32,000 nucleotides of DNA from Nostoc punctiforme PCC 73102 (GTDB lineage Bacteria > Cyanobacteriota > Cyanobacteriia > Cyanobacteriales > Nostocaceae). Position numbers and translations under genes: made by a program. Positions 1 through 32,000 of the stretch are shown here, piece by piece. The notes below the pieces were generated by a model. The model was not told where the DNA came from and did not search any database. It worked only from the letters and a program-made list of their open reading frames with translations. Numbering within the stretch: position 1 is the first letter of the stretch; each line of letters opens with the position of its first letter. The stretch lies in NCBI RefSeq assembly GCF_000020025.1, contig NC_010628.1, forward strand, positions 4,380,001 through 4,412,000. Reading direction: 5' to 3'.

Positions 1-776
1 AATATACGGTGGATGCTGTAGGAATGGGGACGCTGCGTCTGTTGGAAGCAATTCGAGACTACCAACACCGGACTGGAATTCAGGTGCGATTTTACCAGGC
101 GGGTTCTTCAGAAATGTATGGTTTAGTACAAGCAATACCGCAAAGTGAGACAACGCCCTTTTATCCCCGCAGTCCTTACGCCTGTGCAAAAGTTTACGCC
201 CACTGGCAAACTGTAAATTATCGTGAGTCCTACGATTTGTTTGCTTGTAACGGCATACTTTTTAACCATGAGTCACCAAGACGTGGTGAAACCTTTGTAA
301 CCCGCAAAATTACTAGAGCAGTTGCTGGTATAGTTGCTGGTAAGCAAAAAAAGATTTACATGGGTAATCTAGACTCAAAGCGAGATTGGGGCTATGCGAA
401 GGATTACGTAAAAGCAATGTGGTTGATGTTGCAGCAAGACCAGCCAGACGATTATGTAATTGCTACTGGTGAAACCCATTCAGTGCGAGAATTTTTGGAA
501 CTAGCATTTAGTTACGTAAATCTCAATTGGCAAGATTATGTAGAGTTTGATGAGCGTTACCTCCGTCCATCTGAGGTAGATTTATTGATTGGCGATGCTA
601 CCAAAGCACGTCAGAATTTGGGCTGGAAAACATCAGTAACCTTTAAAGAATTAGTTTCCTTAATGGTAGAAGCAGACTTACAAGCATTGGGTCACACTTC
701 ACCCAATGGAAATGGTTCGCAATTTCCATTAGATATTGCCACTGTTCGTCAAGAACTCGGCGCTTTGCACTTCTGA
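1..776 (+). CDS. gmd: GDP-mannose 4,6-dehydratase, 5'-truncated by the window edge (reading frame 3, open from base 3)
   Basis: The ORF is open to the window start. The translation carries typical Gmd blocks ([43 protein letters not shown]). It lies directly upstream of fcl. Confidence 0.9.
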
Positions 777-800
777 ATTTGCAGCACAGAGGATAAAAAT

Positions 801-1745
801 ATGACCGCCTTAGAACTAAAAAATCAACGAATTCTCGTCACTGGTGGGTCGGGGTTTCTAGGTCGTCAGGTGATAGATCAACTGTGTAAAGCAGGGGCTG
901 ATCGTGAGAAGATTACAATACCGCGATCGCGCGATTGCGATCTGCGTGTCTGGGAAAATAGCCAGCGGGCAGTTGACCAGCAAGACATAATTATCCACTT
1001 AGCAGCTCATGTGGGTGGCATCGGTCTAAACCGCGAAAAACCCGCAGAGTTGTTCTACGATAACTTGATCATGGGTACGCACCTGATTCACGCTGCCTAT
1101 CAAGCTGGAGTAGAAAAATTTGTTTGTGTTGGCACTATCTGCGCCTATCCTAAATTTACCCCAGTGCCATTTAAAGAAGACGATCTTTGGAATGGCTACC
1201 CAGAGGAAACTAATGCTCCCTACGGAATTGCGAAAAAAGCGCTTTTAGTTCAATTGCAATCTTACCGCCAGCAATACGATTTTAATGGAATTTACCTACT
1301 GCCAGTTAATTTATATGGTCCAGAAGATAACTTTGACCCCGGAAGTTCCCACGTTATTCCAGCGTTAATTCGCAAAGTTCACGAAGCCCAAATTCAAGGA
1401 GAAAAGCAACTCCCAGTTTGGGGTGATGGCAGTCCCACCCGCGAGTTTCTGTATTCAGAAGATGCAGCACGGGGGATTGTTATGGGAACTCAATTCTATA
1501 ACGAATCAGAACCAGTTAACTTGGGAACAGGTTATGAAATCTCCATTCTTGATTTAATAACTCTAATCTGCGAATTGATGGAGTTTAAGGGTGAAATTGT
1601 TTGGCAAACTGATAAGCCTAATGGTCAACCCCGCCGTTGTTTGGATACTGAACGGGCAAAGCAAGCCTTTAATTTCACAGCTCAGGTGGGCTTTGAGGAA
1701 GGGTTAAAGAATACCATTGAGTGGTATCGTCAACACGCCGCATAA
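801..1745 (+). CDS. fcl: GDP-L-fucose synthase (GDP-4-keto-6-deoxymannose 3,5-epimerase/4-reductase)
   Basis: Rossmann motif VTGGSGFLG, catalytic YGIAKK (YxxxK), and the typical fcl blocks [12 protein letters not shown] and HVIPALIRK. It starts 24 bp after gmd. Confidence 0.85.
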
Positions 1746-1771
1746 CAATGTACTAGTGAATGTCGGTTGTT

Positions 1772-1802
1772 ATAAGCTGGGCGATGCCCAGCTTATTTGT
1801 TT
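1772..1802 (+). terminator. Rho-independent terminator after fcl
   Basis: Perfect 11-bp stem ATAAGCTGGGC / GCCCAGCTTAT with a 3-nt loop GAT, followed by the T-rich TTGTTTG. It begins 27 bp after the fcl stop. Confidence 0.7.
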
Positions 1803-1818
1803 GAGGCTATAAATTTTC

Positions 1819-2394
1819 ATGGACAAAGTTAATCATCAACTAAATAAAGCAGAACTACGCCGCACTCTCCTGAAAACACGCCAATCAATATCCGTTAGAG
1901 AATGGAGAGAAAAAAGCGATCGCTTATGCTCTCATTTACAAAACTCTACTTTATTTACCCAAGCAAAAACAATACTTGCGTATTTTAGCTTTCGCCAAGA
2001 ACCTGACCTCAGTCCACTATTTGCAAACACCCAATATCGTTGGGGATTTCCTCGCTGCGTTGATAAATACTTATGTTGGCATATTTGGACACCTAAAGAT
2101 TCTATTCAAAGTGGCACTTATGGCATTACTGAACCGCACCCTGACGCTCCAATCTTAGATGCTGCCGAAGTGGATTTGATTCTTGTCCCCAGTGTAGCTT
2201 GTGACTATCAAGGATATCGCCTGGGCTATGGCGGCGGATATTACGATCGCTTGCTCAGTTTACCGCAGTGGCAGACAAAGCCGACTATCGGAATTATCTT
2301 TGATTTCGCCTATTTATCCCAAATACCTATTGAACCTTGGGATAAACCACTACAAGCTATTTTTACGGAAACCGGATTGACTCAGAAAGGTTGA
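1819..2394 (+). CDS. 5-formyltetrahydrofolate cyclo-ligase (MTHFS family)
   Basis: 191 aa with the family C-terminal signature GYRLGYGGGYYDR, plus ILAYFSFRQEPD and DLILVP blocks. Confidence 0.8.
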   Translation: MDKVNHQLNKAELRRTLLKTRQSISVREWREKSDRLCSHLQNSTLFTQAKTILAYFSFRQEPDLSPLFANTQYRWGFPRCVDKYLCWHIWTPKDSIQSGTYGITEPHPDAPILDAAEVDLILVPSVACDYQGYRLGYGGGYYDRLLSLPQWQTKPTIGIIFDFAYLSQIPIEPWDKPLQAIFTETGLTQKG

Positions 2395-2404
2395 AGCATT
2401 CAGG

Positions 2405-3442
2405 ATGATGAAGACACATCATCAAATATTTATGACTAATCCAACGTCATCTACCACTGACCAGGAAGCAATAATTGACGAGATAATAGCAACTAGCCTC
2501 CAAGCTCAACAAAAAACAGGCCCAGACCTCCGCCAAATTCATAGTAAAAGTCATGGACTGCTTGGAGGAGAGTTTATTATTGAACCCAATGTTCCTGAAG
2601 ACTTGAGAGTAGGTTTATTCAAAAAGCCCCAAACCTATCCTGCGTGGATTCGTTTCTCTAGTGGTGGTTCGCCTGAAAAGCGTGGTAAATTCCACTCCGA
2701 TAGCCAGCCGGATGTTCGCGGTATCGCCATCAAGGTGATGAATGTAGACGGGCAAAAAGTGCTAGATGATGAAGAAAAAACTCAAGATTTTATACTCAAC
2801 AATTATCCGATTTTCTTGACCAAAGATGTTCGTGATTACGCCGATCTTTCGAGAGCAGGTAGCGGACAACTTAGCCCAGAGCGTATCCAGGAACTTGGTT
2901 ATGCCTTTGCAATCTTGCAAAAGATTGGCAGCCAGAAAGTAGTAAATCCGCTTTTGATTCAATATTGGAGTATGGCTCCGTTTAAGTTTGGAAATCGCAT
3001 TGTAAGATTGTCTGTCAAATCTCAACAGCCTGAACAACCACCCGAAAAACTTCCCGAATCAGAAAATTACCTCCGGGAAGCAATAGTCAAATATTTGACT
3101 GAAGAAGGTAAAGAAGCATCTTTTGACTTCTTTATTCAGTTTTATGTAGATGATGAAAAAACGCCTATTGAAGACCATGTTAAAGAATGGCAAGAAGCAG
3201 ATTCACCGTTTGTTAAAGTTGCAACTGTTCGCATTTTTAGTCAGAAATTTGATTTTGAAGAACGCAAACGCTTGGATGAGGGGATGTTGTTTTCCCCTTG
3301 GCATACACTGCTAGACCATGAGCCTGTTGGAAGTGTGAATCTCTCTCGCAAGAGGCTTTACAGCGAACTTGCAAAGTATCGACGAGAACAAATTGCCCAA
3401 CGTTTGCTGGAACCACAACCTTATGTAGCGGTTGAAGATTAA
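2405..3442 (+). CDS. Catalase-related heme protein (short catalase-family member)
   Basis: A distal-side catalase-like motif R-x-x-H-S-K-x-H-G-x-x-G-G-E-F (RQIHSKSHGLLGGEF), a VRFS-like IRFSSG block, and a C-terminal R-x-x-x-Y (SRKRLYSELAKYR) that resembles the proximal Tyr ligand region. At 345 aa it is much shorter than a canonical catalase. Confidence 0.55.
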   Translation: MMKTHHQIFMTNPTSSTTDQEAIIDEIIATSLQAQQKTGPDLRQIHSKSHGLLGGEFIIEPNVPEDLRVGLFKKPQTYPAWIRFSSGGSPEKRGKFHSDSQPDVRGIAIKVMNVDGQKVLDDEEKTQDFILNNYPIFLTKDVRDYADLSRAGSGQLSPERIQELGYAFAILQKIGSQKVVNPLLIQYWSMAPFKFGNRIVRLSVKSQQPEQPPEKLPESENYLREAIVKYLTEEGKEASFDFFIQFYVDDEKTPIEDHVKEWQEADSPFVKVATVRIFSQKFDFEERKRLDEGMLFSPWHTLLDHEPVGSVNLSRKRLYSELAKYRREQIAQRLLEPQPYVAVED

Positions 3443-3561
3443 CCACTATAATTTGATTTAAAACTGTAGGATGATAGGCTATAAGCCTACTTGATTAGAT
3501 ACGACTTTTGGTGTTGCTGATTTGATGTATCAAAGTTATAAGTTTTGCAACCAAAACTATT

Positions 3562-3589
3562 GTAGAGGCGTAAGATTTTACGTCTCTAC
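3562..3589. repeat. Palindromic dispersed-repeat hairpin (GTAGAGGCGTAA-GATT-TTACGTCTCTAC)
   Basis: 12-bp arms with one G:T position and a 4-nt loop. It lies in the spacer downstream of the catalase-like gene, so it may act as a terminator or as a Nostoc-type palindromic repeat. Confidence 0.5.
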
Positions 3590-3686
3590 TCTCTACATCT
3601 ATATGGATTTAGATTCCGACTTATTGAATTTTGTTATTGTAAGCTCCTAAGCACAATCAATTTAGAGTATTTAGGTTATTAATCAA

Positions 3687-4523
3687 ATGCTGAACTGGAA
3701 AAAATCACGATCGCAAAATCTGTTAATGTATGCGCTATTGGGAGCGATCGCATTGGTAATGCTCTTTCCTTTACTATGGCTAATTAGTACAGCCTTAAAA
3801 TCGCCGACGGAAAATATCTTACAGTCGCCGCCACAGCTATTGCCCAGTCAACCTACACTAGATAACTTCTTTAGTGTGTGGAACTCTCTACCTTTTGGAC
3901 AATACCTGTATAACAGCACTTTGGTGTCAGTGCTGACTGTTGGCTTAAATCTACTGTTTTGTGCTTTAGCTGCCTATCCCTTGGCAAGATTGTCATTTGT
4001 GGGGCGAGACTGGATTTTTGTGGCGATTGTCTCCACGATTATGATTCCTTTCCAAATCGTGATGATTCCCCTCTATATTTTGACAGTCCAGTTGGGTTTG
4101 AGAAATAGTTATTTAGGAATGATTTTTCCGAGTTTGGCTTCTGCCTTTGGTATTTTTCTGTTGCGCCAAGCTTTCATGAGTGTCCCCAAAGAGATAGAAG
4201 AAGCCGCCCGAATGGATGGCAGTTCGGAGTTAGGTTTGTGGTGGCATGTGATGTTACCAGCAGTTCGACCAGCATTAGTAACTTTAGCTATTTTCGTATT
4301 TATTGGTGCTTGGAGTGACTTTTTATGGCCTTTAATTGTCATCCAAGACGAAAATTTATACACTCTTCCTTTGGGAGTCGCAAAGCTAGCAGGGACATTT
4401 TCTCTTGACTGGCGGTTGGTAGCTGCTGGCTCAGTAATTGCGATCGCTCCAGTATTATTACTATTTTTATTTTTACAACGTTACATTGTACCCACAGATA
4501 CTGGTAGTGGTGTCAAGGGTTGA
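3687..4523 (+). CDS. Carbohydrate ABC transporter permease (MalG/UgpE-like), with no partner genes adjacent
   Basis: A six-TM pattern and the EAA loop motif EEAARMDGSSELGLWWHVMLP typical of binding-protein-dependent sugar permeases. Confidence 0.85.
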   Translation: MLNWKKSRSQNLLMYALLGAIALVMLFPLLWLISTALKSPTENILQSPPQLLPSQPTLDNFFSVWNSLPFGQYLYNSTLVSVLTVGLNLLFCALAAYPLARLSFVGRDWIFVAIVSTIMIPFQIVMIPLYILTVQLGLRNSYLGMIFPSLASAFGIFLLRQAFMSVPKEIEEAARMDGSSELGLWWHVMLPAVRPALVTLAIFVFIGAWSDFLWPLIVIQDENLYTLPLGVAKLAGTFSLDWRLVAAGSVIAIAPVLLLFLFLQRYIVPTDTGSGVKG

Positions 4524-4570
4524 ATAAGAAATAGAGATAAGGGAACACAAGAGAAAAACTAATGACTTAT

Positions 4571-5224
4571 TCAATAAGCACCAGTTTTTTTCAATACTAC
4601 CCAGATAGTTTTAATAATCAGACTCAGGTCATAACTTACAGACCACTTGCGTTGATAATCTATATCCATTTTGACGATGGTTTCAAAGTCTGTAATACTC
4701 GAACGACCATTAGCCTGCCATTCTCCGGTAATGCCTGGTTTGACTCGTAATCTATCCCAGTGATGTGGATCGTAATTGCTGACTTCATCAGGAGTGGGTG
4801 GACGAGTACCAACTAAACTCATATCGCCTACCAAAACATTCCAAAATTGGGGAAATTCATCTAAACTGGTACGCCGCAAAAATTTACCCATAGGAGTAAT
4901 GCGAGGATCGTCAACAGATTTAAAGATGTGACCTTTGGCTTGGTTTTTAACCAAATGCTTGACTTTATCGGCATCTACGATCATGGAGCGGAATTTCCAG
5001 ATGCGAAAAGTTTTTCCGTTCAAACCACAGCGAATTTGAGAATAAAATATTGGGCTTGGCTCATGAATAAAGGTAGCAATCGTCACAAGAATTGCTACTA
5101 GAAACGTGATTGTTAGCCCCACAATGGCTCCAACAATGTCAATTAACCGTTTTCTTACACTTAAAGTTGAAGGGTGTAAAGGCTGTTCCGAACAATTAAC
5201 TGAATAAAGAGAAAGATTATTCAC
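4571..5224 (-). CDS. Polyprenyl-phosphate sugar-1-phosphate transferase (bacterial sugar transferase family, WbaP/EpsL-like C-terminal domain type)
   Basis: An N-terminal TM helix followed by RCGLNGKTFRIWKFRSM, DPRITPMGKFLRRTSLDEFPQFWNVLVGDMSLVGTRP and KPGITG, all hallmark blocks of the family. Confidence 0.85.
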   Translation of the reverse strand: MNNLSLYSVNCSEQPLHPSTLSVRKRLIDIVGAIVGLTITFLVAILVTIATFIHEPSPIFYSQIRCGLNGKTFRIWKFRSMIVDADKVKHLVKNQAKGHIFKSVDDPRITPMGKFLRRTSLDEFPQFWNVLVGDMSLVGTRPPTPDEVSNYDPHHWDRLRVKPGITGEWQANGRSSITDFETIVKMDIDYQRKWSVSYDLSLIIKTIWVVLKKTGAY

Positions 5225-5498
5225 AAGGTCTAACTTATTTTATAACAGGGGTTTTGGCATCAGTAGTGTAGACGTGGAGATGATAGATAGACAATTTTTG
5301 CTGCTCTTGTCTTTACCACTGAGTGTTAATATACACAAAATTCAAACAATATAAAAACCTAAAACCCAAAGTTTACAGAATCTTCCAATTGAAGTTATAG
5401 ATTGTAAATTTACAGTATTTTCATCGACCAAATAAAAAAGGTATTGCTAATGGTACACATCAAAAAAATTACCATACTTAAGTACTAGTAGTACTTTG

Positions 5499-5634
5499 CA
5501 AAATTCAAAATGCTTATGACATAATACTAACCATTTGTGAAACAACACAAAATCAAGCTTGCTCAGGCTTGAGACAATATCCCGTTGTTCTGGAGCAAGC
5601 TCGAATTTAATAGTTATAAGCATTTTGAATTTTG
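5499..5634. repeat. Nested inverted repeat (MITE-like or large terminator hairpin) directly downstream of the 1356-aa gene
   Basis: The outer arms are perfect 19-bp inverted repeats, CAAAATTCAAAATGCTTAT (5499-5517) and ATAAGCATTTTGAATTTTG (5616-5634). An inner pair AGCTTGCTC / GAGCAAGCT lies between them. Confidence 0.6.
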
Positions 5635-5668
5635 AATAGTATCCTGATTTCTAGGGGATGTACTGGTC

Positions 5669-8600
5669 TCAATAATGAACCTCTAAGGCGAAATTCACTG
5701 TATATGGTTCCTCTAATGATTGCTGATTACTAGCTTTGATCGCATCTAGATAGCGACGTAAATACAACAGTTGTTGGGAATTGGGACGATAGGTGAGGCT
5801 CCCTTGTTTTTCAAAAAGTGGTGCTGTGGCGATCGCCTGATAGTCAGGATTTTCTTGTGAACTCTTGGTTAGCCAAGTTGAATCTATAACTGAAGGTATC
5901 AATCCCGAAGGCAGTTCACCTTCCAAAAAAGCTAGCAGGCGTTGCTGACAAGTGCGAGTATTGATTCCACGACCCTCAAATAACTGGATAACTTCACCGA
6001 AAGATAAGGGACGATCTGGTAGCAGCCGCAGCAATTCGGTAAATAAGAAATAATCAGTGTACTGTTGTCTGGGTATATCTAATATCTGGGGATGTAAAGG
6101 CAGCATCGCCAAACCATAAGCAACCCGGCTGCAATTAGGAGCGCCATTTTCGCCGAGATATAAATCTTGAATAATCTTGGCGCTGGGGAGTTTCTGCTTT
6201 AACCAACGGTTTACTGTCCCAACACAAGCCACACCACCAGTCAGGATAGCTTGATTAATAGATTCTGTCGGGATACCACGAGCTACCAATAATTTGTTGA
6301 GTTCTCGATTCAGGCGGCGCACAAAGGGGATAAATACCTGGCTTTCTAAGTCTCGTCGCTGCAAAATCCACTGCTGATCGGCTAATTCCAGGGTAAAAGA
6401 TTCTTGGTGCTGCAAAATCAGCTTCAGAGCTAGTGCCGCATCTAATACCGCCTGTCCCAGTAAAGAACTTTCTAGACGCTGCTGAAGACGAATCCGTGCG
6501 GTAATATCTGGTTCTCCGACTCTCGGTAGTTCTAATTCTTCCAACCCTAAACTCTGCCAGCGCATTTGGTCTAAACCGGGAATTGACGGTTGCCATTGCC
6601 AAGGATTACTGCTGGTAGTTTTGCGTAGGCGTAGCTCGCCGCAGGCATCGCTTTGTGTTTCTAGGCGTGATTGCCGAGATTTAGGCGGTAATAGCAACTG
6701 GCAAATAATATCTTGTTCAATTCCCTTGCCAGCATAAGCAAAACTATGGAGCATGAAATCATTGTATGTCAATTGTGGTAAGCTTTCTGGGACATCAACT
6801 AGCAACATTTCTGTGGCAGTTGTCCCAATGTTGATTACCAGAGTGTTACCAACAATCGGATGTTCGCTGGTTTTTGCCGGATGAGAACCTTGACGTTGAC
6901 TTAATTTTACTTGCTCACCGTTAGCAGCATTGAGTTCTGGGAGTAAACTAGCGATCGCTTCTTCTACAAAAAAGACTTGCTGCGGATGTTGGATGAGTTT
7001 ACTGGTCAGTAAAGCTTCCCGCACATTAAAGCGGTATTGTTCCGACCAGCTAGATGGACAGGTGCAAATCACACCAGCAATATTATTGATAATCTGCGGA
7101 AAATCTTGTTCGCCGATCCCAACAGCAGCAGCCATTAAACTAGGGGTGGTACAAGTTTTTTCGGATTTGAGGGTTAATAGTAGTTTAGAGAGCGATCGCA
7201 CAACCCAAATTAAAGGTCCTGCCGAAAATTCATTTAATTGCAAAACAGGTTCCCATTTTTGCCGTTCACTCTTATAGGGAATGGCTACTTGTAAATAGGG
7301 CTTCAACTGCGCCGAGTAGAGGTTATTTGTTGTCGAATCTGCTGTTGATTTACGTGTTTTAGGAGTAGCCGACTGGTCAGGTGCTTTATCTTGAGCAACA
7401 GCCGCAGGTGCTGTTTGCTCATGGACTTCTATACTTTCACTTTCACCCTGGGGTATAGAAGCTGTAGGAAGATAAACCTCTGTTGGCAAACGAAATGATT
7501 CCTGGAAGGAACTTGTTCCCGGCGGATTTTCTGCTGACCAGTAAATAGGATGTACAACAAAAGTCGAGCGATTTAATAATGCGGCAGAAATTCCGGTTGT
7601 ACCTAAATCAATTCCTAAATACCAAACTGGTTCTAGAACATTGAGCGAAACTTCTGGATTGTTGATGGAGTTGGAAATTGAAGAGAAAGAACTGTCTTGA
7701 ATAGGAGTTGTGATTTCCTGTTTTTCTTCAGTTTCTACCTGGGTAACTGTCAAACTTGATAAACCCGCAGTTGAGGTATTTTCTGTTTGCAGCTCAGGGT
7801 AAATTGTAGGGATTGTGTCTTGAGTTTTATCAATTAGTTCTGAGACAATATCCAAATTGGTAGCTGGCTGCAAATCAGAATTTAGCTGCCGATCAAAATT
7901 AGCCAAATCTCGATCTAATTGCTGCAACTGTTCTTCATCTAAAGAAATATCAGGTACAACTGGAGTCTGGTTTAACTCAACAGAAAGCAAGTTTTCTTGT
8001 GGTGAGGCAGCAATGTAGTTATCTAAAAAAGGGTCTGGCGGATCATTATTGCTTAATATTCCCGGTGGAGCGATACCTTCGGTGGGCTGCTCTACGAGAG
8101 GCTGCGCGTAGCTTGCTTCCCCGTAGGAGTATGCCAAAGCAATTTCTGCTGCTTTCGGAGTAACTGGTGCTGTACTTGTGCCATTATCCACAAAGGATGA
8201 TACTTCCAGCAATTCCTGTTCACTACTGGCATCAGTCAATAGATCAGTTAGGGTATTAATTGTATCAACACTAGCTGGCTGAGTGTCTAGTTGCGTGGGG
8301 GAACTATCTGTTTGTGGTGTAGAAAAACTCAGAGGCGAATCTAGCTCAGTATCCTCTTCAAAAAATAGTTCTTCCTGTGGCTTTGATAATGAATCTGTGG
8401 CTTCTACTAAAGTCTCTTGAGCTGAAATACTTGTATCTGGTGTCACAACCGCAGAATCAACGTTTTGAGGGACAGATGGACTCTCAGCGATTTCTAATGT
8501 TGATTGGGAGGCTGTGGAAGCAGATAAGTCATTTGTCGATACATCAAGACTTGGGTTATTAACATCACCAATACCAAATAAACTGGCATAAAGTTGATCT

Positions 8601-9739
8601 ACTTCATCACCAACTAATGCTAATGCAGAAACATCTTGCAGTAATTCGGTCGGGTTTTCGGAAGATTGAGATGAGTCTATACCAAGCTGCAACAGCACTG
8701 CATCCAGATCCTCTGTGAGCGTAGTATCCTGTTGCTCAGAATTAATTGTGAGTGGAGATGAAGTTTCTGGCAGGATTTGCTCTAAGAGTTGAGATGCAAC
8801 TTTAGGAGCGATCTCGGCTGGGTCAGGCAATGATGATATATCAGATTCTACCCTTAGCAAATATGGCGGGGAAATAGGGGATTGTTGCTGTAAATGCTGG
8901 GTCAAATTGTTGAGAAAGCTGGCCATCAACTGTTCGCCTTGCATACCCTTGCTATGCATTCTTGCCAGTGCTTGCGACAGTGATTCGTAATAAGTATTAA
9001 TATTGCGCTGTAGTGCCTCAAAGACTACATTCACAGTTCCATCTAGTGATAATAGGCGTTGATCCAACTCCCTAGCTAGCTGGGTTAACTGCTCCACACG
9101 GTCTACTGATTCTAATAAAGGTTGAGTTGCAGAAGTTGCGTGATTAGTTGCTTCTGGAGAAATAACGGAATTTTCCCCAGGTTGTGCTAACAGTGGCGTT
9201 ACAGTTGGCACCAGCCGATTCATGAGTACCTGTAAAAACTCGGTAATCATTTGATCTTGGTTTGTCAACTGTTGCGCTAAAGAGTAGTTTTGCAATCGCC
9301 TTTGCTCTAGTTGCCTAATTTCTTGCATGAGAGTGGCTCGCTCTTGCAATAGCCCTTCTAATTCCGATCGCAATGGCTGAATCAAGCTCGAAAATTCACT
9401 TTTTAATTGTTCGGCTGCAACAGGACTCTGTTCCTGATTGGATTCGAGCGGCGGTAGGGGATACTGGCTATAACCTCGATCAAGAAATTTTGTTAATAAA
9501 GGCGATGACTCCGCCAACGCCAAGGGCGAACGCGGTTCTTCGGAAGAATCATTTGGAATATCGCTCTCTAATGCTTCTTTTTCTTGGAGCCTCACCAAGA
9601 AGTTGCGAATCCGTTCTAGAACTTCTTTAGGTTCCTGCCCCTGACCAGGTAGAAATCTAGACAAGCGCTTGCCACCACTGGCAAGTAAGTTGTCAATGTC
9701 TGCGATCAGCTTTTGAATTTCATCTGCACTGGAAGTCAC
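5669..9739 (-). CDS. Large multidomain protein: N-terminal coiled coil, long acidic S/T/Q/P-rich low-complexity region, C-terminal divergent Hsp70/actin-like ATPase
   Basis: An uninterrupted 1356-aa ORF. The C-terminal half carries Hsp70-like motifs: phosphate-1 WYLGIDLGTTG, phosphate-2-like LVINIGTTATEMLLV, adenosine-like AILTGGVACVGTVNRWLKQ, and VAYGLAM. The first ~290 aa are rich in heptad-like L/E/Q/R segments. Confidence 0.75.
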   Translation of the reverse strand: MTSSADEIQKLIADIDNLLASGGKRLSRFLPGQGQEPKEVLERIRNFLVRLQEKEALESDIPNDSSEEPRSPLALAESSPLLTKFLDRGYSQYPLPPLESNQEQSPVAAEQLKSEFSSLIQPLRSELEGLLQERATLMQEIRQLEQRRLQNYSLAQQLTNQDQMITEFLQVLMNRLVPTVTPLLAQPGENSVISPEATNHATSATQPLLESVDRVEQLTQLARELDQRLLSLDGTVNVVFEALQRNINTYYESLSQALARMHSKGMQGEQLMASFLNNLTQHLQQQSPISPPYLLRVESDISSLPDPAEIAPKVASQLLEQILPETSSPLTINSEQQDTTLTEDLDAVLLQLGIDSSQSSENPTELLQDVSALALVGDEVDQLYASLFGIGDVNNPSLDVSTNDLSASTASQSTLEIAESPSVPQNVDSAVVTPDTSISAQETLVEATDSLSKPQEELFFEEDTELDSPLSFSTPQTDSSPTQLDTQPASVDTINTLTDLLTDASSEQELLEVSSFVDNGTSTAPVTPKAAEIALAYSYGEASYAQPLVEQPTEGIAPPGILSNNDPPDPFLDNYIAASPQENLLSVELNQTPVVPDISLDEEQLQQLDRDLANFDRQLNSDLQPATNLDIVSELIDKTQDTIPTIYPELQTENTSTAGLSSLTVTQVETEEKQEITTPIQDSSFSSISNSINNPEVSLNVLEPVWYLGIDLGTTGISAALLNRSTFVVHPIYWSAENPPGTSSFQESFRLPTEVYLPTASIPQGESESIEVHEQTAPAAVAQDKAPDQSATPKTRKSTADSTTNNLYSAQLKPYLQVAIPYKSERQKWEPVLQLNEFSAGPLIWVVRSLSKLLLTLKSEKTCTTPSLMAAAVGIGEQDFPQIINNIAGVICTCPSSWSEQYRFNVREALLTSKLIQHPQQVFFVEEAIASLLPELNAANGEQVKLSQRQGSHPAKTSEHPIVGNTLVINIGTTATEMLLVDVPESLPQLTYNDFMLHSFAYAGKGIEQDIICQLLLPPKSRQSRLETQSDACGELRLRKTTSSNPWQWQPSIPGLDQMRWQSLGLEELELPRVGEPDITARIRLQQRLESSLLGQAVLDAALALKLILQHQESFTLELADQQWILQRRDLESQVFIPFVRRLNRELNKLLVARGIPTESINQAILTGGVACVGTVNRWLKQKLPSAKIIQDLYLGENGAPNCSRVAYGLAMLPLHPQILDIPRQQYTDYFLFTELLRLLPDRPLSFGEVIQLFEGRGINTRTCQQRLLAFLEGELPSGLIPSVIDSTWLTKSSQENPDYQAIATAPLFEKQGSLTYRPNSQQLLYLRRYLDAIKASNQQSLEEPYTVNFALEVHY
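8104..8132. repeat. Short dispersed repeat copy lying inside the 1356-aa CDS
   Basis: GCGCGTAGCTTGCTTCCCCGTAGGAGTAT is near-identical to 15999-16027 (GCGCGTAGCTTGCTTCACTGTAGGAGTAC) and 29911-29939 (ACGCATAGCTCGCTTCTCCGTAGGAGTAC). Confidence 0.65.
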
Positions 9740-9997
9740 TTTTATTACCTTACCTAAAAACGTATGTCAACTAATGTGACAATTAATTTACAGTCACCGT
9801 ACCCCTGCGCGGAAGTAAACTCCCATAGGAGAAGTTTTGAGTGGCAAAAGCTTCTACTTGGACTTGTAACTGTCATTATGTTATGGATTACTGGGAGTCG
9901 TGGCAATCTTCAGTCAGCGTTTGTTTAAGAAGCTTTGTTTTGCCGCTGATTGGTTGCCCATTTTTGAAAATGGACATGGGGAAACAAACTCTTTTTC

Positions 9998-10006
9998 TGG
10001 TATAAT
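9998..10006 (+). promoter_or_regulatory. Candidate extended -10 promoter element (TGGTATAAT)
   Basis: An exact TGnTATAAT match on the + strand in a 680-bp spacer, about 450 nt upstream of the Crp-family gene. No good -35 element. This is sequence-only evidence. Confidence 0.3.
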
Positions 10007-10457
10007 CGTACATCTTGATATCAATGCCGTAAGCGAAAAATCAAGCTCATAGGTACACGTCGCAAAAGAAAGATTTATTTGAGTCTTGAGAATCATGACT
10101 CCCGCCCTTGGAGGGAATGCAAGACAATAAGACTGTGATGTTCTCTTGGCTATTCGTGATTAATTGAGAAGCCCTGACCACACCGCCTAGCGGTTGGTGT
10201 GTGGTAGTTCATCTAATCAAGTTTGCAGTGCAGCTAGCCCTTGAGCAATACAACCGTCGGCTATAAACTACTTTTTGCAAAACTTTTACCCCGTTTAAAC
10301 TTATAGGTAAAGATTATTTAGAAAAAGGTTGTTGTCGTATTCTTATGTAGCATAGTTTAGTTTTCTCTTTTAAAGGGAGCTGTGCTTTGATGACTAAGGC
10401 TAGAAATGGCGCTCTTGTTTGTTGTGTGTACATAGCAGCTTCAATAAAAATGTCGTA

Positions 10458-11159
10458 ATGGAAGACCGATATAGCTTGCAAGCACAGGCTAATCCCTGGA
10501 TGATCACCTCCGCTCCCTTTTTTCAAGGGTTGCCAGAACCTGCTGTGGAATCAGCCCTTATCCATCTTGTTACCCGCACTCACCCAGCCAATCAGGTAAT
10601 TCTGCTAGAAAATGACTGGGGTGGTTCTGTGTATTTTATTATGGACGGATGGGTCAAAATCCGCACCTACAATCTGGAAGGTAAAGAGGTAACGCTAAAT
10701 ATTCTTGGTAAAGGGGAATTGTTTGGTGAAATGGCGGCGCTAGATGAAGTTCCTCGCTCCACAGATGTGATTACCTTAGCCCCAACAGTAATTGGCAGTA
10801 TGCCTGCTCAGGATTTTGTCAAATTACTTCAGATAGAACCATTGGCTGGAGTTCGATTGGCGCAATTAATGGCACGACGTTTGCGGCAAGTAAATCGCCG
10901 ATTGCGTTTGCGGGAATCTGATAGCCAGTCACGAGTGGCAGATACGTTGCTATTTTTGGCAGAAGGGCAGGGAAAAAAAGGGCAAACAGGAACGGAAATC
11001 CCCAATTTACCTCATCGAGAATTGAGTAGTTTAAGCGGACTGGCACGGGAAACTGTGACACGAGTATTGACAAGGCTAGAAAAAAAAGGCTTGATTAAAC
11101 GGGATCAAGACACTATTTGTATTCCCGATTTGTCAGCCTTGGAAAGAATGATAGTTTAA
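10458..11159 (+). CDS. Crp/Fnr family transcriptional regulator (cNMP-binding domain plus C-terminal HTH)
   Basis: cNMP-binding fold blocks (GGSVYFIMDGWVKIR, GELFGEMAALDEVPRSTDV) and the HTH HRELSSLSGLARETVTRVLTRLEKKGLI. The track ORF starts at a TTG (10419); the first ATG at 10458 (MEDRY...) is preferred. Confidence 0.8.
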   Translation: MEDRYSLQAQANPWMITSAPFFQGLPEPAVESALIHLVTRTHPANQVILLENDWGGSVYFIMDGWVKIRTYNLEGKEVTLNILGKGELFGEMAALDEVPRSTDVITLAPTVIGSMPAQDFVKLLQIEPLAGVRLAQLMARRLRQVNRRLRLRESDSQSRVADTLLFLAEGQGKKGQTGTEIPNLPHRELSSLSGLARETVTRVLTRLEKKGLIKRDQDTICIPDLSALERMIV

Positions 11160-11172
11160 GAACTTGTCAAAT

Positions 11173-11913
11173 ATGAGTATTTTAGATTCTCTGCCAGATG
11201 AACCTGAGGAAGAACCATCACCTGAATCTTCAACTCCCCACAATCATTGGTTAGACAAAGAACAACAGTTAATGCCTCCTCAACTCAAGGCTGATGCGCC
11301 GTTGAGGATGGTAGAAACGGCATTTTTAGCCAGTACTGCTAGCTTAATTTGGTTTATTAATTTCTATTTTCCCTTGGGCCCAGTTTTACGGATATTTTTT
11401 CCGGTTCCCATCGCTCTAGTTTATCTGCGTTGGGGCAAGCGTGCAGCATGGATGGCAGCACTCACCTCTGGGTTACTGCTGACTGTACTGATGGGGCCAG
11501 CCCGTAGTTTGCTGTTTGTCATGCCCTACGGGTTTATGGGGGTGCTTTTGGGAGCGACATGGTATCGTCGTCGTGTTCCCTGGATTGTTTCTATCACCTT
11601 GGGTACGCTGTTGGGTACTTTGGGGGTCTTTTTTAGACTGTGGTTGCTGTCTGTTTTGTCGGGTGAAGACCTGTGGATTTATGTGATTACCCAAGTGACT
11701 GAGTTCATTGAGTGGGTATTTTTGAAGCTGAGTTTATTGGCGAGTCCCAGCGTGTTTTTGATTCAAGTGGGAGCGATCGCTCTAATTTTACTCAACAACT
11801 TTATCTACCTTTTTGTGGTACACCTCGCAGCATGGTTTCTTTTTGACCGTCTGGGCAATCCCATTCCCCGTCCACCACGCTGGGTACAAGTCCTCATGGA
11901 TTATGAGGGATAG
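11173..11913 (+). CDS. Multi-pass integral membrane protein (possibly DUF2232-like), acidic N-terminal tail
   Basis: Five to six hydrophobic helices follow an acidic N-terminus. It starts 14 bp after the Crp stop (ATG 11173; the track uses TTG 11164), which suggests co-transcription. The family name is a tentative recollection. Confidence 0.65.
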   Translation: MSILDSLPDEPEEEPSPESSTPHNHWLDKEQQLMPPQLKADAPLRMVETAFLASTASLIWFINFYFPLGPVLRIFFPVPIALVYLRWGKRAAWMAALTSGLLLTVLMGPARSLLFVMPYGFMGVLLGATWYRRRVPWIVSITLGTLLGTLGVFFRLWLLSVLSGEDLWIYVITQVTEFIEWVFLKLSLLASPSVFLIQVGAIALILLNNFIYLFVVHLAAWFLFDRLGNPIPRPPRWVQVLMDYEG

Positions 11914-11948
11914 TTATTTGTCATTAGTCATTAGTCATTTGTCCTTGG
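11914..11948. repeat. Heptamer tandem repeat (STRR-like): TTATTTG TCATTAG TCATTAG TCATTTG TCCTTGG
   Basis: Five consecutive 7-bp units read directly from the sequence, lying in the spacer before the cobT-like gene. Confidence 0.7.
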
Positions 11949-11969
11949 TTAAATAATTAGTCCTAACTA

Positions 11970-13145
11970 ATGCCCAATTCCCAAATTCGTATTTATACCC
12001 AAAAAGAACAAGGTGAAGAATGGCTACGACGATATCGTGGTTGTCTGCCCGTATTTGGATGTGTTTTAGGATTTACTGAAACTGGTTTAATTCCAGGGAT
12101 TTCAGCAGCCGGTCGTACTCCAGAGGATCGGAAATATACCGCTTGTGCCGATGCCGAGTTTTTGTACTACGGCCCAGAACATAAGCCCCAACATCCGCTA
12201 CCATCTTTAGCGGCTGGGGCTTCACCTGTGCTGATTTCTCGCGCTGTCTTTGAGTCACTAAAGATACCAGTTCATTTGTTTAATGCTGGTTTACCCCACC
12301 CTCCGGCTGTGCCATTAATTGACTTGGGTGGCGCTTCTGCTAAGTGTTTAAGTGGAGGTGCTGCTATGGAAATTACAACAGTACACCACTTGTTTAAACA
12401 AGGGCTACTTTGGGGAGAACGCCTTGCTGCCAATATGCAACAGAGTTATGTGATTTTTGGTGAATGCGTCGTCGGAGGTACTACAACTGCCCTGGCAATC
12501 TTAACTGCTTTGGGTATAGATGCTGCTGGAAAAGTTAACAGTAGCCACCCTATTTGTAACCACGGACAAAAGTGGGCACTAGTGCAAGCAGGGCTAGAGA
12601 AGATAATGGGGAGCAGGGGGCAGGATGAGATATTTCAATCTCAAATCATGACTTCCGTAGATCCTCTAAAAATCGTGGCTGCCGTGGGCGATCCCATGCA
12701 GGTGGTGGTAGCTGGGATGGCGATCGCAGCTAGTCGTAGTTGTGGTGTAATGCTTGCTGGTGGGACGCAAATGCTGGCGGTTTATGCTCTGATGAGTGCG
12801 ATCGCTCAAGCTTACGCCTTATCATGGCAACCAGAAGCAGTAGTTGTAGGCACAACCCGTTGGGTAGCAGAAGATCCTACTGGCGCTACAGTTGACTTAG
12901 CCCTCAGCTTAGAAAAAGGCAACTTGATTCAGAGTGGAAGAACCCCTTCCCTATTAGCAACTGATCTCAGCTTTGCTGATTCTCGTTATCCTCAACTGAG
13001 AGCTTATGAGCAGGGCTTTGTGAAAGAAGGTATGGGCGCTGGGGCAGCTTGCATAGCCGCCCATCTTAGCCAAAATTGGCAGCAAGACCAACTTTTAGCA
13101 GCTATTGAATCTCAGCTTGAACGGTTAAGTACAGCATTTCATTAA
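11970..13145 (+). CDS. CobT-like phosphoribosyltransferase homolog (TIGR00303/UPF0284-type, archaeal-type nicotinate-mononucleotide:base phosphoribosyltransferase family)
   Basis: 391 aa with blocks I recall from this family (LGFTETGLIPGISAAGRTPEDRKYTA, GECVVGGTTTALA, MLAGGTQM). Assigned from memory of the family, not from a search. Confidence 0.55.
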   Translation: MPNSQIRIYTQKEQGEEWLRRYRGCLPVFGCVLGFTETGLIPGISAAGRTPEDRKYTACADAEFLYYGPEHKPQHPLPSLAAGASPVLISRAVFESLKIPVHLFNAGLPHPPAVPLIDLGGASAKCLSGGAAMEITTVHHLFKQGLLWGERLAANMQQSYVIFGECVVGGTTTALAILTALGIDAAGKVNSSHPICNHGQKWALVQAGLEKIMGSRGQDEIFQSQIMTSVDPLKIVAAVGDPMQVVVAGMAIAASRSCGVMLAGGTQMLAVYALMSAIAQAYALSWQPEAVVVGTTRWVAEDPTGATVDLALSLEKGNLIQSGRTPSLLATDLSFADSRYPQLRAYEQGFVKEGMGAGAACIAAHLSQNWQQDQLLAAIESQLERLSTAFH

Positions 13146-13426
13146 TTCATAAGGAATTAAATTTGTTAGGACTTTGTATCCCTCTGCGCTTTCTTAAAAA
13201 CTTCCATTTGTTTCATAGTGAGGAATGCACTAAAAGCTTACGATAGTACACATCACACTATTACATATATTTACGTAATAGTGTGTTTTACTTTTCATCA
13301 ATTTGATAGCTGGATTAGTTGCTTATACTTAAATATATGCCCACAAAACCATCACTTGATATTGAGCCTAAAGGCTTGTCTTCCATACCTACAGGCATTT
13401 TTTAATCCGTTCAACTTAGGTTAAAT

Positions 13427-13795
13427 TTAATGAATTCTTTCTCTAAGTAATTGTTCTTCCAAGGCAGCAATGCGATTGTATGCTGCTGTTAACTGCGCTG
13501 TTAGTCGTTGTATTTGAATTTCTGGTGTTATATTATCTCCACTTTGACGATGCATATCTAGATAAATACCATCTGTTAATACATCCTTGTGTTCCATTTC
13601 TGGATTTAAACTGATACGTCTGAGCTGATAGCCTCCAGCCGCACCATTTTCCTGATAATTATCCTTGGCTTGTGTATTTGCTATGGAACACTCTGAGAAA
13701 GTTTGAGTGACTTTAGCATCAAGCTGCTCAATTACTTGACAGAGGGCATCCAGTTTTTCGCTTAAAGTCAGGATCTGTTGCTGTAATAGCTCCAT
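13427..13795 (-). CDS. Hypothetical protein with coiled-coil segments at both termini
   Basis: A 122-aa ORF with heptad-like N-terminal (LLQQQILTLSEKLDALCQVIEQLDAKV) and C-terminal (IQRLTAQLTAAYNRIAALEEQLL) segments. It is isolated in AT-rich spacers and I recognise no family. Confidence 0.45.
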   Translation of the reverse strand: MELLQQQILTLSEKLDALCQVIEQLDAKVTQTFSECSIANTQAKDNYQENGAAGGYQLRRISLNPEMEHKDVLTDGIYLDMHRQSGDNITPEIQIQRLTAQLTAAYNRIAALEEQLLRERIH

Positions 13796-14122
13796 TTAAT
13801 ACCTTTATCCGTACATTTTCTATATGTTATTCAATTTACTCCCAACCTTAACGATACTTATGGATTATTTAAGTATTGATAATTTTTGGTGCAAATGTGA
13901 CATTTAAATCATTATTTCTAAATGTAGGTAAAGTTTGAATACAAGTACCACTAATGAAATTTATGGAGATAAATTCACTTTTAGGTAGTAATTTGCTGAT
14001 AGAGTTGCTATTTTAAGTCAAATATTCCAAATTATCGGTATTAACAACAGAAAACTCCAATAATTTTCCAACTCCGCTTTTTCACCTAGTCAGCCTCTGG
14101 TGAATCTCTGCTTAATATTAGG

Positions 14123-14128
14123 TATAAT
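14123..14128 (+). promoter_or_regulatory. Candidate -10 box (TATAAT) upstream of the binding-protein gene
   Basis: An exact TATAAT ending 23 nt before the ATG at 14152, in an AT-rich spacer. Sequence-only evidence. Confidence 0.25.
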
Positions 14129-14151
14129 CAAAAATCTTAAATCCAAAATCA

Positions 14152-15309
14152 ATGGATCGACGGTCTTTTTTGCTCGGTACAAGCACACTGGCACTTTCAC
14201 AACTGCTTTTTGGCTGTGGTGGAAACAGGCAGACGCAACTAAAAGTACAGTTATTAAAAGGTTCTATACCTGGTCAGGTGGTGAATCAGTTCCACAAAGG
14301 TTTGCAGCAACAGGTGCAGTTAAAGTTTGCCCCAGTCGACCAGATAGAGGATTTATTTCAGCAATTACAAAATTGGCAGAAAAAACCAAAAGCCACCGAT
14401 GAACAAGGATGGAGTCGCTTTATACCCTTTAGGCAAGGTCAAAAAACGGCTGATGCAGACCTCGTGACATTGGGAGATTACTGGCTAAAAGCAGCTATTG
14501 GGCAGAAACTGATTCAACCACTCCAAGAGTTACAGGGAAACCAATTAAAGCAATGGTCTACTTTAGATGAAAAGTGGAAAAAATTAGTAACACGCGACGA
14601 CCAAGGTAACTTGGATACTCAAGGGAAGGTGTGGGGTGCGCCTTATCGGTGGGGTACCACGGTGATTGTTTATAACCGTGACAAGTTCCGAGAATTGGGA
14701 TGGACACCCAAAGATTGGAGTGATTTGTGGCGAGATGGAATGCAGCAACGCATTTCCCTGCTTAATCAACCACGAGAAGTTATTGGTCTGGTCTTAAAGA
14801 AGCTAGGCAAATCTTACAATACAGAGAATCTTGACCAAGTACCAAACTTGGAAAAAGAATTACAGACATTAAACCAACAGGTGAAGTTCTACAGTTCTAA
14901 TAACTACTTAGAACCTTTAATTATGGGAGACACTTGGCTAGCGGTTGGTTGGTCAAGCGATGTACTGCAAGTTCTGGGACGTTATCCGCAACTTGGCGCA
15001 GTTATACCCCAGTCAGGAACAGCAATGTGGGCGGACTTGTGGGTGCGTCCCGCAGGTATTAATAAGGGTACTTTATCAGATCAATGGATTGATTTTTGTT
15101 GGCAACCAAGTATAGCTAAACAAATTTCGGTGTTGACTAAAAGTAATTCGCCAATTTCTACAAATATTGCCGCTTCCGACATCCAAGAACCAGTACGGAG
15201 TTTGTTACAGAGCGATCGCGAAGTTTTAGATAAAAGTGAATTTTTGCTTCCCTTACCGCCATCTGCAATAAAACAATACGAGTCTTTGTTCGCCAAAATG
15301 AAGGTTTAA
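14152..15309 (+). CDS. ABC transporter periplasmic substrate-binding lipoprotein (PotD/family-1 solute-binding-like)
   Basis: An N-terminal signal with RR and the lipobox LLFGCGG, in a 385-aa protein with PotD-like blocks (GAPYRWGTTVIVYN, WLAVGWSSD, GTAMWADLW). No permease or ATPase is adjacent. Confidence 0.65.
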   Translation: MDRRSFLLGTSTLALSQLLFGCGGNRQTQLKVQLLKGSIPGQVVNQFHKGLQQQVQLKFAPVDQIEDLFQQLQNWQKKPKATDEQGWSRFIPFRQGQKTADADLVTLGDYWLKAAIGQKLIQPLQELQGNQLKQWSTLDEKWKKLVTRDDQGNLDTQGKVWGAPYRWGTTVIVYNRDKFRELGWTPKDWSDLWRDGMQQRISLLNQPREVIGLVLKKLGKSYNTENLDQVPNLEKELQTLNQQVKFYSSNNYLEPLIMGDTWLAVGWSSDVLQVLGRYPQLGAVIPQSGTAMWADLWVRPAGINKGTLSDQWIDFCWQPSIAKQISVLTKSNSPISTNIAASDIQEPVRSLLQSDREVLDKSEFLLPLPPSAIKQYESLFAKMKV

Positions 15310-15325
15310 TTGGGCATTGTGCGAA

Positions 15326-15365
15326 TTAGGAGGTAAGGGCGATAATTTTTCCCTCTAACTCCTAA
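15326..15365. terminator. Candidate bidirectional terminator hairpin between convergent genes
   Basis: TTAGGAGGTAAGGG - 11-nt loop containing TTTTT - CCCTCTAACTCCTAA. This gives 7 + 3 bp of pairing with an internal loop, located between stop 15309 (+) and stop 15370 (-). Confidence 0.4.
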
Positions 15366-15369
15366 CTAT

Positions 15370-15951
15370 TTACTGGAGAGAACGCTGTAAGCCTATCTTG
15401 TTCTTAACAGTTGTTTGGATACTGCATAAAGCTGGACTTGTACTAAAGTTGCAAGTATAAGTTGCTAAAGGTTCCTTTTGATAGTTAAATACCCGGACAT
15501 TGTAACCAAAGTTACGTGCAGCGCTACCTAAGCGATTTACGAAGTCGTAGCGCTCTATATACTCTAGTAAGCTCCAAATTTGCTGATTCACGATCAAGTC
15601 TACTCGTGCAGGTTCCTTGCCAGAGGCTGGATATGCTATCCAATTATCTAACAGTTTTTTCTCAGAGTTTTGTTGTGCCCACCATAAACTCGGAACAGTT
15701 AATCGTTCTGGATCAATTGTGTTAGCTGTGATTACATAGTCTTTTGGCTTGGTCAATAAGTCTAGTTGTAAAGGCGCACTCGAAGGCGAAGGTATAGAGC
15801 GGGTTTGTGCTAGCGAGGGCGACGGGATTAGTAAAGTGGTGAGGGCAATGGTTAGTAGTAATGAAAATGATGTTTGGCGATCGCTGCGCCAACACCTGCC
15901 GTAGGATGTCCAAGGGGCTGTAGGGCGATCGCACAATTTAGGTATATGCAT
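15370..15951 (-). CDS. Hypothetical secreted protein
   Basis: An ORF with a signal-like segment (SFSLLLTIALTTLLIPSPSLAQ). The track start at 16077 reads through a dispersed repeat, so the internal ATG at 15951 (MHIPKL...) is preferred. I recognise no family. Confidence 0.5.
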   Translation of the reverse strand: MHIPKLCDRPTAPWTSYGRCWRSDRQTSFSLLLTIALTTLLIPSPSLAQTRSIPSPSSAPLQLDLLTKPKDYVITANTIDPERLTVPSLWWAQQNSEKKLLDNWIAYPASGKEPARVDLIVNQQIWSLLEYIERYDFVNRLGSAARNFGYNVRVFNYQKEPLATYTCNFSTSPALCSIQTTVKNKIGLQRSLQ

Positions 15952-15965
15952 AGCTGATACTATAT

Positions 15966-16053
15966 CGTAATTCGTAATGATGCTCTCTACGATACGTTGC
16001 GCGTAGCTTGCTTCACTGTAGGAGTACGAATACTCACTAACGTAATTCGTAAT
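15966..16053. repeat. Dispersed repeat copy flanked by 13-bp direct repeats CGTAATTCGTAAT
   Basis: CGTAATTCGTAAT occurs at 15966-15978 and 16041-16053. Between them lies the repeat GCGCGTAGCTTGCTTCACTGTAGGAGTAC (15999-16027). Confidence 0.6.
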
Positions 16054-16614
16054 TAAGGCATAAGCCAAAACTCGCACAGTTTAAAGTTTAATGGCAACGA
16101 TGCGAATTTTTCGATCATCTGTTGTCCAAGTTCCTTGTTAATACAGTGTTGGTCTCAGATATTCTTCAACGACGGGAATTACTTGTATTTGTTGCTCGCC
16201 AGAAAGTCCTGTTAAAAAACTGCTGGCAGACACCTAAATCCAGTTTGCCATACCTGCTTCTGTTTCTGCTAGAGGAGTTGAATGAGCAAAAAGCATGGCA
16301 TGAATTCGAAGCATTGCCGTTCTTGGAGACTGGCGTACTCACCAATACTAGGGAAATACCAATTTAGGTCTTTGTGCAGAAATATAAAATGTTTCTAAGG
16401 GGCTTTCCAAAGCTGTGGCGATGTGAGACAGAAAAAAGCTGAAAATCTTATAAAAACGTACTTTTAGTTTCAGTATCTTCTCAAGATTCAATTCGAATTG
16501 TTATAGAACTTAATAGAAGGTATTTGGTTAAAACTAAATAGTTTCATTTGATACAAATGCTAATGCTTTTTGGGTTGAATTGTCCTTAAATTGAGTGCTT
16601 CTCTACAGCGCGAA

Positions 16615-17874
16615 TTACTCGTCTTTATTTGTCCATTGCCTCCGTCCCTTCGGAGTGAGTGCCCCTTCCTTAAACAAATCCGAGAGGTCGTTGGTGTTCG
16701 GTGAGTTTGCATCACCCAAAAACTTGCCGTCTGGTGCGTATACACCGAAGAGTTCCTCCCAGCTCTTCAGGTCGGACGAGTGGGTATAATTTACGAAGCT
16801 TTCATAGGCGTTACCCTTGGCCAGAGGTGAGATCACGATTTCCTCTATGGTGTGGCTAAAGTCATTCTGGTTAGTACCTTCAGTCTCATCCCACCAGATC
16901 ACAATCGCGCCACCGTCCTTGTAAGCAGCCGAGGACATAATCTGCGGAATTATCTTGGAAAGAAAGTTGTCACCCTGTGCAATTGCGGCCAGATCGCCTG
17001 TGTAATGCACCCCATTATAGTCAAAGCCATCTTTCAACGCAGTGTGTGAATCATTGAATTGGTCTGGTGTAATCAGGGTATAACTAGCAACTTTATTATG
17101 AGCAAGGTCTTCTTCTAATTGTTGCAATGGTGCATATTTAGATGCTAGGGGGTTTGCTGGTGTTGGGTCGTTACCGCCGTTGGTGTCAGTAAAAAACAGA
17201 TGACCATCGTGTTTGGTAGCAAAATTATATTGATGGCTACCGTTGTAGGGGTTAGTGTAATCAGGTGATGTACCACTGAAGCTGCTCAGGGGGACAGTCC
17301 ACTGGTCTTGAGGTAGAACTGTGTTGGTAAGTAGACCATTAGCATTTTTTGCTAGGTTAATGTCTTCTTGGTAGGATTTCCAAGAGATACCAGCCCGATC
17401 GAGTAAAGCACTGAGATGGAGTGTAGTATTTTGATTAGTGCCCCCTGGATTTTTGAAAGGGTCATTATCGTTAAGCACGCCGAAGTTATCGCCGGCTTCT
17501 TGCCAAATATAGTTTGGCTCGGATGGGTGGATGCTGGGGTTCTTGCCAGACGGTGTAGCTAGGACGTTATGGTAAGCACCAGCGTAGGAGACCTGAGCGG
17601 CATTTGGATTTCCGGGGGTTATGAGGCTGTTCTGATAGGGGGCTGCGGGACTGCCGAATATCTGGTTGGGTGCTTTTGTGTCACTGCTTGGTTGCGTGAA
17701 GTTATGGTTTTCCATATCTATGACGAAGATATGTTTAAGGGTTCTGCCTCTTTCGACCCTTTGGCCATTTTCGAGCCCTTCAATGTTTTGCGCCACTGCC
17801 GCCTGTGCGCTTAGAAGGCTCCCAGCCAGAAACGCAGCGGGAAGAAGCACCCACTTAAATAAATGTATTTGCAT
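16615..17874 (-). CDS. Secreted phosphoesterase-family protein (PLC/acid phosphatase AcpA-like, PF04185-type)
   Basis: A signal peptide (MQIHLFKWVLLPAAFLAGSLLSAQAAVAQ) and an N-terminal block LKHIFVIDMENHNF resembling the VVIxxENRSF signature. The C-terminal acidic blocks IVIWWDETEG fit this fold. Confidence 0.6.
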   Translation of the reverse strand: MQIHLFKWVLLPAAFLAGSLLSAQAAVAQNIEGLENGQRVERGRTLKHIFVIDMENHNFTQPSSDTKAPNQIFGSPAAPYQNSLITPGNPNAAQVSYAGAYHNVLATPSGKNPSIHPSEPNYIWQEAGDNFGVLNDNDPFKNPGGTNQNTTLHLSALLDRAGISWKSYQEDINLAKNANGLLTNTVLPQDQWTVPLSSFSGTSPDYTNPYNGSHQYNFATKHDGHLFFTDTNGGNDPTPANPLASKYAPLQQLEEDLAHNKVASYTLITPDQFNDSHTALKDGFDYNGVHYTGDLAAIAQGDNFLSKIIPQIMSSAAYKDGGAIVIWWDETEGTNQNDFSHTIEEIVISPLAKGNAYESFVNYTHSSDLKSWEELFGVYAPDGKFLGDANSPNTNDLSDLFKEGALTPKGRRQWTNKDE

Positions 17875-18113
17875 TGATTTTTACAAAATCAGGTAAGCCT
17901 CACAAAAATAGTGGTATTGGTTTAAGCACTAGCTATTAAAGCTTTAAGGAAATATTAACAGGTTAGTTATTTGGTGATTTAGAAAAGCCGCTCTGCTTTT
18001 TTGAGCGAAAGTACTGAGTTCCATTAGCGGTAGCGGGGCGTTTAGCCTGGGTTTCGTCTTAGAGTTAAAAGACTGCCCACTTTAATTTGCTCAGAACTCA
18101 GTAGTGAGTGCGG

Positions 18114-20741
18114 TCAAAGTCCCAATGGGCCACGAGTTACGCCCAATTGATTTTGCAGCTTCAACTCGCGCCATAGTTGGGAACCTGTAATTTCACCCTG
18201 CAATAATTGACGATAGCGATGTATTATTTTAGCCACTTGCTCTGGAGTTTCATTTATAAATTCAATACGAAAATGATGTAATCCCAGCTCTATGAGACGC
18301 TGTACGTACTCTGCTCCAGTTTGAGCGGTGCCGTTGAATACAGTATTGCGGCAACCTACATCTGCTTTGAGGACATGTTCGCTGCCTACACGATCTTTTA
18401 ATTTGACTTCCTGCTTTTCACAAGGTCGCCCACAGTTAGTATGATCTGTACCTGTCGATAGAAAAGCACAGAATACGCAGTGTTCCATGTGGAACATCGG
18501 TATATGTTGATGGATTGTTACCTCAAACCACTGGGGTGGACAACTGGTGAGCAGGTCTTGTAGTTGGGCAATATTCAGGTCATAAGATGCCGTCAGGCGT
18601 TCTAAAGCAAAGCGTTGCTGAAAATAGTCTGCTGTTAAGGGATTAGCAACGTTGAGCGAAAAATCTCCAATACAACGGTCTTGAGCAAAGAATCGCAGTT
18701 GGTCATAGTTCCGTATCAGATAGCCATCTGCTTCACAGGCACGTACCTGCTGCAAAATCCAATTTTCACCCGGTTTAGTAATTCGGGGCGGTGCAACCCA
18801 GATTGTGGGGAGTGCTGAATTATCAGTTAAAAGTGAAGGATTGTCTGCTTTGTTTTTTTGCTGTTGTTGGCGAACCATTTGCACCGCTTCTCGGTAGGCG
18901 CGGGGATCTTCAAATTCACAGTATAGGGTTTCAATACCAGCTTTGAGGGCGGCTTGGAGTTGCTTGAGGTTTCGTACTAAGACGATCAGTGAAGGAGAAG
19001 AGAGGGATAAGGAAGATGATGAGGGGAGTAAGTCTTGGAAAGAGACATCAGAACGTAACTGCCAACGTTTAGGTTGACTTCGCAATTCTTCCAACTGCGC
19101 CACAATTTCGCGCCTCATCCGGTTCAACTCACTTACGGGCAGCATAAGAGAAGTGCTGAGGTGGTTGGTTAGTTTTTCCAAAACGAAAGGCGTGTTACCG
19201 AGACGACCGAATTGTTCTTGTAAACGTTCTGTATCTAAGGGTTTGGTGTGCGCCTCCACCAGAGAAATTGTAGATTCTATCTGGACAATATTACCGAGTC
19301 GATCGCGGGCGATCGCAATTAATGGCTGACCGATTTCTCCATAAACCTCTACATCAATGGGACGCTGAAATTGTGGGTTCTCGCCTGCAAAACTTTGACG
19401 CAGTTGCTTCTCGAGTTCGGGATCGCTGGTTTTCCAAATGCGATCGCCTATATGCACACGGCGCAGGTTCAAGTCATTTCGCCCAAAGGTCAACATAGCT
19501 TCTTTACCCTTGGACACCACAGCATAAACCCGGCCGCCTTCTTCCTTCGCTTCTGGATGACCGCAGTCAAATACAATTCCATCCCCTGGTTTTACAGGCG
19601 CTTCCAATTTTACTGTCACCTGTTCGTTGTGAATGCGGGTAACTTCACCTAAATAAACCCCACGTTTTTTACCAAAGCGGGCGTGAACTAGTTCCTGATT
19701 ATTAATCCCGCCAAACCAGCCCGTGTAGAGTCCGCGAGAAAATGCCATCTCTAAGTTGTAGTGTTCTTGATCTAATTGACCTCTCCCCCAACCCCTCTCC
19801 GTTGGCGTAAGCCTGCCGTTAGGCATAGTGGAGAGGGGAGCCTTTATTCCCTCTTCCCTACGAGAGGAGACTAGGGAGTTAGGTCTTGCCAATTCAGTCA
19901 TCACTCCATCCAGGGCTTGCCGATAAACACGGGTGACATTAGCAACATACTCTGGAGCTTTTAGGCGACCTTCAATTTTGAGACAAGTTACTCCTGATTT
20001 CACCAAATCGGGCAAAACATCTAACCCTGCTAAATCTTGAGGACTGAGTAAATATTTGCGTTCTTTTAAATTTACAACTTCCCCATCGGCGATTAACTCG
20101 TAGGGCATCCGGCAAGCTTGGGCACATTCACCTCGGTTAGCAGAACGTCCGCCTAAAGCCTCGCTAGTCAAACACTGACCGGAATACGCCACGCACAAAG
20201 CACCGTGAACAAAAACTTCCAAGGGCAGCGAAGTTTCTTGTTGGGCAATCTGCTGCTGAATTTTATTGATTTCCTGAAGAGAACATTCACGTGCCAGCAC
20301 CACTAATTGACAGCCGAGGGACTGAGCAAATTCCACCCCAGCCGCACTAGTGATGGTCATTTGGGTAGAAGCATGGATGGGAAAATCGGGCGAGAGGTGA
20401 CGGATGAGACGACATATTCCTACATCTTGGACAATGACGGCATCTACACCTGCGGCAATAATTGTGCGGAGATATTGCTGTGCTTCTGCTAGTTCTTTGG
20501 GAAATATTAGTGTGTTGACAGTAACATAACCCTTTACACCGCGACGGTGCAGAAATGTCATCAATTGAGGTAAGTCTGCCTCAGTAAAATTTTCTGCCCG
20601 CATTCTGGCGTTGAAGCGATCCAAACCGAAGTAAATCGCATCTGCCCCATTTTCCACAGCAGCTTTAGCACATTCCCAGTTACCTGCTGGTGCGAGTAGT
20701 TCGGGACGTTGAAGAGAGAGTTGGGGGCGATCGCTTTTCAT
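18114..20741 (-). CDS. Peptidase U32 family protein (long form, tandem U32-like halves)
   Basis: 875 aa with an N-terminal U32 core (PELLAPAGNWECAKAAVENGADAIYFG, VTVNTLIF, VQDVG, EVFVHGALCVAYSGQCLTS, RSANRGECAQACR) and a second Cys-rich block near the C-terminus (MEHCVFCAFLSTG...CGRPCEK). Confidence 0.85.
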   Translation of the reverse strand: MKSDRPQLSLQRPELLAPAGNWECAKAAVENGADAIYFGLDRFNARMRAENFTEADLPQLMTFLHRRGVKGYVTVNTLIFPKELAEAQQYLRTIIAAGVDAVIVQDVGICRLIRHLSPDFPIHASTQMTITSAAGVEFAQSLGCQLVVLARECSLQEINKIQQQIAQQETSLPLEVFVHGALCVAYSGQCLTSEALGGRSANRGECAQACRMPYELIADGEVVNLKERKYLLSPQDLAGLDVLPDLVKSGVTCLKIEGRLKAPEYVANVTRVYRQALDGVMTELARPNSLVSSRREEGIKAPLSTMPNGRLTPTERGWGRGQLDQEHYNLEMAFSRGLYTGWFGGINNQELVHARFGKKRGVYLGEVTRIHNEQVTVKLEAPVKPGDGIVFDCGHPEAKEEGGRVYAVVSKGKEAMLTFGRNDLNLRRVHIGDRIWKTSDPELEKQLRQSFAGENPQFQRPIDVEVYGEIGQPLIAIARDRLGNIVQIESTISLVEAHTKPLDTERLQEQFGRLGNTPFVLEKLTNHLSTSLMLPVSELNRMRREIVAQLEELRSQPKRWQLRSDVSFQDLLPSSSSLSLSSPSLIVLVRNLKQLQAALKAGIETLYCEFEDPRAYREAVQMVRQQQQKNKADNPSLLTDNSALPTIWVAPPRITKPGENWILQQVRACEADGYLIRNYDQLRFFAQDRCIGDFSLNVANPLTADYFQQRFALERLTASYDLNIAQLQDLLTSCPPQWFEVTIHQHIPMFHMEHCVFCAFLSTGTDHTNCGRPCEKQEVKLKDRVGSEHVLKADVGCRNTVFNGTAQTGAEYVQRLIELGLHHFRIEFINETPEQVAKIIHRYRQLLQGEITGSQLWRELKLQNQLGVTRGPLGL
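19780..19885. repeat. Palindromic dispersed-repeat block lying inside the U32 CDS
   Basis: CCTCTCCCCCAACCCCTCTCC ... GGAGAGGGGAGCC (arms CCCCTCTCC / GGAGAGGGG) is followed by CTCTTCCCTACGAGAGGAGAC, which resembles CTTCTCTACGAGACGC at 29895-29910. The block translates as SSRREEGIKAPLSTMPNGRLTPTERGWGRGQ. Confidence 0.55.
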
Positions 20742-20805
20742 CAGATTTAGGGTTAAGTAGCACCATAGTGATTTTATCGAAGTTGGTGGGGGATGGTGCG
20801 ATCGC
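20727..20805. repeat. 79-bp direct repeat, copy 1 (covers the first 5 codons of the U32 gene plus 64 bp upstream)
   Basis: Base-for-base identical to 21427-21505. Both ends are GCGATCGC (HIP1). Confidence 0.95.
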
Positions 20806-20948
20806 TATCTCCTCCGTGACAATTTCATTCCTCTTCAGAGATAGCAAAACGGCTCGTTGTGATCGCCTTTGCCAAGTGAGATAAATTAAGCGATCGCTTC
20901 CTCAGCTTAATAGACAATAATCACTATGGCGATTTAGATTGAGGGTAG

Positions 20949-21164
20949 ATGCCCAAGAAAATTAGAGAGTTAAAAGCAATTTTGTTGAAAGCCGGATTTG
21001 TATATCGTCCTGCAAAAGGTAGTCATACATTCTGGACTCACCCACTTATACCTGATGAACCAGTTACCATTGCTGGAAAAGATGGAGACGATGCACCCCG
21101 ATATTTGGAAAAGCAAGTCAATCGTGTTTTGAAGCAACTAGGAGAAATAGAGGAAGAAGAATGA
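20949..21164 (+). CDS. hicA: Type II toxin-antitoxin system toxin, HicA family (mRNA interferase)
   Basis: 71 aa. MPKKIRELKAILLKAGFVYRPAKGSHTFWTHP...ITIAGKDGDDAPRYLEKQV matches the HicA/YcfA pattern (the K-x-x-E-L block and G-S-H). There is a 4-bp ATGA overlap with the next ORF. Confidence 0.85.
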   Translation: MPKKIRELKAILLKAGFVYRPAKGSHTFWTHPLIPDEPVTIAGKDGDDAPRYLEKQVNRVLKQLGEIEEEE

Positions 21165-21391
21165 ACGATCGCTACAGTATGGTAATTCAATGGTCAAATG
21201 AGGATAATTGCTACTTGGTACACTTACCAGAATTTCCTTGGCAGCAATTCCATACTCATGGCAAAAGTTATGAAGAAGCCGCTAAACATGGACACGAAGT
21301 GATTGAATCTCTAATTGAATGGTATGGAGAACAAGGAAAACCTTTGCCAGAGCCAATTACTTTTCCTCAAAAACCGTTAAAAGTAGCTTAA
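21161..21391 (+). CDS. hicB: Type II toxin-antitoxin system antitoxin, HicB family (short form, no obvious DNA-binding tail)
   Basis: 76 aa. YSMVIQWSNEDNCYLVHLPEF...THGKSYEEAAKHGHEVIESLIEWYGEQGKPLPEP is the HicB N-terminal (UPF0150-like) pattern. It is translationally coupled to hicA. Confidence 0.8.
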   Translation: MNDRYSMVIQWSNEDNCYLVHLPEFPWQQFHTHGKSYEEAAKHGHEVIESLIEWYGEQGKPLPEPITFPQKPLKVA

Positions 21392-21426
21392 ACCTTTTTT
21401 GAAGTATGTAGGCATAGCCCATCGGA

Positions 21427-21505
21427 GCGATCGCTTTTCATCAGATTTAGGGTTAAGTAGCACCATAGTGATTTTATCGAAGTTGGTGGGGGATGGTGCG
21501 ATCGC
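21427..21505. repeat. 79-bp direct repeat, copy 2
   Basis: Identical to 20727-20805 and offset by exactly 700 bp. It includes a second copy of ATGAAAAGCGATCGC (minus strand), the U32 start. Confidence 0.95.
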
Positions 21506-21702
21506 CTTTTTTGGCAAACGCTTCTTCAATAGCATTCAATACCGCTTTAATTTGCAGCACATCTTGGCAAGTTTCCACCCAAAATAAATCGACACCACCA
21601 TCGGACAGCGCCTCTGCTTGTTCAGCAAAAATAGGTTTCATGCTGTCAAAGTCAATATATCCCAAGGTAGGAAATTTGGTTGTCGGGCCGATAGAACCTG
21701 AC
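21506..21702 (-). pseudogene. metH: Orphan internal fragment of cobalamin-dependent methionine synthase (homocysteine S-methyltransferase domain)
   Basis: The minus-strand translation [67 protein letters not shown] matches the MetH N-terminal Hcy-binding barrel pattern (GSxGPT, GGxDLxxxET, D.L..KAA). It has a stop immediately upstream and is truncated downstream at a HIP1 site, leaving about 65 codons. Confidence 0.65.
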
Positions 21703-21828
21703 TGATTCTACACATAGTCAGATGAAATATTTTCGCTAAATTTCTTATCTTGGGATTACAGCTTAGAGTTGCCACTCCGTTCAGCTCAAAGATGGAAAAA
21801 ACACCAGGTGTATAACTTGAGTCCTACT

Positions 21829-22458
21829 ATGGATTTAAATTCTTTGTTCAATCTAAATACATTTATTGAATTATTACTGGGGATTAGTTTGAGCGCGGCG
21901 GCTGGCTTTCGAGTATTTGTACCACTGCTAGCATTGAGTATGGCTTCAGTTTTTGGACATTTAGATTTGCCAACTAACTTTGATTGGGTGGAAACACCTC
22001 AAGCTGTAATTGTATTTGCCGTCGCTTGTTTGCTGGAAATTATCGGTTATTACATTCCTTGGTTGGATCATCTGCTGGATATTGTTGCCACTCCTGCGGC
22101 ATTTATCGCCGGGACAATCGTAACAGCATCTGTTGCTCCAGAGATGAATCCACTGGTGCAATGGACGTTAGCTTTAATTGCAGGTGGTGGAACCGCAGGA
22201 TTAACTCAGGGATTAACGAATTTATTGCGGATAAGTTCTGCAGGGGTTTCTGGTGGATTAACCAATCCAGTTGTGTCAACCATTGAGTTGGTCATCGCAA
22301 TCGGACTGTCTGTGCTGGCGCTAGCTTTACCAGTGGTAGCAGGAGTGATTGTGATTGGTTTTCTAATAATAGCTATTCAAAGACTCTGGAATTTCTTCTT
22401 GAATAAACCATCTTCTCAAATTAACGAAACCGTCTCTCCATCAAGAGAATTGGGATAA
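21829..22458 (+). CDS. DUF4126-like integral membrane protein
   Basis: Four to five TM helices and an AAAGFRVFVPLLAL block that I associate with DUF4126. The track begins at TTG 21769; ATG 21829 (MDLNSLF...) is preferred. Confidence 0.6.
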   Translation: MDLNSLFNLNTFIELLLGISLSAAAGFRVFVPLLALSMASVFGHLDLPTNFDWVETPQAVIVFAVACLLEIIGYYIPWLDHLLDIVATPAAFIAGTIVTASVAPEMNPLVQWTLALIAGGGTAGLTQGLTNLLRISSAGVSGGLTNPVVSTIELVIAIGLSVLALALPVVAGVIVIGFLIIAIQRLWNFFLNKPSSQINETVSPSRELG

Positions 22459-22483
22459 GTACTTATGGATTGCTTTCATAGCT

Positions 22484-22592
22484 GCGTAGGCGTAGCCCGC
22501 ACTTCGACAAAGCTCAGTGACCATCGTAGACATCGCAACTATAAAGCGATCGCGTAGTCTTCGGGTGTGTTAGCGCGAAAGCGTAACGCACC
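22484..22592. repeat. Cluster of nested dispersed palindromic repeats
   Basis: GTAGCCCG...TCGTAGACATCGC is related to 29963-29985 (ATAGCCCGTGTCGTAGGCATCGC) but is interrupted by ACTTCGACAAAGCTCAGTGA. GGTGTGTTAGCGCGAAAGCGTAACGCACC (22564-22592) is the reverse-complement relative of 24395-24422. Confidence 0.6.
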
Positions 22593-22713
22593 TTTGATAC
22601 TCGTGAATGAGTCTTTGAACTCCGTTAACGAGTCTTTGAACTCCGTCGATGAACCTCAAAGCTTTGTGAATAAACCTCAAAGCTTCGTTAACCAGTCTTT
22701 GATACTCGTGGAT
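22588..22713. repeat. Tandem array of six 21-bp units of two subtypes (order A A A B B A)
   Basis: The units are GCACCTTTGATACTCGTGAAT, GAGTCTTTGAACTCCGTTAAC, GAGTCTTTGAACTCCGTCGAT, GAACCTCAAAGCTTTGTGAAT, AAACCTCAAAGCTTCGTTAAC and CAGTCTTTGATACTCGTGGAT. Subtype A has the core CTTTGA and subtype B has the inverted core TCAAAG. Confidence 0.85.
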
Positions 22714-22827
22714 GAGTGAATGTTATTGCGCTTCAACACCGCTTTACAACTGGCATTCATTAGCGTAACGGTGTCTTATTTGCTTATGAGCAGGAACATT
22801 TGGCATTAGTGGAAGCTGTTAAAAGCG

Positions 22828-23211
22828 ATGGTAGATTCCAAAGAATATGAAACGCTATTTAAAAACGATTTAGAACTATTCAGGACTTACGCAAAAATTG
22901 CCGAAAAGCTTAATTTATCGAACCGCCAAGACGCCAAGAACGCCAAGAATTCGTAGAGTGTGCGTAAGTCCTACTATTTAAAGAACTAGCAGCAAAATTA
23001 CCTGAACTCGAAGAACCGGGCAGTTTCACAATTGCTAGAAGTAAAGATTTCGATCCAGAACGCGCCGATGGTGCAGCTTTGCGTGCCTTGCGCCAACTTT
23101 TAGAAGATAAAAGATCCAGAGCAGCACTGGGGTGGATTAAAGAAAGTCTTGACTCCAGAAGGGCATTATCTGTGGCTATGCGAACATCACGCAGCAGGGT
23201 ATAAACGCTAA
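22828..23211 (+). pseudogene. Small gene of unknown function disrupted by a MITE-like insertion, possibly with a further 1-bp frameshift in an A-run
   Basis: ATG 22828 gives MVDSKEYETLFKNDLELF up to 22880. Deleting 22881-22978 (98 bp) restores one frame continuing KELAAKLPELEEPGSFTIARSKDFDPERADGAALRALRQLLEDK. After the A-run at 23109-23112 two frames stay open. The +1 frame reads DPEQHWGGLKKVLTPEGHYLWLCEHHAAGYKR and stops at 23209-23211. Confidence 0.5.
22881..22972. mobile_element. MITE-like non-autonomous element (92 bp) with 12-bp terminal inverted repeats and a 6-bp target-site duplication
   Basis: The TIRs are AGGACTTACGCA (22882-22893) and TGCGTAAGTCCT (22961-22972). ACTATT flanks both sides (22875-22880 and 22973-22978). 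The interior has the tandem CGCCAAGA / CGCCAAGAA motif and no ORF. A solo related end, TGCGTAAATCCT, sits at 29823-29834. Confidence 0.65.
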
Positions 23212-23510
23212 CTATTTGATATTTGAGATTGCGGTCTTGAATTGTAGAGACACAATTCATCAACTATTGCCTGCACCAGTAGCAATGATTTTGAGAACAT
23301 TTAAATAGCTCCCAAGACAGAGGAAGCGTCTAAAACGATTATTTAGCATTCCAACATATACTAGTAACGTATATTTGACTAGAATTAAAGTGTTATAGTG
23401 ATTATCGTTTGGATACCATCTACGGTAGGGGTTTACGGAAGTGCGCCTCTACGCAAGACATGGCAGTTTAGCTATAAGTTAATATCTACCGTTTTACGGG
23501 TATTAGAAAA

Positions 23511-24389
23511 ATGAGGTTTAAAGACTGGGCGACTAGGGTGTTACTAATCTCGCTGATGTTCATGGCTGTGATTGTAGTGCTGCTAATTGGACGAGCGACA
23601 AAATTACACAATAATCCGACAACATCCCATGTATCTAATCCACGGGCTATGGCCTTTAGTCAATATCCGCAGGTGCAATTCCAATCAGCGAAAGAGCCAG
23701 AGAAAAAATTTCAAGGTGTTATCAAGTCCCCAGTCAAGACTAACAAGCCTCTAGCAAGGTACATAACTACTCAAGCTTTTGCACAGTACAGACCTAGTTA
23801 TCAAGTTGCTTCGGTTGATCCAAGTAACTATGGAGAACGCTACGCCCAAGATGCTAACGGCGTTCCTCTCAATAACCAACCGATTATCGTCCTCCATGAA
23901 ACTGGTTATTCTGCTTCCAGTGCCATTAATTTTTTTCAAGTAGCCCATAGTGATGAAGGTGTGCAAGCAAGCTACCACGCCTTAATAAAGTTAGATGGAA
24001 CTGTGGTTTATTTAGTACCACCAGAAAAGCGGGCTTTTGGTGCAGCTAACTCAGTATTTGAAAGTCCACAGGGATTGGAAACTGTGCAAACTAATCCGAA
24101 GTTACCAGCGTCTGTGAATAATTTTGCTTATCACGTTTCTTTGGAAACACCGCCAGATAGTTATGACAGTAATAGCCAACAAACTCATAGCGGCTACACG
24201 GAGGCTCAATATAAATCTCTTGCTTGGTTAGTTGCTCAAAGTCAAGTTCCAGACTATCGCATAACTACCCATCATCTCGTAGACCGTTCTGGTAAAAAAG
24301 TTGACCCGATAAATTTTGATGGTAGTAAATTTCTGAACTTACTTAATACTTTTCGTCAGGTCAGACCAATCTATAGAGTAAATAAATAA
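23511..24389 (+). CDS. N-acetylmuramoyl-L-alanine amidase (Amidase_2/PGRP-like domain) with an N-terminal membrane anchor
   Basis: An N-terminal TM helix, then IIVLHETGYSASSAINFF, ASYHALIKLDGTVVYLV, AFGAANS, FAYHVSLETP and GYTEAQYKSLAWLV, which are typical Amidase_2 blocks. Confidence 0.65.
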   Translation: MRFKDWATRVLLISLMFMAVIVVLLIGRATKLHNNPTTSHVSNPRAMAFSQYPQVQFQSAKEPEKKFQGVIKSPVKTNKPLARYITTQAFAQYRPSYQVASVDPSNYGERYAQDANGVPLNNQPIIVLHETGYSASSAINFFQVAHSDEGVQASYHALIKLDGTVVYLVPPEKRAFGAANSVFESPQGLETVQTNPKLPASVNNFAYHVSLETPPDSYDSNSQQTHSGYTEAQYKSLAWLVAQSQVPDYRITTHHLVDRSGKKVDPINFDGSKFLNLLNTFRQVRPIYRVNK

Positions 24390-24394
24390 AAAGT

Positions 24395-24422
24395 GGTGCG
24401 TTACGCTACGCGATAACACACC
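24395..24422. repeat. Palindromic dispersed repeat / candidate bidirectional terminator between convergent genes
   Basis: GGTGCGTTACGCTACGCGATAACACACC is an imperfect hairpin. It lies between the amidase stop (24389) and the ribBA stop (24456), and a relative sits at 22564-22592. Confidence 0.5.
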
Positions 24423-24455
24423 CTACAAGATTTCTTGAAAAGAAAATCATCGAAG

Positions 24456-26150
24456 CTATTTGCTAAAGCTATAGATTTGCTGCTTTTCTAGGCGATCGCT
24501 AATTGATGAAGGCAGTGTACCATCTGCGAATGTCTGCCGATCCAGTTGCACTTGTAAATTACTCAAGGGATCGCAACCAGAGGAAATCAGAAATTCTAGT
24601 TTCTGGATGTATGGCAAGGTTGCGAGGTTATCCAGAATTTGGAAGATAGCCTGTATATAAGGATGGCCGCTTTGTTGATACCAATCACAGCCAGCAACTT
24701 TTGCTTGATCAAAACCCAAGTGTACTGTCAAAGATGGCTCGTCAAATATAGCGATCGCTAACGGACGCGCTTCTTCTTGCAACAATAAATCATTACTTTT
24801 CGCTAAATGTCGCAGTTTTTCTAAGCGTTCATAACGTTCTGTCACAGCTTCCGGGTCATCTTGCCAATGGATTGCTACTGTCACCAGATAAGTCTGTAAC
24901 AGCATGTGACCCAGCTTTTTCGCCTTTGTCGCCAGGTAATAAGAATTGTAGTCAGTCGCCTCGATCAATAACGGCAAGCGATCGACTACTTCCAATCCAT
25001 AGCCCTTAACTCCAGCAATTTTACGAGGATTATTTGTAATTAGACGAATCTTTTTGATGCCCAAATCCATCAGCATTTGTGCGCCCATCCCGTAGTCTCG
25101 CAAGTCAGCAGGAAATCCCAAACGCTCATTTGCTTCAACTGTATCTAGTCCCATATCCTGCAATGAGTAGGCTTTTAGCTTGTTAATCAAGCCGATGCCC
25201 CGTCCTTCTTGACGCAGGTATACAACTACACCTTGACCTGCAGCCTCAATCATCTTCAGTGCAGCTTCCAACTGCATTCGACAATCGCAGCGCAAAGAAC
25301 CCAAAGCATCACCAGTTAAGCATTCTGAGTGCATCCGCACCATTACTGGCTCATCTTTGAAGTTATCTGGATCGCCCTTGACAATTGCAACGTGTTCTGT
25401 ATTATCCAGGGTATGGCGGTAGGCGTAAATTTCAAACTGGCCAAATTGACTAGGCAGCTTGGTAATCACCTCACGATACACCAGGCGATCGTGCTGTAGG
25501 CGATAGCTGATTAAATCTGCAATACTAATTATTTTTAAATTGTGACGTTTGGCATATTCAAATAACTGTTGCAACCGCGCCATTGAACCATCGGGGTTTT
25601 GAATTTCACAAATTACCCCGGCTGGATATAGCCCTGCTAGCCGAGATAAGTCTACAGCCGCTTCCGTATGCCCTGCGCGTTTGAGTACGCCCCCAGCTTT
25701 CGCCCGAATGGGGAAAATATGACCAGGACGACGTAAATCGGTAGGTTTTGTAGCTGGATTGAGAGTAACCTGGATAGTCCGGGCGCGGTCTTCTGCTGAG
25801 ATGCCAGTGGTTACACCCAATTCTGGGCCAGCATCAATGCTAACAGTGAAGGCAGTTTGGTTCGTGTCTGTAATGTTGCTTACCATCAAAGGTAAGTCTA
25901 GCTCGTCTAAGCGATCGCCTGTCATTGCCAAACAAATCAGCCCTCTAGCTTCCACCGCCATGAAATTAATCGTGTCGGGTGTCGCAAATTGGGCAGCACA
26001 AATTAAGTCGCCTTCATTTTCTCTATTTTCATCATCTACCACTACAATTACACGACCAGCTTTTAGGTCTGCTAAAGCGGCATCAATCGAATCAAATTTA
26101 AAAGCTTGGGTAGGATTAGGCTGTGACACAGAAAAATTTCCAGCTACCAA
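24456..26150 (-). CDS. ribBA: Bifunctional 3,4-dihydroxy-2-butanone-4-phosphate synthase / GTP cyclohydrolase II, with a ~150-aa C-terminal extension
   Basis: The DHBP synthase blocks are [40 protein letters not shown]. The GCH II blocks are [53 protein letters not shown] and DLRDYG. At 564 aa it is about 150 aa longer than ~400-aa RibBA proteins. Confidence 0.9.
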
Positions 26151-26462
26151 CGTAAATTTTTTTTACAATTTCTTCTTTTAGATTGTAGCTCCTTTATAAG
26201 GCAGAGAAGTAGACTAGCAATGATTTGATAACAGGGCAAAAATTTTTGCCGTTCAAAATGGGGATTTTAAAGTGCAGGGACAGCCAAAGATGAACAGAAT
26301 AAAGGGGACAAATAGAATATTTTGTAACTTCGCCGCATCCTGTTACTTTCCGTCTGAAAAAGTAGAGGGGTATATAGAAGTTTTGTACGCTATGAGTCTA
26401 GTCGCTGATATTGTTGATAGCTGAGAACGAATTAACTATTCATGGGATAAGGATTTCAGATC

Positions 26463-27521
26463 ATGGGCAAATTTAGACGCGTACCCGTTGGGATTATTGG
26501 CGCGTCGGGCTATGGCGAAGTACAGTTAGTACGGCTACTGATGGATCATCCAGAAGTCGAACTGGTTTATTTAGGCGGTGAGAGTAGTATTGGTAAATCC
26601 TTTGGGGATTTGTACCCACATCTGGCTCATACAGCTAATCTACCAATAGAAGCGGTAGAACCAGAAATAATTGCTCATCGCTGTGAAGTAGTTTTCCTGT
26701 CTTTACCAAATGGTCTGGCTTGCCAAATCGCGCCCAAACTATTAGAAAAAGGATGTAAAGTGCTGGATCTGAGCGCAGACTATCGGTTCAGTGATTTGAC
26801 AACTTATACAAATTGGTATGGCATTGAGAGAAGCGATCGCACCATTGCAGCTACAGCAGTTTATGGATTACCAGAACTTTATCGCGATCGCATTGCCGAA
26901 GCTCAACTTATTGGCTGTCCTGGTTCCTATCCGACTGCGAGTCTCCTTGCACTTTCGCCACTCTTAAAGCAAGGCTTAATCTTACCAGAAACAGCTATTA
27001 TCGATGCCAAGGCTGGCACATCTAGCGGTGGACGGCAACCTCAAACCAACTTATTACTATCTGAAGCAGATAATTCCATCGCAGCTTTCAATATCGGCCG
27101 TCACCGTCATACCCCAGAAATTGAGCAAATTTGCAGTGACTTAGCTGGTCACGAACTGATGATCCAATTTACACCCCATCTTGTCCCAATGGTACGCGGG
27201 ATTTTGGCAACGGTATATGCCAAAATGAGCGATCCTGGTCTAGTGCGAGATGACTTAATCACAATTTTCTCAGCCTTCTACCGCAACTCTCCTTGGGTAA
27301 AAGTTTGCGGTAGCGGCATTTACCCCCAAACCAAGTGGGCTAATGGCAGCAACCTTTGTTACATCGGCGTAGAAGTTGACTCGCGCACAGGTAGGGTGAT
27401 TGTCATATCGGCAATTGACAATCTAATTAAAGGGCAGGCGGGTCAAGCGATTCAATGTCTAAACCTGATGATGGGCTGGGATGAAACTTTGGGGTTGCCC
27501 AAGTTGGGGTTTTATCCATGA
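26463..27521 (+). CDS. argC: N-acetyl-gamma-glutamyl-phosphate reductase
   Basis: [18 protein letters not shown] (NAD-binding), the catalytic region [11 protein letters not shown], and the C-terminal [20 protein letters not shown]. Confidence 0.9.
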
Positions 27522-27639
27522 TTGGGAATGGGGATTGGGGAATGGGGTGCTGAGTTAGGAGTTAAGAGTTTTGTTTATCTCCTTGTCCTCCCCTGCTCCC
27601 CTGCTCCTCTGCCTCCCCTGCCCCTCCACTCCCCTGCCC

Positions 27640-27640
<1 letters not shown>
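27521..27640. repeat. Heptamer-period repeat tract: a G-rich arm (ATTGGGA ATGGGGA TTGGGGA ATGGGGT) and a C-rich arm (CCCCTGC-type units) between convergent argC and eno
   Basis: The 7-bp periodicity is read directly. The arms are partly complementary (GGGGA / TCCCC runs). The 67-aa track ORF here translates only repeats. Confidence 0.6.
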
Positions 27641-28956
<1,316 letters not shown>

Positions 28957-29186
28957 TTACGCACCCAGTCTAGTTGCCTAACCCAATCGCTAGCTTATGC
29001 TGTTAAGAGACTTTATTGGCTGAGATTAAAGAAGATTTCCATTGTATGGATAGGGAACAATACCAAAAATTGGTAAGGGAATGTTAATTTAATTTTTTCC
29101 CTGATGGCATTTCTACCTGAAGACTTTCAGCTAGGTAAAATATTTGCAGAGAATAACACTAAATCAATTACACAGAAAAGGTCAAT

Positions 29187-29621
29187 ATGCGATTACTACA
29201 TACAATGCTACGGGTAGCCAATCTGGAAGAGTCGTTGAAGTTTTACTGTGAACTTTTGGGTATGAAATTACTGCGCCGAAAAGATTATCCAGGGGGAGAA
29301 TTTACCCTGGCTTTTGTGGGCTATGGTGACGAAAGCGACAACGCAGTAATTGAACTAACCTACAACTGGGGTGTAGAAAAATATGAATTGGGTAATGCTT
29401 ACGGTCACATTGCCCTTGGAGTTGATGATATTTACGCTACCTGTGAAGAAATCCGCAATCAGGGCGGTAAAGTCGTGCGCGAACCAGGGCCGATGAAACA
29501 TGGTTCGACAGTAATTGCTTTTGTGGAAGATCCAGATGGGTATAAAATTGAGCTGATTCAACTAGGATCTCAAGGTTCGGCAGCCAAAGAGGAATCACAA
29601 GAGCAACTTGTGAGTCAGTAA
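29187..29621 (+). CDS. gloA: Lactoylglutathione lyase (glyoxalase I)
   Basis: [37 protein letters not shown] and [15 protein letters not shown] are the canonical GloA pattern. A short acidic C-terminal tail follows. Confidence 0.85.
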
Positions 29622-29865
29622 TTCTTATAATTAAGGATATGTAGCGCTTCTCGGTTGAAGGCAATAAAGCTGTAGGAAAATACTCACCGATGTCTTGAAA
29701 AGTTGAACCAGACGCGGGTAGATTGATTCTTCCCGCACCTGCTGTTTCATATCGGTAAACCTGAATGCGCGAGGATTTTCCCTTTTTGCCTCCCCTTTTT
29801 AGGCGGGTTAGGGGATATTATCTGCGTAAATCCTATTAGTATCCGCATTCCTAAAAGCGATACCG

Positions 29866-29986
29866 ATAGCGTAGCGTAAAGCCTGCGGCATGGCTTCTCT
29901 ACGAGACGCTACGCATAGCTCGCTTCTCCGTAGGAGTACGCTTAGAGCGGCGCAGGAGCGTCATAGCCCGTGTCGTAGGCATCGCT
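29866..29986. repeat. Cluster of at least three different short dispersed repeats
   Basis: It contains CTTCTCTACGAGACGC, ACGCATAGCTCGCTTCTCCGTAGGAGTAC (related to the 8104 and 15999 copies) and ATAGCCCGTGTCGTAGGCATCGC (related to the 22492-22536 copy). Confidence 0.6.
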
Positions 29987-30135
29987 CCAATAACATCATC
30001 TGGCAAAGTCCGCTCAGAACAGTGTTTTCGTTTTAAATTAGGAAATAGGTAGTAGATTAAACTATCACCAAATTACCATTCCTAAATTGCCACCGGAGAT
30101 ACACGCGGATATACGCTGAAATGTTTGGATAATTA

Positions 30136-30236
30136 GGGACTGGGGACTAGGCACTAGGAATTAGTGACTAGGTAAAAGTTTTTCCAATCCCCAATATCCA
30201 GTCCCCAATGCCCAATCCCTAAACTCCCTAAACTAA
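30136..30236. repeat. Two heptamer (STRR1-like) arrays in inverted orientation immediately upstream of clpB
   Basis: The left array is GGGACTG GGGACTA GGCACTA GGAATTA GTGACTA GGTAAAA (30136-30177). The right array is CCAATCC CCAATAT CCAGTCC CCAATGC CCAATCC CTAAACT... (30184-30236). GGGGACTGG and CCAGTCCCC are exact complements. Confidence 0.7.
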
Positions 30237-30261
30237 AAATCAAAATTCCAAAATTATAAAG

Positions 30262-32000
30262 ATGCAACCTACAGATCCGAATAAATTTACTGATAAAGCC
30301 TGGGAAGCAATTGTTAAATCTCAGGATATAGTCCGTGCTTATCAACAACAGCAACTAGATGTTGAACATTTAATTATTGCCCTGTTAGAAGAACCCACTA
30401 GTCTAGCAATACGTATCCTGGCTCGATCTGAGGTCGATCCAATCCGCTTTCAACAGCAGCTAGAAGCCTTTATCCAACGTCAGCCCAAAGTTGGTAAAAG
30501 CGATCAGCTTTATCTTAGCCGTAGTTTAGATGTTTTACTAGATAAAGCTGAGGAAGCTAGAGTCAGGATGAAAGACTCCTACATTTCCGTAGAACATATA
30601 CTTTTGGCTTTTGCTGAAGACGATCGCATTGGACGAAAGATCCTCAAAAGCTTTAGTGCGGACGCAGCTAAACTAGAAGCTACTATCAAAGCCGTTCGCG
30701 GTAGCCAAAAAGTAACAGATCAAAGCCCAGAATCGCGCTATGAAGCTTTACAAAAATTTGGCAGAGATTTGACAGAACAGGCAAAAGCTGGAAAACTCGA
30801 CCCGGTAATTGGGCGAGATGACGAAATTCGGCGGGTAATTCAAGTATTGTCTCGTCGGAGCAAAAATAACCCCGTCTTGATTGGTGAACCTGGGGTAGGT
30901 AAAACTGCGATCGCAGAAGCTTTGGCACAACGGATGGTAAACGGTGACGTTCCCGAATCTCTGAAAAACCGCCAACTGATCTCTTTAGACATCGGTAGTT
31001 TAATTGCTGGGGCAAAATTGCGAGGAGAATTTGAAGAACGTTTGAAAGCTGTCCTCAAAGAAGTTATGGACTCTAACGGGCAAATTGTCCTGTTTATCGA
31101 CGAACTACATACCGTAGTCGGTACGGGTTCCAGCCAACAAGGGGCAATGGATGCCGGAAATTTGCTCAAACCAATGCTGGCGCGGGGAGAACTGCGTTGT
31201 ATTGGTGCAACTACCCTCGACGAGTTCCGCAAACACATTGAGAAAGACGCTGCCCTAGAACGCCGCTTTCAGCAAGTATTTGTCGATCAGCCAAGTGTGG
31301 AAAATACTATTTCCATTCTGCGGGGGTTGAAAGAACGCTATGAAGTGCATCACAACGTCAAAATTTCTGATTCGGCTTTGGTAGCAGCAGCAACCCTGTC
31401 AGCACGTTATATTAGCGATCGCTTCTTACCAGATAAAGCAATAGATTTGGTGGATGAAGCCGCAGCACAGTTGAAAATGGAGATTACCTCCAAACCAGCA
31501 GAATTGGAAACCATCGATCGCCGCCTCATGCAGTTAGAAATGGAAAAGCTGTCATTAGCTGGCGAAGAAAAGGGTACTCCCCAAACAAAAGAGCGTTTGG
31601 AGCGCATTGAGCAAGAAATCGCCAATTTAACTGAAAAACAGCAAATATTTAATGAGCAATGGCAAGGTGAAAAGCAGATATTGGAGGCGATAAGCGCCTT
31701 AAAGAAAGAAGAAGATGCGCTGCGAGTGCAAATTGAACAGGCGGAACGCGCTTATGACCTAAATAAAGCTGCCCAACTGAAATATGGCAAATTGGAAGGA
31801 GTACAGCACGAGCGCGAAGCTAAAGAAGCCAGCCTTTTAGAAATTCAAAACCAAGGTTCCACGTTGCTGCGAGAACAAGTCACTGAAGCTGATATTGCGG
31901 AAATCGTCGCCAAATGGACAGGAATTCCCGTTAATCGCCTGTTGGAATCGGAACGGCAAAAATTACTGCAACTAGAAAGTCATTTGCATCAACGAGTCAT
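30262..32000 (+). CDS. clpB: ATP-dependent chaperone ClpB, 3'-truncated by the window edge (absent from the ORF track because no stop lies in the window)
   Basis: From ATG 30262 I translated by hand [45 protein letters not shown] (Clp N domain) and further on [37 protein letters not shown] (NBD1 Walker A). Several track ORFs on the opposite strand show that this frame stays open to base 32000. Confidence 0.9.

Follow-up and report, generated by a model that had tools for sequence, protein, structure and literature searches.

A perfect 79-bp repeat pair around hicAB in Nostoc punctiforme probably reflects an old HIP1-joined duplication of a peptidase leader and recent gene conversion

Introduction

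Short direct repeats evolve in concert by gene conversion and suffer deletion by recombination between them, as is general bacterial genetics. In homology-facilitated illegitimate recombination after natural transformation, one homologous anchor is combined with a microhomology joint, and template switching of the MMBIR/FoSTeS type leaves a short templated insertion at a rearrangement junction.

In cyanobacteria the octamer HIP1 (GCGATCGC) has been associated with illegitimate and site-specific recombination (Robinson et al. 1997; Akiyama et al. 1998; as cited in PMC4390886 and PMC5861425), and the literature ties it to small-repeat insertion as well as to site-specific recombination (PMC4390886). 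SDR5-type small dispersed repeats of the Nostocaceae insert between nucleotides 3 and 4 of HIP1 (Elhai et al. 2008, as cited in PMC4390886), and current proposals have HIP1 acting in recombination or in transformation (PMC4390886; bioRxiv 10.1101/2024.09.10.611283).

Here we analyse a 32-kb window (the whole stretch of DNA considered) of the Nostoc punctiforme PCC 73102 chromosome in which a hicAB toxin-antitoxin (TA) pair lies between two identical repeats. Our results make it probable that the repeats stem from an old, HIP1-joined duplication of the leader of a U32 peptidase gene followed by recent gene conversion, with no fresh insertion of hicAB.

Results

The two repeat copies (Table 1) agree at 79/79 positions, start 700 bp apart and carry HIP1 at both ends, bracketing an overlapping hicA-hicB pair, just as an initial annotation of this DNA had described. 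Their homology extends 3 nt further (GGG/GGA) to give 82 nt with one mismatch, and a 63-nt core occurs in the window only at these two places versus 0 expected from shuffles. Between the copies lie a 143-bp spacer (20806-20948), hicA, hicB directly downstream with a 4-nt overlap (ATGA), and a 35-bp tail. The 76-aa HicB-like protein, too short for a DNA-binding domain, gave no NCBIfam match, and its homologue on a Gloeothece plasmid is annotated HicB. HIP1 occurs 30 times in the window versus 0.2 expected, five of these in 20727-21505. Several features had escaped the initial annotation: copy 1 holds codons 1-5 (MKSDR) of the minus-strand U32 gene, its ATG included, copy 2 adjoins a minus-strand metH pseudogene fragment (metH'), and the tail contains a small dispersed repeat.

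Table 1. Features of the hicAB locus upstream of the U32 gene (window coordinates)
Feature	Position	Strand	Evidence and remarks
U32-family peptidase gene, 875 aa	18114..20741	-	ORF; Pfam Peptidase_U32 E=5.7e-90, and DUF3656
Repeat copy 1, native U32 5' end (codons 1-5 and 64 bp of leader)	20727..20805	-	Sequence identity; HIP1 at 20727-20734 and 20798-20805
Native flank upstream of leader (tatctcctccgtgacaatttcattcc...), then S segment (...cctttgccaagtgagataaattaa)	20806..20889	.	Homologues in L092, L012, L014, L016, L100, L025, L112, L017
HIP1 at left edge of hicAB module	20890..20897	.	Site of fusion to a leader copy's distal HIP1 in L013
Predicted promoter-like site (TAGACA-18-TAGATT) upstream of hicA	20911..20940	+	Consensus scan only
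hicA toxin gene, 71 aa	20949..21164	+	PF07927 E=1.4e-12, 47.9 bits (cut-off 27); KGSH motif in translation
Short hicB-like antitoxin gene, 76 aa	21161..21391	+	PF15919 (HicB_lk_antitox) E=3.3e-4, 21.2 bits, below cut-off 27
hicAB tail	21392..21426	.	21408-21424 is a small dispersed repeat (GTAGGCATAGCCCATCG)
Repeat copy 2, paralogous U32 leader and codons 1-5, at synteny breakpoint	21427..21505	-	HIP1 at 21427-21434 and 21498-21505
metH', dead methionine synthase fragment (Hcy-binding domain, ~69 codons)	21498..21712	-	PF02574 E=7.5e-10; alignment to MetH
DUF4126 gene, paralogous copy that travelled with metH'	21829..22458	+	PF13548 E=8.4e-55

As was first claimed, a duplication of 79 bp is far too long for a transposase target-site duplication. 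We rejected such an origin on this length and on the lack of a transposase and of inverted repeats at the cassette ends; no integrase or IS is associated with the repeats. No integrase or transposase domain was found among the tested window ORFs or the called genes of L007 and L008, and no intI-like gene was seen in the window ORFs tested or the relatives' loci looked at.

The 79-bp repeat is the native 5' end of U32 and not a dispersed element. Copy 1 contains the U32 ATG and is the working U32 leader. In most Nostocaceae loci the unit is single and sits at the U32 start, the native distal HIP1 being present in all single-copy loci, and its core TAGCACCATAGTGATTTTATC is conserved as far as Calothrix and Fortiea. 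In a metagenome scan the core lay beside the U32 N-terminus in 19 of the 21 contigs that bear it, with two copies in one contig only, and leader copies away from U32 were not found among these 21. A multi-copy dispersed repeat family (MITE- or REP-like), the alternative that the initial annotation had allowed for, was rejected on these counts, the unit being the U32 leader and present only twice in the window. On reading the sequence, a -10-like hexamer, TAAAAT, can be seen on the leader sense strand.

We read hicAB and the 143 bp in front of it as an old, vertically inherited neighbour upstream of U32, probably ancestral in Nostoc, because its divergence scales with that of U32 and its syntenic position is kept. 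The nucleotide distances of hicAB/U32 to the window rise together, being 0.002/0.014 (L007), 0.016/0.046 (L008), 0.034/0.069 (L013), 0.063/0.110 (L020) and 0.129/0.202 (Mojavia, L025), and L007-L010 encode an identical HicA protein at the same locus. The S segment precedes hicAB in other Nostoc, and the module occupies the same syntenic position with one leader copy in L092, L115/L116 and L118; copy 1, spacer and hicAB of the window have precisely the single-copy layout of L092. Most genomes carry hicAB without an adjacent leader copy. All close HicA homologues looked up fell within the same syntenic island, and a search for near-identical cassettes on plasmids, as the initial annotation had suggested, found none (best match 68.6% identical). 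The module is upstream of U32 throughout Nostoc, including the single-leader genomes L092 and L116, and is not the newcomer that it had been taken for.

Copy 2, in turn, sits at a clade-specific synteny breakpoint, where it is fused to the dead metH fragment. metH' is 89% identical to the intact metH of L120 and L121, which reads gccaaaaaagGCGATCGCcgtccg at the truncation point and has HIP1 exactly at the codon where metH' ends. The octamer 21498-21505 is common to copy 2 and metH', so that the distal joint of copy 2 lies inside a HIP1 found in both parents (the leader, and metH of L120 and L121); on this comparison the distal HIP1 of copy 2 is metH's own. The window's DUF4126 gene is 89.6% identical to the one beside intact metH in the L007 genome, metH'-DUF4126 as a whole being a paralogue, about 10% diverged, of the intact DUF4126-metH locus. 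In other Nostoc, hicAB-Uma2 is followed by the ABC-AKR-BFN-Lum-M23-LipB block. In L007 this block is found at a distance of 4.26 Mb, beside DUF4126 and intact metH; ABC likewise adjoins intact metH in Nostoc LEGE 12450 (L011). The L007 contig carries two copies of DUF4126-metH5' that face the same way, an arrangement that a single inversion would not produce. The proximal joint, where the hicAB tail meets copy 2, does not link HIP1 cleanly to HIP1 and runs through a small inserted repeat. Where copy 2 starts, relatives have GATATCGC, the last part of this inserted repeat, in place of a perfect HIP1, and the perfect octamer of the window (21427-21434) is probably secondary, restored by conversion. 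A HIP1-anchored origin, one of the two routes that the initial annotation had offered, fits the joint with metH'.

The arrangement copy-hicAB-copy-metH' was also found in L007, L008, L009, L010 and L013. In these five relatives SNPs, a 4-bp indel and an 11-bp deletion distinguish the two copies, the deletion being in copy 2 of L008. This is the shared architecture with diverged copies that the initial annotation itself had named as speaking for an ancient event, and the recent insertion that it favoured was not borne out. In L007 and L009/L010 one nucleotide tells the paralogues apart, copy 1 reading atcGaag and copy 2 atcTaag; both copies of the window carry G there. metH' decays neutrally, its divergence from the window reaching 6-14% (L008, L011, L013) versus 1.9% between intact copies; from this, about 5 differences would be expected between the window's two repeat copies, and the count is 0. 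Perfect identity here, set against the divergence between copies in five relatives, points to recent gene conversion, which we infer to have had copy 1 as donor and copy 2 as recipient. Between L007 and L008, leader haplotypes I and II have exchanged places, which is beyond what simple conversion explains.

Strong purifying selection could instead have kept both copies identical with no conversion at all, for instance if both were functional promoter-leaders, and the conserved core and -10-like hexamer would be in accordance with this. However, the copies differ between very close genomes (three events per copy between the window and L007, with flanks 98.6% identical), copy 2 of L008 has lost 11 bp, and paralogues in L023, L025 and L114 share lineage-specific changes to a degree beyond selection alone, so we consider this explanation improbable. 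An artefact, in which consensus polishing homogenised the copies or the 700-bp unit was mis-assembled, has nothing direct in its favour. Polishing can homogenise short repeats, but the two-copy layout recurs in independent assemblies and metagenome contigs (L007-L010, L013), ordinary reads span a 79-bp repeat, and Logan contigs with the window's exact U32 break off after 30 nt of the repeat, the behaviour of a k=31 graph where a repeat is genuine; the chance of such an error is very small.

Nostoc LEGE 12450 has one repeat copy and no hicAB and is the only "empty site" seen; both alignments of the window to it overlap on the 79 bp. The single-copy relative that an insertion would call for does exist, but it is nested in the U32 tree, (L013,(L011,(L008,(window,L007)))), a one-gene neighbour-joining tree that inter-strain recombination could mislead. 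Because of this nesting the empty site is best read as a secondary, repeat-by-repeat deletion and not as the state before insertion. According to the model first put forward, a circular DNA with hicAB and 79 bp of homology had recently entered upstream of U32 by a Campbell-type single crossover, the HIP1 ends marking the exchange. Perfect repeats, a close relative with one copy and no hicAB, and the lack of an integrase or IS nearby would all suit it, and the absence of such genes is the part of the claim that agrees with what was found. Against it stand the five relatives with the same architecture and diverged copies, the synteny of hicAB and its divergence in step with U32 across Nostoc, the L092 layout on one side of the module, the nested position of L011, the lack of a near-identical plasmid copy, and the tie of copy 2 to metH' and not to hicAB. 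The model is largely refuted already, and we regard it as very improbable.

In other Nostoc genomes, leader copies stand on either side of a second, tacAT-like TA pair, and their concerted evolution is general. The copies that flank this pair share lineage-specific variants in L023, L025, L013 and L114, and leader copies are 1-14% distant within a genome versus 7-25% between genomes. tacAT divergence tracks U32 (r=0.94). L013 and L114 each have three leader copies, and in every case a second copy starts with the HIP1 of U32 codons 3-5. HIP1-bounded modules are ordered differently in L114 and L025. hicAB beside Uma2 is present in L022, L025 and L092 and absent in L017, where one octamer is left; in L017 and L114 the S segment and one HIP1-like octamer are joined directly to Uma2, hicAB being absent. 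Elements of 21-27 nt split HIP1 into GCG and ATCGC in leader copies of L015, L021, L093 and L114, and another such split lies at window 22484-22536. The tail repeat GTAGGCATAGCCCATCG is of the kind that splits HIP1 between nucleotides 3 and 4, and the same element splits the U32 HIP1 in L015 and L093. Over the island, 44 of 353 alignment breakpoints fell at HIP1 versus 7.3 expected, a roughly six-fold excess in which orthologous breakpoints are counted repeatedly and conserved HIP1s can anchor alignment ends. Other indels near U32 are not at HIP1.

These observations led us to weigh whether the U32 5' end could be a recurrent, integrase-independent docking site at which HIP1-guided cutting and joining captures and shuffles TA and defence modules, duplicating the leader; this we think unlikely. 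If true, the Nostoc island would be a HIP1-driven analogue of an integron, with a direct role for HIP1 in building accessory-gene arrays. Its more specific form is a little less likely still: a HIP1-specific nicking or recombination activity encoded elsewhere would use the HIP1-bounded leader as dock, and each insertion would duplicate the leader into an integron-like array. The bracketing of two different TA cassettes, the third copies in L013 and L114, the constant start of the second copy, the reordered modules and the literature on HIP1 in site-specific recombination and small-repeat insertion (PMC4390886) are what one would expect of it. Yet the divergence of tacAT, like that of hicAB, keeps pace with that of U32, so that one old event, with concerted evolution afterwards, can account for each bracketing; moreover most genomes have hicAB with no leader copy beside it, leader copies were not found away from U32, there is no linked recombinase gene, and no attC-like fold was found in the 79-nt unit, which pairs only via its two terminal octamers.

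On the reading that we favour, an old leader duplication with recent conversion, copy 2 is an old paralogue that arose once, before the window lineage split from L013. A rearrangement would have joined DNA ends at HIP1 octamers and swapped the ancestral right-hand neighbours (Uma2-ABC and beyond) for a duplicated piece of the DUF4126-metH locus, probably by illegitimate, microhomology-guided recombination. A template switch could have copied the nearby leader into the junction. Alternatively a U32-leader-hicAB block could have been imported into a chromosome that already had the leader-metH' fusion. In a diluted form of the initial idea, a block of U32-5', copy 1 and hicAB may thus have entered an L011-like chromosome long ago, and hicAB would then have re-entered the chromosome together with one repeat copy. 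Later exchange between the direct repeats would have been non-reciprocal in this genome (conversion of copy 2 by copy 1), giving identity, and in Nostoc LEGE 12450 crossing-over between them would have removed one copy along with hicAB. Conversion would also preserve an extra U32 start, directed into hicBA in antisense. The leader copies around tacAT would reflect the same process.

Discussion

Taken together, the locus is a case of ordinary duplication and conversion, with useful natural evidence for HIP1 recombination joints. A false lead is removed, since these perfect repeats do not record a new route by which TA modules invade a chromosome. The region upstream of U32 emerges as a hotspot of TA and defence islands in Nostoc, where HIP1-bounded modules are present, absent or reordered and where repeats of about 80 bp, 0.7-1 kb apart, have been homogenised repeatedly. 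As a natural record bearing on the role of HIP1, with one joint traceable to both parental sites, it agrees with current proposals of a role for HIP1 in recombination or transformation (PMC4390886; bioRxiv 10.1101/2024.09.10.611283).

Among known systems, Campbell-type integration with att duplication resembles the locus in that direct repeats flank a small accessory module and a one-copy empty site exists. The Nostoc locus departs from it in lacking an integrase, in the synteny and vertical inheritance of its module, in the age of its architecture and in the nested position of the empty site. Integron arrays and chromosomal TA-defence islands likewise show a variable run of small TA or defence modules beside a fixed gene, some of them separated by a repeated unit. 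Unlike integrons, the Nostoc locus has no intI and no attC-like structure, its cassettes are immobile on the sampled time scale, and the repeat is the adjacent gene's own 5' end.

With the concerted evolution of short repeats the locus shares two traits: paralogues within a genome are closer than orthologues between genomes, and the DNA between the repeats has gone from one lineage, where a single copy is left. The repeats here are only about 80 bp and consist of a gene's start codon and leader. Homology-facilitated illegitimate recombination, for which U32 would be the anchor, and MMBIR/FoSTeS, for which the insertion would be copied from less than 1 kb away, are candidate likenesses; the difference is that the microhomology would be the hyper-abundant 8-mer HIP1.

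Like SDR5-type repeats, as these are described in PMC4390886, the 21-27 nt elements split HIP1, and that of the hicAB tail (21408-21424) is of this kind, an assignment made by insertion position and dispersal only. HIP1-associated recombination itself shares with the locus the joints inside GCGATCGC and the HIP1-flanked segments that are present or absent with one octamer remaining. The earlier reports, as cited, concern cloned constructs or plasmids in the laboratory, whereas the junctions described here are natural and chromosomal; one of copy 2's two joints is unclean, and the other can be traced to both of its parents, the HIP1 of the leader and the HIP1 of metH.

Results

The hicA-hicB pair upstream of the U32 peptidase gene lies between two 79-bp repeats, copy 1 and copy 2, which agree at 79/79 positions, start 700 bp apart and each begin and end with GCGATCGC, the cyanobacterial octamer HIP1, just as the initial annotation had described. 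The homology reaches 82 nt if one mismatch is allowed, and the repeat core occurs twice in the window where no occurrence is expected by chance. HIP1 is found 30 times in the 32-kb window, against 0.2 expected. A promoter and terminator scan detected a weak promoter-like site for hicA only and no match on the sense strand of the leader (the repeated unit, see below). The leader was also without a relevant match in an Rfam search of 20300-22000, and an NCBIfam search of HicA and HicB assigned no family.

Features of the locus and its surroundings (window positions)
Feature	Position or length	Strand	Remarks
1356-aa ORF	5669-9739	minus	no Pfam match; position conserved in locus L113
Small dispersed repeat	6625-6641; 21408-21424; 22486-22502		GTAGGCGTAGCCC(R)TCG; 3 matches vs 0.02 expected
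Phosphoesterase gene	16615-17874		
U32 peptidase gene	20741 to 18114	minus	
Copy 1	20727-20805		
Spacer	143 bp		copy 1 to hicA
hicA	20949-21164		PF07927, E=1.4e-12
Short hicB-like gene	21161-21391		Pfam match below threshold; ATGA overlap with hicA
hicAB tail	35 bp		up to copy 2
Copy 2	21427-21505		
metH'	21498-21712	minus	~69 codons of the homocysteine-binding domain, PF02574; cut at metH's own HIP1
Split HIP1	22484-22536		GCG/insert/ATCGC
Tandem 21-nt repeats	22592-22720		CTTTGA.C.CG..A.GAGT

Because U32 is read from the minus strand and starts within copy 1, this repeat consists of U32 codons 1-5 (MKSDR) and 64 bp of upstream leader. Among 80 U32 loci, taken from a U32 protein scan with one genome per species, BLAST and a repeat profile showed that most Nostocaceae have a single unit, placed at the U32 start, and gave weaker matches in Calothrix and Fortiea. 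A search of metagenomes for the conserved core gave 21 contigs; in 19 of them the core adjoins the U32 N-terminus, and two copies are present in only one. The 79-bp unit is a conserved U32 leader, and the metagenome scan rules out a dispersed repeat. In three loci (L112, L113 and L114) the leader is kept and the U32 gene has shrunk to a short remnant (~8040-8310 in L112); both leader copies of L114 carry the same ATG-to-ATC change. Of the Logan contigs with the window's exact U32 protein (L001-L006), L006 spans the entire 79 bp; the others end 30 nt inside the repeat, the behaviour expected of a k=31 graph that meets a genuine repeat. No Logan contig encoding the exact HicA was recovered.

The initial annotation had proposed either that a circular DNA carrying hicAB and 79 bp of homology entered recently by a Campbell-type crossover or that a HIP1-anchored duplication took place. 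Four further sequences encode a HicA protein identical to the window's: the 8.33-Mb JGI contig Ga0558511_001 (L007; 98.6% identical to the window across 12.2 kb), GCA_037619055.1 (L008) and two metagenome contigs (L009 and L010). All four have the layout U32-copy-spacer-hicAB-tail-copy-metH', metH' being a dead metH fragment, and in every one the two copies are unlike each other, with SNPs and a 4-bp GGAA indel among the differences. Copy 2 of L008 has an 11-bp deletion, and in L008-L010 GATATCGC replaces its first HIP1. A Nostoc MAG (L013), at a U32 nucleotide distance of 6.9% from the window, has three copies in the order copy-tacAT-copy-hicAB-copy-metH'. With this shared architecture and the diverged copies of L007-L010, the duplicated arrangement in the window's clade is old and a recent insertion is contradicted.

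Many Nostoc genomes carry hicAB upstream of U32. In locus L092, U32 is followed by a single leader copy, the native flank that the window has at 20806-20850, hicAB, HIP1 and Uma2; in CP026681.1 (L116) and N. commune NIES-4072 (L118) the order is U32, island, hicAB, Uma2, ABC, AKR, BFN, Lum_binding, M23 and LipB. Nucleotide distances of hicAB and U32 to the window climb together, from 0.002/0.014 in L007 up to 0.129/0.202 in Mojavia (L025). A search of a plasmid collection with the 621-bp insert gave no near-identical cassette; it matched only distant hicAB on plasmids of Gloeothece and Acaryochloris, with identities of up to 68.6%. The history of hicAB is vertical, and the picture of a mobile cassette, newly arrived without an integrase, is largely refuted. 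Since hicAB is syntenic upstream of U32, follows U32 in its distances and has no near-identical plasmid counterpart in that collection, copy 1, spacer and hicAB are the ancestral arrangement; the novelty of the window's clade lies not in hicAB but in copy 2 and whatever follows it.

A DUF4126 gene comes next after metH'. The ABC-AKR-...-LipB block of the L007 genome lies 4.26 Mb from the U32 locus and adjoins DUF4126 and an intact 1175-aa metH, and in Nostoc LEGE 12450 (L011) ABC likewise adjoins an intact metH. The window's metH'-DUF4126 is ~89% identical to the intact metH/DUF4126 locus of L007 and is therefore a diverged paralogous duplicate, with copy 2 exactly at the synteny breakpoint. 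Two loci with intact metH (L120 and L121) carry gccaaaaaagGCGATCGCcgtccg (AKKGDRRPLMVS) at the truncation point, and metH' reads ...AKKGDR and then directly leader sequence; the joint of copy 2 and metH' is thus a HIP1-to-HIP1 fusion whose two parental sites can both be seen. Where the hicAB tail meets copy 2, the joint is less clean. Within the tail lies GTAGGCATAGCCCATCG, a small dispersed repeat that splits the U32 HIP1 in loci L015 and L093 (GCG/taggcgtagcccatcggagat/ATCGC). Because this repeat sits in the tail and copy 2 of L008-L010 retains ...atcggaGATATCGC, the window's perfect HIP1 at 21427 is probably secondary. The proposal that HIP1 octamers mark the exchange boundaries fits the distal, metH' joint and is less well borne out at the proximal one, which runs through the small dispersed repeat.

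In L015 and L093 the small dispersed repeat stands between nt 3 and 4 of the HIP1 at U32 codons 3-5 and lengthens the U32 N-terminus by 21 nt, in frame. The insert in the split HIP1 at 22484-22536 exceeds its L008 counterpart by 24 nt, which suggests a nested insertion. A single inversion with duplicated breakpoints was set aside, as the two DUF4126-metH 5' copies on the L007 contig are in direct orientation, itself an unexplained finding. Beside ABC in L120 and L121, where a reciprocal junction would lie, no leader copy, Uma2 or hicAB remnant was found.

The expected empty site does exist: L011 has a single leader copy fused directly to metH' without hicAB, and the window's two alignments to it overlap by exactly the 79 bp. 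In the U32 neighbour-joining tree, (L013,(L011,(L008,(window,L007)))), L011 is nested, a placement that comes from one gene and that recombination between strains could mislead. Because L011 is nested and the hicAB-copy-metH' junction is common to L013 and the window, the simplest reading is that L011 would have lost hicAB and one copy via crossing-over between the repeats, and not that it preserves a site awaiting insertion.

metH' of L008, L011 and L013 diverges by 6-14% from the window's fragment and contains a frameshift in L008, two intact metH copies being 1.9% apart; it behaves as a decaying pseudogene. The leader copies of the window show 0 differences where ~5 would be expected at the metH' decay rate. 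At a site that separates the paralogues, copy 1 has G and copy 2 has T in L007 and L009/L010, and the window has G in both, a pattern suggesting that copy 1 converted copy 2. Gene conversion would account for the perfect identity.

Leader copies that bracket tacAT within one genome have lineage-specific variants in common and are 1-14% apart, against 7-25% to copies in the same position elsewhere, and thus undergo concerted evolution. A tacAT-like pair, with TacA1 (PF08681, E=7.5e-18) and GNAT domains, stands beside the leader in L013, L015, L020, L021, L023, L025, L057, L114 and L118, with leader copies on both sides in L013, L015, L021, L023, L025 and L114. Its distances follow those of U32 (r=0.94), so this bracketing is also old. 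Three leader copies each are present in L013, whose TacA1 antitoxin and GNAT toxin lie at 2887-4015, and in L114. The 7 nt 'tatctcc' past copy 1, considered as a tacAT remnant, are native leader flank in L092, L012, L014 and L016. Between L007 (5775-5857, 6479-6556) and L008 (5779-5857, 6482-6550), ~5% apart in U32, two leader haplotypes (GGAA present/absent; C/G) occupy swapped copies, which is unexplained.

HIP1 recurs at other junctions of the island. Gene content past the leader's distal HIP1 varies among genomes, every second leader copy begins at HIP1, and in L013 a leader copy is fused to the hicAB module at HIP1. Between S, the segment preceding hicAB, and Uma2, hicAB is present in L022, L025 and L092 and absent from L017 and L114, with the edge at HIP1; the metH joint is another HIP1-coincident class. 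Of 353 BLAST alignment ends, 44 fall at HIP1, where 7.3 would be expected; orthologous breakpoints enter this count more than once, and a conserved octamer can itself hold the end of an alignment. Other indels do not coincide with HIP1, among them one downstream of U32 that is bounded by 'aattcgtaat' repeats: the phosphoesterase gene and flanks (~15972-18120) are missing in L011 and L013, the upstream edge being in these repeats.

The region upstream of U32 in Nostoc also holds defence-like genes (DUF3226 and an AAA ATPase, an HD protein, Mrr_cat, HEPN_RiboL-PSP and a ParA-like ATPase; L114 7500-12100, L118 10559-13088, and L014 and L016) and, from reading the sequences, candidate XisH/XisI-like proteins. 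The hicAB and DUF3226-AAA modules, each bounded by HIP1, are in reversed order in L114 and L025. The tandem repeats at 22592-22720 lie within a repeat-protein ORF (ESLNSVNESL...) and differ in copy number in L011 and L013.

Discussion

Taken together, we consider it likely that the repeats are an old duplication of a gene 5' end, made identical by recent gene conversion. DNA ends may have been joined via microhomology at HIP1. Template switching could have copied copy 2 into the rearrangement junction; alternatively, an L011-like chromosome might have taken up a donor block of the U32 5' end, copy 1 and hicAB, joined illegitimately on its right-hand side. An integron-like capture system at the leader is disfavoured, since the cassettes show no mobility over the time scale sampled, the unit lacks an attC-like fold and no recombinase is linked.

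HIP1 is reported to boost transformation and its function is still regarded as unresolved. PMC4390886 and PMC5861425 summarise laboratory constructs in which HIP1 was linked to site-specific and illegitimate recombination, and PMC4390886 describes SDR5 insertion within HIP1. A non-exhaustive literature search turned up no description of natural rearrangements with junctions at HIP1. Beside these constructs, the locus stands as a natural instance of HIP1-associated joining, of modest novelty, and also as an example of concerted evolution among very short repeats in a Nostoc TA/defence island.
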